Positions 1-64,000 of a stretch of 64,000 bases of DNA are shown in pieces. The stretch lies in the sequence record NC_041911.1; one strand, given 5' to 3'. Below the pieces are notes generated by a model, which was given only the letters and a program-made list of their open reading frames with translations, did not search any database and was not told the DNA's origin. The translations under genes and the position numbers were made by a program. Each line of letters begins with the position of its first letter. Within the stretch, counting starts at the first letter, position 1.

Positions 1-99
1 CGGCTTCAGCAACGAAGTCAGGCCTGGAGTGTGCAGGGGATTTTTCTTTTCTTCCGGCATAACGGGAGCTGCACCGGGAGTAGTTTGTTGTTCGCTCAT
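1..99 (-). CDS. 5' end of a gene truncated by the window edge (MSEQQTTPGAAPVMPEEKK...); prohead protease is possible by synteny but unverified
   Basis: ATG at 99-97 overlaps the TGA of the GIY-YIG ORF (ATGA); open frame to base 1. Confidence 0.45.
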   Translation of the reverse strand, partial: MSEQQTTPGAAPVMPEEKKNPLHTPGLTSLLKP

Positions 100-953
100 G
101 ATTGGATATATTTCCAGTCTAGGTTTTTGGTGCTCGCAATTCTTCCTAGAGCACCTTGTTTAGTAATACCGTGGGCTTTCGCAGCAGCAGTCAAAGACGG
201 ATAAACAACCCCGTTAACTTCGACCTGTTTTCGAACTGCAATATTCTCACGACCAATGCGCGCTTGCCGCTGGCGTTCACGATATTCGGGGTCTTGCCAC
301 TTCTCAGAGATCTTCTGACTGTTCTGTGCACAGAACTCCTCGCTACGCTTCTGACCTTTGGTAGAAGATCCTCCATCGCGTTCATAACGGGCACGCTGAC
401 CAACGCTCAAACTTTCTCGATGAGCTGCCCTTGCTTCATCAGACATAGCTGTTTTACCAGCGTTTTGCGCCGTTACAGTTCTCTCACGATATTCCGGATC
501 TTGCCATCTGGCCTTAGCTGCTTGAGACGCTTGTTCTCGTTTGACCGGATCTTGCCATTGGATTGCGGCAGCCTGACGATTCTTTTCGATGGTCTCATCG
601 CTGACTTTGATACCAGTCCGCGGAGCTTCAACGTCCTTTGCAAGATTGAGTAGCAAGGGATTACCCCAGTTTTCATGGATGTCAGTCTGTTCGATTACCA
701 AAGCTGTTTCACGAGCTTCCGCGACGGTATTGCCTTCGACAGGAACAGCTATGAAATCAAAATTCGGATCTCGATTGAAAGCTTGCTGCAGCTTATGGTT
801 CCAGTGTTGATTTCCTTCAAGAAGTCGCGAATGGACTTTGAGACGATCTCCCAAAACACCACTCCCGAAGTAGGTTTCATCGGTGCTTCGATTATGGATC
901 ATGTAAACACCGATTTTCTTTTTATCATCAGGACATAGATTTGATTTCACCAC
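96..953 (-). mobile_element. Free-standing GIY-YIG homing endonuclease with NUMOD3-like linker and C-terminal HTH
   Basis: GVYMIHN...YFGSG GIY-YIG motif; G(I/Q)K(V/R)S(D/E)E NUMOD3-like segments; C-terminal YPSLTAAAKAHGI HTH; GGAG RBS before GTG. Confidence 0.85.
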
Positions 954-1008
954 TGGCTCCTTGTGTAAAATACTTCTCTACACTATGGAGCCAGGTTATT
1001 GGTGAAAT
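944..1008 (-). promoter_or_regulatory. Stem-loop that sequesters the RBS and start codon of the GIY-YIG gene
   Basis: 944-952 pairs with 1000-1008, 953-960 with 987-994, 963-967 with 979-983; the GGAG and GTG lie in the stem. Confidence 0.6.
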
Positions 1009-1017
1009 GCATAAATG

Positions 1018-1692
1018 TCAGATGCCGGAATTCGAAATGTGCATGGCCGTCAGTAGCGTCGAGAGCGACTGGACAGCCTTGACCTTCGTACCGAGAGCGC
1101 CCACTGCGTTGAGTGAGACACCGCCGGTATTAGCGATCATGTTGTTCATGGCGTTGAACCCTTGCAGGTCACCACCGCGGAATTTGAAGAACTCGGCGAT
1201 CGTTTCGTCGAAACCACCCAGTGCTGCCAGAATCTGCAGCTCGGGCCAAGAGATCTTCGAGCCCTTGGACTTACCAGTCGGCTGACCAGTAAAGGTGTCA
1301 ATGGAACGGTTGTCTTCAGGAATCGAGATCTTCTTGATCAGGAACTGCGCTTGTCGCTTGAGCGGCAGATCCACGATCAGGTACTTGTCGTTGGACAGGT
1401 AAGCCGGAGAACCGTTCTGCGGGTCCATCCAGATGGATTCGAAGAAGTTGTGTCCCCACTTCTCAGCCACGTCGAGGTTGCGCTCTACGTCCAGCGTAAT
1501 GGAGCCCAGTTCCGGAACAATCAGCGCCAGCTGGCGCGCACCGGATTCCAGATCCAAGATCCATTGGTCAAACTCTTTGTCAGGCATCCCTTTAAAGATG
1601 TCCTGATAAATCTTGGTGTTTTCACTGCCGGGGAGAATGGCTTCGATACAGCTGATCAGCTCAGTCTCCGCGGCTTTACGGTTGCCGTGCAT
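1018..1692 (-). CDS. rpoB: Virion RNA polymerase beta C-terminal subunit (phiKZ gp176-like)
   Basis: RQAQFLIKKIS...IDTFTGQPTGKSKGSKISWPELQILAALG aligns by eye to the beta C-terminal [24 protein letters not shown] region; 224-aa split subunit typical of phiKZ-like phages. Confidence 0.75.
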   Translation of the reverse strand: MHGNRKAAETELISCIEAILPGSENTKIYQDIFKGMPDKEFDQWILDLESGARQLALIVPELGSITLDVERNLDVAEKWGHNFFESIWMDPQNGSPAYLSNDKYLIVDLPLKRQAQFLIKKISIPEDNRSIDTFTGQPTGKSKGSKISWPELQILAALGGFDETIAEFFKFRGGDLQGFNAMNNMIANTGGVSLNAVGALGTKVKAVQSLSTLLTAMHISNSGI

Positions 1693-1710
1693 GTCTTTTC
1701 CCTAATCGAA

Positions 1711-2220
1711 CTATTGACGAGCCGCGAATTTCTTCTCACGCTTTCGGCGTTGGTAATCGATCCACCACTCGTCTGGTTTAACTGACACAAGAAAGACGTT
1801 GTTAATACCCATCTTTATCGTGTTGTCGATCATCTCCTTGGTGCCTTTGGATTCTCCATCCCAAAACACCAACAAGTGCGTGAGAACATTACGCATCTCA
1901 GCATTGCGGATGTGTCCGGCAGCTTTACCAAGTTCATCCCAGTTAGCCGGGAACTTGAAGCATGGCTCACCGTTCTCTTCCGCCCAATCGACGATCATAC
2001 GATCGGGGCCTCTCCAAGCATCGCCAGAAATAAAGGCATAAGGCTTATCTCGACCGGCCCAAGCAATGTAAGCCCGCACAGCAAGGTCGAACACTATTGG
2101 GTCGTGCCAAGACCTGCTCCCAGCGACACAGATGCGAACCGGATAGTCAGAAAGTTCTTTCATGAGGTTGTCAGGTTCAATTTTTACATATAAAAGACCA
2201 GTACGGTAATTTCCCGACAT
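1711..2220 (-). CDS. SLOG-family (DUF2493/YspA-like) protein
   Basis: VAGSR, ISGDAxGPD, PANW..LGKAAGHIRNAEM, VFWDGESKGTKEMI motifs. Confidence 0.8.
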   Translation of the reverse strand: MSGNYRTGLLYVKIEPDNLMKELSDYPVRICVAGSRSWHDPIVFDLAVRAYIAWAGRDKPYAFISGDAWRGPDRMIVDWAEENGEPCFKFPANWDELGKAAGHIRNAEMRNVLTHLLVFWDGESKGTKEMIDNTIKMGINNVFLVSVKPDEWWIDYQRRKREKKFAARQ

Positions 2221-2224
2221 AAAA

Positions 2225-2254
2225 GAGAGTAGAGGCCAGACGGCCTCTACTCTC
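2225..2254. terminator. Intrinsic terminator-like hairpin (CATAA/TATG-flanked family)
   Basis: 13-bp perfect stem GAGAGTAGAGGCC/GGCCTCTACTCTC between genes. Confidence 0.75.
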
Positions 2255-2271
2255 GCTATGCCGTAACTTGA

Positions 2272-3045
2272 TTAAGCAGCTTTCGCGTACTTGCGACGAT
2301 AGGCCTTAACGACCTCACGCACCAGCGGATCACGGGTGATTTCGCTTTCGTCAAACTCGTGGAACGATGCAACATGCGAGTTTCGGAAAAGCTCTACTGC
2401 CTCATCGAGCCCGTTCTCCTTGTGTTTGGGCAGGTCGGATTGATCCGCGTCACCGTTAATGATTAGACGACTGCCCTGACCAGCCCGAGTCAGGAACATC
2501 TTCATCTGACCAGGCGTGGTGTTCTGCGCTTCATCCAAGATGACGATAGCGTTGCGGAAAGTCGAGCCACGCATTCTCATCAGCGGCTTGGCAACGATCA
2601 AACCACGCTCACGGTACGATTTGACCTTTTGCTTGCCAAGCTTGCCCTCCAGTACCTCGATGAACGGAGAGATCCAGGCTTCAAACTTCTCCTCCTCGGT
2701 GCCAGGCAAGAACCCCATATCTTCATCACAGCCAACCATCGGTCGGGTGATGATAATGCGTTCGATTTCTCCCTTGAGCAGCTGCTCAGCTGCATAGCTG
2801 GTCGGCACAAAGGTTTTGCCAGTGCCGGCTGGGCCAATCAAGAACAGCAGACGAATGGCTTCATTGTCCAGATTGTCAATGATGCGCTGCTGTTTGGGAT
2901 TTCGTGCAGTTAGCGGACCAAAAATCGGTTTGTTCGAACGATATTCTTCTCGTGCCTCAGCATCCAGCTGTGCGTCGTGCAGGAATCGTTGATCAGCGGC
3001 TTGGCGAGCACGCTTGGATTTGGTCTTAACGTTGGTATCACGCAT
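2272..3045 (-). CDS. phoH: PhoH-family ATPase
   Basis: GPAGTGKT Walker A, ITRP, GFLPG, MRGSTF, ILDEAQN, GDxxQxD, RDPLV. Confidence 0.95.
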   Translation of the reverse strand: MRDTNVKTKSKRARQAADQRFLHDAQLDAEAREEYRSNKPIFGPLTARNPKQQRIIDNLDNEAIRLLFLIGPAGTGKTFVPTSYAAEQLLKGEIERIIITRPMVGCDEDMGFLPGTEEEKFEAWISPFIEVLEGKLGKQKVKSYRERGLIVAKPLMRMRGSTFRNAIVILDEAQNTTPGQMKMFLTRAGQGSRLIINGDADQSDLPKHKENGLDEAVELFRNSHVASFHEFDESEITRDPLVREVVKAYRRKYAKAA

Positions 3046-3132
3046 GAGAGAACCCGCTTCTTAGAAGTTAGAAGAAAGTGGCTACTGCCGAGTTGGAATT
3101 ATTCCTTACTCACAAGATGATTGCGGCATAAA

Positions 3133-3154
3133 AGCGAGGGGTTTCCCCCTCGCT
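3133..3154. terminator. Terminator-like hairpin
   Basis: AGCGAGGGG/CCCCTCGCT stem preceded by GGCATAAA. Confidence 0.65.
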
Positions 3155-3189
3155 AATATCCTATTAAAAAGGATTAAACCGAAGTGCTG

Positions 3190-4041
3190 TTAAGCATCCG
3201 GTTCGGTCGAAGAAGGACGGGCGTCCTGCTCTTCTTCCGGAACGAAGTTGTGGTCGTGCTCGGCAACGCCGGGTTCGAACTTCTCCGGTACGGCAGGGAT
3301 ATCGCCCCACAGATCCATCAGCTTGAGCGGGTAGGACACATTGGGTTCGGAGACGAACTGCCATTCGAGGCAGGACGCGCCGTTGCGATGCACTTTCATG
3401 AAAGTGCGCTGGCCGATGGTGATGTCGTTGACAGTGCTATCTTTGGAGAAAGCACGCAGCTGATTCTTCTCGTCTTCCGACAGACTCAGCGTGCCATCGA
3501 ATTCCTTGAGCACCGGGCCGCTGGCCGGGATCGGAGCATCCGGCGGCAGTTCGGCCCATGGCTGAGTACCTTCAGCCGGAGCAAAGCCAGCCGAGCTATC
3601 CGGGCCTTCCGAAGCAACGCGTTTGCCCTTCTTGTCGAACTGGTTCATCAGCCAAGGCACCACGCCTTGGTCGACCAGCGCAGTCCACTGGACGCTGGTG
3701 ATGCCGTCAGCCAGCAGCATGCGCGGCGAGATGTTCTCGCGATCCGGCACTTCAGCCAGATACAGGCGCAGAGCACGGTTGGCGAAGAAGATGCGGTCCT
3801 TCTCGTCTTCAGCCGTTTCGGCGCGCGGGTCGATACCCTTGAGCCAGCCAGTCGGATTGGTGTAGCCGGCGCTGGTCAGTGCGTTGGTCAGGTAGACGAC
3901 GGGGTTGAAGAGTTCCTTGGCTTCTTCCTCGGGCTCTTCAGAACCAGCGGTTGCTTCCGGCAGGGTTTCCTCGCGGAGATGGCCTTCGATGACGAGATCG
4001 CCGAGAATAGCAGGTTGTTCGGTAGGGTTCAGGTTTTCCAT
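3190..4041 (-). CDS. Hypothetical acidic protein
   Basis: 283-aa ORF with phage-like codon usage, same strand as neighbours. Confidence 0.7.
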   Translation of the reverse strand: MENLNPTEQPAILGDLVIEGHLREETLPEATAGSEEPEEEAKELFNPVVYLTNALTSAGYTNPTGWLKGIDPRAETAEDEKDRIFFANRALRLYLAEVPDRENISPRMLLADGITSVQWTALVDQGVVPWLMNQFDKKGKRVASEGPDSSAGFAPAEGTQPWAELPPDAPIPASGPVLKEFDGTLSLSEDEKNQLRAFSKDSTVNDITIGQRTFMKVHRNGASCLEWQFVSEPNVSYPLKLMDLWGDIPAVPEKFEPGVAEHDHNFVPEEEQDARPSSTEPDA

Positions 4042-4110
4042 GATGGTGTTTGAGTCGATGGTTGGTTGAGAGAGACGGGAGAGCCTAAGCCCTCCCGCTG
4101 TGATTACTTC

Positions 4111-5583
4111 TTATACCTTGGTCGGAGGCTTCGGCTGAGCCTTCGACAGGTCGATCTTGGCCTTCTGTTCAGCGGTGAACCAATACGGAATGTACTCGCC
4201 AGTGCGCATGCGCATGAAGTCGAAGGTCGACAGGAACGGAATGTCTTCGTGGATGCCCTCAGGAGCCCACCAGCCGCGAGTTTCCAGCAGCACCTTCCAG
4301 TCGTACCCCATAGCGATCAGATCGTCGTAGAGTTCCTTAGGAGTGCACAGATACTCGGGAGAGATGTCATGCCACAGATAGGTGATCTGCAACATCTCGG
4401 CGGCGAGGTTCAAGCCGCGCTGCAGTTCGGGGTGTGCGTCGATCTTGCGACGTACCGCGGTACGCGAAAGAGCGATGTCCGGACAGAACTCCAGATAGTA
4501 GTTCTGTACGTTGCCACCCAGTCCCCAGCGCTTTTCTTCTTTGATGAAGTGGAACTCGCTCAGCGATGGCAGCACACCTTCTTGCTGCGATACGATCAGG
4601 CGCACTGCCATGCCAGACGGACCAGACTTACTGCGCAGCTGACGCACCGTTACTTCGTTCAGGTCGGTGTCGCCAGTGAGGTCGTCGTCCTTGTCGCGCG
4701 GGTATTCCGGCGCCTTGGTGGTCTGGTTGCGCAGCGGCGCAGCGTTGTAGCAGTGCCAGCAGTTGTTCATCACGAACGTGAACTTCTCGGGTACACCCTT
4801 GAGCTTCACGCCACCCTGCAAGTGCTGCAGCTTCTTCGGTGGTGGATTGCGCGGGTCCATCGAGAATTCGTTACCGATGTGCGCGGTCATCATCACGTAA
4901 GTGTAGGAACCGCCCGACAAAGCCGGCACTTCCATCAGGAAGCGGTTCTTTTGCAGCCCCTGACGCATGGAAACGGTGTTCGCACCGGATTCACCGAGAG
5001 AGTTCTCGTCCTGCATCTTGATCACGTCTTGCGTGACGAATTCCGACATCGAGTCGACTTCGATCAGAGTCGGCTGGATGATCTTCAGTGGATTACCATT
5101 GCGATCAAGGAACGGAGACTGGATGGAATATTTGCTCTTGTCCTTGATCTTCATGTTCATGAAGTCTTTAACGGTGTCGTACCACTGGTCGCCGTGATAC
5201 ACCGTTTTATCAGTGATCTGCCAGCGACCGGATTCGATCACGTCCTCACCCTTGAACAGCGGGTTGGACGTAGCCATCCGTTGCAAGTGCCACTCGTGGA
5301 TGTTGATCTCGGTGTCATACGTCGACATCCCCGACATCGGACCCATGCGCGCCATGGTCGTCAGACCAAAGTAGTGCATCACAGTGGACTTGAAGTTGTT
5401 GCCGATGCCCACAACGCCAGTCAGGAAGCCCAGACCGCCGTTGAGAATCATCTCCCCGTGCTTGCCCTTCAGGTATTTACCCGTCGGAATGTCCATGAGG
5501 GCGCCAATGTTGATCATGACTTTCACATTTGGCGCTTGTGTGAGGCCCGGCATCAGTGGGGCCGAAGTTTGAGGTGTTGTCAT
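4111..5583 (-). CDS. uvsX: UvsX/RecA-like recombinase (phiKZ gp152-like)
   Basis: GFLTGVVGIGNNFKST variant Walker A, YDTE, IEVDSMS Walker B; start reassigned to MTTPQ. Confidence 0.8.
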   Translation of the reverse strand: MTTPQTSAPLMPGLTQAPNVKVMINIGALMDIPTGKYLKGKHGEMILNGGLGFLTGVVGIGNNFKSTVMHYFGLTTMARMGPMSGMSTYDTEINIHEWHLQRMATSNPLFKGEDVIESGRWQITDKTVYHGDQWYDTVKDFMNMKIKDKSKYSIQSPFLDRNGNPLKIIQPTLIEVDSMSEFVTQDVIKMQDENSLGESGANTVSMRQGLQKNRFLMEVPALSGGSYTYVMMTAHIGNEFSMDPRNPPPKKLQHLQGGVKLKGVPEKFTFVMNNCWHCYNAAPLRNQTTKAPEYPRDKDDDLTGDTDLNEVTVRQLRSKSGPSGMAVRLIVSQQEGVLPSLSEFHFIKEEKRWGLGGNVQNYYLEFCPDIALSRTAVRRKIDAHPELQRGLNLAAEMLQITYLWHDISPEYLCTPKELYDDLIAMGYDWKVLLETRGWWAPEGIHEDIPFLSTFDFMRMRTGEYIPYWFTAEQKAKIDLSKAQPKPPTKV

Positions 5584-5771
5584 TTTGATGATGGGAAACC
5601 GTTGGTGAATTCGGATGGGAGAAATTGGGGAAATTTCCCCGGTCATTAGATTTAGACGACAGTATTTTGTGACAAAATCACGCCCCCTGGGCAATATGAT
5701 TTGACACCAAACGTGTGCTTCACGCTTCCTTTGTAGCGAGAGCACCTCTTTCTCTTATTAACAGGAAAATC

Positions 5772-6620
5772 ATGAAAGCACTCCACTTGGAAGAACCCAC
5801 AGGAATGGCGGCGCTGGAAGCGCTGGATTCCACTGCGGCTCTTGAAGCCTTCTCGCTGCGTGCGGTAGCCAACCGTGCAGCTGACATCATCCCCAACCTC
5901 TCCCATGCCTTCAACGAAGTGCTTTCCTCGTACAAGGGCGACAAGTACGACTTGCGCCCGCTGTCGGTGAACAAAGTCGTGCTGGATAAGGCACTGGACG
6001 GTGCCAACTATCTGGAAGTCGGCAAGCTCAATGTGTTCGTGCCGCAAGGCTTCATCGGCAACTTCAAACAGTACCTGGGTGTGCTCGATCAAGCGCTGAA
6101 CTTCACCAACAGCATCCAAGCCCGGATGGTTGAGTTCAATCAGCTGGTTTCGGCTATGATCACCGACAAGAACACCCGTCAATCGACGAAGGATCTGTCG
6201 ACCGCGACTTCCAGCATGGAGCGTCAGCGCGAGGCAGTACGCGAGCAACTCGATGGCTTCCAACTCGGCGGTAGCCGTTCGGATCGCGCCCTGTTGCAAA
6301 ACACCTTCAGCTCGCTCAACGAGATCAAGGAATGCGTGTTCTTGGCTGCCGACCTGCTGAGCCGCGCTAACCAAGTCACGCTGAACGAAGTCGAAGTGAT
6401 GACCCGTGATGCCGCTGAACTGCTCAAGGCCCTGGGTGAACAAGCGATGGAAGGCAAGGTCGAAGGCATGTCACCGGAAGCCTACAAGAACCTGTCGTCT
6501 GCTACGCTGACCATGGCTCGTGACGTGGAATTGCACGCGCTGCTGATGTACGCCGTGTACCAAGTCAAGAAGTCGGTGGAACACACTTCCGACGCGCTGA
6601 TCCAAGCCCTGCGTTACTGA
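5772..6620 (+). CDS. Probable virion head protein with cleavable propeptide
   Basis: AGGA RBS; ALE motifs at aa 14-16 and 23-25 match the phiKZ-type prohead protease site (S/A/G)xE. Confidence 0.55.
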   Translation: MKALHLEEPTGMAALEALDSTAALEAFSLRAVANRAADIIPNLSHAFNEVLSSYKGDKYDLRPLSVNKVVLDKALDGANYLEVGKLNVFVPQGFIGNFKQYLGVLDQALNFTNSIQARMVEFNQLVSAMITDKNTRQSTKDLSTATSSMERQREAVREQLDGFQLGGSRSDRALLQNTFSSLNEIKECVFLAADLLSRANQVTLNEVEVMTRDAAELLKALGEQAMEGKVEGMSPEAYKNLSSATLTMARDVELHALLMYAVYQVKKSVEHTSDALIQALRY

Positions 6621-6641
6621 TCGATAAAACGACAGCATAAG

Positions 6642-6674
6642 ACCCCGTACTGGCCTTGTGAGCCAGTACGGGGT
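6642..6674. terminator. Bidirectional terminator between convergent genes
   Basis: 13-bp stem ACCCCGTACTGGC/GCCAGTACGGGGT flanked by GCATAA and TTATG. Confidence 0.8.
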
Positions 6675-6701
6675 TTATGACGGTGCAGAAGAGGTATCTC
6701 C

Positions 6702-7106
6702 TTACGCCGCCGCCGGATGGTGGATGGCCAGCAGCGTTTTGAAGTCTTTGAGCATGAAGGCATCGGATGCATAGCGCAACCAAGACGGGATGTTGCGCAC
6801 GAATTCGGCAGCGGCTTCGTCTTCCTTCTGCTCACCACGGATCGCCGTTTTCGCCACTGCTGTGCACTCATCAAGATCGTTCGAGATGAATTTGCCAAGC
6901 TTAGCTGGGAGATCCAGAGCGCTGTTATCCTTGCACAGTGCAAAAGCACCATTCAAACGATCGCATTGCTCCTTGGTGAATTGCTGCGCTCCGCACATCT
7001 TGCCGTACAAGGTACTCCAGAGTACCAGACGTTTGGTGTGGGCGGGCAGCACGGTGGAAATTGCCTTCAGCGATTTGGTTACGCTTTGGACAAAAATGGG
7101 TGCCAT
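6702..7106 (-). CDS. Hypothetical protein
   Basis: 134-aa ORF ending at the convergent terminator. Confidence 0.65.
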   Translation of the reverse strand: MAPIFVQSVTKSLKAISTVLPAHTKRLVLWSTLYGKMCGAQQFTKEQCDRLNGAFALCKDNSALDLPAKLGKFISNDLDECTAVAKTAIRGEQKEDEAAAEFVRNIPSWLRYASDAFMLKDFKTLLAIHHPAAA

Positions 7107-7191
7107 GTTTAGTTCACTCCGTTAGGGGCGGCTCATTAGACCGCCCTCTTCTCGGTTTCAAGAATGGAGATAACACAGGCTCTGGTAGGGA

Positions 7192-8793
7192 TTACTTCGC
7201 CTTCGCTTTAGCGGATGGTTTCGCCGTAACGCGAATACTGGAATTCACCCCAGACCAAATCCCGACATCATCTCCGGCCTCAATCACGACCGCGTACATG
7301 AAAGAACCACCGCCCAAGTTGTTGGTCAGCAACCACATCTTGGGATGTTTGTCTTCCAAACGCCGCAACGCATTACGGTCAGGCAGGTCAATGCCGAGTC
7401 GCAGCGTGATATCACACGATTTAACTTCGCCATTGGATTCTTTCCACTGCGCTTGCGTTTTGTGCTTGGCGTAGCCGACGATGATTTCCGGCTTGAGTGA
7501 ACACACCGTTTTGGTACGCGGCTCCTCACCTTTCTTGACCTTTTCCGCGACTTCCTCGTAATTGAAGAACTCGCTAGTGATCTCGGTGGTTTGCAGCGTG
7601 GCCTGATCCGGCTTCTTGTAGTTATCCAAGAAGTCAGAAAGGATGTCCATGTTATCGAATACACGGTCAACCAAGAACGGTGGCATGCATTCGGTGGTAA
7701 CGAGCACCTTGCCGAATGTCTGGAGGTGGCGTTTGTGATCCACCACGCGATGCAGGAAGTCAGTCCCGTACAGGTCAAGGTAACGACCGGCAGCACCATA
7801 GATGTTGTCGAGGTCGAACTTGAACTTGTAGTCGACTTCACGCGGCAAAGACACCTGCTTGGCAATGACGTTTTCGAGGTAACGCTGTGGTTCAATGCGA
7901 ACCACGGAGAAACCATCGTCAGCCGTGCGTTTGCCGTCCAGATCCGAATCCTTACCTTGTGTGCTCATGTAGTATTCGGTCCGCTCGCCTTCGGCAGCAT
8001 CGATACCGAGATAGCCATAGCGCTGGCACATCATCGGATGACGCAGATCCGAGCGCGACGCCCAATAGTCCGTCGCTTCAGAGATACGGAAGCTGGTATC
8101 CAGTTTGGCTACATCTTTCGGATACTTCGACGTGATGCGTGCTGCTGTGGCCAGATCGTCAGCTGAGTTGTTACCGATGCAGGTGCCGTGGCCTTCCACC
8201 CATTCGAAGTGAACTCGGATACCGCGTTCACGAATAGCCTTACCGATACGATCAGCACGTTCCCACAGTTCCTTGTTCTTGACGGTGGTGCCGTCGCGAC
8301 GAACGAAGTTGTTGTTGAGCCAGTTGGCCAGATAGGTGTTGTGGCCGTCAACCACGTACCGGCTGTCCTGACGGATCACGATGATCGCGGTCTGATCAAA
8401 GTCCGGCTCGGTGATGATACGTTCCAGGCAATGGATGGCGCCCAGCAGTTCAGCGGTGTTGTTGGTGCCGCCGTATTCCAGCGGGATATAGCTATCGTAG
8501 TACCGTTCGATCGGTACGCGATGTTCGAAGTTGGGGGCATTGCCCGTGGTGCCGTCCAACCATTCCAGAAACGCTTCACGCGTCATTTCGTTGACTTCGT
8601 TCTTGAAGTCTTTGCTGGCGAACTCGAACGAATCGCCTTTGGAGATGTACCCGCGGAATGTGGCGGAGTGTGTATTGTGGCCGATGCCCTTAGCCGTCAG
8701 ACCGAGATTCCAGCGATAACCGTGCAAGCCAGCACCGCTGTATTCGTTCTGCGGATGACACCCGCCGTCGGGGTAAAAGACGTAACCGAACAT
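7192..8793 (-). CDS. rnhA: Ribonuclease HI with long C-terminal extension (phiKZ gp155-like)
   Basis: FYPDGGC, TNNTAEL, DSRYV, WVEGH..GNNSADDLA catalytic motifs; start at MFGYVF. Confidence 0.9.
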   Translation of the reverse strand: MFGYVFYPDGGCHPQNEYSGAGLHGYRWNLGLTAKGIGHNTHSATFRGYISKGDSFEFASKDFKNEVNEMTREAFLEWLDGTTGNAPNFEHRVPIERYYDSYIPLEYGGTNNTAELLGAIHCLERIITEPDFDQTAIIVIRQDSRYVVDGHNTYLANWLNNNFVRRDGTTVKNKELWERADRIGKAIRERGIRVHFEWVEGHGTCIGNNSADDLATAARITSKYPKDVAKLDTSFRISEATDYWASRSDLRHPMMCQRYGYLGIDAAEGERTEYYMSTQGKDSDLDGKRTADDGFSVVRIEPQRYLENVIAKQVSLPREVDYKFKFDLDNIYGAAGRYLDLYGTDFLHRVVDHKRHLQTFGKVLVTTECMPPFLVDRVFDNMDILSDFLDNYKKPDQATLQTTEITSEFFNYEEVAEKVKKGEEPRTKTVCSLKPEIIVGYAKHKTQAQWKESNGEVKSCDITLRLGIDLPDRNALRRLEDKHPKMWLLTNNLGGGSFMYAVVIEAGDDVGIWSGVNSSIRVTAKPSAKAKAK

Positions 8794-8881
8794 AATTAGT
8801 GTTTTTCTGCGATGTGTGAAAAGTGAGAAGACGATAGGTGGAAAACTCCTACACACTATCGCCTTCCGGGTAAATTCCCCA

Positions 8882-9298
8882 TCACTTAATCACACAACGC
8901 CTTACGTAGTCCGCATAGTGCTTTTTCTGCATGTCTGCGTACTCCTTAAGTTGTTGATGTAGCGCTTGGACATTCCGGAGCGCAATCGCATTGATCTCTT
9001 GAGCCGTAGGTGCTGCCTCCAACTCTTTCAGGTCAATGCGCTTGGGTTCAGGCACCGGCAGCGGAACGTACACACGGCATTCGGGACGAATGTGTGCTTT
9101 AACTTCCGGTTCCGATGGAGCTGTCGCCAATTTCACTTCTTTCTTTTCCTCGACACCCGCAACGCCTAAAAAGACGTCACGGGTGATCGTAGTCCTCGTA
9201 GCAAACCGCGGTTCGTACGTGGACGAATGGTAAGTGTTGACAGTGCATCCGGAAAGAAGGATGCCGAACAGGACCTGGCTGAAAGTGGTGCGAATCAT
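8882..9298 (-). CDS. Predicted lipoprotein (o-spanin-like candidate)
   Basis: Signal peptide with LSGC lipobox; Pro-rich CRVYVPLPVPEP; C-terminal helix with Cys. Confidence 0.55.
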   Translation of the reverse strand: MIRTTFSQVLFGILLSGCTVNTYHSSTYEPRFATRTTITRDVFLGVAGVEEKKEVKLATAPSEPEVKAHIRPECRVYVPLPVPEPKRIDLKELEAAPTAQEINAIALRNVQALHQQLKEYADMQKKHYADYVRRCVIK

Positions 9299-9720
9299 TT
9301 TCGAGGTTCTCCATAAAGGACGTTGAGTTCCCTCACAGTTTGCTCGTAGAGCACATCGCGTTCTGACATGCTCTGGCCAGGGCGGGGAATGGTAGGGAGT
9401 TCGTGCTTCTCAGTGGCTGCTGGCTGATGCGGCGCCTGATGCTCGTCGTGGCGCGGAGCCAGAGCCATCAGTTTCCCGATGACTTTGTAGTTGATGAACA
9501 ACGACAACATGAGGATAACCAGAACCATGAACAAGAAGCGACGAGATTGCTGCATCTTGTCTACGCACCAGCGTGCGACGTCGCTTACGAACTGCATTTT
9601 CTTATCTTGCTGTTTTCCCGAGGCGCCTTCTTTGGTAGCGTCTTGGTCTTTGATTTTATCGCCGACAAACATTTCTTTCAGAAAGGGCCACAGACTAACG
9701 AGTAGCTGGATGAAGGCCAT
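9295..9720 (-). CDS. Membrane protein
   Basis: Hydrophobic FLFMVLVILMLSLFI segment; ATGA overlap with the lipoprotein gene. Confidence 0.6.
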   Translation of the reverse strand: MAFIQLLVSLWPFLKEMFVGDKIKDQDATKEGASGKQQDKKMQFVSDVARWCVDKMQQSRRFLFMVLVILMLSLFINYKVIGKLMALAPRHDEHQAPHQPAATEKHELPTIPRPGQSMSERDVLYEQTVRELNVLYGEPRK

Positions 9721-9795
9721 GAAAGCTCCTTAATTCTGTGTGTATGGTCGGCTATACCGACCGGAGATACTCCCCTGTTAGTTACGTAATGGAGA

Positions 9796-11103
9796 ATGAG
9801 AGATATGTACTCAACAAAAAGCTTTTGCGAAGTATTTGCATTTGCTTCGAATGAGCCGGGCGTAACTAGCCCGATTGGCGAACTCACTACTTTTGCCGAG
9901 ACGTTCACCAAAGAACTCGGCATCTATCACCATAGCTCGCTCGATGGCTATGACCTGATGAATTTCAGCAGCGTACAGGACGGCGTCAAGAAGTCGATGT
10001 CTCCTGTCAACGTCGATCAGGCTGTTGCACTGGTCGACCAAGTCGTCAAAGCTACGCTCAGCACGTCGGGCGAGCTGTTCTACGACGAAGTGTTGCTGGC
10101 ACTCAAGACCAAGGCAGATTCGCTGAATGCGACCTCTGTCAACATGGGTGCAATGGTTAGCGATGGCACTCACTGGGTGCCGGAGTGGATTTCGTGGGTC
10201 GATGCCAATACCGGCGCTGGCGACAATCAGCACAAGGTCTGGCTGGCGCTGGATTCGTTCAAGAACCAGTACACCGACTACGATATCGTCGTCGTGCCGC
10301 CTTTTGACAACCTGGATATCTTCTTCAATCCGGGCTCCATCGTGGAGTCCAACGTCCAGGCTATCACGCCCACTCAAATGATGGAGCGGGCGGACGCCGC
10401 AAAAGCCGGGAATCCCGAGACGGTTCTTCGCACCGATCCCTACGAATACCGTGATCCGGTGAACACTTCGCGTCGTTTCGATGTCTATTGGACTGTGCTG
10501 ATTTATGGCGCCGCCGGCAACGATCCGGACATCATTCGCGATGCGCTGGTGACCTACATCCTGGCTAACAGTACCCATGGACGTGACGAGTGGGCGACGA
10601 TTTTCCCGGACATCTTCAAGCGGACTGAATTCATCTTCGCTCCGTTCTGGCTGTCCTATGCCGCTGAACAGCGAGTCTTCGATTACGGTATCTACAGTCC
10701 GATCGTTGACAATGCCAATCCGGTAGCTTGGCTGACCAACGAAGCCTACGGTTACACCGTTGATCAGATCAAAGCTGTTTCGCAGGTGATGGGTTTCCCC
10801 TATCGCTCGATGCAGATGGCTGTGGTTGGCCACATCGAGAACCGCGATGGCAAGATGAAGATCACGGACTACTATCCGGACTTCATCAACGTCGGCACGG
10901 AATCCACCGACTTCGGTCGCATGTCTTTGCCGACTCAGCAATGGGCTTCGGTCATGATGGATCTGATTAAGACCGCCGAAGCGATGAACGATTCGACCGA
11001 TATGCCGCGCGGGATGTACCGCGTGGTTCGTGGCAACAAGACCTACGTCGGCAAGAGCTACAACCGCCTCCTGCTGCTGGTGCTGGCCAAGTATAGCAGC
11101 TAA
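9796..11103 (+). CDS. Probable virion structural protein (phiKZ gp157-like position; alternative start 9805)
   Basis: 435-aa ORF between RNase H and spike, as in phiKZ-like gene order. Confidence 0.55.
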   Translation: MRDMYSTKSFCEVFAFASNEPGVTSPIGELTTFAETFTKELGIYHHSSLDGYDLMNFSSVQDGVKKSMSPVNVDQAVALVDQVVKATLSTSGELFYDEVLLALKTKADSLNATSVNMGAMVSDGTHWVPEWISWVDANTGAGDNQHKVWLALDSFKNQYTDYDIVVVPPFDNLDIFFNPGSIVESNVQAITPTQMMERADAAKAGNPETVLRTDPYEYRDPVNTSRRFDVYWTVLIYGAAGNDPDIIRDALVTYILANSTHGRDEWATIFPDIFKRTEFIFAPFWLSYAAEQRVFDYGIYSPIVDNANPVAWLTNEAYGYTVDQIKAVSQVMGFPYRSMQMAVVGHIENRDGKMKITDYYPDFINVGTESTDFGRMSLPTQQWASVMMDLIKTAEAMNDSTDMPRGMYRVVRGNKTYVGKSYNRLLLLVLAKYSS

Positions 11104-11117
11104 TGGAGGGCTGAGTT

Positions 11118-11750
11118 ATGGCATTGATCCCACCGGTTGGTACATCCGGCATTTATAAGCTCGATGCTCCGTTCGCGGCGCAGTTGCAGCCCAACATGTC
11201 GTATCGTTGCGACGCCATTCGTCGTCTCTCGGACTTATTGGAACTGGGGATCGATCCCTTCGCTGAGTTCTACGACAAGAATGGGCTGACGAAAGAGAAG
11301 TACGACGCAGACGTGGTAAACCAAGTTTGCATGATTTCTCTGGTGTCGTCAAGCGGTCACTGGTTGTATGTACCGTCGACCTACGTACTGGCCTACCCCG
11401 ATCTCAACGGAGTGCCGTACACGGTGATGGTGCTGGGCTTGGAATTGGGTGCTATTCCCAATTACAAGGACCTGACTGGTCTGAAACAAGCTCTGGCCAA
11501 TCTGACGCGCGATACGATTGGCGTGATGCCGACTGTAAAGGAGGTGGCCGTTTCGGCTGTCTCGAAGCTTTCTCAGGCTGATGCGGATGCCTTGGAAGCT
11601 GCGCGGCAGCAGTTGATCACCAACTCCCAAACGGACCGTGCTAAGTTACTGGCAGTGCAGCAAGCATATGCTTCCCTGCAACAACAGTATGCAGCGCTCG
11701 AAGCATACGTCCAGCAACACGCACTGACCCAAGCACCAACCTCGCCATAA
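11118..11750 (+). CDS. Conserved hypothetical or virion protein with C-terminal coiled coil
   Basis: GGAGG RBS, co-transcribed with the preceding gene. Confidence 0.6.
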   Translation: MALIPPVGTSGIYKLDAPFAAQLQPNMSYRCDAIRRLSDLLELGIDPFAEFYDKNGLTKEKYDADVVNQVCMISLVSSSGHWLYVPSTYVLAYPDLNGVPYTVMVLGLELGAIPNYKDLTGLKQALANLTRDTIGVMPTVKEVAVSAVSKLSQADADALEAARQQLITNSQTDRAKLLAVQQAYASLQQQYAALEAYVQQHALTQAPTSP

Positions 11751-11760
11751 GCAACATAAA

Positions 11761-11793
11761 GCCAGGAGGGGAAACCCTCCTGGCTCTTATGCC
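11761..11793. terminator. Bidirectional terminator, identical to 15351-15383
   Basis: GCCAGGAGGG-GAAA-CCCTCCTGGC stem-loop plus TCTTATGCC. Confidence 0.85.
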
Positions 11794-11801
11794 CTTGAAG
11801 A

Positions 11802-12761
11802 TTAATCGTTGTCGGTTCCATCCAGATGACCGTGGAAGACTGGAGCAGTAACATCACCTTCGAATACGGCATCGCCCGTGGCACGAATCTTACCGTTAAG
11901 TACGATGTCGCCACCGGAACCATCCGCAGCACCGGTCGTCATACCCTGCGCAATCGCCAAGCTACCGCCAACGATAGCGTTGCTACCGGACTGGAAGATC
12001 TCGGTGGTAATCAGCTGCGGCGTCACGAAAGTAGCTTTCGCTGCTTTAGTAGCGTATTCACCTTCTACAATCAAGTTGTACTTCCCTTTCACATTGGTGG
12101 TAAAGTCACCCTCAACGTTGATTAGGAGATCTTTACCATCCAGATTAATGAAGGTGCCGTCGGCATTCTTCAAAAGCATCCGTTTAGCGCCGGAGTCCCA
12201 GTGGAAGACGTTTTCGATCGTATCGAGGAACTGGAGCAGACCGTCTTTGGTGTTGATCGAGATGTCGTAGCCGTAGGGTTCGCCATCAGCTTGCGAGGTA
12301 TGGAACCGTACCTGCTTGGTATGCGTCGAGATTTCCAAGAAGTAGGTATTATCCTCTCCAGGAGTAGCGTTCTCATCCTGCGTGCCGCTGAAGCCGAAGA
12401 TCACTGTTTCCAGCTTACGGAATTTCTCTTCGTACTCACATTCACTCCAGTAATACTTGTCCGCATCTGCAAACTTCCAGATACAGACCTTTTCGCCCCG
12501 GCGTACGTCCGGTGCAGTCTTACGATTCGAGCTGAATGGTAACCACCGCGCTGTCAGCGTAGCGGACTGGTGAACCGTAGTTTCAAATGAGGCACCGTCG
12601 GCATCGGTGCCCTTGTTGTTTGTAGAGGTAAGGTTGTCGGTCAGTTCCCCGTTTGTCATGGGAAGCTGCTCCATCGGTGTTACCTGAATCTCTTTCGACG
12701 ACAGCAGCTTGTTCGCCGCAACAATGCCGTACGAATACATGACAAGCTTGCTTGATTCCAT
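11802..12761 (-). CDS. Baseplate central spike / puncturing protein (phiKZ gp164-like)
   Basis: N-terminal ARWLPFSSNRKTAPDVRRGEKV OB-fold-like region, repetitive beta-helix (VEGDF/VKGKY/VEGEY), C-terminal FHGHLDG HxH apex; start at MESSK. Confidence 0.7.
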   Translation of the reverse strand: MESSKLVMYSYGIVAANKLLSSKEIQVTPMEQLPMTNGELTDNLTSTNNKGTDADGASFETTVHQSATLTARWLPFSSNRKTAPDVRRGEKVCIWKFADADKYYWSECEYEEKFRKLETVIFGFSGTQDENATPGEDNTYFLEISTHTKQVRFHTSQADGEPYGYDISINTKDGLLQFLDTIENVFHWDSGAKRMLLKNADGTFINLDGKDLLINVEGDFTTNVKGKYNLIVEGEYATKAAKATFVTPQLITTEIFQSGSNAIVGGSLAIAQGMTTGAADGSGGDIVLNGKIRATGDAVFEGDVTAPVFHGHLDGTDND

Positions 12762-12854
12762 TGCGTATCCAGAAGAAGGCCAGAGAGTAGGATTTAACAC
12801 TTTCTGGCAATTTATTGTTGGTAGTATGCACCAAAAACTCAAAGAATTGATCCA

Positions 12855-15347
12855 ATGAAAATCCTCGAACTCGAACTCGATCTCTACAAGAGGTTGACGA
12901 AGGTGGCGCACATCCGTCACTTCAAGCTGACATTGAAAGAAATCGTGCAGTTGATCTTGGGGACAAATGGTTCGGGCAAAAGCTCTATTCTCTACGAACT
13001 GTCGCCTCTCCCAGCTAACCACAAGGCTTACCATAAAGGTGGTAAGAAGCGTGTCCTGATTGCTCATCAGAACAAGATGTACGAACTCATCTCTGATTTT
13101 GCAAACGGGCAAGACCACTACTTTTATGTTGATGGTGAAAACCTGAACACAGGTCGCACCGTCACCATTCAAAAGGAACTGGTCAAAGAGCACTTCGGTA
13201 TCACGTTTGAGACTCATGAGCTGCTGCTGGGTTACGAGCAGTTCTCCAAGATGTCTCCGGCACGTCGTCGTGAACTCTTTACGATGCTGTGTGTGGTGGA
13301 TTACACCTATGCCATCAAGCTGTACCAGAAAATCCAAGTTGCGATGCGCGACGATGTCGGTACGCTGAAGAACCTCAAGAAGCGCCTGGTCACGGAAACA
13401 GCGAATGCGCTGAAAGACGAAGAGATCACTGGTCTGCGTGTGCGCCTAGCTGAGCTGAATCGCGAATCGCAAGCAATGTACATGCTGCGTAACGCTAATG
13501 CTCAGACCACCTTCGATGCGCGCACGGTAGCTGAAGCCGCCAAGAAGACTATCGATGACCTGTTGCAGAAGTTTCGCTCGGTGCGCTCGATTCTGCGCGA
13601 TAAGTGTTGGATCACGCCAGACGAATATCAGGAAGACATCGACAGTCTGCGCGCTGAACTGCATGGTATCGAAGGTGTCTATGCTCGTGCGTCGGAAGAG
13701 TTCATCAAGGCTTCTTCCGAGGTTGAGCAGGTTTCTGGGCTCGAAGCAGAAGATGTCACCAAGCTGCAAGACGAAATCATCGCTTCGAACAAAAAAGCAC
13801 AGAGCTTGCTGGAGACGCGTAAACGGCCTCTGGAGGGCTTTAAGCCTTTGGCAGCCTCGCAGTCTATGGAACTGGTCTACGAGTCGTTATACAGCGTTCT
13901 AACCGAGCTGCCGGCCGATCCTGAGGGACAAATGTCGTCCCAAGCATTGAGCGAGGTGTCAGAGCGCTTGCGCTTGGTCGAAATGTCGATCAGTGCCAAC
14001 CGCGAGAAGCTGTCTGGTCTCGAACATCGGGAAAAACATCTGGTCGATCTGGCGAGTTCGGAGGACATCAATTGTCCAAAGTGCGAACACTCATTCAAGA
14101 TGGGTTACTCGGTTGGGGAGCACGAATCGATCAAGACGCGTATCGCGGCAGGGCGCAATCACATCGAAGCACTAGGCAAAGAAGCTGCTGCTTTGAAGGA
14201 ACAGCAAGAGCGGCTTAGCAACTACGCCAGTCTTTATAAGGAATACGTGCGCATCACTCGTAACTCGCCAGAACTGCAACCGTTGTGGGATCTGATCGTC
14301 GAGGAAGACGCTCTGCGTCGTTCGCCTCAGCATGCTCTGACGCTGATCGAACTGGTACGCAGCGATCTGCGTATCGAGATGCAGGTAAATGCGATCTATG
14401 AAAAGATTGCGACCGACGATCACCGACTGAAACTCGCACAGTACGCTCAGTCCGAAGCCATCAAGACCAAGAAGCAACGTTTGGAACAGTTGGAACAGGA
14501 AATCGGTCGTCTGTCGAAGCAGAAGGTCTGGGTACAGGGTCGTCTAAGCGATCTGGTTCGCACTCAGCAGCAGATCAAGCACATGTACGAGGTCGGCGAC
14601 CGGATGGCAAAGGCCAAGGAAGAGTTCACCAAAGCTTCCTACGCAATTATCGATGCTGTCAAGAATGAGATCATCGATGAAGCGCTAGCTGAGACTCATC
14701 GCGAGATTGCTACGCTGTCGACGCGTATCCACTCGATCGACCAACACGAGACACTGATCAATGATCTGAAACAGCAGATCCAAAATCACGAGAAATCAGA
14801 AAAGGCTTACAAGGCCTTGGCTGACGCTCTGTCTCCGACTGATGGTCTGATCGCTGAAGGGATGCTGGGCTTCATTCGCAACTACGTGGCGCGGATGAAC
14901 GCACTAATCGCTAAGGTGTGGACGTACAAAATGGAAGTGCATGACTGCTCGACCGAGGACGATTCCGCGGAACTGAACTACAAGTTCCCAGTGACAATCG
15001 GTAACGATCCAGAACCAGTGCCTGATGTTGCTGATAGCTCATCTGGTCAAGAGGAAATGCTGAACCTAGCATTCCGCGTCGTGGCCGCGCAGTGTCTCGG
15101 TCTGGATAAAGGTCCGCTGCCATTGGATGAGTTTGGTAAGACCTTCGATGAAAGCCATCGCGAAGCTGCGACCAACGTCGTGCGTCAGCTGATTGAACAA
15201 CTGAGCTTCTCGCAGTTGTTTATGATCTCGCACTACGAATCGAGCTACGGAGCATTCTACAATGCTCAGATGTCAGTCATCGATAAGCGCAATATCACTG
15301 TACCAGTTAACCGCCGGTATAACGAGTTCACTGAACTAGCAGCATAA
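12855..15347 (+). CDS. sbcC: SbcC/Rad50-like SMC ATPase (phiKZ gp165-like)
   Basis: GTNGSGKS Walker A, long coiled coils, CPKC zinc hook, SSGQ signature, LDEFGKTFD Walker B. Confidence 0.92.
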   Translation: MKILELELDLYKRLTKVAHIRHFKLTLKEIVQLILGTNGSGKSSILYELSPLPANHKAYHKGGKKRVLIAHQNKMYELISDFANGQDHYFYVDGENLNTGRTVTIQKELVKEHFGITFETHELLLGYEQFSKMSPARRRELFTMLCVVDYTYAIKLYQKIQVAMRDDVGTLKNLKKRLVTETANALKDEEITGLRVRLAELNRESQAMYMLRNANAQTTFDARTVAEAAKKTIDDLLQKFRSVRSILRDKCWITPDEYQEDIDSLRAELHGIEGVYARASEEFIKASSEVEQVSGLEAEDVTKLQDEIIASNKKAQSLLETRKRPLEGFKPLAASQSMELVYESLYSVLTELPADPEGQMSSQALSEVSERLRLVEMSISANREKLSGLEHREKHLVDLASSEDINCPKCEHSFKMGYSVGEHESIKTRIAAGRNHIEALGKEAAALKEQQERLSNYASLYKEYVRITRNSPELQPLWDLIVEEDALRRSPQHALTLIELVRSDLRIEMQVNAIYEKIATDDHRLKLAQYAQSEAIKTKKQRLEQLEQEIGRLSKQKVWVQGRLSDLVRTQQQIKHMYEVGDRMAKAKEEFTKASYAIIDAVKNEIIDEALAETHREIATLSTRIHSIDQHETLINDLKQQIQNHEKSEKAYKALADALSPTDGLIAEGMLGFIRNYVARMNALIAKVWTYKMEVHDCSTEDDSAELNYKFPVTIGNDPEPVPDVADSSSGQEEMLNLAFRVVAAQCLGLDKGPLPLDEFGKTFDESHREAATNVVRQLIEQLSFSQLFMISHYESSYGAFYNAQMSVIDKRNITVPVNRRYNEFTELAA

Positions 15348-15350
15348 AAG

Positions 15351-15383
15351 GCCAGGAGGGGAAACCCTCCTGGCTCTTATGCC
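15351..15383. terminator. Bidirectional terminator, identical to 11761-11793
   Basis: Same 33-nt sequence, between convergent genes. Confidence 0.85.
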
Positions 15384-15388
15384 GTTAT

Positions 15389-15943
15389 TTAGACAGCAGG
15401 TGCTGCGTACTCATTGAAACCATTGATGTCAGGATTGCCAATCAATGGCCCGCCTTCCAACCATTCGGTGTTTGGCTTGAAGGTTGTTCCGTTGATCCAG
15501 AGCAGGGACTCCGGATGGGCTTGCAGCCTGAGACCCTTGTAGACATCGTCCAGCGTCAGGTACTCGTAGTCGATTATGTCATCTGCCGCAATCGGATATG
15601 GCAAGATTCTATTAATCTGCTCCAGAACGTCCGAGATCTTGAACGGCAGGTGCGTTGGCGAGACGTGGTGCAGATCACTGTTGCTGACGTGGTTGAGAAT
15701 GCATCGACGGCGATACAGGAAGCCTGAGCCTTTTACCCAGTAACGATCGTCATATTGCTGATCAACCTGACAAGGGATAAACGTATTGGGGTCGGTATCA
15801 AGATCCTTTCGTGGGTCGACCTCTTGCGGTTTTCCGAACTTGACCTTCTCCAGCGGGATAACTTGCCCTGTCGCCTCAAAGATCAAATACAGTAAAACTT
15901 GTTCACGACTCTTACCGACGTCGTGAGCGTCGATAACTACCAT
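15389..15943 (-). CDS. Hypothetical protein, possibly virion-associated
   Basis: 184-aa ORF with AGGAG RBS. Confidence 0.6.
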   Translation of the reverse strand: MVVIDAHDVGKSREQVLLYLIFEATGQVIPLEKVKFGKPQEVDPRKDLDTDPNTFIPCQVDQQYDDRYWVKGSGFLYRRRCILNHVSNSDLHHVSPTHLPFKISDVLEQINRILPYPIAADDIIDYEYLTLDDVYKGLRLQAHPESLLWINGTTFKPNTEWLEGGPLIGNPDINGFNEYAAPAV

Positions 15944-15963
15944 TTATTTCTCCTGAGCGGGCG

Positions 15964-17220
15964 TTAGGTGTTGGGAGTGATCACAACCTTTTCGGACTGC
16001 ACATCCAGGAAGTGGGCGTAGCTGTACGATTCTCGGTTATACGGGATGCGGTTGTCGGCAGGCATCGTAGCCTGACTTGCCGGTGTAGTGTGGAATAGCC
16101 GGTGATGGTAGATGTTGTCACCTACAGTCACCGAAAAGACGCCATCGTCTTCCTGTACCCAGTACGGCCACAGCAGACCGAAACCACCGACGAGCGGTAG
16201 AGACGGTTCGTCAAAAGCCAGATACTGTTTGGCAATTTGGGTAGGCGCCAGTTGTTGACGCTCAACGACCACTTTGGGGCTATCGATGAGAACCAAGAAA
16301 CTTTGAGACATTGTCAACCAGTTGGTCAACACGGCATCACTGTAGAGCTGATCGCGAGAGATCTGAGCATCGTGAGCACCGTTGTACTCCAATCCCAGAT
16401 TCGACATGTCGATCAGTGCGCGGGATTCGTAGAAACGATCCAACAGTGGCACGGACTGAGTGTCCAGACAGAAAATGTCATCCGCAGTGCGGAAGAAGCT
16501 CAAGCCATCCAGCAAGAACAGATAACCACCCATCACCAACGCCACAGTCTTACCCTGAGCCTCAACTGGACTCTTGATAAAGATCTGATTAGCGAACGGC
16601 TGATCGGAATGAGCGCGGAACAGCATATCGGCAGTAATCGTCACACAGGTCAACTCGCCAATGTCTTGGAAGTTGATGATGCCGACTTCATTACGACGGC
16701 TGAGATAATTGCTCTTACCAGCATCGATTACGTAGATGTACTGGCTGTCAGCATCGACACGGTGGATCAGACCGTTGATCGAGACCAAGCAATTCTTATG
16801 GAAAACCCGGGCATCAACACCGGGCTTCGACATGATGAGACAATCTGCCTCATCAGGCTGGGGAATCGTAGTCGGACTTTGCAGATAACGACCGCGCTCC
16901 AGCTGATAACCTGCCCAGTAGGCGTCAGCATACTTGATGCTGCCTTTAGCGATCGAGGCAATGCCGTTAGTCGACGGCAGCGTGTTATTGCCTTGTGCGG
17001 CAAAGAACTGTGCCAGTGTCTGGTCGCGCTGTACGTAGCCGCTGGTGATCTCACCAAAGCGCATCGTACGATCGCTAGTCCAGAATGGATTGCTGACGCG
17101 CAGGTAAACATCCGAATACGCGCTGTCGATTTGAGACAGCGTCAAAGTGCTCAGATCCACCTCAGCCCAAGCTGTCCCGGCGGCCATGAGTTGTGCAATT
17201 GCAGAGACCAGTTGATACAT
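15964..17220 (-). CDS. Probable virion or baseplate protein
   Basis: 418-aa ORF (start MYQLVS) divergent from the tail-fibre genes; aromatic, beta-rich composition. Confidence 0.55.
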   Translation of the reverse strand: MYQLVSAIAQLMAAGTAWAEVDLSTLTLSQIDSAYSDVYLRVSNPFWTSDRTMRFGEITSGYVQRDQTLAQFFAAQGNNTLPSTNGIASIAKGSIKYADAYWAGYQLERGRYLQSPTTIPQPDEADCLIMSKPGVDARVFHKNCLVSINGLIHRVDADSQYIYVIDAGKSNYLSRRNEVGIINFQDIGELTCVTITADMLFRAHSDQPFANQIFIKSPVEAQGKTVALVMGGYLFLLDGLSFFRTADDIFCLDTQSVPLLDRFYESRALIDMSNLGLEYNGAHDAQISRDQLYSDAVLTNWLTMSQSFLVLIDSPKVVVERQQLAPTQIAKQYLAFDEPSLPLVGGFGLLWPYWVQEDDGVFSVTVGDNIYHHRLFHTTPASQATMPADNRIPYNRESYSYAHFLDVQSEKVVITPNT

Positions 17221-17416
17221 GAGAAAACTCCGTAAGAGTGCGTTTTTCCGCTTTTTATGCGGTTTAAAATGGCTCAAATAATGTGATCTACTATTAGGCT
17301 AAGTAGTATTTTTATACGACCAATGCCCTCCGTTCCCACGGCGGAAGGAGGCGGTGGTCCGCGTGGACGTCTTGGCCGACAAGTATTCCGAGACATCATC
17401 AAAGGACGATTGTTCA

Positions 17417-19021
17417 ATGGCTACCGCTTACCAGTATCCGTTCGATCCCAGCGGCACTTCGTCTGCCAACCGGATCTTGAACGAGCAGCATGTCATCACC
17501 GCTGCAAACTTTCGGGATTACCACTACGTAATCCCGAACTTTGCCCCTTTCTTTGAGGGCGACTTCGACATCAAAATGCAGTTTCCTGATGGCTCGATTC
17601 GTCCTCTGACGCAAGGCGTCGACTTCTACTTCTCGAACCAGTTCTTGGACGCTTCGCGTGCCTGTGCGAAGCCTGTCTATGGTTCGATCTCGTTCCTTGA
17701 CACCGATACCGCCGGTATCCTGTCGATCAACTACAACACTGTTGGTGGCGAGTGGAACATCTCGCCGACAGAAATCTCGCGTATCTTGGCCGAAGAGCTG
17801 CGCAACCCCCGTATTACGACCTGGGAACAAATCACGTATTTACCGGAACGTTTCCCGGTAGTCGATCACGCGTGGGATCTGATCGACATGGTGGGTATGT
17901 CTCCGGTTGTGGCTGCCATCGAAGCACTGCGCGACGCGGTTGTGACGAAGAACGGTGGTAACTTCACCGATCACATCAACAACTACTCGAACCCGCACAA
18001 CACCACGGCGGCGCAAGTAGGGTTGGGCAATCTGTTCAACTATCCGATTGCTACGACGGCTGATGCCCAGGCTGGCACGAGTAACTCGTTCTACATGACA
18101 CCCGCGCGTGTCAAGGACGAAATCATGGCATTCGCTACGCCGCTGTCGCACTTGACGGATTACACCAATCCGCACCAAGTGACAAAGACCCAGGTGGGGC
18201 TGAGCAATGTGGCGAACTTCGCAGTTTCGACCACGGCAGAAGCTCAAGCAGGTGCTGTTGATACGTCTTACATGACGCCGCTGAAGACAGCACAAGCCAT
18301 CACGCAGCAGGCCGGTTCAGCGCTCGCAGCTCATGTTGCGAACCAGCAGAACCCGCACAACGTGACGAAAGATCAGGTTGGCTTGTTCAACGTCCAGAAC
18401 TATCCGATCGCTACGCAACAGCAAGCGATGGCTGGTACGGACAACGCCTCGTACATGACGCCGCTGCGCACAGCACAGCTGGTAGCTCAGATCTCTTCAG
18501 TGGCGCTACAGAACCACTTGAATGACTTTACCAACCCTCACCAAGTGACGGCCGGTCAGGTGGGTCTTGGTAATGTGCAGAACTACGGTATCGCTACTCA
18601 GGCTGATGCACAAGCCGGCGTGAGCAATACGCTGTACATGACGCCGGGTCGTGTCGCTGATGCCATCAATGCACTGGCTACGCCGCATGCTCACTTGCTG
18701 GATATGAACAATCCGCACCAAGTGACCGCGGCTCAAGTCGGCGCATACACGACTACTCAGACGGATACGCTGTTGGGTGGTTACGTGCGGCTGACCGATC
18801 AGTGGGTAGCGGGTGAAACCAAAGCTGCCTTCATTGCAGAAGTGCTGCAGGGTACGGCGAACAATGCTTCGATGGTTTACGGTTTCACGGAAGCCCAACT
18901 GGCCGCCGATCTCGAAACCAATTACTTCGATAACGCTTACGCCACCATTGCTGCATTCAATGCATTGGCCCAGCGCGTGACCGACATCGAAACGGCCCTC
19001 AACAGCATCACCGTTGTGTAA
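17417..19021 (+). CDS. Tail fibre / baseplate-attached fibre protein with about 4.5 NPHxVTxxQVGL repeats
   Basis: N-terminal YQYPFDPSG..NRI..E.H domain as in phiKZ-like fibres; tandem ~60-aa repeats NPH.VT..QVGL.NV.NY.IAT...AQAG...YMTP. Confidence 0.8.
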   Translation: MATAYQYPFDPSGTSSANRILNEQHVITAANFRDYHYVIPNFAPFFEGDFDIKMQFPDGSIRPLTQGVDFYFSNQFLDASRACAKPVYGSISFLDTDTAGILSINYNTVGGEWNISPTEISRILAEELRNPRITTWEQITYLPERFPVVDHAWDLIDMVGMSPVVAAIEALRDAVVTKNGGNFTDHINNYSNPHNTTAAQVGLGNLFNYPIATTADAQAGTSNSFYMTPARVKDEIMAFATPLSHLTDYTNPHQVTKTQVGLSNVANFAVSTTAEAQAGAVDTSYMTPLKTAQAITQQAGSALAAHVANQQNPHNVTKDQVGLFNVQNYPIATQQQAMAGTDNASYMTPLRTAQLVAQISSVALQNHLNDFTNPHQVTAGQVGLGNVQNYGIATQADAQAGVSNTLYMTPGRVADAINALATPHAHLLDMNNPHQVTAAQVGAYTTTQTDTLLGGYVRLTDQWVAGETKAAFIAEVLQGTANNASMVYGFTEAQLAADLETNYFDNAYATIAAFNALAQRVTDIETALNSITVV

Positions 19022-19073
19022 CCAACCCATTTAAGGGCGAGGCGGGAGACCGCCTCGTTTGAGCGAACAAGTC

Positions 19074-20351
19074 ATGACTATTCCGATCTATCGCTATCCC
19101 TTGGATGGCACCGGCACCAGCCCGGATAACCTGGTGGTTGGAGAAGAACACCAGCTCTCCAACCGAGCAATTCGTTGCGTAGCGCCGACCTACGGTGGCT
19201 TCTACGCTGAATCCGCAGTGGTGACGGACTTCAACACTGGCGTACCGCTGGTGCGCGGTGTTGACTACTACTTTGGTGAGCTGTTCGAGTTCCCCACTGG
19301 TCGTTACGGTAAGGAAATCTTCGGCCTGATCGTTATCACCAAGCCGAACGTTGCTGCCGTTTCGATCAATTACCAAGCACTGGGTGGTGATTACTCCTAT
19401 TCCATGGACGCAATCATCGCCATGATCGACAACCTGAATCTGGACACGCGTCCGGTGGAATGGGGTGCGATCATTGGTCGTCCGGCGCTGTTCGATCCGG
19501 CAACGCACTGGCACGATGCTGGTGACATCTACGGCTTCGAATACGTAGTGAGCGCGCTGATCGATCTGCGCAACGCCATCCTGACGGGTGACGTGGCCAG
19601 CCACGATGAGATCTATCGCTACATCGATCGCTGGGCAGCTCAGCAGAGCGCGGCCATCCAAGCAGTTTCCGATGCACTGCACACGCACATCGTCGACTAC
19701 ACCAATCCGCACCAAACCACGAAGGCACAGGTAGGGTTGGGACTGGTGTCGAACTTTGCGACAGCGCTGCAAGCTGACATGAATACTGGTACGGCGAACA
19801 ACCTGTTCGTGACGCCAGATATCGTTGCCGCGTACGTGACTCAGCAGGCAGTGAATCCGCTGCTTGCTCACATTGCCGACAAGGGTAACCCGCACCAGAC
19901 TACCGCAGCACAAGTGGGACTGGGTAATGTCCAGAACTATGGTGTTGCTTCCCAGCCGGACATGAATGCCGGTACGCGTGACGACGTCTATCTGACGCCG
20001 CTGAAGGTCGCGACCTATGTGACAAACGTCGCGGTTAACCCGATGAATGCGCACATTGCCAATACCAACAATCCGCATGCCGTGACACAGGCACAAGTTG
20101 GGTTGGGTAGTGTTGCGAACTATCCGGTCGCTACTCAGGCTGAAGCGCAAGCTGGAACGGCTAACAACCGCTACATGACTCCCTGGCTCGTAAACCAAGA
20201 AGTCATGCAGATGCTCAACAACGGTGCATTCGACGGTCGCTATATGCGGTATGGCACCGCCACTGATGGTTCGACCTGGGTTAGCGCTGGTATCGCCTAC
20301 GTGTTCGTATCGGGAGCATGGCGACAGTTCTGGCCGCCTGTGTGGCAGTAA
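19074..20351 (+). CDS. Tail fibre protein, paralogous to the preceding gene, with 3 NPH-QVGL repeats
   Basis: YRYPLDGTG..NLV..EEH N-terminus; three repeats; C-terminal YVFVSGAWRQFWP. Confidence 0.8.
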   Translation: MTIPIYRYPLDGTGTSPDNLVVGEEHQLSNRAIRCVAPTYGGFYAESAVVTDFNTGVPLVRGVDYYFGELFEFPTGRYGKEIFGLIVITKPNVAAVSINYQALGGDYSYSMDAIIAMIDNLNLDTRPVEWGAIIGRPALFDPATHWHDAGDIYGFEYVVSALIDLRNAILTGDVASHDEIYRYIDRWAAQQSAAIQAVSDALHTHIVDYTNPHQTTKAQVGLGLVSNFATALQADMNTGTANNLFVTPDIVAAYVTQQAVNPLLAHIADKGNPHQTTAAQVGLGNVQNYGVASQPDMNAGTRDDVYLTPLKVATYVTNVAVNPMNAHIANTNNPHAVTQAQVGLGSVANYPVATQAEAQAGTANNRYMTPWLVNQEVMQMLNNGAFDGRYMRYGTATDGSTWVSAGIAYVFVSGAWRQFWPPVWQ

Positions 20352-20359
20352 GAGATGTG

Positions 20360-20392
20360 AAAACCACTCCGCCCAAAAGGTGGAGTGGTTTT
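20360..20392 (+). terminator. Terminator after the fibre genes
   Basis: AAAACCACTCCGCC/GGTGGAGTGGTTTT stem followed by TATG. Confidence 0.75.
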
Positions 20393-20426
20393 TATGTCTG
20401 GTGTTATTTGCTAAAAGGAATTTATC

Positions 20427-20804
20427 GTGGCCACCACCTCCTCTACAACCACTGATGTGCAAGGGTATGACATCAATACTCTCCGCAACACAATTAACAG
20501 TGTGCGGGCTCGTATTGCTGCTGGTCAACCCATCAGTGCCAACCAAATCGCTGACCTTGCTTGGGTGTACAACACTTGGATTCAGCATACCCACAACTAC
20601 TACGACTATTACTGGATCGCTTACGGTAATACGTCTCCCTATGGCACCACTGCTGTATGGAAAACTTCTGGCAACGTTGGTGTAGGGTATTTCTCACCAC
20701 CTGGGGCTGGACAAACTGTTCAAGCTGCTCATGTGAATGGCTTAGCGGGTCTGGTCAATGCGATCCGATCCCATACCCACTATTCGCCGGACGGCAGTTA
20801 CTAA
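20427..20804 (+). CDS. Small protein with two GQ-x19-HTH modules (fibre-tip-like)
   Basis: AAAGGA RBS, GTG start; GQ...HTH at aa 33-56 and 95-118. Confidence 0.7.
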   Translation: MATTSSTTTDVQGYDINTLRNTINSVRARIAAGQPISANQIADLAWVYNTWIQHTHNYYDYYWIAYGNTSPYGTTAVWKTSGNVGVGYFSPPGAGQTVQAAHVNGLAGLVNAIRSHTHYSPDGSY

Positions 20805-20887
20805 ACATTCCGTTAGGTAAAAAAGCAAGTGCGTTTTTACCTATCATTCGATTTTTATAGTAATCCATTTCGAGGACGAATCCACCA

Positions 20888-21085
20888 ATGTCCAATTATC
20901 TCTCCACTGTAACAACGGCTGCGGCGCCAGCTAACACTGTGGGGCAAGGCCAAGCGGTACAACCAGCCACGATGAACCAAATGGCTGCTGTACTGGATTC
21001 ATTGCTGAGCCACACGCACGTCTTTTATGACAACTACGGCAGCAACTGCAATTGTAACTGCGCCTGCACCCGAGGATCTCTGTAA
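20888..21085 (+). CDS. 65-aa protein with a GQ-x19-HTH module and NCNCNCAC tail; candidate radical SAM substrate or precursor
   Basis: GAGG RBS; stop overlaps the next start (TAATG); Cys at 54, 56, 58, 60. Confidence 0.75.
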   Translation: MSNYLSTVTTAAAPANTVGQGQAVQPATMNQMAAVLDSLLSHTHVFYDNYGSNCNCNCACTRGSL

Positions 21086-21972
21086 TGAAAACTGTCTTTA
21101 TCAAAAGCGGCGGCTACTACGAAACGCCAGGTGTCGCTGTCTCCGGCGCTATCAACGACGCCTTCGACTTCAACGTGAGTCAGCATTGCCGTTCGAATGC
21201 GCTGTTCATGCTCGACTATGTCAGTCGCGAATACCGCCTCAGCCTTACCGTTGCCTCTGGTGACATGAAAGATGCGTTCGCGCGTCTCGACATGGATCTG
21301 ATCACCAAGGCCGCGGAAGAGCATGGCTTCTCTTATGTCGGCCTGGTGGCTGACGAAAAGGCGATGATGGCTCGCCCGGATGAATTCCTGCGCGACTTGT
21401 CCGTCGTGACCGTCTGCAAGGAAACCGGCAAGTTCCTCGATGCCAAGTCCGGCACCGCTCTGACCGGCAACAACATCACACCGGTGATCTACTGCGTGAA
21501 GATGGCTGACAGCACGTACGCCATGATCCTGAGCCAGATGGCCAACGTGATGCCGAGCATGGTCGACAATCCGAAGGTGGGTCGTGACGACATGAACGTC
21601 ATCGTGGTCAATGACGGCGATGCCATGCGTAGTCAGTTCGTGGACGTCAGCTTCCACGGCGCTACCAAGCATTTCCGCAACAACGACCTCGTTACTGGTT
21701 TCGCAGTGTTTGCTTGGCCGAATGCTCTGATTGAAGTTAATATCTTCAAGGACACGCCGCTCGCCGCTGAGTTCAAGAAGAACTTCGAACTGGAAGTCGA
21801 CAGCAGCTTTGATGCCAAGATCGTCGACGGCAAGGTCGTTATCCAGATGCCGCCTTCGTGTCGCACTGGCTATCTGTCGATCAAGCTGAAGACCACACCG
21901 CTGTACGAAGACGTCTCGTCGCGCGAGATCAAGGAAATGCTTTCGTTCGACTTCATCGTGACGGTTGTTTAA
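21085..21972 (+). CDS. Unknown protein translationally coupled to the Cys-rich peptide
   Basis: 295 aa, strong C-ending codon bias, TAATG overlap. Confidence 0.8.
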   Translation: MKTVFIKSGGYYETPGVAVSGAINDAFDFNVSQHCRSNALFMLDYVSREYRLSLTVASGDMKDAFARLDMDLITKAAEEHGFSYVGLVADEKAMMARPDEFLRDLSVVTVCKETGKFLDAKSGTALTGNNITPVIYCVKMADSTYAMILSQMANVMPSMVDNPKVGRDDMNVIVVNDGDAMRSQFVDVSFHGATKHFRNNDLVTGFAVFAWPNALIEVNIFKDTPLAAEFKKNFELEVDSSFDAKIVDGKVVIQMPPSCRTGYLSIKLKTTPLYEDVSSREIKEMLSFDFIVTVV

Positions 21973-21988
21973 CCACTCCTATTCGAAG

Positions 21989-22015
21989 CCGACAGATGAC
22001 TTGTTCATCTGTCGG
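21989..22015 (+). terminator. Terminator-like hairpin before the radical SAM genes
   Basis: 11-bp stem CCGACAGATGA/TCATCTGTCGG followed by TTTTATGC. Confidence 0.7.
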
Positions 22016-22041
22016 TTTTATGCTCCCATCAGGACACCATC

Positions 22042-23655
22042 ATGCAAGAACAAGTTATCAAAATCCATCGCAAGAAAGAACCCATCGACTTCAAGAAACC
22101 CGGGGAGCGTATCAAAACCATCGCCGAGGTCAAGGACATTCTGTTCGCTGAACTGAAAGTCCTGAACGTGATCCTGACCAACGCCTGCAATCTCTCGTGT
22201 AGCTACTGCTTCGAACAGCACAAACAGGACTACGGCAAGTTCACCCAAGAACAACTGAAGCAAGTGTATGACTTCCTGCTGAACGCCAACACTCAGCCGC
22301 ATCGCCACTTCCAGTTCTTTGGTGGTGAGCCGTTGGCGCAGAAGAAGAAGATCCTCGACTTCTGTCGCGACCACAAGGACGAACTCTCGGCCAACAAGGA
22401 GCAGGTGCGTGTGTCGATCGTGACCAACGCGCTGCTCCTGACACCGGAATTCATCGAGGAATACTGCAGCTACGATTTTACGTCGCTGGTCATTTCTTTG
22501 GACACGGATGATGCCGAGTCGAACCGTCGCGAACTGACGCAAGAGAACATCGACTACATCTTCGAGATGATCAAGCTGTTGCCTGACTCGATGATGCGCG
22601 ATGCTCACCACGTCTCGATTCGTTGCACCATCAACGAAGAGAGCGTACCGCACCTCGATCGCTTCATGGAGCGTCTGTATGCGTCCGGCGTGCGCAATTT
22701 CGTGATCCATCCGCTGATCCTCGCTAAGGATCAAGGCGCCATTGAATGGCAGCCGGGTATGTGGGAGCGGATGTACCATTCACTGCATCAAGCCATGCAT
22801 CGCTGGGACGACTTCAAGATCACCTGGGCCGAAGGCGTGGGTGTGAAAGGCGAGTCCAACTGCATGGTCGGTTCGGACATGATTGCGATGGACGCCTCGG
22901 GTGACTTCAGCGGTTGCTACTTCCTGACCAACCTGAAAGAAACCTACGGCAACACGATGCTCGGCAATCTGTTCCGCGACGAGATCTACATCGATCGTTA
23001 CGTCGAGTTCCAGCAAGCCTATGCCAAGTCGCTGGAACACGAACAGTGCCAGTCGTGCCACCTCAAGAACTTCTGCTACCAGTGCCCGGCTGGTAATGCA
23101 GCTACTGGTGGTTCGCTGTTCCGTCCGGACTCGATGTGCAAGCGCATTGTGGAACTGTTCCTCACTCTGCGTCAGGACTTCAACCGTAAGGCTTTGCTCC
23201 AACAGTTCAAGGAGCTGGAAGAAGCTGTTGTCCAGCAAGGTCCGATTGCTCAGTCTCGTGCAGTGCTGCATTGCATCTACCGCGAGTTCACTGGTGAGAT
23301 TCAGGACAACGCCATCATTGACGCTTATGAAGAACTGCCGGCACCGCACACGCTGCTCTTCATGTTCAAGCAAATGCTGGAAGGCGGTTTGACTAGCATT
23401 CCGCCGCTCGACGTGTGGGTGTCTGGACTACTGCGCCGCAACCCTCGTCCGGAGGAAAGCATCGATCCGTACGAGTTCTACCTGTTCTTGTGCAAGCTAC
23501 GTGGTATCCCGATCGATTTCAAATACACTCCGAATGGTTCTGTTCAAGAGCAGAACTACTTTATCACCCTGACTCACTTGCTGATTTTCGATGAAAGTCG
23601 TTATCTCAGCAAATACGATCCGGAACACAGCCGGTCTCGTATTCTCGACCTGTAA
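22042..23655 (+). CDS. Radical SAM/SPASM enzyme 1 with ~170-aa C-terminal extension
   Basis: CNLSCSYC, FFGGEP, IVTNA; SPASM: NCMVG..GDFSGCYF..LGNL..CQSC.....CYQCP..C. Confidence 0.93.
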   Translation: MQEQVIKIHRKKEPIDFKKPGERIKTIAEVKDILFAELKVLNVILTNACNLSCSYCFEQHKQDYGKFTQEQLKQVYDFLLNANTQPHRHFQFFGGEPLAQKKKILDFCRDHKDELSANKEQVRVSIVTNALLLTPEFIEEYCSYDFTSLVISLDTDDAESNRRELTQENIDYIFEMIKLLPDSMMRDAHHVSIRCTINEESVPHLDRFMERLYASGVRNFVIHPLILAKDQGAIEWQPGMWERMYHSLHQAMHRWDDFKITWAEGVGVKGESNCMVGSDMIAMDASGDFSGCYFLTNLKETYGNTMLGNLFRDEIYIDRYVEFQQAYAKSLEHEQCQSCHLKNFCYQCPAGNAATGGSLFRPDSMCKRIVELFLTLRQDFNRKALLQQFKELEEAVVQQGPIAQSRAVLHCIYREFTGEIQDNAIIDAYEELPAPHTLLFMFKQMLEGGLTSIPPLDVWVSGLLRRNPRPEESIDPYEFYLFLCKLRGIPIDFKYTPNGSVQEQNYFITLTHLLIFDESRYLSKYDPEHSRSRILDL

Positions 23656-23668
23656 GGTAACTTAACCC

Positions 23669-24751
23669 ATGAACTACGATAACATCCAGGACGTCTCGAT
23701 CTATGTGGGTCCTGCGTGCAACTTCAACTGCACGTATTGTGATCGCGCCTACGTAAACAACGTAGGTGTGGATTCTGCTGAATGCGATCCGGCCTTGGTC
23801 GACTTCGTAGTTGATGTGGTGCTGCACTCCGAGCGTCCGATGGTTTCCTTCCACGGTGGGGAACCATTTGTTTACATCAAGACCATGGAGAAGATCATCG
23901 AGGCCGTGCTCGAACGCGTACCAGATTTCAAGGAACGCGGCGCGATCTTCTTCATCCAGACCAATGGCTCGCTGATTACCCGTCAGCGAGCTTTCTTCGA
24001 GAAATACAAAGAGGTGCTCTACGTGAGCATCTCTTACGACTTCAAGTACCAGGGCGATAACCGCACTGCGTACGACATTGACTCAACCCTGCAACTCTTG
24101 AATGATCTGGGGATTGGGACGAACCTGCAATACGTGATTCCGACCTACGACAAGAACGCTTGCGATCACGCAGCGTACTCGGAAGTCATGCGGTTGTTCT
24201 CCAAGTTTAAGCTGGGGCAACTGAACCTGATCCTGTTGCGTCACATTCGGCAGGAAGATAAATTCGAAACAGTGATCGCGGATGAGAGCATCGACCTAAA
24301 GGGATTCTTCCTCGGCTTCATGCGCTTCGTCCAGTTGCTGTACGTCTCAGGTATCAATGTCCACATCGACGGTCATGCCAACAAGATCGATAAGAACTAT
24401 TACAACAACCATAAGCAAATGGTGCTCGCTCCAAATGGCCTGATCGTACCGGAGTACCAGTTCATCGAGTATGATGATTACGATTTCGCTATCGGTCGCT
24501 GGAAGCCTTACGTGGAGATCTCTCGTGATCAGATGCCGGAGAAGGCCGCCAAGAAGATTCGCAAAGAGTGCCAGACTTGTCCGATGGCGGACATCTGTGG
24601 TTTGCGTTATCACTACGCAATGTTCGATATGGACCCGCCAACTCCGCAACGGTGCAAGGAGTTCTACTCTCTGAACCTGATCGCGATCAAGCACCTGTAC
24701 AAACTGAAAGAGCAACCCACCCTTCTCCACCATCTGGGAGTTCAGCAATGA
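23669..24751 (+). CDS. Radical SAM enzyme 2 with partial SPASM domain
   Basis: CNFNCTYC, FHGGEP, IQTNG, ISYD; C-terminal CQTCPMADIC..C. Confidence 0.92.
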   Translation: MNYDNIQDVSIYVGPACNFNCTYCDRAYVNNVGVDSAECDPALVDFVVDVVLHSERPMVSFHGGEPFVYIKTMEKIIEAVLERVPDFKERGAIFFIQTNGSLITRQRAFFEKYKEVLYVSISYDFKYQGDNRTAYDIDSTLQLLNDLGIGTNLQYVIPTYDKNACDHAAYSEVMRLFSKFKLGQLNLILLRHIRQEDKFETVIADESIDLKGFFLGFMRFVQLLYVSGINVHIDGHANKIDKNYYNNHKQMVLAPNGLIVPEYQFIEYDDYDFAIGRWKPYVEISRDQMPEKAAKKIRKECQTCPMADICGLRYHYAMFDMDPPTPQRCKEFYSLNLIAIKHLYKLKEQPTLLHHLGVQQ

Positions 24752-25896
24752 GTCGCGCTATCACGATCGAGAATCCGAAAGAGCACTTCATCCGTTACGA
24801 CGGACTGCTCAACGTCCAGTATGACGTGACGTTTTCGATCTTCAAGAAGTACACCTGTCAAGCCGGGTGCAAGATCTGTTATATCAAGGATGACTTCCTG
24901 CCTAACGAGCAGTTCAAGAAGTATGTCCCGATAGCATCACACGTCAACACGCAGAGCTACGGCGACCGCCTGCTAGAATTCCTGTCATACTTTCAGATGG
25001 CAGCAATCATCGACGACCTGTACTTTGTGCGGGAAGAACATCCGGAGCTGTACAAGTTCTATCAGGAGTATAGCGAGGCCTTCTGGCTGAGTTCCATGAC
25101 GGACAACGCAGTGTTCCGTCACCTGCCGATTATTGAGGATGACCTTCGTGTCGTCGGTCTACGGGAGATCTCGCTCTCCGAGGAATTCTTGTATAAAGTC
25201 AACCAAACGAAGTTCTTTAACGCACTGGATAAAATTCAGAGGCGCGCTAAGATATTGAAAATAAAGGTAATACTGTCGGGTCTCCCTGGCATCGCGATTC
25301 GTGGCAACGATTTGATGCTCTGGTGTCAGAACAATCAAGTGCTCCTAGAGAAGCAATACGAGCACGGTGTTGAGCCGAATGGCCGCAGCTTCCTGTCTCA
25401 GTTGCCGAACACGCGTTACAGCGATCGCAGCCAGGAAACGCACTTCACTGAAGAGATCACCTACAGTGAGAATTCTGGTGAGATGCTGTACCCAATTCAC
25501 TCTGAGTCGATCTTCTTGCAGTACGATGACTTCTACTCGGAGCTGAAGTCTGCCACGCGTGAAGACCGCAGTGCGCCGTTTGCCAAGCTGGATGATTTTG
25601 TCCAGAGTCCGCAAGGCTTCTTGGCTAAGGTGCTGGAAGGTAAGCTGACGGATTACCGCAAGTATGCTTCGTGGATGCAGAACAAAGATCACGACTACTT
25701 CCGTTACTTTGACTATGTGGCGAATAACGTGGTAGTCAATCATGACTTCAACTTCATCCCGCGTATCGCTCTGCGGCCAGATAGCGTGTACTATCACAAG
25801 CTGATGGAACACACGAAGCTGGTGGATACCCAATACGGGCTCGTGGATTCTGCCGCGAGCAAGGTCGTTCCAATTTACTCTTTCAGAGAACAATGA
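24748..25896 (+). CDS. Divergent radical SAM-like protein 3 (no GGEP, no SPASM)
   Basis: CQAGCKIC motif near the N-terminus; ATGA overlaps at both ends; start reassigned to MSRAIT. Confidence 0.7.
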   Translation: MSRAITIENPKEHFIRYDGLLNVQYDVTFSIFKKYTCQAGCKICYIKDDFLPNEQFKKYVPIASHVNTQSYGDRLLEFLSYFQMAAIIDDLYFVREEHPELYKFYQEYSEAFWLSSMTDNAVFRHLPIIEDDLRVVGLREISLSEEFLYKVNQTKFFNALDKIQRRAKILKIKVILSGLPGIAIRGNDLMLWCQNNQVLLEKQYEHGVEPNGRSFLSQLPNTRYSDRSQETHFTEEITYSENSGEMLYPIHSESIFLQYDDFYSELKSATREDRSAPFAKLDDFVQSPQGFLAKVLEGKLTDYRKYASWMQNKDHDYFRYFDYVANNVVVNHDFNFIPRIALRPDSVYYHKLMEHTKLVDTQYGLVDSAASKVVPIYSFREQ

Positions 25897-27152
25897 GCAT
25901 AAGCACATTCCGAATCGAGAAGTCGGGTGAAGTGTTTGGTTACGACAACACACTGAACTCGATCCTCGATGCAAACAACCAGCCTGTGGGTCGAGCTTCG
26001 TCTCTCCTGGCTCAGGCTCCGTCGTTCGAGAAATCGAATACTCCTACCACCATCAAGGTACTGCTCGGGCACGCCTGTAACTACAGCTGCAGCTACTGCG
26101 TACAGAAGGACATCGGTAATCCGGCTGAACGTCCGAAGAACATCATGACCAAGGAGTTGATCAAGAAGATGCGCGCGCATCTCGATCTCTCCAACGTCAC
26201 GCGGATTGAACTGTGGGGCGGCGAGACGCTGCTCTACTGGCCGGATATCGTTGAGATCATCTCAGCACTGGATCGGGAAGGCATTACGTGGTACATCCCG
26301 ACCAACGGTACGATCCTGCGGATGAAGCACGCTGAGTTCTTCCGCCAGATGAAAGGCGAGATGACCATCGGCATCAGTCACGACGGTCCGGGTCACGTAT
26401 CGCTGCGTGGTCCGGAGTTCCTGCATCGCAAGATCGATGAGTTGGGTGCGCTGCAAGACGCCAAGGTACGGTTCAGCTTCAACGCTGTGATCAGTACCAC
26501 GAACTACGATCTGTTTGCCATCGATGACTACTTCCGCTTCTTCCTGCTCAAGGCAGACCTCGATCACGTAGGGCTGGGCTTCGAGCTGGGGCGGACGTAT
26601 GAGACGGGTGCTTGCGCTACCGAGTCGCACGTGATCACACTGGAGCAGATCCCGCACTATCGGTCGATTCTGAAAGCGTATCTCAAGCACCATCTCGATG
26701 CGTTCAAGAAAGGTCAAGCGCCGGAAGACATCGATGCCGATACTCGACTGTTCAACAGCCTGTTCCATTTCAGCAATGGTGTGATTCCGTACGCGAAGTC
26801 GCTAGTTCAGCAAAGCCCCATTCGCTATTACAGCAACTGCGGCACTGATGATCCGAACCTGATCACGCTGGACATGAATGGCGCTATCCGCGTTTGTCAG
26901 AACACGGACGAGAGCTACATCTACGGCAACGTTGCTAATATCGGCGCTGCTAAGATGCAGAAGGTCGATTACAGCAAGAACGACTTCTGCAAGGACTGCT
27001 CGGTTTTGCGGCTGTGCAATCGTAGCTGCCCGATCGAACTGCCATACGAAACCTTTTTGACCAACCACCATATCGAGAACGCTCACTACAGCGAGATACA
27101 ACTCTCGGCGTTTGAGTTGTTGTTCGATAGCCCTATCACCAAAGTGAACTGA
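25893..27152 (+). CDS. Radical SAM/SPASM enzyme 4
   Basis: CNYSCSYC, LWGGET, PTNG, ISHDG; SPASM: NCGT..GAIRVCQ..YGNV..CKDC.....CNRSCP. Confidence 0.93.
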   Translation: MSISTFRIEKSGEVFGYDNTLNSILDANNQPVGRASSLLAQAPSFEKSNTPTTIKVLLGHACNYSCSYCVQKDIGNPAERPKNIMTKELIKKMRAHLDLSNVTRIELWGGETLLYWPDIVEIISALDREGITWYIPTNGTILRMKHAEFFRQMKGEMTIGISHDGPGHVSLRGPEFLHRKIDELGALQDAKVRFSFNAVISTTNYDLFAIDDYFRFFLLKADLDHVGLGFELGRTYETGACATESHVITLEQIPHYRSILKAYLKHHLDAFKKGQAPEDIDADTRLFNSLFHFSNGVIPYAKSLVQQSPIRYYSNCGTDDPNLITLDMNGAIRVCQNTDESYIYGNVANIGAAKMQKVDYSKNDFCKDCSVLRLCNRSCPIELPYETFLTNHHIENAHYSEIQLSAFELLFDSPITKVN

Positions 27153-27160
27153 GAAAACTC

Positions 27161-27997
27161 ATGTCCGACATTCTTGACCGTTTTGTCCTGCCCGAAACTG
27201 CAGCCCAAGTTACCGAGCTGCGCGCCCAGCTGGACGCGATGAAGAACCATCGTGTCTTCGGTATGGTGAAAACCATCGACGACCTGCAAACCTTCATGTC
27301 GCTCCACGTCTACGCCGTGTGGGACTTCATGACGCTGGCCAAGCGCCTGCAGTGCGAGTACACCGGCATCAAGTTCCCGTGGGTGCCGCCGCGCCTCCCC
27401 AAGGTCGCCCGTCTGATCAACGAGATCATCCTGGCCGAAGAGTCCGACGACAACGGTGAGGGCGGTACTTGCAGCCACTTCGAACTGTACGCCATGGCCA
27501 TGCAAGAAATCGGTGACATCGACATGGAGTCGCTCGAAGCATTCGTAACGAACCTTCGTTACGGTATCCCGCCGGTGGAATCTGCTAACCGTGCACTGAT
27601 CAAGGCCGATCCGGAGTTCCGTGCGACTGTCACCAACTACATCGGCGATACTACTGCCGTGGCTCGCACTGGCCTGCCGGAAGAAGTGCTGGCCTACTTC
27701 GTCTTTGGTCGTGAAGATTCGATCCCGGCGATGTTCAGCAACCTGCTTGAGCAGATGGGTGATCTGGCTGCCAAAGCGACGACCTTCACGTACTACTTGA
27801 AGCGCCATATCCAACTCGACGGTGAAGACCACAGTGTCAAAGCTGCTGAGATGCTGTCGCTCGAACTGGAAGGCAATCCGATTCGCACGCGCACCGCACT
27901 GATCGCTGGTATCAATGCCGCCAAGTCCCGCATTGCTTTGTGGGATGCGATTGCTGCGAAGCTGGAAGCAACTCAAGCAGCGACGGCAACTGCCTAA
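27161..27997 (+). CDS. DUF3050 / heme-oxygenase-like diiron (HDO superfamily) protein
   Basis: FMSLHVYAVWDFM.L.K.LQ, RLINEIILAEESD, SHFELY..AM, FGREDSIP.MF, YYLKRHIQLDGEDH: DUF3050 signature with E/H diiron ligands. Confidence 0.85.
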   Translation: MSDILDRFVLPETAAQVTELRAQLDAMKNHRVFGMVKTIDDLQTFMSLHVYAVWDFMTLAKRLQCEYTGIKFPWVPPRLPKVARLINEIILAEESDDNGEGGTCSHFELYAMAMQEIGDIDMESLEAFVTNLRYGIPPVESANRALIKADPEFRATVTNYIGDTTAVARTGLPEEVLAYFVFGREDSIPAMFSNLLEQMGDLAAKATTFTYYLKRHIQLDGEDHSVKAAEMLSLELEGNPIRTRTALIAGINAAKSRIALWDAIAAKLEATQAATATA

Positions 27998-28018
27998 TCG
28001 ACTCACGACGGCATAAAG

Positions 28019-28047
28019 GAGAGTAGAGGCCAGACGGCCTCTACTCT
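28019..28047. terminator. Bidirectional terminator closing the radical SAM cluster; same 29 nt as 2225-2253
   Basis: GAGAGTAGAGGCCAGACGGCCTCTACTCT flanked by GGCATAAA and TTATGT. Confidence 0.85.
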
Positions 28048-28695
28048 TTATGTCGCTATTTTGTCATACTCCGCTAGGTCGATACGGAAGCCATCTTCCA
28101 ATGCGCCATAAGCAACGCGCATGAACAATTGGAAAGTGATGTGATCGAGCACTTCCACTTTGAACAACGGCTCGACTATCTTCTTGATGCGTTCCGGTAA
28201 GCGATAATCCATAACGTCTTCGAAAGCTGAGTTCAGAATGCGCCGGCGCACCGGATCAGCAAACTTCCGATAGCCATCAATCACCTTACAATAGCGGATG
28301 AAGGGCTGTACTACAGAAGGAGCCACCCGTCGGAAGAGATGTGTATTGTAGATCTCTTCAAAGTAGGAAAGTTCATTCTCCGTAAATAGCTGCCGGGGGA
28401 AGGTGATACGGCGCCAATACAGTAGGCACTTGTTGTGTCCCATGACATGGAAGTAGTGCGGCAGAATATCGTACGGGTCCCGGATGATCTGCTCAAAAGC
28501 TTCTTGCGGGATAATCGTGCAGAGTTCTGGAACGTCGTAGCTCTCCAACTCTGCTTCCGGTACAGCGATCAGCTTGTATCCATCCAAGCCAGAGAGAAAG
28601 AAGTCATGGTCATCAATCAAGACTGCTTCCACGAGTTCAGGGAGCTGCTTGAGATACTCCACAGCGATGGCGTTCAATTCTTCGATAGTTTTCAT
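28048..28695 (-). CDS. Hypothetical protein
   Basis: 215-aa ORF from MKTIEE; visibly more AT-rich than core genes. Confidence 0.6.
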   Translation of the reverse strand: MKTIEELNAIAVEYLKQLPELVEAVLIDDHDFFLSGLDGYKLIAVPEAELESYDVPELCTIIPQEAFEQIIRDPYDILPHYFHVMGHNKCLLYWRRITFPRQLFTENELSYFEEIYNTHLFRRVAPSVVQPFIRYCKVIDGYRKFADPVRRRILNSAFEDVMDYRLPERIKKIVEPLFKVEVLDHITFQLFMRVAYGALEDGFRIDLAEYDKIAT

Positions 28696-28794
28696 CTCAG
28701 TTCCCAATAATTCGACACAACAATCCATACAGTGGTGAAAAATAACCGTATAACCCCCATAGGAGCCCTTTAGAGGCCCTACAGCAGCATAACA

Positions 28795-28828
28795 CGAGTA
28801 AAGACAGGACTTTGCCTGTCTTTACTCG
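28795..28828. terminator. Terminator hairpin
   Basis: 14-bp stem CGAGTAAAGACAGG/CCTGTCTTTACTCG, followed by TTATGT. Confidence 0.75.
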
Positions 28829-28859
28829 CTTATGTCGTCTAAGAGCGTTTATGGCCGTT

Positions 28860-29474
28860 CTAGAACTTGTTGCAGAAAACAGTCGCGTACAGCTCATCGA
28901 GCTTGGCGCGCTGTTCCGGCGTGTAGACATCGTTGCCACCGAAGATGGTGTCGGCCAGAGTGATCGGCAGGGGAGGCCACTCGGTGATCGTTTCCGGTAC
29001 TTCCAGATCGATCTTGACCCAGTCCTTCGGATTGCCTTGGGCATCGATGAAGACATCCACTTCCCACTTCAGGTCAGTGCCTTCGATCGGGAAGGTGTAA
29101 CGGATCTTATCCATCGACTCGCCAGTGATCAGGCGGAAGACTTCGTGCAGATCCTTGGAGACGGGCACGGATACTTCATCGCACTCCCCGCGACCAGTGT
29201 AGGCCTTGCCAGTCAGGGTGTAACGTACCTGGCCCATGCCGTTAGTTTCACGGACACGGATCGTACCGCCCTTGCCTTTGAGCGAGGATTGCTTCTGGGT
29301 TTCTTGGGAGACCGCTTTCTGCAGCTCTTCCGGATTGGTCAGACGACCGTACCAGACGTACTCTTTTTCTTTGGCTTTCTCGCCGTTTTCGAGATCTTCC
29401 AGCGCAACGTTCAGCAGACCGAAAGACAGAGATGCCAGTCCGAGCGGGGACTGAGTCAGGATGTTGGTTTTCAT
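28860..29474 (-). CDS. CYTH-like (triphosphate tunnel metalloenzyme) protein
   Basis: EKEY (ExE), IRVR, YTLTGK, DEV, KIRY, WEVDVF, IDLEV pattern. Confidence 0.7.
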   Translation of the reverse strand: MKTNILTQSPLGLASLSFGLLNVALEDLENGEKAKEKEYVWYGRLTNPEELQKAVSQETQKQSSLKGKGGTIRVRETNGMGQVRYTLTGKAYTGRGECDEVSVPVSKDLHEVFRLITGESMDKIRYTFPIEGTDLKWEVDVFIDAQGNPKDWVKIDLEVPETITEWPPLPITLADTIFGGNDVYTPEQRAKLDELYATVFCNKF

Positions 29475-29576
29475 AGTGAGGAATAGGTGCATGGAGTAAG
29501 ACATAAAAATAGGCACCGGCATAAAAAGCCTACTAAGGCACCCGAAAGCACCCTAGTAGGCGTTCACGTCTACCCA

Positions 29577-29858
29577 TTACGAACTCAGCACAAACCGCAT
29601 GAAGTCGAAGGTGGCTTTGAGCATTTCACCGACGAAGGTGGTGTTCAAATCCTTTTCCTTGACAACGGCAGCGTAAATCAGTGCCATGACGCTCGATCCG
29701 AAGACGAAGATGAAGGTCAAGGTAAATGCCTTAACCAGCCAAGTCTTCAGACTACGAGCTTCACGGCGTTCTTCGAGTGCTTCTTCAACAGCGGCTTCCG
29801 CAGCCGTAGTGGCGTGGGTTACCGGCAGGACGTCGGGCTTGTTTTCTTCAGCAGACAT
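29577..29858 (-). CDS. Small membrane protein, holin candidate
   Basis: 93 aa with a hydrophobic segment, immediately downstream of the spanin-like pair. Confidence 0.45.
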   Translation of the reverse strand: MSAEENKPDVLPVTHATTAAEAAVEEALEERREARSLKTWLVKAFTLTFIFVFGSSVMALIYAAVVKEKDLNTTFVGEMLKATFDFMRFVLSS

Positions 29859-29908
29859 ACGCTTTCCCTCTCAGAAATCCTACACAAAATAGAGCGTAGG
29901 GCTAAGAG

Positions 29909-30247
29909 TTAGTTCGTGGGGGCTGTTGCTGCCGGCGCCGAGGCAGCCGGATCGTAGATCTTGGCTTGCTTGCCGGACCAATCACGAATCCCGAGCAGGC
30001 GGGTATTGGCCACGCCCAGTTCGGAAGTCCGTGCCTGGATCACGTCCATCAGAGCAGTTTCCTTCTGATCGCAGGTGTATTTGCTGTACGTGTCAGGATC
30101 AGGCGGTGCAGACAGACTTACGCGTTCAGTCAGTTCCATCGGAACAGGAATGAACTTGTAGAGGATCACCGGTTGTTGGTCTTGCGGGGTGGTAGCGCAG
30201 CCCGCCAGACCGAGGGCCAGCGCGAGCGCGATGATTATTGTTTTCAT
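29909..30247 (-). CDS. Outer-membrane lipoprotein, o-spanin (Rz1-like)
   Basis: MKTIIIALALALGLAGC lipobox; Pro-rich segment; follows the i-spanin-like gene. Confidence 0.7.
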   Translation of the reverse strand: MKTIIIALALALGLAGCATTPQDQQPVILYKFIPVPMELTERVSLSAPPDPDTYSKYTCDQKETALMDVIQARTSELGVANTRLLGIRDWSGKQAKIYDPAASAPAATAPTN

Positions 30248-30262
30248 GATGGTCCACCTTCG

Positions 30263-30727
30263 TTATTTGGCGCAAGCCGTGACCTGCGGCTCCTGCAGGC
30301 AGTAGGTCAACCACAAACCTTTCGCACGTTCGAGAGAAATCTCGGTTGCCTTGCGTTGGTCATTGGCCGTAGTGTGTGGCAACGCATCGTACTTTTTGTT
30401 GATGGCGCCGAGTTTGCCTTCGACATACTGCTGCGCCTTGGTCTTGGCTTCGACAGGTTTGGCTTCAGCAGCCTTGGTAACGGTCTTCACCGACTCGGTA
30501 ACGCCGTCGCTCTTGACCTTGTCGACAGCGTCTTTCTTCAGCTGCTTGATCTGGCCGTCTTTGTCCTTGATCTGGTCATCCTTTTGTTGGATGGTGGCGA
30601 TCTGTTCATCGATGCGCTTGTTCTTGGCGTCGATGATCTTGAAGTTGGCGTAGACCGCACCTACGCAGGCAAGCGCGAGCAAACCGCGAAGCAGCCAGCG
30701 AGTGGCGAATTCGGAGAGTCCGAACAT
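30263..30727 (-). CDS. Inner-membrane spanin (Rz-like)
   Basis: N-terminal TM helix, coiled coil (IQQKDDQIKDKDGQIKQL), two C-terminal Cys; start MFGLSE. Confidence 0.7.
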   Translation of the reverse strand: MFGLSEFATRWLLRGLLALACVGAVYANFKIIDAKNKRIDEQIATIQQKDDQIKDKDGQIKQLKKDAVDKVKSDGVTESVKTVTKAAEAKPVEAKTKAQQYVEGKLGAINKKYDALPHTTANDQRKATEISLERAKGLWLTYCLQEPQVTACAK

Positions 30728-30801
30728 GATGGAATTCCTTGCAAAAAAAAAATAAAGAAGGGATGGGATGGAGCCCAGTCTAGCTGGGCCCCATAGATTA
30801 C

Positions 30802-31395
30802 TTACTCTTCGCAGAGCTTCTTCCACTTGTAATAAGCGATAGCGCCACTGTCAGTCGAGTGTTCATCGAGTTCTGCGAATTCTGCTGCAGAATGAGCTGC
30901 ATCGAACTTGGGTAGGATGAGTTTCTTGAGACACTCATGGACTTTCGTCTTACTCTTCATGTCCTCCTTACCCACAATACCTACAGCCTTCTTAGCCGTA
31001 GGCGGATCGACAAGGTCGAGTTGCATGGTGGGATCGTACTTACGTACAGCCATGCGAATGCCGAATACCACCTCCGTGAGCACCGCAAACGCCTGCGGAA
31101 ACCTCCGCTTGAGAAAGGGCGACTCGGAGATGATGAAGTTCGGACGAACGTTCAGGAACACGTTGTACAGTGCCTCCGACAGTTCAATGATGCGTGCGTA
31201 ACGCTCACTGTGGTTAAGCACGGTCAAATCATCCAACCGCATCTTATCGGCATTGAACGTATACGCACACAGACGCAGGATTTCCATCGTACGCACGTCG
31301 TATTCGAGCAACGTGCAACCCAGGGTCGTAGACCCCGGGTCGATCCCAACAATGCGACCGATATGGTCATCGGGTTCGCAGTTATTGGTGAACAT
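30802..31395 (-). CDS. ruvC: RuvC-like Holliday junction resolvase
   Basis: IVGIDPG, ISESPF, PPTAKKAVG..K, EHSTDSGAIA. Confidence 0.9.
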   Translation of the reverse strand: MFTNNCEPDDHIGRIVGIDPGSTTLGCTLLEYDVRTMEILRLCAYTFNADKMRLDDLTVLNHSERYARIIELSEALYNVFLNVRPNFIISESPFLKRRFPQAFAVLTEVVFGIRMAVRKYDPTMQLDLVDPPTAKKAVGIVGKEDMKSKTKVHECLKKLILPKFDAAHSAAEFAELDEHSTDSGAIAYYKWKKLCEE

Positions 31396-31403
31396 ACGAA
31401 TCC

Positions 31404-32288
31404 TTACGGCGTGGTCAGGCCATTGGTGATGCTGCCATCAACCGCCGACAGAGCGTACAGCGGTTCATTGACACCAACGTCCATCTCGATCGATACACCG
31501 GTGTTGGTTTGCAGCAGCGGGTTGTAGACGGCCACGTGAGCAGCAATCTGGCAACCAATCACTTCTGCGAACTGGAACGAACCACCACCATAAGCCGGTG
31601 CGTTGATCATCTTGTCAACGCCAGTGCACAGACCCAGTTCCGATACGATCGCATAGCGCTCGTCGTCGTAGATCACCTTGGCCACGTTCAGCATTTCAGC
31701 CACGTCCTGTTCGGTCATGGCGATCTGCATACGAGCACGGGCCGACACGTAGTCAGCATTGATCACGTTGGTCGCAGTGTTGGAAAGTTGCTGCGGCGTC
31801 GGCGTCAGGTTAGCCTGCGTCGGCACGAAGTTGGTGACGGTAGCGATACCGTCTTGCACCTGGGTGTAGTACATGCCCACCGACAGGTTGCTCTTGTCCA
31901 GACGACGACCGTAGTAAGCGTAGTACACCACGCCATTGCGGGTTTCTTGACGACGCAGAACATACTTGGCGCGATCAATGGCGGTCAGGTCTTGGTTGAC
32001 TTCGCGCAGCACGAAAGGCAGCTGACCAAACAGGCCGGCGTCGGTAGCGCGGTGTTGTACCACTTCGTTGAGCGCGATACCGTCGGTGCCTACGATCATC
32101 GAGTGACCACGGTTACCCCAGACGTAGTAGCCCAGACTCGGGCGATCGTCCACAGCCGGCAGAGTGTCCTTCTGAACACTCAGGTATTCGTTCAGTGTCG
32201 TGTACTGCGGATAGGTCTGCGGCAGGCCCAGCAGCAGGCTGGTCATGACATCGGCGCCGTAAACGGTACGGGTTACGTTATTGTCCAC
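31404..32288 (-). CDS. Virion structural protein (baseplate region)
   Basis: 294 aa, next to the large structural gene and portal, as in phiKZ gp127-129 order. Confidence 0.6.
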   Translation of the reverse strand: MDNNVTRTVYGADVMTSLLLGLPQTYPQYTTLNEYLSVQKDTLPAVDDRPSLGYYVWGNRGHSMIVGTDGIALNEVVQHRATDAGLFGQLPFVLREVNQDLTAIDRAKYVLRRQETRNGVVYYAYYGRRLDKSNLSVGMYYTQVQDGIATVTNFVPTQANLTPTPQQLSNTATNVINADYVSARARMQIAMTEQDVAEMLNVAKVIYDDERYAIVSELGLCTGVDKMINAPAYGGGSFQFAEVIGCQIAAHVAVYNPLLQTNTGVSIEMDVGVNEPLYALSAVDGSITNGLTTP

Positions 32289-32366
32289 TTGAAATCCTCA
32301 AATCTTAAATAGGAAGGAGGTTGGCCGGCGCTATGTCCGGCCACTACACAATAAAAGGGCGTGTAA

Positions 32367-34613
32367 TTACTGACTTGACACTGCCCAAGTATCGACGTAA
32401 CTGGCCAGTTGGGTATCCAGCGGCAGTGCTAGGAACTTCTCCATACCAGGAACAATGGTGAGGTTACGCGGGTTGCTCACACCAGTCATGTCAACCAAAC
32501 AGTCGTAGGTGTTTTCGACTTCTAAGCGACGACCGATACGCATAAACGGAATAGGATTCCCGTTGTCATCTTTTCTAGCACGACCAAACTCCGCGTTCGG
32601 TAGATTAACCGGCATGCTCCGTGAAGTATCGCGACGATTGACATACATCACCGGAAACTTATTGATGTCCAGCAACCGTTCAGCAAAACCTTGCGTCGAG
32701 ATATCAGACGGCTCGACAAACGGAGTGTCCATGTAAATCCGCTGACTCGTATTGAGATCGAGATCATCCAGACGAACCTGGGTAAAGCCCGCATTCAGCA
32801 CCGGTCCCGTGTTGATGTTCAGGCCGATTTGGATACTGTAGCTCGACAGATCAGTCAGAATACCAGCCATAGCGCGCTGGATATCCTTGAGCGTAATCGT
32901 TGCGTTCAGATTCGCACCGGTGGCTTCCGCTAGGATGATGTTGGCGACCTCCAACAGCTGAGTGTTGTTCAGATCCTTGATCACAATGTTGCGGGAAGCG
33001 AACCACTCCGCGTAATTCTGATTCGGATGATCACCAATCGTGAACTTCTCATCACCCCAGAGCCGTGCTACCGCAGCTTCTTTCTGACCGCGAGCCGTCA
33101 TGCCCTCTTCCAGTGCTGTCAGGCCGTACTGCTCGTTTGCAGCGTTGAAGAGATTCACGCAGTGGCGACGGAAAGACTCCACCGAGATCATCGGCGTAAC
33201 TGGCGGCATCGTAGCACGAGCCGCAGCCAGCCAACCATCCGGTACAAACTTCGGCTGACACACTTGACGCATGGAGTCCAGCGAAGCCAGCGGGATTCGC
33301 ATCACACGGTTCGCATATACCGTCGGCAGGTTATCGATCTCGAAACCCAGACCCTTCATGAACGCATAAGCGTAGAAAGCAAAAGCATCGATTGGCGACA
33401 ATGACAGCCGGACACCAGTCGACGGAATCGTGAAGTTGATGTAGGCTTGGTAGTAACCTTTATAAGCCAGCCACAACCAGTGTTGTAGAACGATATCGGC
33501 CATCCGATACTTCTCGGAGTCCGTGTAGTCCACCACGGTCGATTGCAACAGCTTGGTCGGGACATGCGGCAGCAATGTGTAAGTCGCGGTCTCTTCAATC
33601 TTCGGCTGTTCGTCGTCACGGTAATCGTGGTTGATCGGATTGATCAGGTCCTCGATATCCAGCACCTCGTTCAGACTGTAATGGTCTTTGTTGTCGATGT
33701 TGGCCGAAGTATTGAGCGGCTTCTTCTCGAATACCACCAGCGGCAACAGACTTTCAGTCGGCATCAGTTCAGACGAATGCAGCAACGAGAAATGCCCCAT
33801 CGGCAAACGACGCTCCGTGAACGTGCGCTGTAGCAGCTCATCGAAGATTTCCTGACGACCGTTGTTGTTCTCGATAAAGGCCAGATTGTGATAGAAGAAC
33901 ATCGCCTGGCTGCGAGACATATATGGCAGGTACTTATCGAGCTTGGAGTGGCTGGCCAGATACTGCTGCACGTGGTAGCTGTGCACCTCATGCGTAAACG
34001 TCATGCTGGCTCGGATGTTCTCGATGGCACCGGGTAACGATGCATACAGCACCGCCAACATCCCGGTCAGGTACAGGTTGTCGGTGTTCTGGTATTGGAT
34101 GTTGTTCCAACGACGATAGAAGCCATTGATCCAATCTTGCAGCGCCGGAATCAGACTCGGTTCGTTGTCTTCTACCAGACTAGCCGGGTAAGCGAGGATC
34201 TGGCCGTCGTATGCAGCAATAGCCGTCGCCATATCAGCTGGATACAGAATCCCTCGAATCAGGTTTTCCTGATCGGGGTACTTCTCGACCAATTCTTTGT
34301 AGTATGTTGTGCCAAAGGCATAAGCCTTCTTTGTGGCGCGGTGAAATTCCAGATTTTCCTTGGAAAAGATGATCTCCTCCAAGCTATCGAGCGAGGTAAT
34401 GGACATTACTTCGTCGCTTGCAAAATACTGACCAGTAATGTTCAGGTAGTATTTCCAAGTGCTGGGGTCGAGTTCGTCATAACTCGCATTCGTGTACGTC
34501 AACACCCATTGGTTAATCGACTTCGCCGCGTCCTCGCATTTCAACACGATGCTGGAAGCCAAATCGAAAATGTCATTGACGTAGATTTGGTAGTATTTGT
34601 TTTCCACTTCCAT
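32367..34613 (-). CDS. Virion structural / baseplate protein (phiKZ gp128-like)
   Basis: 748 aa, WKYYLNITGQY motif, divergent from the portal gene. Confidence 0.65.
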   Translation of the reverse strand: MEVENKYYQIYVNDIFDLASSIVLKCEDAAKSINQWVLTYTNASYDELDPSTWKYYLNITGQYFASDEVMSITSLDSLEEIIFSKENLEFHRATKKAYAFGTTYYKELVEKYPDQENLIRGILYPADMATAIAAYDGQILAYPASLVEDNEPSLIPALQDWINGFYRRWNNIQYQNTDNLYLTGMLAVLYASLPGAIENIRASMTFTHEVHSYHVQQYLASHSKLDKYLPYMSRSQAMFFYHNLAFIENNNGRQEIFDELLQRTFTERRLPMGHFSLLHSSELMPTESLLPLVVFEKKPLNTSANIDNKDHYSLNEVLDIEDLINPINHDYRDDEQPKIEETATYTLLPHVPTKLLQSTVVDYTDSEKYRMADIVLQHWLWLAYKGYYQAYINFTIPSTGVRLSLSPIDAFAFYAYAFMKGLGFEIDNLPTVYANRVMRIPLASLDSMRQVCQPKFVPDGWLAAARATMPPVTPMISVESFRRHCVNLFNAANEQYGLTALEEGMTARGQKEAAVARLWGDEKFTIGDHPNQNYAEWFASRNIVIKDLNNTQLLEVANIILAEATGANLNATITLKDIQRAMAGILTDLSSYSIQIGLNINTGPVLNAGFTQVRLDDLDLNTSQRIYMDTPFVEPSDISTQGFAERLLDINKFPVMYVNRRDTSRSMPVNLPNAEFGRARKDDNGNPIPFMRIGRRLEVENTYDCLVDMTGVSNPRNLTIVPGMEKFLALPLDTQLASYVDTWAVSSQ

Positions 34614-34641
34614 CCACCTATTCAGTTCGCAGGATTCTTAA

Positions 34642-37506
34642 ATGTCTAAAGGTAACGAAAATTTCGCCCATGTCGTGAGTCTTCACGAAAGCAGGAAACG
34701 AGTGCCTGTCTTGCAGCTGGTACGAGACAAACCGCTGTCGGCACTGCTGTCGAAAGCTGTTGACCCCACGATCCCGGTCCAGCATACGGCCAACGGAACT
34801 CGTAAAGTCGAAGCACCCAGCTTGGGTGCGTTGCACAACATTGCGTCCCGTACGGCTAATAACATCTCGCACGCCGACACCGTGATGCAGATGCTGCCGG
34901 ACATGCAGCTCGGCGCACAAATTCTGGTCAGCTCGGTGATGGCACCGAAGGACATGATGACGTTGGAGCTGTCGTACTCGACGACTCCCGGCATACTGCC
35001 TCCGACGGTCCTGGCTACGGTCACCCAGGCCGTGCGCGATCATTTCGATAGCGTCTATAAAATTAAGAACAAGATTCCTCGTGTTCTGCACGAGATTCTG
35101 TTCGAGAAGGGTTCGCACGTTGTCGCTGTGATTCCTGAGAACTCCATCGACGAGATGATCAACCGCAGCAACGCGATCTCGATGGAAGCCTTCCAAGAAG
35201 CCCTCGGTGTTCCGCGCGGCACACCGCTGTCGGCTAAAGATGCACTCGGCGCAGGCCTGGGCTTCCTCGGCGCTGGTTCCGGTGGCTATAAGGAAGGCAC
35301 CAAGACCAAGACTCGTCCTGGTTTGGAATCCATGACCTTCGGCGTTGGCATCGAGAGTCTGGAAAGCACATACCAGTCGTACTCGGTCAACCAGCACGAA
35401 TTCTCGCAGGCAGTGCATTACGAGTCTTCTGACGGTAAGTTCTCGGCTCTGGAAGGTCTGTACGTGACGGATAACCCGAACGTGCTGCGTATTCCGAAGA
35501 TCGAGGAGAAGCTGCGTCGTGACACGATCAATGCCAAGATGCGCTTCAACAACACCTCGCTGGCATTGGAAGCGTTGGGTGCTAGTCAGATCAAGCTCGA
35601 TGACCGCAGCCTGAAGAACTTGATCTACAAGCCACGTAAGCGTGGTGTAGAGCCACTGCAAGCTTTCAAGACCGAAAATCAGCTGAACCGTCGTTCGGTG
35701 GGTCATCCGCTGGTGATGGAGTTGCCTCCGGAGTCTGTGATTCCGGTATGTACACCAGGTCAGGAAGATCGCCACGTTGGCTACTTCGTGTTGCTGGATC
35801 AAACTGGTAACCCGGTCAAGGCCATGAACGAGAAAGACTCGTTCGGTGAGATGTCGGCTAAGCTGATGAAGGCGTCGAATCAGACGACCAACATTGTCAA
35901 CCGGTTGCGTCAACTGACGGAAGGCCTGCAGTGTTCGGAACAGGAATACACGGACGTGATGGTGCGTGTGTATGCTGATATGGTGGAGCAAGACCTGCTC
36001 GCCCGGCTGCGTAACGGCGTCTATGCGAACTCGGTGTCGCTGGCCAAGAACACAGACTACTACCGCGTGATGTTGTCGCGTGTATTGGCTCAACAGAGCA
36101 CCACGATCCTGTTCATGCCGGCAGATATGGTGACTTACTTCGCCCGTAAGTACAACCAATACGGCATCGGTGTCTCCATTCTCGATGAGATGAAGATCCT
36201 GAGCAACATGCGTGCAATCGCGATGATGGGTAACACCATCCTCGGCATCAAGAACTCGATTCCGCGTACTCAGGTAAGTCTGCAGATCGACGAGACCGAT
36301 CCTGATCCGTACAAGACGTCGGAAGTGGTGCTGAACGAAATCGCTCGCATCAACCAGACTGCTGTGCCGTTCGGTGCTTCGGCTCCGGTGGACATTGCCG
36401 ACTACTTCCAGCGCGCACAGTACCAAGTGCGCGTAACCGGTCACCCTGCCATTCCGGAAACGAACATCGAGTACGAGGAGAAAAGCTCCAACTACCAGAA
36501 GGTCGATACGGATCTGGAAAAGAGCCTGCAGGAGCGTGCGCTGATGGCGATGGGCCTGAATGCCGACCACATCAACAACGGCTTCAATCAGGAGACCGCA
36601 ACTTCGGTTGTGGCCAACAACCTGATGCTCTCGCGCCGCGTGATGACCATTCAGGATCAGGTCAATCCGCACATCACGGACTACCATCGCAAGATCATCC
36701 GTGCAGATGAAATCCTTCAGGAAGAACTGCGTGAGATTCTGTTCAACGCTTACGACGAACTCGAAGTTGATGAGGAAGAAATCGCTAAGGCGCTGGGTGA
36801 AGAGCATAAAGCAAACATCAAGCAACTCGTGATTCACCACATCATCAACGATTTCGTGGAAGGTCTGGAAGTGACCCTGCCGCGCCCGAATACGGCGACG
36901 GTTGACAACCAGATGACTGCGCTGAATAACTACACCGATCTGCTCGACAAAGCAATCGAAGCCTACCTGTCGGAAGACTTCTTCACTGATGAACTCGGCG
37001 GCGAACTCAGCCGTAACGTCGATAGCATCAAGAAGATGATCCGCGCACACTTCATCCGTCAGTTCATGGCGGAGAATGCAATCCTGCCTGAATTGGCAGC
37101 GATGGTGACTCTGAACGAGCAGGACGAGCCGGAAATCAACCTGTGGGAAACTCAGGCTGAGCTGATGAAGAAACTGATGTTGACCTTGTCTGGTTTCATG
37201 AAGAAGATTCAGAAGACTAAGCAAGACACCAACGAAGTGATGGATCGTCTGAATCAGACGTCTGGCGATCCTGATGGTGGTAGTGGCGGTGGAAGCGATT
37301 GGGGCGGTGGAGGCAGTAGCGAAACCGAGCCCGATGGTGGCGCGGCAGGTTCCGATCCGCTCGGCGGTGATGGTATGGACTTCCCGGGTCTGGACGATCC
37401 TACCTTGACTGATGGTGCCGATGCTGGCGCTGGTGCTGGTGCTGGTGGTGAACCGGAAGCTCCTAAAGGTCCGGAAGCTCCTGAGTCTGAGGAACCGACG
37501 CTATGA
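34642..37506 (+). CDS. Portal protein (phiKZ gp129-like)
   Basis: 954 aa, QMLPDMQLG..ILVSSVMAP, cluster of protease sites, Gly/acidic low-complexity tail, synteny. Confidence 0.7.
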   Translation: MSKGNENFAHVVSLHESRKRVPVLQLVRDKPLSALLSKAVDPTIPVQHTANGTRKVEAPSLGALHNIASRTANNISHADTVMQMLPDMQLGAQILVSSVMAPKDMMTLELSYSTTPGILPPTVLATVTQAVRDHFDSVYKIKNKIPRVLHEILFEKGSHVVAVIPENSIDEMINRSNAISMEAFQEALGVPRGTPLSAKDALGAGLGFLGAGSGGYKEGTKTKTRPGLESMTFGVGIESLESTYQSYSVNQHEFSQAVHYESSDGKFSALEGLYVTDNPNVLRIPKIEEKLRRDTINAKMRFNNTSLALEALGASQIKLDDRSLKNLIYKPRKRGVEPLQAFKTENQLNRRSVGHPLVMELPPESVIPVCTPGQEDRHVGYFVLLDQTGNPVKAMNEKDSFGEMSAKLMKASNQTTNIVNRLRQLTEGLQCSEQEYTDVMVRVYADMVEQDLLARLRNGVYANSVSLAKNTDYYRVMLSRVLAQQSTTILFMPADMVTYFARKYNQYGIGVSILDEMKILSNMRAIAMMGNTILGIKNSIPRTQVSLQIDETDPDPYKTSEVVLNEIARINQTAVPFGASAPVDIADYFQRAQYQVRVTGHPAIPETNIEYEEKSSNYQKVDTDLEKSLQERALMAMGLNADHINNGFNQETATSVVANNLMLSRRVMTIQDQVNPHITDYHRKIIRADEILQEELREILFNAYDELEVDEEEIAKALGEEHKANIKQLVIHHIINDFVEGLEVTLPRPNTATVDNQMTALNNYTDLLDKAIEAYLSEDFFTDELGGELSRNVDSIKKMIRAHFIRQFMAENAILPELAAMVTLNEQDEPEINLWETQAELMKKLMLTLSGFMKKIQKTKQDTNEVMDRLNQTSGDPDGGSGGGSDWGGGGSSETEPDGGAAGSDPLGGDGMDFPGLDDPTLTDGADAGAGAGAGGEPEAPKGPEAPESEEPTL

Positions 37507-37727
37507 GTGCGGTCGCCCTTCTTCTAGGATCGATCTTCCTGTTCCTAGGTATCCGTATTTCCATGGATGCGAAGGTACTCCACATGTTGGGGTTCCGGCG
37601 TGAAGGGAAATGGATGGCCCATGCAGCTTTGGCAATGGCTGTGTTGGGATTCGTGTTTTGGAATGCTGGATCGCCCAAACCGAGTATCGTCACTGCTTCT
37701 GCGTCTGAAACCTATTTGCTTAGGTGA
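37503..37727 (+). CDS. Small membrane protein
   Basis: ATGA overlap with portal; two hydrophobic segments. Confidence 0.5.
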   Translation: MSAVALLLGSIFLFLGIRISMDAKVLHMLGFRREGKWMAHAALAMAVLGFVFWNAGSPKPSIVTASASETYLLR

Positions 37728-37754
37728 AGGCAAAAAAAAAGATGACGACATAAG

Positions 37755-37784
37755 AGCGAGAGGACCCATCAGGGTCCTCTCGCT
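37755..37784. terminator. Bidirectional terminator
   Basis: 13-bp stem AGCGAGAGGACCC/GGGTCCTCTCGCT flanked by ACATAAG and TTTTATGCC. Confidence 0.8.
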
Positions 37785-37945
37785 TTTTATGCCGCCACTC
37801 AAAGATTGGCTTTTCCCCTAAAGGGATTGGGTGGAAGAGTACAACTGGATGGTGGTGGAACTCCTAATGGGTTAGGGCTAGCGTAAATCCATCCGGAACT
37901 AAGGCAGGCTCCTACACCCGTCATCCTACCTTAGTTCTCTTTTAT

Positions 37946-40066
37946 TTACGCAGCTTTCGCTTCCTTGGACAGGAGGAAGCAGTCTTTGTTCAGCATGCCT
38001 TGGTGCAGGCGATAGCGAACGTTGTCCTTGGTGATGAGGAATTGCTCCGAGTTGGGTTGATTGCCGATGGCTTTCTCGAACGTGCTGCGAGCGATCTGAT
38101 GCAGAGCACCCAGCGAGTCAGCCTGGATCACGGCAGCGCCTTTGGTCGGTACGCCGATGGCTAGTTCATTGTCCGTGTAGTTCACCCACACGGCGCAGAT
38201 GTTGCGCTGCAAGAACAGCACGCGAGCGAGCACTGCATCGCTCAGTTCTTCGTTGCCCTCTGAGATCAGCACGGCTTGTGCATGATGCACGGCAGTCGGG
38301 TCGGTAGCCGGCACGACATGCACGTTGTTTTGCAGGATTGCAGTTTGCGTTGCACGCAGCTTTTCGGCAAACAGGGCGCCGTAGTGCTGTTCGACCGCAG
38401 CCACGATTGCCGGACCGTCTTCGGAGAAGTCCGAGATACGGATGCCGACACCCATTTCGCAGTCAGTTGCACGGTTGACGGCCTGGGTGAGCAGGTCATT
38501 CACCAGCTTGCGTGCCAGCGGATCGCGGATCTTGCCGATGTAGCTGGCTGCTTCCGCGAAGTCCTTGCTGCTGGAGATTGCCTTGATCACGATAGCATCT
38601 TCGGCAGCATCGTCAGCCGATGCGTAGACCACTGCCGAATTCACTTGCGAGCGACGAGCGTAGGCATCCGGCACCGATTCGCTCATCTCGGCCGTGAGGC
38701 GAGTCGTGCGGATCGAGCTGTCCACGTCTTCTTCAGCGCAGAACTTGTCTGCGATGATGACGTTGACGGTCACTTTGTCTGCCGGCGCATACAGCACCTT
38801 GGCCTTTTCACTTACCGGGCGTTGCGGTACAGCCGGGTCCGGTTGGCCCTTGGTCGGGTCGATCGCGTGTGCTTCATAATTCATGGCAATTTCCTTTTGC
38901 TCCTGGGTCAGTTCTTGCAGAACAGCAATGATCAGACTGTCCTGCTTGGTTTCAAAATAACGCACGGTGTGGGTACGTTTGCACCATGCCGGATGGAAGC
39001 GCTGCAGGCGACTCGGCTTCCATGCTTCCGCACCGTCTTTGCGCTCACGGATAACATCCACCACTTCATCGCCCATCTGGACGCTGAACAACGGCTTCTG
39101 CTCGACCGGAGCCGGCGCTTCAGTAACGGTGGTTTCCAGCGGCTTGCTGAAATCCGTTACGTCGCTGTCGAACTTCGCTGCGGCGCTACGTGCAGCTTCG
39201 TCCACCGGCGGCTGGCTAGCCGTCGGGTTCGGACGGCGCATACGTGCTTGGTAACTCGACATCGCATGAGTCGGTTCACCCTCCGTATTCACCAGACCGC
39301 TTTCTTTCAATGCATCTTGCATTGCTCCTTCCACCTTGCCGAAAATCTTCTCGGCTCGGCGACCGTAACGACCATGGCGCTGGCCAGCGTCGTTGTTGTA
39401 ACGACTCTGAGTCACGCCGTATTCGCTACCAGTGCTTTCCACAAACGCACCAGCACCCTGACCGCGCAGCGCGCGAGCATCGCGCAGAGCTTCCTGCGTC
39501 GAGCCACTCACCGTACCGAAACCACCGCCGCCACTGCCAGTACCCATCTGGCTGAACGGCACGTACGCGACTTGGTTCTGAGCCAGCGCGATCAGGTAGT
39601 TCCAGATCTCAGCGTTCTCACGAACAGCCGCTTGTTCTTGCGGCGGCAGCGAAGCCATGAACTGCGGATCTTCAGCGGCCATGGCCGAACCGCAGCACTT
39701 CACAGCACGAGCGATCGTGGTGTTGGCTGCAATGTCCAGGTTGCGCCATTCACCGGCTTGGACACCATAACCCATACGCATGATGATGGTGTAGACCAGG
39801 TCTTCGAAGCTCTTGTTGTTGAACGCGTTGTCCGAGATCACCTCGAACATGCCGACGCGCAGCGGGTGACCGCGCAGCGCTTGCTGCTGGATCTCGTTGA
39901 TGGTCATCAGTGCGATCTGCGGCGTAGCCTGGTCGTACGGTTGCCCGATCTGGAAGTTCCAGTTCTGGAACTGGACGCCGATCTGGTTGACGTCGTAGAT
40001 TTCAACTTGGGGAGCCTGTTGCTGTTGACCGCGGGTGAACATCCCGGTTTGGTGCGAATGTTGCAT
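37946..40066 (-). CDS. Large hypothetical protein downstream of the nvRNAP subunit
   Basis: 706-aa ORF with core-gene codon bias. Confidence 0.75.
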   Translation of the reverse strand: MQHSHQTGMFTRGQQQQAPQVEIYDVNQIGVQFQNWNFQIGQPYDQATPQIALMTINEIQQQALRGHPLRVGMFEVISDNAFNNKSFEDLVYTIIMRMGYGVQAGEWRNLDIAANTTIARAVKCCGSAMAAEDPQFMASLPPQEQAAVRENAEIWNYLIALAQNQVAYVPFSQMGTGSGGGGFGTVSGSTQEALRDARALRGQGAGAFVESTGSEYGVTQSRYNNDAGQRHGRYGRRAEKIFGKVEGAMQDALKESGLVNTEGEPTHAMSSYQARMRRPNPTASQPPVDEAARSAAAKFDSDVTDFSKPLETTVTEAPAPVEQKPLFSVQMGDEVVDVIRERKDGAEAWKPSRLQRFHPAWCKRTHTVRYFETKQDSLIIAVLQELTQEQKEIAMNYEAHAIDPTKGQPDPAVPQRPVSEKAKVLYAPADKVTVNVIIADKFCAEEDVDSSIRTTRLTAEMSESVPDAYARRSQVNSAVVYASADDAAEDAIVIKAISSSKDFAEAASYIGKIRDPLARKLVNDLLTQAVNRATDCEMGVGIRISDFSEDGPAIVAAVEQHYGALFAEKLRATQTAILQNNVHVVPATDPTAVHHAQAVLISEGNEELSDAVLARVLFLQRNICAVWVNYTDNELAIGVPTKGAAVIQADSLGALHQIARSTFEKAIGNQPNSEQFLITKDNVRYRLHQGMLNKDCFLLSKEAKAA

Positions 40067-40144
40067 GATGTTTTCCTTTAAAGTGTTTATTCAGTAACTG
40101 TGGTGAATGTTTCGGCACAAGGCGCGGGTTTCCCCGCGCCTGCT

Positions 40145-41821
40145 TTACTGTTGCAGCACGGCGCGTGTGGTCAACTCGAACTGAGCGATCATATCCAGCA
40201 GATTCTCGAACTTCGGATTCCGCATGATACCAGTGCGCGTGTCATCGAGCAGCATGTAGTGGTTGATCTTGCTGCGGCCGTCCGGATCGGACTTCGGCAT
40301 GCAGCTGATCGCCGCCACTTCTGCAATCGATGGGTGAAGACGACGCGACGGATCATTAGCAGTACCACGATCACCTGCCTTCTTGACCATTTTGGATGTT
40401 GCGGTCTGAGGAGTCAGGGTCGAGGTGGCTTTGAACGCCATGTTATCGCCGGAGTAGCTGATCGATGCCACTTCGCCATGCGACTTGCCAAGCTGGTAAC
40501 ACATACCCGGCTTCAGGTTTTCCTTCATGTGCTTTTCGATGTCACGTTCGGTCAACTCCTTGCGGGAATTGGCCTTCAGTGCAAAGAACAGATTGAAGAT
40601 CGCCTTCGTAACGTCAAACAACACGAAGTACAGCACGCTCAACTCTTTGTTGTACATGCTGTTGACCTTGTCCTGATTGTTCGACACCCAGAGGGAGAAC
40701 TTATCCGCGATGATCGCGAAGAAGTCGTAGATGTCGTTGATCTGGAGCCCAATCTCTGCCATGTTGTCGATCACCATCGAGTCAGCGTAGTCATCCAGAG
40801 ACGACAAGTGCTTGCGCACTGCTTCTTCGATTTTGCCTCGGTTATTGTTTTCCGAGAACAACATGTAGCCCATGGGGGCAATCCAACCGTCTGGCGAATT
40901 CACCAGGTTCGGCGTGATTTGCCGCGGGAAGTAGTCGGCCACGTAGAACAGTGCAGCGATGTACGGCAGAACAGCCGGACTATCGTCGCTCTTCTTAATA
41001 GCCACCTGAATCTCTGGCGCGCGCCAGTCGATGTACTTCTTACGCCGCGTCATCCCCTTCGGCGGAATGCCTTGGGTGGTGTAGATGTCCCATTCATTCG
41101 GGTCCAGCTCTTGGTCGAGGTGGTTGCCTACCATAGGCGTGATGCCCAGGTATTTCTCCAGCGTACCAGCAAAGCCGTACTTGCAGAACAGGTAATGCGG
41201 CATCGACGTGAAGGCGTTGTTCGTCGCTTGCTTGTCTTTGTCCTTCCGTTGGTGATAGATCCGGCTATGCACCAGATCCGTACGAGTCACCTGGCCATTC
41301 TTCTTAAACCAAGCACCCAAACGAGAGAACGTCAGGCGGTCGCGCAACAGACGTACGAAGATTTGCTCAGTACCCACCGAGATCACGCGATCAGCCAGCA
41401 CTGGCGAGATAAACCACTTCGTGCCGCTGATATAAATCGAACCACCTTGCCCAACGAAGGGCAGATAGATCGGGCGCTTCTGAAGCGGCTTTCCTTGGAA
41501 GGAGAAGCTCAGCTCCATGAGGAAGAAGTCGGTACGCGAGGTGTCGTACGTTTTGCTGCCGGTGTTTTTCTGTCCCGGCGGTGTTTTCACCTTTCGCTTT
41601 TTGTTTCGAGGCTTGAGCGAGGCCCGGTATTCCTCGAACGGATCGCAGATACGATAGGTATCGTAGGTCAATCCATCAGGGAAACCGTGGGCGGCAGAAC
41701 GAAGCACTTCGTCGACGTAAGCGCAGACGTGCTTCATGTGCACCCGTGCCAAACCACCCGCCAAGTCCATGTTGATCTTGGGAGATCGATCTTCAATGAA
41801 CTTAACAAGATCAGGATGCAT
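40145..41821 (-). CDS. rpoB: Non-virion RNA polymerase beta N-terminal subunit (phiKZ gp123-like)
   Basis: IYLPF..GSIYISGTKWFISPVL and RLHPSIAEV..MPKSDPDGRSKIN, matching RpoB conserved regions; next to the capsid locus. Confidence 0.8.
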   Translation of the reverse strand: MHPDLVKFIEDRSPKINMDLAGGLARVHMKHVCAYVDEVLRSAAHGFPDGLTYDTYRICDPFEEYRASLKPRNKKRKVKTPPGQKNTGSKTYDTSRTDFFLMELSFSFQGKPLQKRPIYLPFVGQGGSIYISGTKWFISPVLADRVISVGTEQIFVRLLRDRLTFSRLGAWFKKNGQVTRTDLVHSRIYHQRKDKDKQATNNAFTSMPHYLFCKYGFAGTLEKYLGITPMVGNHLDQELDPNEWDIYTTQGIPPKGMTRRKKYIDWRAPEIQVAIKKSDDSPAVLPYIAALFYVADYFPRQITPNLVNSPDGWIAPMGYMLFSENNNRGKIEEAVRKHLSSLDDYADSMVIDNMAEIGLQINDIYDFFAIIADKFSLWVSNNQDKVNSMYNKELSVLYFVLFDVTKAIFNLFFALKANSRKELTERDIEKHMKENLKPGMCYQLGKSHGEVASISYSGDNMAFKATSTLTPQTATSKMVKKAGDRGTANDPSRRLHPSIAEVAAISCMPKSDPDGRSKINHYMLLDDTRTGIMRNPKFENLLDMIAQFELTTRAVLQQ

Positions 41822-41873
41822 AGTGACGCTCCAATGAGAGATGGGTTAGTAATCGATGCGTGTTGAGTGTTGG

Positions 41874-43028
41874 TTATTTCTTCTTGAACAGGGCGATGGT
41901 TGCCGCCACTGCTGATAACACTACAGGCACACACTTAATGAGTTCCATTGTATTTTTTCTACTGACACTGAGCAGCTCCCCAACTTGCTTCTGCATGTAC
42001 AGATCGTGTTCCTGAATCAACTTAGCGCGCTCGCGCTGTAGTTTCTCCAAGTCCTGACCATGCCGCACCTCGCGCAATTGAGCGTCACGCTCCATGTTAT
42101 CGCGCTCTTGCCTAGCTTTGAGTAAGCCGTTCTCTGCAGCCGTAGCCTTGGATTCCAATTCCTGAATGCGGACATTGGCCTCCTCGATCTGAACGCTGCG
42201 ACGATTCAGCAAAGCCTCTTGCTGACTCCCATACAACTTGTACGGAAGTTTTTTGTCGCTCTCATGCAGATCGAAACGATCAGTCATCAGCTTTTGCGGA
42301 CCTGTGCCGTTGAGTAAGTTTTTGCTGTACGTGATGTAGATGCCATCCGTTACACGTTCGTCCTTACAAGCCACAATGCAGAATGGCTCATCCTCAACTA
42401 AGATCCAGCGCGACCCATACGCATCATTGTTATCCACGATGCGGATGTTGATCGTAAAGTCTCCCTTACGTAAGAACTCATTGTCTTCGCTGATATGCTG
42501 GAAAGAGTTGTACGTGTAACCTGCTTTTGAATATGGATGATGAATCCGCTCCATATCCTGTTGGCTCAATCCGTACATAACCACGATATCGTGCTCCTCA
42601 AGGTACACAACACCGTCGTTCTCCATCAGTTGCATTAGACTTAACCCACTCATTACCTCTACCGAGTACCGCTCGACTGTGGGTGGCTCGCCCGACCAGT
42701 TACTCAGTATCGCTCGATGTTGCGCGTGTCGCATCGAGTTCGGAGTGCTTCTGGCTTGGCGGATGTATTCCGATTTGGTTTCTGGTGTGCATTGTACTTG
42801 CTCGCAGATGAATAAGAAGTCCGGATCAAATACTCGCGATTCATTGCGTGGATTGATCGGAGTGAGAAAGCCTGATCGATCCCGAATGTAAACCACATCC
42901 GGGAACCGATTGACGAAGAATTTGGTCCGTTCGCAGTCCACTTTTCTTCGCCGCTCATTCAGCTGATCATAAGTCAGCTGTTTGACGTGGTCGAGGTAAA
43001 GTCTCTTCATTTGTTCGCCGGGGTTCAT
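41874..43028 (-). CDS. Conserved hypothetical protein (phiKZ gp122-like) with C-terminal coiled coil and hydrophobic end
   Basis: 384 aa, between MCP and the nvRNAP subunit. Confidence 0.7.
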   Translation of the reverse strand: MNPGEQMKRLYLDHVKQLTYDQLNERRRKVDCERTKFFVNRFPDVVYIRDRSGFLTPINPRNESRVFDPDFLFICEQVQCTPETKSEYIRQARSTPNSMRHAQHRAILSNWSGEPPTVERYSVEVMSGLSLMQLMENDGVVYLEEHDIVVMYGLSQQDMERIHHPYSKAGYTYNSFQHISEDNEFLRKGDFTINIRIVDNNDAYGSRWILVEDEPFCIVACKDERVTDGIYITYSKNLLNGTGPQKLMTDRFDLHESDKKLPYKLYGSQQEALLNRRSVQIEEANVRIQELESKATAAENGLLKARQERDNMERDAQLREVRHGQDLEKLQRERAKLIQEHDLYMQKQVGELLSVSRKNTMELIKCVPVVLSAVAATIALFKKK

Positions 43029-43131
43029 GATCTATGGTTTCCTATCTGTAGCACGTCATCTTCAGATACGAGAAGACCATAGACCTTCTCGTTGGTCTAT
43101 TTGGCAGCCTTTGATAGCTGTCACTCACATT

Positions 43132-43142
43132 GGTAATATGTG
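43132..43142 (-). promoter_or_regulatory. Early-promoter-like motif CACATATTACC
   Basis: Recurs at 50388 and 61572; resembles the phiKZ early consensus TATATTAC; upstream of the nvRNAP operon. Confidence 0.6.
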
Positions 43143-43199
43143 TCCATTATAGATTTCATTCTAACGAGAAATTTCACGACGGCATAAATAGCAAAATAA

Positions 43200-43229
43200 A
43201 AAGAGAGGAGGCCGAAGCCTCCTCTCTTT
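43200..43229 (-). terminator. Terminator downstream of the major capsid gene
   Basis: AAAGAGAGGAGGC/GCCTCCTCTCTTT stem with U-tract on the minus strand. Confidence 0.8.
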
Positions 43230-43310
43230 GTGCTGTGCCTCTCGGCCGGAACCCCTTAACCATTAGGCTCCGAACTCATTGAAGCCATCAGGGCTAGTGT
43301 TCCCGATCCT

Positions 43311-45470
43311 TCACGGAGTCGTGGTGGTGTTCAGCGAACCAGTAACCACAACCGGCACGCGGCTGTCGACGGTCGACGGAATACCAGTCACGGTGATCTC
43401 CAGCAGGATCGGCAGGTTGGTGATGTGGCGGAACGCCGGCTGAACGGTCAGTTCCTTGCTGTTCGCACCGTTACGGTGGATCGGCAGTACCACGGTCACT
43501 TCCGGCTTCCATGCCATGTTACCGAAGTGCAGCGGGTGCGGAATGCCGTCGGCAGCGCCCTTCACACCGAAGGTGATGAAGATCTTGCCGTGCATGCGCT
43601 CGTTCTGCGTGTCCACGATCATGACGTCTTCGAAGCCGCCACCGATGGTACGCAGATCGCCAGCAACCTGCAGGTAACGAGCCAGGGTCTGGTCGGTGCC
43701 GATGATCACGACCGGCTTGGCGCTTTCGCCACCAGCCAGCATGTCAGCCGCAGCCTTGTAGCCCGAGAGCTGGTAGGCACGGAAGACCATGTCACGGATC
43801 ACGTTGATCAGGGTAGCCTGGATGTTGGCAGCCAGTTCAGCGCTGTTGCGGGTCTGCACGGTCGAGTCGACCTTGATTTCCTGCTCTTCGTAGAAGGCAG
43901 TGATCAGGTGGCGAGCGATACCCAGCACCATCAGGTTGTCGCCCAGCGGACGACGGCCTTCTTGCACCAGAGCCTTCAGGGTGTCGGCAGCATCGAACAG
44001 CTCGTCCACGGCCTTGCCCGATGCCATCGCACGGGTCAGGGTCACCAGGGAAGCCAGATCGCTGGCATCGGTCGTGTCGTTCAGGCCTTGCGGGCGCTTC
44101 ACGGTGAACGGCGACAGCAGCGGCACGGCGTAAGCCTGCACGTCCTGACGAGTTTCCAGCATCTGGCCGATCGAGCGACGGTTCAGGTTGGTACGACGAG
44201 CGTCCAGGCGATAGCCGATCACTTGCGCGTCGTTGAACAGAGCCACGATGGCGGCGTAAGCCGGCGAGGACGGCAGAGCAACGTCGCCGTTCTGGTCGAT
44301 GATCTTGTCGATGCGCACAGCGGAAGCGTTCAGCTCGGTGTCACCCTTGTCGCGAACGACGGAGCCGGTAACGGTGGTCTTGATGTACACGACCAGGTTG
44401 CCGTCAACCACGGGCTTCAGGGTATCCAGAGCAGCGCCAGCCACGTTCAGAGTGGTCGGACCCACGCTCAGAGCAGCGGTTTCCAGACGCACGTCCATGC
44501 GCTGCTGGTCACCCTGAACCGGGTAGTGGAACTGAGCACCCGGCAGGTGGGTCGTCGGGAATTCCAGCACGTCGTTGCCGACCTTGATCACGACGGACTT
44601 CAACAGGATGTCCGTGTCGATCGAATCGGTTTCGTCCATGTGACCCTGGTCCAGCTGCAGATCGGTCTGCGACAGGTCGATCAGGTCGAACACCTTGCCG
44701 ATGGCCAGCGGTGCGGTCTGCACTTGTTCGCCGTTCACGTCGGTCGTGATCGGAGCGACCAGAGCGGTGTCAACGAAGAACTGCTTGTAGCCGTCGCGGT
44801 ACACCGGAGCGATCTTGGTCGAGGTGCTGTTGATCAGGCCCGGATTACGGATCACGTTGACGATGTTGTGGCGGTTCCAGTTGTCCAGTTCGCCGGTGGC
44901 CTTACGGCGCACGCCGTTGATCAGGTTCACCAGGTTCAGGTGGATGTGGTAGCCTTGCTGGTCGGGAGCCACGACCACGGTCGGGTAGAAGGCTTCGCCG
45001 AACGCGTCTTGGCGAGCAGCTTGCAGGTTGTACGCCACGGTGTACACGGCAGCGGCGCGGTTTTCCTTCTCGTCGTACGATTCCAGCGCCGGAGCGATAC
45101 GATCGATACCACCGGTAGCGGCCATCGCACCCGGGACGTTGGACATGTTGCTGTTGCGCAGGAACGCACCGATATCGCCGGTGATGGCGCCAGCCATCAC
45201 AGCAGCTTCGCGTTGAGCCGAGGTCAGGTCGGCTTCGAGGCCGGCGACGACGTTGGTCAGGCTGTCGATGGACATTTGCAGATCGGAAGCGGCGACGGCA
45301 TCGTCAGCGAACGATTCCAGGCCCAGAGCCAGGCCAGCGCCCTTGGCGGAAACCAGGGAGTCACGGCCGGACAGACGCATGTTGGAGGCAACGGCCTCGA
45401 TGGTAGCTTCCAGTTGGGTCGATGCACCGCTGCCATTCTTGGCAGCAAACAGCTTTTTGAGTTGAGACAT
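43311..45470 (-). CDS. Major capsid protein (phiKZ gp120-like)
   Basis: 719 aa; ALESYDEK..YNLQAARQDAFGEAFYPTVVV; propeptide with GLE/ALE sites; extreme codon bias. Confidence 0.9.
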   Translation of the reverse strand: MSQLKKLFAAKNGSGASTQLEATIEAVASNMRLSGRDSLVSAKGAGLALGLESFADDAVAASDLQMSIDSLTNVVAGLEADLTSAQREAAVMAGAITGDIGAFLRNSNMSNVPGAMAATGGIDRIAPALESYDEKENRAAAVYTVAYNLQAARQDAFGEAFYPTVVVAPDQQGYHIHLNLVNLINGVRRKATGELDNWNRHNIVNVIRNPGLINSTSTKIAPVYRDGYKQFFVDTALVAPITTDVNGEQVQTAPLAIGKVFDLIDLSQTDLQLDQGHMDETDSIDTDILLKSVVIKVGNDVLEFPTTHLPGAQFHYPVQGDQQRMDVRLETAALSVGPTTLNVAGAALDTLKPVVDGNLVVYIKTTVTGSVVRDKGDTELNASAVRIDKIIDQNGDVALPSSPAYAAIVALFNDAQVIGYRLDARRTNLNRRSIGQMLETRQDVQAYAVPLLSPFTVKRPQGLNDTTDASDLASLVTLTRAMASGKAVDELFDAADTLKALVQEGRRPLGDNLMVLGIARHLITAFYEEQEIKVDSTVQTRNSAELAANIQATLINVIRDMVFRAYQLSGYKAAADMLAGGESAKPVVIIGTDQTLARYLQVAGDLRTIGGGFEDVMIVDTQNERMHGKIFITFGVKGAADGIPHPLHFGNMAWKPEVTVVLPIHRNGANSKELTVQPAFRHITNLPILLEITVTGIPSTVDSRVPVVVTGSLNTTTTP

Positions 45471-45519
45471 TTCTCGGTTTTCCTAGGAAAAAAGGGTGAT
45501 GTAATTACAGGATCGATCG

Positions 45520-46083
45520 TTAATGCATTAACGACTCAATGTAGGCCTGGCCCACGGGACGAGACACCAACTCGTGGTAATCTTCATACACATAGAGCTG
45601 TTTAGCCATACACCGAAGCAAGTTGATCGAATTCTTCACGTGCTCTGCCAGAGTAAACCCCTGCTTCAGCACGACAGCGATCGCGAGATCACCCATCAGA
45701 GATACTTCAAAAGTCTCTGCAGGCGGCACGTAACCGGCCGATACCGAAACAGCTGAAGACGGTTCAACCACCAAACGACGCAAGGTCTCTTCTTGCGTGA
45801 GTTCAGAAGCAGCGAGGGCAGCGATGTCCGTAATGGCTTGTTGAACACGCGCATCGCTTGCCGAAGCAAGCCAACGAGCGGTCCACGAGATCGTATCAGA
45901 TCCTACGCCATTGCCGGCAAAAAGTTGGGCTTGGTAGCCCAGTGCTGCAAGACTCGTGAGGTCTTCAGTGGAAAAGAACGGGCGAATCCTTTCAAATGAT
46001 AGGAGATCTTCCGTCTTGAGGCTGTTGCGCTTCAAAACAGGGATGATCCACCACGGAATGAAAGCGAATTGTTTCTCTTGCAT
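45520..46083 (-). CDS. Conserved hypothetical or virion protein (phiKZ gp119 position)
   Basis: 187 aa, between DnaB and MCP. Confidence 0.6.
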   Translation of the reverse strand: MQEKQFAFIPWWIIPVLKRNSLKTEDLLSFERIRPFFSTEDLTSLAALGYQAQLFAGNGVGSDTISWTARWLASASDARVQQAITDIAALAASELTQEETLRRLVVEPSSAVSVSAGYVPPAETFEVSLMGDLAIAVVLKQGFTLAEHVKNSINLLRCMAKQLYVYEDYHELVSRPVGQAYIESLMH

Positions 46084-46307
46084 ATTAATGGTGTCTTTTT
46101 TACCGGATTAAATCCGCAAAATAAAAGGGAGTCGTCACAGCGAACGTACCGCGACGACTCGACGGTAGTGTTTTAGGCTGCTCAAATAATTACCGCACTT
46201 ACGTACGCTAGTTAGAAAAAACTCCTCTTGCCTTTTTGTATGTAGGCAGAGCTAAGAGTCTGCCAGCCGTTTACCATCATTCACCATAAGAACAGTCGTC
46301 AGCCATC

Positions 46308-47843
46308 ATGAAAGATATTCTGCTCCTCATTCGTGCGATCACCTTGTTGTTCCGCGAAAGTCAGCTGGACATCGGTGCGACCAGCTCGCCCGAGATTGTT
46401 AAAGAAGTAGCGGAGACCGTCAAGCCGCCTGAGATGGCTGTCGGGTCTAGCGATAATGATCGTGACATGGTCATGGGACTCCGTTCCATTGCCGTTGGCA
46501 TGGCCACCAACCCGGAAGGCACAAAATACGTTGCAGACGACCTCCTGCAACGCGTACGTCTGCTGACTCGCCATGACGAGTCGCTGTACGACTCGCTGAA
46601 GGAAGGCATCGTCGGCGAGATGTCGGAAGAGTCGCTGAAACTCATCACTGGCAATATCCGTCAAGAACTCAATGTGTATCTGCGCGAGGTACAGGCTCTC
46701 AACATCATTAAAGAGAACTCGCGCAAAGCTTCGTTCGATCGCGACAGCATTGGTAACCTGCCAGAATTCATCGCAAACTTCCGTGCAGCGCTGGAACAGT
46801 ACGAAACGAACGTCAAAGAGAAAGATCCTGCCATCGTTGGTGAAGTCAAGGTCAGTGACGGTGACCGTGTTGAAGCCGTGTTCCAGCAAGCCAAAGAGCT
46901 GAACAACGAAGACGGCATTATGAAAACCGGTTGGCAAGCGCTCAACCGTATGTTGCAAGGTGGTTTCCGGCGTGGCGAAGAGTGTGTGATCGGTGCACTC
47001 CAGCACAACTTCAAGACAGGCTTCACGCTGTCTCTCTTCAAACAGATCGCTCTGTACAACGTACCGTACATGATCGATAAGAAGAAGAAGCCATTGCTGT
47101 TGCGCATTACCTTCGAAGATCCGCTGAGCCTGAACTTCCCGTTCCTCTTCCGCAACATTAAAGAGAACGAGACTGGTGAACACGCCAATGTGGTAAATAC
47201 ACCAGTGGAAGAGATGGCAGCTTTCGTACAAGAGAAGCTGACCGTCAACGGCTACGAGATCATGATGGTGCACGTGAACCCGTCGATGTGGGGTTACCGT
47301 GATATCCAGAACTATGTTCTGTCCCTAGAAGCCGAAGGTTACGAGATTCACATGCTGATGCTGGACTACCTGAACATGGTAGACAAGCGTGGTCTCGATA
47401 ATACTGGTCCGACTGGTTCGAACATCCGTGATCTCTTCCGTCGTATGCGGAACTTCTGTGCGCCGCGCAAGATCACTCTGATCACGCCGCACCAGCTGTC
47501 GACCGAAGCGAAGATGTTGATTCGCCAAGGCAACGAAGAGTCGTTCGTGAAGGACATTGCGAACAAGGGCTACTACGACAGTTGCCGCACACTGGATCAA
47601 GAGGTAGATCTTGAGATCTATATTCACATTGTGAAAGCGGACGGCAAATCGTGGCTCACGATACAACGCGGAAAACACAGGCTAATTCAACAGACTAAAG
47701 AGGAATACAAGTTCTGTGTCTTGCCTTTCGAGGACATCGGGGATATCAGAGACGACGTGAATGGTAAGGACACGTCGAGGAAGAAACCCGCTGGCCCAAT
47801 GGATGGTGAAAAGCCTGGCTTCTGGGACTTTGATCCGCTGTAA
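46308..47843 (+). CDS. dnaB: DnaB-like replicative helicase (phiKZ gp118-like)
   Basis: KTGWQALNRMLQGGFRRGE..IGALQHNFKTG, LMLDYL, ITPHQL, QEVD. Confidence 0.88.
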   Translation: MKDILLLIRAITLLFRESQLDIGATSSPEIVKEVAETVKPPEMAVGSSDNDRDMVMGLRSIAVGMATNPEGTKYVADDLLQRVRLLTRHDESLYDSLKEGIVGEMSEESLKLITGNIRQELNVYLREVQALNIIKENSRKASFDRDSIGNLPEFIANFRAALEQYETNVKEKDPAIVGEVKVSDGDRVEAVFQQAKELNNEDGIMKTGWQALNRMLQGGFRRGEECVIGALQHNFKTGFTLSLFKQIALYNVPYMIDKKKKPLLLRITFEDPLSLNFPFLFRNIKENETGEHANVVNTPVEEMAAFVQEKLTVNGYEIMMVHVNPSMWGYRDIQNYVLSLEAEGYEIHMLMLDYLNMVDKRGLDNTGPTGSNIRDLFRRMRNFCAPRKITLITPHQLSTEAKMLIRQGNEESFVKDIANKGYYDSCRTLDQEVDLEIYIHIVKADGKSWLTIQRGKHRLIQQTKEEYKFCVLPFEDIGDIRDDVNGKDTSRKKPAGPMDGEKPGFWDFDPL

Positions 47844-47870
47844 GAGGCAAAAAAAAATAGTGGCATAAAG

Positions 47871-47894
47871 AGCGAGGGCCGTAAGGCCCTCGCT
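47871..47894. terminator. Bidirectional terminator
   Basis: AGCGAGGGCC-GTAA-GGCCCTCGCT flanked by GGCATAAAG and TATGC. Confidence 0.8.
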
Positions 47895-47902
47895 TATGCT
47901 GC

Positions 47903-48694
47903 TTATTTAGCAGCGATATCTTTGAAAGACTCGCCTCGAAAGACTCTCAGATAAGTTCTACCTTTATCTAAGCCGAGCAAGCCGCACCACCACTCCAACG
48001 GATGAGTCTGCTCGTCTTCCTTCAATCCAGACGTAGAGAAAGTTATTTCTCTTTCAGCCATAGCTTTAGAAACAACCTTCTCGAAAGACCAACCGAGCTT
48101 ATGAATACGTTGCCAGATAGTGCTATGCGATAAGCCAAGCGCCCGACACCAATCGGGTAGTGTCATTTTCCAGCCATGAAATTCGTAGTAGATGCTGCTA
48201 CGTCTATTATTGGCTTGTTCGGTGCGAGTTGCCCACTTGCAATTGGATTTACGGTACGGGCCATTATTGTCTTCTCGCTCGATGGAATACTCGGACGAAG
48301 GGCGCGGACCCATATCGTGCAAGAAAGTTTCGAAGCTTTCCTTCCATTCATCCGACATCGTGATTCCGCGAGCCCCGTAGTCTTTATAAGACGGCGACTT
48401 TGGATCGTAGCAGCGAAGCTTGATAGTGTTCCATACCTTGTATTCTGGATACGCACAGTAGCCGTGTTTGGTGTTGGTATCTTTCGTTACTTCAATTGCG
48501 AGACAACCACAGCTATTTGTGTAACCAGCGTTCAAATGAGAAGTTTGCGGTTTGATGGTATTTCCGCATCCTCCTAGTTCTGGATCACACAGGCATTCCC
48601 AGAGGATCTTTCCATGCTCATTCCTTTCAGGAAGTTTACGGAGGACTCTGAGCCTCCCAAAGGTTTTGTTGCTGAGATCGATGGCTGCTGGCAT
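47903..48694 (-). mobile_element. Free-standing HNH homing endonuclease
   Basis: FGRL.V..WECLCD..CGN..SCGC; RCY.P....Y..YGARGI..W..FETF..DMG.RP...SIEREDNNGPY..NCKWAT..EQANNRR. Confidence 0.85.
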
Positions 48695-48790
48695 GATAAG
48701 TTCGCATAAGCTGGCGGAGGTAACTCCGAAACGATAGATTAAGCATGAGAGTAAATACTCTCTAGAAAAAATAAGTGCAGTAGCAGCATA

Positions 48791-48820
48791 AGCGAGAGAG
48801 GCCACCCGGCCTCTCTCGCT
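48791..48820. terminator. Terminator hairpin
   Basis: 13-bp stem AGCGAGAGAGGCC/GGCCTCTCTCGCT flanked by GCATA and TTTTATGT. Confidence 0.8.
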
Positions 48821-48833
48821 TTTATGTCGCTGA

Positions 48834-49409
48834 TTACTTCTTCAACGATGCATTGAGTTCGTCAACGACCTTACGGACTTTGTCTTCATCCATGTAGTCG
48901 TAACCGCTCAGCTTGTCGACGTGGATGCTGATGCTGTAACCGAACTCACCATGGCCGAACGTCTTGCGTTCGAGTGAGAAGCTCGTGATCTTCGCCGGAG
49001 CTTCCTCGATAGAACGTGTGTCGTTCAAAGCGTCAGCGTATGCCTTTAACCCAGCCACTGGCATATCTCCGACTACGCTCTTAGGTGGAAGGTAATCCGC
49101 ATCTTCGAGCACGATGTACGGCGTTGCATCGTTGGACGTACTCGGGGACTCGTTGGTCAGGCGATCAGCGGCTTCGAGGATCTCTGGGCATGCCGACCTG
49201 TCGCCGTTCATAGCTGCATTGAACATTGCCGCCGACTCAAGTAGCGATACCGAACCCGGCAGAATATCCAGCATTTCCGGAGCGGTCTCCAGCCAGAGCA
49301 TGACGGGTTCGCCGGCAGCGTCAGTGTCAGGCCAGCTCTTAATCAGTTCCTTGAGGTCTTTTACCGAGATGCCTTCAGGGAATACTTGCGGGAATTGTTC
49401 GACGGTCAT
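48834..49409 (-). CDS. Hypothetical protein
   Basis: 191 aa, AGGAG RBS. Confidence 0.65.
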   Translation of the reverse strand: MTVEQFPQVFPEGISVKDLKELIKSWPDTDAAGEPVMLWLETAPEMLDILPGSVSLLESAAMFNAAMNGDRSACPEILEAADRLTNESPSTSNDATPYIVLEDADYLPPKSVVGDMPVAGLKAYADALNDTRSIEEAPAKITSFSLERKTFGHGEFGYSISIHVDKLSGYDYMDEDKVRKVVDELNASLKK

Positions 49410-49499
49410 GACTCTCTCCTAACTATGGTTTATGTTTACTGCTCTGATAATGAAGAACGGCTTAGAGAGGGTAGGCCCTCTCTACGCAATTCTCACGCA

Positions 49500-49847
49500 T
49501 TACATCGGGGTGAGGTTGTACTTGACCATGTAGCGTTCGATCTCCATGTTGCGGTCGCTGAGGTTGTCGTAGAAGCAAACGCTGTCATTGCCGCATTGTT
49601 TCTCGACCTCCTTGAGCCACTTTTTGTGGAACTTAGGGATGACGTCCTTCTCGTTCTGCGGGACGTTGCTGGACGACATGATGCGGCTGTAGTTGCCCTT
49701 CATGCGAGTCATGCCACCGTTGATGGCCAGGTTGTAGCAGTTGTCATACTCGCGCTGGTCTTGCTTGGCTTCGCACATCGAGTTGCGCATGGCGAAGGAC
49801 TGGGTGCTGATTGCTGCAAGGATGAGGACTGCGAAAAGCTTTTTCAT
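49500..49847 (-). CDS. Secreted four-Cys helical protein, LprI/DUF1311-like
   Basis: Signal peptide ending SFA; C-x11-C-x47-C-x5-C; KKW..E..KQC..C..L..R. Confidence 0.6.
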   Translation of the reverse strand: MKKLFAVLILAAISTQSFAMRNSMCEAKQDQREYDNCYNLAINGGMTRMKGNYSRIMSSSNVPQNEKDVIPKFHKKWLKEVEKQCGNDSVCFYDNLSDRNMEIERYMVKYNLTPM

Positions 49848-49925
49848 GATGAATCTCCTAGATGACAAAAAAGAAAGCAGAGAGGACATCCTCTCTGCTC
49901 TATGCTGCGATTGCGATGGTGCGGG

Positions 49926-50351
49926 TTAAGCGGCGAGACGCTCGCGCAGCTTAGCCATGTCTTGTTGATCGAGAGCAAGCTTCTCGACGTGTTCCGGCGG
50001 CCGCTGGATGTTTTCCTTTTGGATCAGGATCTCAGCCGCCGAGTAGCAGCAGACACCATTTACCACGACGTACTTCTTGTCGGGACTGATGCCACGATGC
50101 AGGGCGTAATCACCATAGGCGATGTATTCGCCCATAATCGTGGTGCGAACTTCAGCGCCTTCATAGCGGCAGAGCTTGCGCTTGATCTGATCGTAGAGTT
50201 CTTCCGAGATGTCCAGATCCAGGTCTTCGGTTTCTTTGCGCAGACCGATCATCAGCAGAGCACCACCGGCTGACAGGACCAGTTCCTTGATGGTCAGGCG
50301 ATGTTGTTTGCGAAAACGCTCGTAAGCTACGATGAGTTCGGATTTGTTCAT
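49926..50351 (-). CDS. Minimal nucleotidyltransferase (Pol-beta superfamily)
   Basis: LVLSAGGALLMIGLRKETEDLDL: GG.A...G.R.T.DxD motif. Confidence 0.7.
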   Translation of the reverse strand: MNKSELIVAYERFRKQHRLTIKELVLSAGGALLMIGLRKETEDLDLDISEELYDQIKRKLCRYEGAEVRTTIMGEYIAYGDYALHRGISPDKKYVVVNGVCCYSAAEILIQKENIQRPPEHVEKLALDQQDMAKLRERLAA

Positions 50352-50387
50352 GAGTGTCTTTCAGATCCTAGTGGTTTAACACAAGTT

Positions 50388-50398
50388 GGTAATATGTA
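50388..50398 (-). promoter_or_regulatory. Early-promoter-like motif TACATATTACC
   Basis: 36 nt upstream of the nucleotidyltransferase start. Confidence 0.55.
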
Positions 50399-50409
50399 GC
50401 TGACTTTGT

Positions 50410-50610
50410 TTAGGATTTATGGCTCTTAACCGGAACCACGGAATTGCCAGTCCGGATACCGGTAACGGTGATACCTTTGCGCTTTGCCATCTTGACTTCA
50501 TTAGCAATGATGGTCTGACGCTCGGACGCGGGAACATTCTTCCAGCCTTCCGGAGTAACAAGTTCGCCAAGCGCATTGAGGATGAGTTTCTTGTCTTTGG
50601 GAGACGCCAT
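50410..50610 (-). CDS. Small basic hypothetical protein
   Basis: 66 aa, AGGA RBS. Confidence 0.55.
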   Translation of the reverse strand: MASPKDKKLILNALGELVTPEGWKNVPASERQTIIANEVKMAKRKGITVTGIRTGNSVVPVKSHKS

Positions 50611-50719
50611 GTTCCTTACTCCTCAGATGCAGGCCGGGAAGTCCCAGCTCTCGATTTCCAGCAGGAGATCAGTCATGCTGATCCAGACGACGTTCGAATT
50701 CATTGCGAGACCTTTCTGA

Positions 50720-51088
50720 TCAGTTGAGGCGTTGGTCAGGAACTCCAAACTTATATGTTTCCTGGTAAGTAAAGTCCTTGAACTTCTGGATCTGCTCGAT
50801 GTAGCAGGCGTCGTCTGGATAGCCCAGCTCACCTTTCTTGCAGACGCGGTTGGCTTCAGCCGAGATAGCTTGGCGCTTGGCTTCGACTTTTTGCTTCACA
50901 ACTGCAGGAACCTCCTTTGACTCCTGCACTGCGAAGTTGTACTCGTCAGCCTCTTGCAGGTAGCTGCCGACTAGATTCGACCAGCAATTGGTGCGTTCTG
51001 CCTTAGTCGGCAGGGTATCGCAGGTATTGACAGCGAAGGCGCTGGAGGCCGTCAGAGCGATTACAATCGCTAGGATATAGTTGCGCAT
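50720..51088 (-). CDS. Secreted four-Cys helical protein, paralog of 49500-49847
   Basis: Signal peptide ending AFA; C-x11-C-x47-C-x11-C. Confidence 0.6.
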   Translation of the reverse strand: MRNYILAIVIALTASSAFAVNTCDTLPTKAERTNCWSNLVGSYLQEADEYNFAVQESKEVPAVVKQKVEAKRQAISAEANRVCKKGELGYPDDACYIEQIQKFKDFTYQETYKFGVPDQRLN

Positions 51089-51159
51089 GTTGTTCACCTT
51101 TTAATCGGCATAGAGAGCAGCCTAGGCTGCTCCTACGGGGTTTTGGAGTGGATTTATGT

Positions 51160-51957
51160 CTAGGCTGCGGTTTCGAACTTCAAACCGACAGCGCTGACAG
51201 ACGACAGCAACTCGATATGGTCCGGCATGAGCAGGAGATGGAAGTCGGAGTCGCGAGGATCAGCGCTTACTCCTACGCGGATCAAATCACTGGTGTCGCG
51301 ATTTACATCGACCTGCTGCGGGAACAATACGTACGGATGATGCTGATTGAGCCGAGATACGTAGTCCATCAGCGAGATATCGGCGACGAGATCCTTCGAC
51401 GAATCGAGAACGATACTGGCCATCACAGCTTTCAGGCCCGGAACTCTCTGTTCTTGGAAGAACGGATCAGCATCACGATTTGCCGTCATGCGGTGGTAAG
51501 CGGTTTGTGTTAGCAGCGCTTCGCGCAAAGCACGCACCAGCAATACGGCCTTCTCGATTGCTTCGTTGGTTTCGGTGATCTCGTCATCATTCCACGAAGC
51601 ATAGAGCTGGCTGATATAGCCGGAGAAGAAGCGCTCAGTAGCGATGATGAACAACTTGTGTTCCGGGGACTCGGTCATCATAGTCGGGACCACACCCGCT
51701 GCCGCTGGCATGAAGCCGAAGCCAGCGTGAGCACCTGCAATGACGCGCCGCCGCGCTCCAAAGCGACCGGCGACTGGAGCGTCGCCATGATGTTGGATTG
51801 CTTGTTCTTCCGAACCCAAATGCGTTCGGCCGTTGAGGTCTTCCTTGGGAGTATCTGCGCCACCGGCGATTTCAACCACAGGCGGCAAGCCGGATTCAGC
51901 TTGGCCGTCTTTCTTGGTTTCGAAGGTGGTGCCGGTTGCGGTATCGGTAATAGCCAT
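51160..51957 (-). CDS. Hypothetical protein
   Basis: Start MAITDT with AAGGA RBS. Confidence 0.65.
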   Translation of the reverse strand: MAITDTATGTTFETKKDGQAESGLPPVVEIAGGADTPKEDLNGRTHLGSEEQAIQHHGDAPVAGRFGARRRVIAGAHAGFGFMPAAAGVVPTMMTESPEHKLFIIATERFFSGYISQLYASWNDDEITETNEAIEKAVLLVRALREALLTQTAYHRMTANRDADPFFQEQRVPGLKAVMASIVLDSSKDLVADISLMDYVSRLNQHHPYVLFPQQVDVNRDTSDLIRVGVSADPRDSDFHLLLMPDHIELLSSVSAVGLKFETAA

Positions 51958-52018
51958 GGTCTTTCCTTTAAGAACAGAGTGGTGAAGTTGGGCCAGTGGT
52001 GATGGCCCGGGTAGTGGA

Positions 52019-53017
52019 TCAAGAATTCTTGCGATCGATTTCCTCAATGATCAGAGTTTCATGGAGGATGAGGCCAAGAGTAACGTGCGCAAGTGTTTGT
52101 TGCTGGCGCCGTAGCTCTATGGTTCCGCTCTGATTAATCAGACTCTTGATTTCCTCGAAATACGCGTAGACCGCCTGAACATGTGGGAGCTTCAGAGTCG
52201 TCTTGCGAGGGCGATATAAGCGATGAGCGTGAAGTTCTTTCGAGTTGGTAAACGTCGTGATATGCATCAGGACGGATTGATCTCGTGCAATATGCGCCAT
52301 AAAGCGTAGCGTAATGCGGCGCTCTGCATAACCTTCAAAGCCAAAATACAGGCACAACGAAATTAGTTCATCGTCATCGCGAGAGTATTCATCAGCGTAG
52401 ACCATCTTCTCAATCTTCGACAGATTGATAAGATCGACGACATAATCCATTCTCCGTTGTTTCTGGTAACTGGGTTGCGTCTTGAGGTCGATCGCGATCG
52501 CCATCTGGCCGCTGCAGTAATCCAGATCAGCGATATTCGGAATATCATATTCGGAGATATTAGCCGCATCAATTGCAGTCTCGATTGCAGCTTTAGTGGC
52601 TGTGTAATTCCCTGCAATGCGATCAATGCGAGCTTGATGGGTCTCACCAGGCCGCGCTGCATAAATCGCAGCTACGTCCATTACTGGCGCAGGAATCAGG
52701 TAATCTTCAATCAACGCAATATGCGTTAGGCCTAATTCTTTCCCGTGTTCAAATACTTCGCCAACGACATAGCAGCACAGGTTAAACACTGTGCTTGCTT
52801 TTTCCCCTACGCGTAGCATGCGCTGAATGTAGGGATGGTCGGCCCTATCAGTTTTTCCAGCGAGGACGATATACGCGAGTTCGAGGCAGGTAGAACGAAG
52901 ATTCAGCAGATACTGTTCGGTATCTTGGTGCTCGTGCCGATACTGATGCACTTTTTCTTTCAGTGCTAGTAACTGTTGCCTTTTCTTATCAATAGACGCG
53001 CAGACTAGGTTATGCAT
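52019..53017 (-). CDS. Hypothetical protein (AT-richer than core genes)
   Basis: Start MHNLVC with AGGAG RBS. Confidence 0.65.
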   Translation of the reverse strand: MHNLVCASIDKKRQQLLALKEKVHQYRHEHQDTEQYLLNLRSTCLELAYIVLAGKTDRADHPYIQRMLRVGEKASTVFNLCCYVVGEVFEHGKELGLTHIALIEDYLIPAPVMDVAAIYAARPGETHQARIDRIAGNYTATKAAIETAIDAANISEYDIPNIADLDYCSGQMAIAIDLKTQPSYQKQRRMDYVVDLINLSKIEKMVYADEYSRDDDELISLCLYFGFEGYAERRITLRFMAHIARDQSVLMHITTFTNSKELHAHRLYRPRKTTLKLPHVQAVYAYFEEIKSLINQSGTIELRRQQQTLAHVTLGLILHETLIIEEIDRKNS

Positions 53018-53208
53018 TGTTACTTTCTCCTTCAGGTAGTGCAAATGAGGTTAGGTGTTACACTTGACTAGCTACCGTGGCTGAGATTTCACCATTCTTC
53101 TTAATTACAGGTTTATCCTCAGACCATACATCAGGGGTCGTAGTAAAAATGTCAGAAACTGCATAAAACCCGAGAGCGCTTGCCCTCGGGGTTTCGCGTT
53201 TTATGCCG

Positions 53209-54135
53209 TTATTGCTCGGCCGCCGCCAGCGCCTTATTCAGCGCAAGGTAGGCGTTGATTTCTGCACGAGCGACCTCTACTGCGGCAGAGAGGATCTGCC
53301 GCTGGATCTGGGACATCGATTCCCACGGAATAACAAACCGCAGTTGCTGGTGTTGGCTTGCCGCTGCATTGTAGGCCTCACGATTTGCCTGCACGGAGTC
53401 GTAATACATCCGGTAGACTTGCTCGGCAGAGATGTCGGGCTGATGAACCACGAGATGCATCGCCGCACGCGAGATGTCGTTATACGGAAGTGGCTTGAAG
53501 ATTTCACCGTTAGAGCCAAAGTTGCTCAGGAAAGTCGACAACGACTTAACTACCAATTCGGTTTGGTCAACTGTGATCAGTCTCGCCACACCTTCCACCA
53601 CCTTCGGGATACAGAACTCGACATAAGCACTGTCATTCTGGTCGTACAGCGCCACACGAATCACCACGTCCCAGTTCGGCTGATCAGGCACACGACGCAG
53701 CGTAAAAGAGCTAAGCACCTCCAGCTGCGGTGCCTGTGGATTGAGTTCTGCATAATAACCAACGAAACGCCGCACCGATTCGGAGAAGGCGCGGACATTG
53801 ACTGCATGCGGTGCCAGCTTGTCCTGCATGATGAGGCCGTGCTTGGCCAGTTCGCGTTTGATGAAACTCTCAACACGAGTCAGCGGGTCCGTAAGCACGT
53901 TATAAAGAACGGTGCTAGGTTCTTCCAGAAGGTGGAGTTTTGCCCACTGGTTGCGATCAACCGTGTTGAGGGTGGCACGCAGCATGCCGCGCAATTTGGA
54001 ATAGTGGCCGATCTTCTTAGCACCATCGAAGATCGATGCCAGAGTTTCGACCTCAACCGGCTTACCGAGTTGCAGGTCGCGTTCCAGGAAATCGCGCAGA
54101 GTGACAGCGCATACGGCAGGGGTATCCATTTGCAT
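53209..54135 (-). CDS. Hypothetical protein
   Basis: 308 aa, AAAGG RBS, followed by a family terminator. Confidence 0.65.
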   Translation of the reverse strand: MQMDTPAVCAVTLRDFLERDLQLGKPVEVETLASIFDGAKKIGHYSKLRGMLRATLNTVDRNQWAKLHLLEEPSTVLYNVLTDPLTRVESFIKRELAKHGLIMQDKLAPHAVNVRAFSESVRRFVGYYAELNPQAPQLEVLSSFTLRRVPDQPNWDVVIRVALYDQNDSAYVEFCIPKVVEGVARLITVDQTELVVKSLSTFLSNFGSNGEIFKPLPYNDISRAAMHLVVHQPDISAEQVYRMYYDSVQANREAYNAAASQHQQLRFVIPWESMSQIQRQILSAAVEVARAEINAYLALNKALAAAEQ

Positions 54136-54225
54136 CCTTTGGTTGTTATTCAGGCGGTGATTACTTTCCTATCAACACTATCTAGGTGTGGATACAAAAA
54201 TAATCAGCGGCATAAGAGGCACATT

Positions 54226-54800
54226 GCCCCAGCTCAAGCCATCTGGCCGCACCCCTACGCTCAGTAAGGGATTTAGGTTGATGGTCGTGGCTGGGGCGTA
54301 TGCTTTTCATTGAGTGGCGCCAATCGTTCAACAAAGTGATAGCTAAGGGAAGTCTTGGAGAGCATCAGTCTACCAAGAGCGACACGAAACTAGCATCGGT
54401 GTCTATTACGTTATTGCCGAGTCCCACACAGGAACTATTACTCGAAGGGGAGTGTATCTGGAGCGAGAATCTCACTCAGTTAGGGCATGGTCATTTACCC
54501 TCAGATATACGCGAGCGCATCGCTGACGTACGCAAGTATGTCTGCAATCAACGAGGCGCCGCTGGGACCGTGAGCGACTGCATGTAAGTCTGAGTGAGAT
54601 ATGCTAGCGTACCTACTTCTCACTGTGCCGAACAGCCCTCTCGCTGGCGCAGTCACCTGCCAGCGTCGATATCGCACGCGGCTGCTCAGGCCGCGGTTGA
54701 AGAGGGCTTTGCATCCAGGACACAGGGTACGAGCCAGCCCGAAATACGGAGCTGGCCAATGAGAAGTAGGAGTTACGCCAGAAGCCCCAGCTCAGATAGC
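54226..54800. ncRNA. Candidate large structured non-coding RNA of unknown class
   Basis: No convincing ORF; perfect helices 54469-79/54590-600 and 54612-22/54760-70 (11 bp each), 54634-41/54701-08, plus nested hairpins; terminal GCCCCAGCTCA repeat. Confidence 0.55.
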
Positions 54801-54887
54801 TGAAGAATCCGAAGATGTTTGTTCTCCTTGTTCTTTGTTGAGTGTTGTGCACTCGTGGTCAAATAATTAGCCACCCCATGTAATTTC

Positions 54888-55139
54888 TTACAGGGATGCT
54901 GTTTTACAGAGATATTCATCAAGCGCTTGTGCAGTGCGATCGATTCTCCATTGATTCAGTAACACGTTTGCCGAGGCAATTGCAACGGCGGGAGGATCTG
55001 GTTCTTCAGTGATCACTCCTGCCGCTAGCTCAGCATCATGTTTAGCCTTAGCACGATGATACGCGAGATGCTTATCAAACGTAGCGCGAGCTGTCAACTT
55101 CGACGGTGTAGCTGATGCTACGCGCCAGTTGGTCGGCAT
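54888..55139 (-). CDS. Hypothetical protein (true start uncertain)
   Basis: 83-aa ORF overlapping the 3' end of the upstream gene. Confidence 0.35.
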   Translation of the reverse strand: MPTNWRVASATPSKLTARATFDKHLAYHRAKAKHDAELAAGVITEEPDPPAVAIASANVLLNQWRIDRTAQALDEYLCKTASL

Positions 55140-55503
55140 GGTCGAAAATCTCCAGCGTGTAGCGCCAGTTCTTATCGCTCTTCGAGCGGGTCAGCTTGGC
55201 GGTTTCCAGACCTTGCTTGAACGCTTGTTTGAAAGCGACAGCATAGTCGATGTAGTAAGCCAGGTCGCGCTCTTGCTTCCACGACAGACCGATGCTGCTG
55301 CGCAGGAAGCCCTGCACGCGGCGCAGTTCCTTGTCCAGAGCAGCGATGTGGACGGTCAGGTTCGTATAATACTCAACGCTCTTGACTTCGAAGATTTCTT
55401 CCTTCACCGGTGCAACCACTTTCGGTGCCGGAGCTTCTTCAGCCATGTTGAAGAAAGCCAGGATAGCGTGGGAGATACGGTCGATTTTGTTCAGTGCATT
55501 CAT
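55075..55503 (-). CDS. Hypothetical protein
   Basis: 142 aa, GGAG RBS, core-like codon bias. Confidence 0.65.
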   Translation of the reverse strand: MNALNKIDRISHAILAFFNMAEEAPAPKVVAPVKEEIFEVKSVEYYTNLTVHIAALDKELRRVQGFLRSSIGLSWKQERDLAYYIDYAVAFKQAFKQGLETAKLTRSKSDKNWRYTLEIFDHADQLARSISYTVEVDSSRYV

Positions 55504-55543
55504 GATAGACTCCAGTACAGTTGTTAGGTTTTGATCGAAATGA

Positions 55544-55879
55544 TCAGATTGCGCTCAAGCAGGTATAAGCAGCCTTGTCCCAGCCAGACCACGTTTGGAT
55601 AGAAACTTCCACACGGGTGCAGCCAGTGCTGCCAACGGGTGTGCGCGTAATCTTCAACTGACTGAAGTCGCGCTCAGAAAAGCTGGTTACTGCATTGTGA
55701 AACGCCATGATGTCTGCCATAGCTTCGGCTTGCAAACCGAAACGACGGGCATAAAAGAGAGCCTGGAGGCCCTCTATGTGCGCAGCCACACGGCCTTCTT
55801 TTACATTAGAGAAAATCTCTTCGCGCGGCAGCTGTTCGATAGCTTCGCGTTCTTCACGATAGAGTACAGACACATCCAT
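55544..55879 (-). CDS. Hypothetical protein
   Basis: 111 aa, AGGAG RBS. Confidence 0.6.
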   Translation of the reverse strand: MDVSVLYREEREAIEQLPREEIFSNVKEGRVAAHIEGLQALFYARRFGLQAEAMADIMAFHNAVTSFSERDFSQLKITRTPVGSTGCTRVEVSIQTWSGWDKAAYTCLSAI

Positions 55880-56033
55880 CTCCTAGGAGCATAAGGTGAT
55901 TAAGCACCGCCACCCAAGAGATGGGCGCGGTGCTACGTTTGTTGCTGCTGCATGTATTGCCTTCCTACGAACTATCCTTGTTCAGAAGCTGGGCGCTAAT
56001 TAGGCGCCATAGCAAAGCAACTGCATAAAAGAC

Positions 56034-56384
56034 TTACCAACCGTTCCCTTGGAAACGGAAGGCTTCACGTTCTGTGTAGGTCATCATCGCTTCCGAGCGA
56101 CGTTGTGCGTGTTGTGTAGCATCGGCCTTCAGGTTAGCAACCTTGTGACGGATGCTGTACTCGCTACGGCCCTTGCCGAGCCAGTAAGTAGCAGCGTCGT
56201 CGACAACCTTGAAGACATCCTGCTTACGCTTCTCCCAGCGCGCTGCTTCAGCAGCTTCTGCAGAGTGAGCACGGTCTTGCTTGGCCATGTCGCAGGCTGC
56301 GTTAAGAGCGATACCCAGCAGTCCGCCAATTGCGCGACCAATCAGTTCGCTACCCGAAGCGGATTTTTTGGTGATGGAGTTCAT
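56034..56384 (-). CDS. Hypothetical protein with N-terminal glycine-zipper-like segment
   Basis: GRAIGGLLGIAL; AAGGA RBS. Confidence 0.6.
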   Translation of the reverse strand: MNSITKKSASGSELIGRAIGGLLGIALNAACDMAKQDRAHSAEAAEAARWEKRKQDVFKVVDDAATYWLGKGRSEYSIRHKVANLKADATQHAQRRSEAMMTYTEREAFRFQGNGW

Positions 56385-56446
56385 GGTGTTTTCCTTTAAT
56401 CTAGAGTTATGGTGATGTAAATACGTCGTAGGTCGCACCCTACGGT

Positions 56447-56707
56447 TTAAAGGCCTGTCGCAACAAAGTTGTCGATCAGGAATTCAGCAAAACACAAATC
56501 CGTGAGACAGCGCTTCTTACCAGCTGCTTCAACCATGCTGCGAAGATTATTCTCGCGACAGTTCTTCTTCCACTGCTCGGTGAAGTCGCTGTGGTCGAGA
56601 TTCATCGCCGTTTTCAGTTTACTGAGCGCACGTTTGTACAAACGGTCAAACTTGAAGACGTCCGTGTGTCCGAACTGTTCCGGATTAATTGGCATGGCCA
56701 TGTACAT
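56447..56707 (-). CDS. Hypothetical protein
   Basis: 86 aa, AGGAG RBS. Confidence 0.55.
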   Translation of the reverse strand: MYMAMPINPEQFGHTDVFKFDRLYKRALSKLKTAMNLDHSDFTEQWKKNCRENNLRSMVEAAGKKRCLTDLCFAEFLIDNFVATGL

Positions 56708-56800
56708 TACAACTACTCCTTTTCCTTAATCTATTATTTTGTTTTGATGCAGCTGCATCGCGGAGGACTACCCGAAGGCAGTCCTTGACGATGAATCCGC

Positions 56801-57127
56801 TTACCACCACCGCGCTACGCAGAATGCCACGAAGCATTCGAGCGAGTCGAACAACTCCGGATCAGCTTCTCTCGTCGGACCGTAGAACAGCTCGCCCCAG
56901 ATCGGGAAGGCATGCAACGCACACGGTCGCAGTTCAATCACGATCTTGCAACCGTACACGTCAGCCATCAGCGTGTCTTCGGTGCGGTACTCCCACTTCA
57001 AGGTCTTCATGAACTTCTCGATGATTCGCTCACCATCGGTGTTGTTCTCGGGACGCTGGTGCAGGTAGATCACTGCAGCCTGATGATCGCGGGAAAAGTC
57101 ATCAGCGCATTTGAATACTTGGGACAT
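56801..57127 (-). CDS. Hypothetical protein
   Basis: 108 aa, GAGGA RBS. Confidence 0.6.
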   Translation of the reverse strand: MSQVFKCADDFSRDHQAAVIYLHQRPENNTDGERIIEKFMKTLKWEYRTEDTLMADVYGCKIVIELRPCALHAFPIWGELFYGPTREADPELFDSLECFVAFCVARWW

Positions 57128-57142
57128 GGGGTCGTTCCTCTT

Positions 57143-57283
57143 TTAGTAGAGAGATTTGCCACAATTGCACGGGCCAGAGTAACCATGACGCTCAGCGCCA
57201 CTGCCGCGACTGAGCAAGCAGTTAGTCTGACTACCATTGATGGTGAAGTACACCCAGCCCTTAGGAGCGCGAGTAGTTTTCAT
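57143..57283 (-). CDS. 46-aa small protein not in the ORF track (MKTTRAPKGWVYFTINGSQTNCLLSRGSGAERHGYSGPCNCGKSLY)
   Basis: AAGGA RBS, ATG to TAA, fills the gap between two same-strand genes. Confidence 0.5.
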   Translation of the reverse strand: MKTTRAPKGWVYFTINGSQTNCLLSRGSGAERHGYSGPCNCGKSLY

Positions 57284-57299
57284 TTCTCTTTCCTTCTAA

Positions 57300-57632
57300 T
57301 TAAAGACCAGTCCAGATAAAGTGATCGATCAGGGTGTGCATGTAAATTGCAGCTTGTAGAAACACTTGATCGATCGGATGACCGTCATCCTTATCGAAGA
57401 GTTGTTTGGCATGTTCACTCAACTCTTCTGCGCGACGATCGATATCGAGATGCTGGAAGCGTTGTCGGTTGTTATTCAGAGCTGCTGCGATTTTACTGAG
57501 AGCAGCGTAGCGCAGCTTTTCTTTTAACTCTTTCGGATCAAAGCCGCTAACATCCAAGCGACGAACATTCTCAAGTTCGTCGCTATGGATCATCGCTGCG
57601 TAGGCGCCACCGCCATCAAGATTGAGAAACAT
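57300..57632 (-). CDS. Hypothetical protein
   Basis: 110 aa, AAGGAG RBS. Confidence 0.6.
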   Translation of the reverse strand: MFLNLDGGGAYAAMIHSDELENVRRLDVSGFDPKELKEKLRYAALSKIAAALNNNRQRFQHLDIDRRAEELSEHAKQLFDKDDGHPIDQVFLQAAIYMHTLIDHFIWTGL

Positions 57633-57642
57633 GCTTTTCTCC

Positions 57643-58020
57643 TTAATCGTTCTTCAGGCCTGCGAAACGGAAGTGGAGCTGACGATTACCATTCTTCTCA
57701 GCGAAGTAGAAGACGAAGATATTGGACTTCTCGGGATGATCACGATACCAGACCTTGCATTCCCACTGTTCGCTGAATGTCGGAAAGTCGTTGTAGGCCA
57801 GTTCGATCGCATCTGCCATAGCGTAGCGCATGATCGCTGATTCCATTGCGACTTCGCTAGTGTTAGTAGCGTCGATACGTTTCTGCAGCTCGGTGAGGAT
57901 AGAGTGCAAGACTTCCTTACCGTGACTTGCACCGTCGAGATAGACGCATTTGTTGGTCAGGTACTTGGCAACTTGTTGCTTAGCAGCTTCTGCGGCGAGA
58001 CTGATAACATTGCTGATCAT
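57643..58020 (-). CDS. Hypothetical protein
   Basis: Start MISNVI with GGAG RBS. Confidence 0.6.
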   Translation of the reverse strand: MISNVISLAAEAAKQQVAKYLTNKCVYLDGASHGKEVLHSILTELQKRIDATNTSEVAMESAIMRYAMADAIELAYNDFPTFSEQWECKVWYRDHPEKSNIFVFYFAEKNGNRQLHFRFAGLKND

Positions 58021-58095
58021 GATAGACTCCAAAGTTTTTAGTGTTTGTGAAATGCTTAATAGAAGGGCCACTCAAGTAAGAAGTGACCAATCTAT

Positions 58096-58527
58096 TTAGC
58101 ACTCGGAACGAATTACGTATGCTGCTTTTGTTACCTTTGTACCTTTGCTGCAATACTGCAGCTCGAAATGATCCGTCGATTGGACGTCATTGTCGAAGAA
58201 CAACCACGCATCGAAATCATCATCGCCAGCAGTGGCGATTGCATGATTTAGGATGCTCAGGAAGCGCGCGTCTTCCCGTACTACTCGTTGTACTGCTTCC
58301 TCGGCTGTGCCGAGTTGTTGGAGTTTGTTGATGCGCAGGTTGCACCAGAACAGCAACACCTTGGTCAAACCGTCATGCTCTTTGGTGAGCTTGACGCACT
58401 GCATGTTGCGGACTTTGGGAGCAACTGGGCGAACGCTGTGGCCCGACGCCAATACTAAGCCGCGGAGCATGTGAAACCCCACGAACTTAGCGGTACTACC
58501 GGACAACACGTTAGACAGGATACCCAT
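58096..58527 (-). CDS. Hypothetical protein
   Basis: 143 aa, AAAGGAG RBS. Confidence 0.6.
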   Translation of the reverse strand: MGILSNVLSGSTAKFVGFHMLRGLVLASGHSVRPVAPKVRNMQCVKLTKEHDGLTKVLLFWCNLRINKLQQLGTAEEAVQRVVREDARFLSILNHAIATAGDDDFDAWLFFDNDVQSTDHFELQYCSKGTKVTKAAYVIRSEC

Positions 58528-58716
58528 GGTAACTCCTTTGCGAAAAAGAAAACAACGAAAAAGGCAGGGGGAAGAGCTTACGCCCCTCCCCCTTTTTAAG
58601 TGCTGGGTTCCGAATGGAACCAGCTAAAGGAAAAGGAACCACTAGCACATTGCTAGTATTGTTCAAGGTTAGAATATGTGGTTGAAAATTATTTCATTTG
58701 ATCTTAACGGCATAAA

Positions 58717-58744
58717 AGCGAGAGGGGCAAGCGCCCCTCTCGCT
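58717..58744. terminator. Terminator hairpin
   Basis: AGCGAGAGGGGC/GCCCCTCTCGCT flanked by GGCATAAA and TATGCC. Confidence 0.75.
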
Positions 58745-59546
58745 ATGCCTGCGGCGTAGTGGTGTGAGTTGTGCGATGGAAGAAAACCGCGTGATTAGAG
58801 CCGACTGGAATACGGTCCTTTATCGCCGTTGCAAGCCTGACCATGATCTGTGGCAGAGCATTCAGATTCTTACCGGCGTTAACGGTAGCATCTGCCTGCA
58901 GTGTTACAGATACATGGACGGTGCCTGTCGTATTACGCTTCTTACAGTTATCAATCACAAAGCGCTCACCATTGCCAGTGCTAGTCACCGCATAGGTTTT
59001 GAGCTGTTCTGCTGCATCAACAATACAAGCCCAGCCGTCTTGCGCCATCGCCTCGATCATTTCATCAACTAGAATCGGGATGGAGTCTACCCCAATTTCC
59101 AAATCACGCAGTTTGTGCCAGCGGTCCTTGTGATAAGCACTAATCGAGCTAGTTACGTGGTCACTAATCTTTCCAGTGGCATCGTACTTACCGATAACGC
59201 TAACCGTTAGTCGCACCGGGCGTTGTTTCTGCTTAGAAATGACGTTGAGCTGATTACAGATATCGATGCAGGCACTCTTCTGATCACTGGGTTCAGATAG
59301 AGCCGCTGCATAAGACGCTAAGTCCGTGAACGGAACGAGCTTGTCATCTGTCTTGTTTTTCGGAGCAGGGGGCTCTTCCGGCAATGCAACTTCCGGCTCG
59401 CCGGAAGAGTCCCTTGGTGCTTCCTGTTCACTATCTTCCCGCATCTCTTTGGTTATCTCTTTGGGAAGAATGACGGCACCGATAGCAACCAAAGCATACC
59501 CCACCACGGCGCGGATGCTCAGCAGAAGGCGTGTGAGTAGTTTCAT
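58743..59546 (-). CDS. Hypothetical protein with N-terminal membrane anchor
   Basis: Hydrophobic AVVGYALVAIGAVILP, then a Pro/Glu linker; ATGA overlap with the upstream gene. Confidence 0.6.
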   Translation of the reverse strand: MKLLTRLLLSIRAVVGYALVAIGAVILPKEITKEMREDSEQEAPRDSSGEPEVALPEEPPAPKNKTDDKLVPFTDLASYAAALSEPSDQKSACIDICNQLNVISKQKQRPVRLTVSVIGKYDATGKISDHVTSSISAYHKDRWHKLRDLEIGVDSIPILVDEMIEAMAQDGWACIVDAAEQLKTYAVTSTGNGERFVIDNCKKRNTTGTVHVSVTLQADATVNAGKNLNALPQIMVRLATAIKDRIPVGSNHAVFFHRTTHTTTPQA

Positions 59547-60556
59547 TTTCCTCCTTTGAGGAGCATAGCAACGAAGGTCTCGTTGATCTTGTTGATGAGT
59601 GCGTACTTGATCGTTTCACCCCGGTCGACCAAATAAGTCGGCGGGTTTACGATCTCGCGCTCTTTGATCACCGGGATCAGGCGATCAATCACAGCAGCGA
59701 TTACGCCAGCATACTGATTGAATACCGCCGACCAATCACCCGAAGCGATCAGTGGAATGATCTTCCGCAGTTGGCGAACTTCAGGGTCTTCGCCCATCAC
59801 TTCCAGATAATGATCAAACAGCTCGCCCAAAGTGAGCGTGCGGTTAAGACCAAGCCACGGAATCATCCGGCTAGTGGTAGCTGCCCAACCCATCAGCAGT
59901 CGATACAGGCCATCCGTAACTTCTGAACGCCGTACTTCTTCCCAGCACTTGATGATCTCCACAGCTTTGGCGGCACGACCGTAACCAGTGTGCTTGTACT
60001 TGTTCGGATCGTACGAAACCATTGCGAAGTGATGCAACTGGGTTACCACTTCCAGAGCATTCCAGGACAGCTGAATATTGTCCAAAGCGATGCGGAAATC
60101 CAGATTACAGCGGCTGATCTCCTGCACGAAGAAGTCGAAGCTCACGAAGTTCAGCTGGATACGAGTCTCTCTGACATCGCACCGACCCATCGGCGCCATT
60201 CCGCCTGGTGTTATGCTAATGGCTTCGATACTGAGATTGTGGAGCTGCTTAAGCGTGAACGAGATCTGCGGCGGCAGGATGTCTTCTTCCTTGAACTGCC
60301 GGGTGTCAAAGTTGATGGCCTTGACATACTGGATCAGCGGACCGTGATACACGACGTAGAAGTCGTAATCCGAGTCCGGGCCAGCGTAACCTTTTGCCTG
60401 CGAGCCAAACAGGCCAGCAAACAAGAGCGTGATGTTGTATTGCTTGGCGATTTCTTCCAAGCGTTCTTTGACATGCGGCAGATACCATTGCTTAGCTGCT
60501 TTGTGTGCTGCACGCTGTTGTTCGAGTGCTACCGTTGTCATCCTTATTCCCGCCAT
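59543..60556 (-). CDS. Pol-beta-family nucleotidyltransferase (PF10127/YcgL/RlaP-like)
   Basis: LFAGLFGSQAKGYAGPDSDYDFYVVY: GS.A.G....DSD.D. Confidence 0.78.
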   Translation of the reverse strand: MAGIRMTTVALEQQRAAHKAAKQWYLPHVKERLEEIAKQYNITLLFAGLFGSQAKGYAGPDSDYDFYVVYHGPLIQYVKAINFDTRQFKEEDILPPQISFTLKQLHNLSIEAISITPGGMAPMGRCDVRETRIQLNFVSFDFFVQEISRCNLDFRIALDNIQLSWNALEVVTQLHHFAMVSYDPNKYKHTGYGRAAKAVEIIKCWEEVRRSEVTDGLYRLLMGWAATTSRMIPWLGLNRTLTLGELFDHYLEVMGEDPEVRQLRKIIPLIASGDWSAVFNQYAGVIAAVIDRLIPVIKEREIVNPPTYLVDRGETIKYALINKINETFVAMLLKGGK

Positions 60557-60619
60557 TCAGTAGTTCATTAGTGACTAGGCCGTGCTTAGTTTCAAACACG
60601 GCCTAGCCCTGAAGATGGA

Positions 60620-61525
60620 TCACACGGTGATCTCTTCACTTTCTTGATCTTCACCATTGAGAAGTTCTTGATACAGGTCAATCATCTCGCGTGTTTCCTC
60701 AGCTCGGGTCGGGACGCGACGCGGATGCTTGCGAACGTAGTCGGTAGCCTCTTGCAGAACCTTGTCGGTAAAGATCTGCAACAACCCCATGGCTTCCTCG
60801 CTCACACCTTGCGGGGCTACGAAAGGGCTGCGCTCAACGCGAGCACGAATCACACCAAGCACCGGCCGCTGGAAGCCTTCCGAGAATGCCCCGCCCCACT
60901 GATCGATGTTGAGCGTGATCAGTTCATCGACGGTACGGCAATGCTGCTTATCGCCGCCAATGTAGGCCAGTACACGATGCGCCGACCAGAGGATGCCCAA
61001 GTAGGTGCGTTCCTGTTTGAACTCCAGCCCGCTACCCTGAATCTGCGAGAGCGTGTGCATCGACTTGGTGATGTGTTCTGCGCAACGGAACACAAGGTTC
61101 TCAACGCAAAAGTAGTCTTCCGCCACCGGGTCGAACAGAAACTTGATCCGTTCGTTCTCCTTAGCGAAACTTTCGTACGCCATCAGCGAGAACGTGCTGC
61201 AGTTCATGATGCCGCGCAACAGCGAGCGCATGTCCAGTATCGAGACCATAATCGGCCAACCCAGCTCGTGTGTCAGCTTGGTCGACAGATCTGCCAGTCG
61301 CTTGCGACGCTCTTCAAGCGTGCCCTCGAAGAAAGGCACGTTCGTCATGTTGATGTAATCCGACACCGGACGATTGAGCAAAAAGCACATGTCGATGTCG
61401 GAGTTCGGGTCATTGAAGCCGCGCAGCATGGAGCCATGAATGGCCGAAGCTACCACTTCCAGTCCCAGATGGCGGGATACGAGCACGCTCGCCTCAGCGA
61501 GTTTTTCCTTGTTGTTGTCCAGCAT
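60620..61525 (-). CDS. Pol-beta-family nucleotidyltransferase, tandem paralog
   Basis: ASAIHGSMLRGFNDPNSDIDMCFLL..P..DY. Confidence 0.78.
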   Translation of the reverse strand: MLDNNKEKLAEASVLVSRHLGLEVVASAIHGSMLRGFNDPNSDIDMCFLLNRPVSDYINMTNVPFFEGTLEERRKRLADLSTKLTHELGWPIMVSILDMRSLLRGIMNCSTFSLMAYESFAKENERIKFLFDPVAEDYFCVENLVFRCAEHITKSMHTLSQIQGSGLEFKQERTYLGILWSAHRVLAYIGGDKQHCRTVDELITLNIDQWGGAFSEGFQRPVLGVIRARVERSPFVAPQGVSEEAMGLLQIFTDKVLQEATDYVRKHPRRVPTRAEETREMIDLYQELLNGEDQESEEITV

Positions 61526-61571
61526 GATTAGGTCCTCGTCTATGTTAAGGTACTACTGTCTTTACTCCAAT

Positions 61572-61582
61572 GGTAATATGTG
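61572..61582 (-). promoter_or_regulatory. Early-promoter-like motif CACATATTACC
   Basis: Identical to 43132-43142; 46 nt upstream of the NTase pair. Confidence 0.6.
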
Positions 61583-61646
61583 CATGAAAACCACACCATT
61601 AGAGTTACCCCTTCGTCATAGAAGGACAACCAGCTGTAAAAAGTGA

Positions 61647-62054
61647 TTAGAAGTAAACCTGGATACAGTGATGGTCCATCTCGTTCTGGCGGGCATCTTG
61701 GTTAAAGATGCGAGCACAGATTACACCGTGACAGCCTTTAGCATTCTCCTTAGCCCACTGGCTGGTCAGTTTCTCGAAACCGATATAGCTACAGAACCAC
61801 AGACGATCATCGTTATTACCGACAGTTTTGGTATAGCCTTCTTCGTAGAACTGTGGTGCAGTAACGACGTCAAAGATATGACTCTTGACACCGCCGAGGT
61901 CTGGATTGGATTCATACCAGTCAACTAGCAGGATAGCCAGAATGACGCGCAAGTTAGCGCGCAGTTCTGCATCAGAGTCAGCACGACCGACGCCATGCAA
62001 CATCGTTCTGGTGTAAACACGGTTATTGGGATTGACAATGTGGAGATAGGCCAT
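61647..62054 (-). CDS. Hypothetical protein
   Basis: 135-aa ORF. Confidence 0.5.
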   Translation of the reverse strand: MAYLHIVNPNNRVYTRTMLHGVGRADSDAELRANLRVILAILLVDWYESNPDLGGVKSHIFDVVTAPQFYEEGYTKTVGNNDDRLWFCSYIGFEKLTSQWAKENAKGCHGVICARIFNQDARQNEMDHHCIQVYF

Positions 62055-62125
62055 GGTAGTCTGGGTTAGTAAGTAGGTAACATGAAATGTGTAACTGGGT
62101 AACTTTTACCCACGTAAACAAAAAA

Positions 62126-62154
62126 ATAAAGACCGGGACGAACCCGGTCTTTAT
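62126..62154. terminator. Terminator hairpin
   Basis: ATAAAGACCGGG/CCCGGTCTTTAT, followed by GCC. Confidence 0.7.
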
Positions 62155-62170
62155 GCCGGCCTAAAGCCGA

Positions 62171-62833
62171 TTAGTGCAGCGCCCCCAGCAACACGACCAG
62201 CATATGGTACTGGTCGTTCGCGGAGCCGTTCAGCAGCTGGTGCTTCGGATCGCTGAGGTCGAGTTCTTTGGTGAAATCGATCTCGGTAACGTTGGCGCCG
62301 GCGACTGCGGCTTTCAGGTGTTCCGAGAACGGAGCGTGGGTGCATTTCAACCACTGGCAGAGTTCAAACAGCCAGTAGCATTCGCCCAGCGTGTGTTTCG
62401 GAGTATCATCGATCGCGGCGATCATGCTTGCCAGATCTTGGATGGATGGGGCGCTGGTGTGCTGCAGATTCTTATTCACCAGGTTGCGTTCGAACTCTTC
62501 AGCGATGTTCTGACGCTCCGGGCTAGCTTCATCGGAGATGATCACGCGCAGAACCGTGTTGCGTCCGAAGAACTGATGGTTGGCCAGCAGCCACGGCACA
62601 CACAACAGGTAGGACGGGCTGCGGACATTGCGATCGAAATACTGGAAGCAGTTGTTGATCGCTGCTTGGAAGCGATAGCGGATGAGCCCGCGACGTTCTT
62701 CCAGACCTGCAGGCGCAGCACGCAGGTGATGCATGGCGCGCGCAGCATTTTCATGTTCTTTCTCGATGGCTTGGAGGAAAGCCTCCACCGAGACGATGTC
62801 CGGATTCGTATTAGCGTCGGGATGCGTATTCAT
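62171..62833 (-). CDS. Hypothetical protein
   Basis: Start MNTHPD with AGGAG RBS. Confidence 0.65.
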   Translation of the reverse strand: MNTHPDANTNPDIVSVEAFLQAIEKEHENAARAMHHLRAAPAGLEERRGLIRYRFQAAINNCFQYFDRNVRSPSYLLCVPWLLANHQFFGRNTVLRVIISDEASPERQNIAEEFERNLVNKNLQHTSAPSIQDLASMIAAIDDTPKHTLGECYWLFELCQWLKCTHAPFSEHLKAAVAGANVTEIDFTKELDLSDPKHQLLNGSANDQYHMLVVLLGALH

Positions 62834-62887
62834 AGCGAAACTCCTAAAGAGGGTACAGCAGTTGAGTGGATAAAACTTCGGCATAAG

Positions 62888-62909
62888 CCCAGAGGCCGTA
62901 GCCTCTGGG
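62888..62909. terminator. Terminator hairpin
   Basis: CCCAGAGGC/GCCTCTGGG preceded by GGCATAA. Confidence 0.65.
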
Positions 62910-62935
62910 TCATTATAGAGCAAATGACTTGCGAG

Positions 62936-63292
62936 TTACCAGTACCAATACCCAGCACCGTCAGGACGAACCTTCGCCATCACCTCGTAATCTGGATTCC
63001 GCGTATAGCGATGCAGCTCACGAGCAGTATGATGGCGATGCTCTTTTTCGTACTCGCGGCGATACCACTTTGGGATACCGGCGCGACGATATTCCTTGGT
63101 AAAACAGTCACCGAGCTTCTTACGAAGATCGGCGTAATCTGTCTTGCTGAGTTGGCGCTTGGCTTCTCGCCAACCACCGGCAGTCAGAGGAATCCAGTAC
63201 ATCTCATCGAAATACCAATCACCGTAGTCATAACGAACATCAATGCGGTAATCAAGAGGTTGGCTGGGGTTCTGGCGGTAAGTGCGTGACAT
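62936..63292 (-). CDS. Basic, aromatic-rich hypothetical protein
   Basis: 118 aa, GGAG RBS. Confidence 0.6.
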   Translation of the reverse strand: MSRTYRQNPSQPLDYRIDVRYDYGDWYFDEMYWIPLTAGGWREAKRQLSKTDYADLRKKLGDCFTKEYRRAGIPKWYRREYEKEHRHHTARELHRYTRNPDYEVMAKVRPDGAGYWYW

Positions 63293-63366
63293 GTTGAGGT
63301 TCTCCGATTAAGTTGCACAATCGGGTACTCGTATGCCATCGCATGGCGATGTAATGTTCGGTCACG

Positions 63367-63756
63367 TTACACGTAGGCCAGCAGGGTATGGACTGCGTTG
63401 TTCGGTTCCACCAGTGTGATCACGACTTCGCGACAGGCCTCGGGATAGTGCTCACTAACCCAAGGGCTGGTGATTTCGCGCACGCCGATGCGGCCGAGCT
63501 TGACCTTCGGGTCATCGGACAGGAGGGCGATCTGGTCGGGCACTGCCGATTCACCGGCAGTGTAGCGGTCGCTGATCTCGTCGAGCACGATCCGGACAAC
63601 AGGTTTGGCATCGCCATTGGAATCGTACACGATGAGCGCGTCAGCCATCTCTTCCGTGTAGTCCTTCAGGCGATAAGAAGTGGGGTCGCTAGCCTTGGTG
63701 TTGGCCGCATTACGGACAACGACGTGTTTGGTCAGATCAACAATTACAACACTCAT
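63367..63756 (-). CDS. Hypothetical protein
   Basis: 129 aa, AGGAGG RBS. Confidence 0.6.
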   Translation of the reverse strand: MSVVIVDLTKHVVVRNAANTKASDPTSYRLKDYTEEMADALIVYDSNGDAKPVVRIVLDEISDRYTAGESAVPDQIALLSDDPKVKLGRIGVREITSPWVSEHYPEACREVVITLVEPNNAVHTLLAYV

Positions 63757-63783
63757 TGAAGCCTCCTAAGAAGTAAAGATAAG

Positions 63784-63996
63784 TCAAACAGTGGTGGTAT
63801 CGGCTTTAGCCTTGAAAATCTCATCAGCGGCAGCGGGCGCTGTTACCGCTTTAACGAAGCCTTGCGGATTGCCCTCATTCGCCATGTAGTACGCACTGGC
63901 ATCACAACCGCGCAGAGCACGTTCGATCGGGGTATGTTCGGGCCATTGCTCGTCATAGAGCTGCTCGTAATACTCTTTGATGCTGCGCGGAGACAT
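63784..63996 (-). CDS. Small hypothetical protein (start may lie beyond the window)
   Basis: 70-aa ORF on the same strand as the array. Confidence 0.45.
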   Translation of the reverse strand: MSPRSIKEYYEQLYDEQWPEHTPIERALRGCDASAYYMANEGNPQGFVKAVTAPAAADEIFKAKADTTTV

Positions 63997-64000
63997 GCGT

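Follow-up and report, generated by a model that had tools for sequence, protein, structure and literature searches.

A conserved structured RNA outside the Rfam families, probably carrying a reading frame with a non-canonical start codon, in an intergenic gap of the Ralstonia jumbo phage RP12

The 'hypothetical' gaps of jumbo-phage genomes are usually ignored, and, to our knowledge, almost no non-coding RNAs are known from the nucleus-forming, phiKZ-like jumbo phages, much studied as these are. An earlier note on the 64,000-nt stretch of DNA analysed here (sequence record NC_041911.1, referred to below as the window) had singled out one such gap, at 54226-54800, as a candidate structured non-coding RNA of about 570 nt with alternative closing helices. 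This raises the question of whether the gap encodes a conserved RNA, on which strand such an RNA would lie, and whether it would be non-coding throughout.

Over 53200-55600 the sequence shows 100% identity to Ralstonia phage RP12 (AP017924.1, 280 kb; window position x = record position x + 62000) and to phage RP31. RP12 is a phiKZ-related jumbo phage of Ralstonia, and its replication continues in the presence of rifampicin (PMC5468394), which indicates that transcription is carried out by the phage's own polymerases. The annotated neighbours of the gap all lie on the minus strand, and the following reading frames define or concern its borders:

53209-54135, minus strand: ORF106, annotated, left border of the annotated gap
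55075-55503, minus strand: ORF107, annotated, right border of the annotated gap
54888-55139, minus strand: ORF of 83 aa, unannotated in RP12, matching FLC1-1B gp101 (E = 7e-6)
54300-54587, plus strand: RP31 ORF103, 95 aa, present in the RP31 annotation only

Syntenic homologues of the gap were found in phages FLC1-1B/FLC4-3B, in one 283-kb IMG/VR contig (L006) and in three Logan contigs (L018, L022 and L023). The FLC1-1B and FLC4-3B Ralstonia phages were reached through a 64-nt match of a distant blastn search to an unannotated syntenic gap, L006 through a motif scan of IMG/VR, and the Logan contigs through an ORF106 profile search; blastn against the phage collection returned RP12/RP31 and FLC only. 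The comparisons were based on six lineages in two clades, one comprising RP12, L018 and L022 (the RP12 clade) and the other comprising FLC, UViG312 and L023 (the FLC clade). Identity of the ORF106 protein among the lineages carrying the element is only 32-55% (33% between RP12 and FLC), and the gaps share invariant blocks, such as the 25-mer GACGTACGCAAGTATGTCTGCAATC at 54525-49, within a conserved core that extends from approximately 54215 to approximately 54831.

A seventh lineage (L030), reached via its ORF107 homologue, has unrelated sequence in the syntenic gap, and the element is absent from it. The search of sequencing runs identified an identical 245-nt piece in one soil DNA run, with no RNA run among those listed. 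Several pattern matches were rejected, including one that consisted of a single motif without alignment (L012) and five in genome contigs (L025-29) that shared the pattern alone, approximately eight such matches being expected by chance. A GC-rich 1.3-kb metagenome contig (L015, 537-563) resembles the element only in 24-27 nt of the invariant block (CGTACGCAAGTATGTCTGCAATCG); about one chance match to a 20-mer was expected, the actual match exceeds the 20-mer query by 4-7 nt, and the match is probably due to chance.

The 83-aa ORF and the end of ORF107 share 65 nt. In L018, L020, L023 and L031, gene calling places ORFs of 78-119 aa at the position of the 83-aa ORF, and its counterpart in L006 (84 aa) has the NVDLLLNQWR motif in common with it. 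Since this gene fills part of the annotated gap, the true gap is 54136-54887, or 752 nt. In every other lineage the plus-strand frame of RP31 ORF103 is interrupted or displaced, with indels that are not multiples of 3, and its annotation is probably spurious.

The 752-nt gap folds better than its dinucleotide shuffles on both strands (z = -4.06 on the plus strand and -6.04 on the minus strand), and the conserved core does so in all five lineages for which whole-core runs were made (z from -1.8 to -4.3 on the plus strand and from -3.3 to -5.1 on the minus strand). The covariance models of Rfam 15, including those for GOLLD, ROOL, OLE, HEARO, RNase P, tmRNA, group I/II introns and ribozymes, gave no match at gathering scores in the whole window; a permissive scan of 54000-55000 with E up to 10 gave three matches of 12.5-13 bits, which are noise, and the homologue L006 had no match to Rfam. 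Furthermore, no tmRNA or tRNA-like structure was found by ARAGORN in 53500-55500. Together with the covariation described below and the invariant nucleotide blocks, these results support the presence of a conserved, highly structured RNA that would lie outside all Rfam families and would be new.

In the part of the core next to ORF106, the following elements were predicted on the minus strand:

54304-54612, minus strand: non-coding structured domain with covarying helices and invariant blocks and no conserved reading frame
54469-79/54590-600, minus strand: long-range helix of 11 bp, covarying
54514-27/54547-60, minus strand: helix enclosing the invariant block 54525-49
54482-86/54497-501, minus strand: hairpin, part of the non-coding domain
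54420-25/54431-36, minus strand: hairpin with a UGUGU loop, six pairs of which four covary
54312-33 with 54400-43, minus strand: multi-helix stack, part of the non-coding domain

In the model-fitted minus-strand alignment (54299-54618), 51 pairs in 11 helices were 95.8% canonical, versus 37-43% when the pairing was slid, and 26 compensatory pairs were counted in the non-coding domain, versus 1-7 in the slid controls; none of 500 shuffles reached the observed values. Deriving the structures and counting the pairs relied on one set of alignments, a circularity that is avoided by a cross-clade test, in which the canonical fraction was 0.59-0.61 versus 0.39-0.46 for slid pairs and, in cells changed on both sides, 0.50-0.53 versus 0.32-0.49. 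All of these covariation statistics come from six lineages in two clades and thus from few independent events. The long-range helix is absent from the consensus because of local misalignment, and inspection by eye found AUCUCACUCAG, AUCUACCUU and ACUUACC, each with its own complement.

The individual helices proposed in the earlier note fared differently. Those at 54353-58/54373-78, 54381-87/54396-403, 54469-79/54590-600 and 54612-22/54760-70 are complementary by eye, as is the repeated GCCCCAGCTCA. Minimum-energy folds contain the helices of the second domain, and the pairings 54226-33/54290-97 and 54469-79/54590-600 covary across the six lineages. The pairing 54418-22/54440-44 is complementary but specific to RP12, the conserved hairpin at this place being the UGUGU hairpin listed above, and the pseudoknot-like pairing 54452-60/54502-10 is likewise complementary but confined to the RP12 clade, a deletion having removed the segment in the FLC clade.

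The left end of the element consists of a hairpin and a promoter-like motif, as follows:

54219-54303, minus strand: long hairpin H1, intrinsic terminator, with core 54226-33/54290-97 and extension 54219-23/54299-303, followed by a U-rich tract
54208-54215, minus strand: TTATGCCG, phiKZ-type TATG promoter of ORF106, 3' boundary of the unit
53159-66, 56021-28, 58708-15 and 48784-91, minus strand: examples of further TTATGCNG sites

The core of H1 is GCCCCAGC/GCTGGGGC in RP12 and GCCCACCC/GGGTGGGC in the FLC clade, a difference that comprises three consecutive compensatory pairs, and in the FLC clade H1 is followed by a textbook U run. The earlier note had regarded this stem as one state of a possible switch, in which 54784-94 would alternatively pair with 54290-97 and close the whole domain. 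This closure is not conserved: the two arms of H1 have changed together in the FLC clade, where the distal CCCCAGCTCA is unaltered and has thereby lost its ability to pair. The terminator-like stem itself is real and appears to end the minus-strand transcript, with no conserved switch partner.

The motif TTATGCNG occurs 24 times in the window, versus 5.8 +/- 2.6 expected, and 18 of the 24 sites are on the minus strand; most sites directly follow a GC-rich hairpin on the strand of the genes. In the minus-strand intergenic regions of RP12, (U)UUAUGC(N)G recurrently stands behind such a hairpin, and the left end of the element (54208-54229) contains the same kind of module, GGGGCAAUGUGCCUC-UUAUGCCG. 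The phiKZ late-promoter consensus is TATG, with the G as start site (PMC4666361). Hairpin plus TTATGCNG therefore looks like a combined terminator and phiKZ-type promoter grammar of RP12, and the module at the left end of the element indicates that a minus-strand transcript would end, and the ORF106 transcript would start, at this place. This grammar of a hairpin followed by UUAUGC may be used in annotating other RP12-type genomes.

The RNA, whose strand the earlier note had left open, is very probably encoded on the minus strand, which is also the strand of the neighbouring genes, because of its G.U pairs, the UGUGU hairpin, the H1/TATG module at the left end and the reading frame described below. 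Where the predictions for the two strands agreed on a pair within a clade, 24 G.U cells were counted for the minus strand versus 11 for the plus strand; overall G.U counts on the unrefined alignment were balanced between the strands. On the minus strand the six pairs of the UGUGU hairpin are canonical in every lineage and its loop is invariant, whereas on the plus strand RP12 and all of the FLC clade would have A.C mismatches in this hairpin, which shrinks to two pairs. One position of the H1 extension is U.G, U-A or C-G on the minus strand, with C.A as the plus-strand equivalent, and the FLC1-1B variant of H1 as well as the L022 and FLC1-1B variants of the long-range helix form wobble pairs on the minus strand only. 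Strand-specific covariance models gave 95.8% canonical pairs, 26 compensatory pairs and a covariation score of 0.535 for the minus strand, versus 92.7%, 24 and 0.441 for the plus strand.

These observations bear on the alternative of a non-coding RNA transcribed from the plus strand, in antisense orientation to the genes on either side, in which 54525-42 would form a hairpin with a GCAA tetraloop. The invariant block would indeed form such a hairpin neatly on the plus strand, three transitions within it would be wobble pairs there, and the plus-strand covariation is also significant. In addition, the absolute fold energy of domain 1 is lower on the plus strand in all six lineages, although its shuffles favour that strand as well. 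Set against this are the helix variants that pair on the minus strand only, the lead of the minus strand in percent paired, compensatory pairs and covariation score, and the presence of the reading frame and of the terminator/promoter module on that strand; furthermore, the whole-core z-scores favour the minus strand in four of five lineages and those of domain 2 in five of six, with domain 1 split three to three. A plus-strand RNA is for these reasons considered quite improbable. A variant of it with a GNRA hairpin and upstream -10/-35 elements was dropped, the 'CATAAG' taken for its -10 element being the reverse complement of the recurrent TTATG motif. Even more improbable is a hairpin element acting at the DNA level, for instance an origin of replication or a site of packaging: the element does consist of densely spaced inverted repeats within a large intergenic gap, but strand-specific G.U pairing, conservation of a frame and transcription signals point to RNA.

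When the stop-to-stop frames of every lineage were compared, exactly one, on the minus strand at 54613-54816, was open in all six. Its features are as follows:

54613-54816, minus strand: hidden ORF of 67 codons, with putative AUC start at 54814-16 and UAG stop at 54613-15
54823-54829, minus strand: Shine-Dalgarno sequence AAGGAGA, invariant in all six lineages

Together with the unannotated 83-aa gene, this conserved ORF shows that the interval is not gene-free as had been thought; the notion of a novel structured RNA stands, and that of a purely non-coding RNA of 570 nt does not, as the 5' third on the minus strand carries the ORF. Overall, the earlier proposal was confirmed in part: its helices are complementary and the region folds better than shuffles, and the gene-free interval and the alternative closure were not confirmed.

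The hidden ORF has 67-70 codons across the lineages, its stop position is conserved, and the other frames over this stretch have at least one stop in nearly every lineage. The putative start codon is a conserved AUC, replaced by AUU in L022, and is preceded by AAGGAGA at a spacing of 7-8 nt, a sequence and spacing that match the ribosome-binding sites of annotated RP12 genes, such as ORF105. Upstream of the AUC, FLC has a TAA stop four codons away and L018 has no ATG, GTG or TTG, indicating that no canonical start is available to this ORF. The AUC/AUU start would also explain why gene callers miss it. AUC and AUU starts are rare and inefficient. The E. coli genes infC and pcnB, with AUU starts and control by initiation factor, similarly combine a strong ribosome-binding site, ideal spacing and an AUY codon; the RP12 protein is unrelated to their products, and regulation by IF3 is something that we infer for RP12.

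Several lines of evidence suggest that the hidden ORF is quite probably translated. Its indels, at least five events of 3, 6, 9 or 15 nt, are all multiples of 3, in contrast to those of the adjoining non-coding domain (1, 2, 7, 8 and 20 nt). Within clades its dN/dS (NG86) is 0.26-0.40, versus approximately 1-1.6 for four of the five other frames; the fifth, an antisense frame that shares the wobble positions of the ORF, has a dN/dS of 0.39-0.60 and is full of stops. Variable sites number 60, 57 and 89 by codon position, the third being highest, an excess that is modest (p = 0.011), and the frame stays open in 5-11% of dinucleotide shuffles, depending on the lineage. The predicted microprotein is basic and aromatic-rich (Arg/Ser/Trp-rich), without a hydrophobic span. 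No relatives were found in Pfam, in PHROGs or in a search of 5.8 billion proteins, with no useful atlas neighbour, and the AlphaFold (AF2) model has no confident fold (pLDDT 58). Translation is graded below certainty because the conserved residues of the microprotein fall in the same places as nucleotide blocks conserved as RNA.

The stretch of the hidden ORF is itself structured as RNA. Its folds comprise 45 pairs, which are 84% canonical versus 36-47% in slid controls, with 10 compensatory pairs versus 0-4, and the same fold architecture is formed in each lineage from different sequences; the pairing 54642-48/54659-65 and the CGCGGC hairpin are kept among the lineages. The pairing and the open frame together imply selection for both on the same nucleotides.

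This double constraint makes it necessary to consider a purely non-coding minus-strand RNA, in which the open frame, the AAGGAGA and the AUC would be untranslated by-products of constraint on the RNA. The coincidence of the LSWGFW and ERAxRHSE segments with RNA-level conserved blocks and helices is as this explanation would predict, as are the free changes of the middle of the protein where hairpins covary and the lack of a canonical start, a protein homologue and a confident fold. What makes it unlikely is the absence of stops in all six lineages, with the other frames stopped in nearly all, together with the indels in multiples of 3 next to a domain whose indels are not, the lowest dN/dS in exactly the hidden frame, the third-position excess and a ribosome-binding-site geometry like that of real RP12 genes.

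The CGCGGC hairpin (54676-54696, minus strand) has an invariant loop, UGAGCA, and a second UGAGC is located at 54790-94. For both copies, the GCUCA of the invariant block GUCGCUCA (54571-78) is a possible pairing partner, and this complementarity suggests a tertiary or alternative contact.

The 5' end of the unit is less sharply defined than its 3' end, and two elements were considered there:

54880-54889, minus strand: conserved AAGAAATTAC, located at the stop codon of the upstream 83-aa gene and beyond it
54840-54854, minus strand: 5' leader hairpin GAGUGCACAACACUC, identical in RP12, L018 and L022

The end of the upstream 83-aa gene has a conserved hairpin with GUAAGAAAUUAC, then a U-rich run, and the position of AAGAAATTAC in a hairpin before a U-rich run indicates that it belongs to the terminator of that gene. 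The middle-promoter motif of phiKZ is AAanTTACc, centred near -24 (PMC4666361), and the AAAUUAC in the GUAAGAAAUUAC hairpin resembles it. The form GTAAGAAATTAC is found in the five lineages whose alignment extends that far (GTAAGAATTTAC in FLC1-1B), the L018 row stopping short of it. Approximately 20 nt downstream of GTAAGAAATTAC, UViG312 and L023 have CTTTTATGAACC and RP12 has TTATTTGACC; at the right distance downstream of AAAUUAC, the same two lineages have UUUUAUGAACC and RP12 has UUAUUUGACC. No recurrence of the GTAAGAAATTAC-type promoter motif was seen elsewhere in the window. It is possible, as a lead only, that AAGAAATTAC may also serve as a promoter element of the unit, and a promoter and start site would be located near 54860. 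At the position of the leader hairpin, another hairpin, GCGA(A)UCC..UCGC, is present in UViG312 and L023, and FLC has none. A scan for sigma-70 promoters and terminators was uninformative and is of little relevance, as RP12 is rifampicin-resistant.

Taken together, the conservation, pairing and coding signals make it on balance probable that the element is a bifunctional minus-strand transcript, in which the mRNA of a microprotein is joined to a stable structured RNA. Phage RNA polymerases would make one transcription unit of approximately 650 nt, from roughly 54860 to 54205 on the minus strand. It would begin with a short leader containing a hairpin, followed by AAGGAGA 7-8 nt before the AUC or AUU, continue with the 67-70 codons of a basic, aromatic-rich microprotein folded into conserved hairpins and, after the UAG, with approximately 310 nt of a non-coding multi-helix domain with invariant unpaired blocks, and close with the 75-nt terminator hairpin. 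Initiation at AUC/AUU would be expected to result in weak translation that is sensitive to initiation factors, and passage of ribosomes through the structured ORF would couple translation to folding. The 3' domain (approximately 400 nt with the terminator) may act as an RNA in its own right, possibly after being processed out like a 3'-UTR-derived RNA, and its invariant loops could bind protein or RNA.

A more specific proposal, put forward tentatively, is that this RNA of approximately 600 nt represents a new bifunctional class of jumbo phages, an AUC-initiated microprotein mRNA combined with a structured RNA that has an activity of its own. Such an activity might be that of a ribonucleoprotein scaffold or regulator acting with its own basic peptide, or alternatively that of a sensor tying RNA folding to the translation-initiation state of the host.

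The independent role of the 3' region has to be weighed against the possibility that the unit is an ordinary small-protein mRNA whose 3' structure acts only in cis, stabilising the mRNA, terminating transcription or insulating the unit from the ORF106 promoter. The unit does end with a terminator beside a promoter, and structured 3' ends are generally known to stabilise mRNAs. However, 310 nt with 25-nt invariant unpaired blocks is far beyond the needs of a stabiliser, and in the FLC clade conservation of the non-coding domain exceeds that of the ORF that it would serve (88-89% versus 71-73% identity, with 67-74% for ORF106), which renders a role in cis alone improbable. Identity of the non-coding domain is 56-71% in the RP12 clade, versus 60% for ORF106, and 57% between the clades, versus 51% for ORF106.

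A small ORF with a weak start in a strongly folded mRNA is also what would be seen in a type I toxin-antitoxin module of the hok type, in which heavy folding keeps a small toxic peptide untranslated. Like hok-type mRNAs, the RP12 RNA has a compact fold round a small ORF with long-range pairing, and a possible anti-SD segment (54763-67) could pair with the ribosome-binding site (helix 1, 80% paired). This helix, however, has no compensatory change, and the peptide is basic, not hydrophobic and without a transmembrane helix; moreover, no signal of an antisense RNA partner was found, there is no homology to hok-type mRNAs, and the element is located in a lytic jumbo phage. A toxin-antitoxin module is accordingly regarded as very improbable.

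The favoured reading, a microprotein mRNA joined to a structured RNA, has parallels in several known systems. In RNAIII/hld, SgrS/SgrT and SR1/SR1P, a transcript of a few hundred nucleotides likewise combines a small ORF with a conserved structured part under stronger constraint than the peptide; the RP12 RNA has no homology to these and differs in being phage-borne, in its larger ORF (67-70 codons) with an AUC/AUU start and in the folding of that ORF. As in the 3'-UTR-derived RNAs of the CpxQ/SroC type, the 3' domain of RP12 is located between a stop codon (UAG, 54613-15) and the intrinsic terminator that it shares with the transcript, but it would yield an RNA of approximately 400 nt, compared with 50-100 nt in that type. 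With GOLLD, ROOL and OLE the RP12 RNA shares a size class of about 600 nt, covarying helices, invariant unpaired blocks and an association with phages. Unlike them, it has no Rfam match, contains a conserved ORF, does not lie beside tRNAs and was found only in six Ralstonia-type jumbo-phage lineages.

The gap of RP12 thus provides a testable family of structured RNAs, in which nucleotides appear to be selected for both pairing and an open frame. Should the RNA domain act alone, it would be a phage addition to the few large RNAs of unknown function, and if the AUC start is real, it would be a natural and conserved non-canonical start.

Some further observations were made at related loci. L030 has at 4667-5460 a different gap of approximately 790 nt, with its own hairpin followed by CCTATGC, which neither covariance model matches. 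The minus-strand end of the other large gap of RP12 (record 129649-130565; L024 1150-2066) has a hairpin followed by TTTTTATGCCG; sequence similarity between that gap and the element was looked for and none was found. In L006 (1164-1470, minus strand) and L023 (3650-3979, plus strand), a small gene is inserted between the terminator of the element and the ORF106 homologue, its N-terminus in L006 being signal-peptide-like (MKKLLAALALGLVLSTQAFA), and this insertion in two lineages indicates that the element is a separate module.
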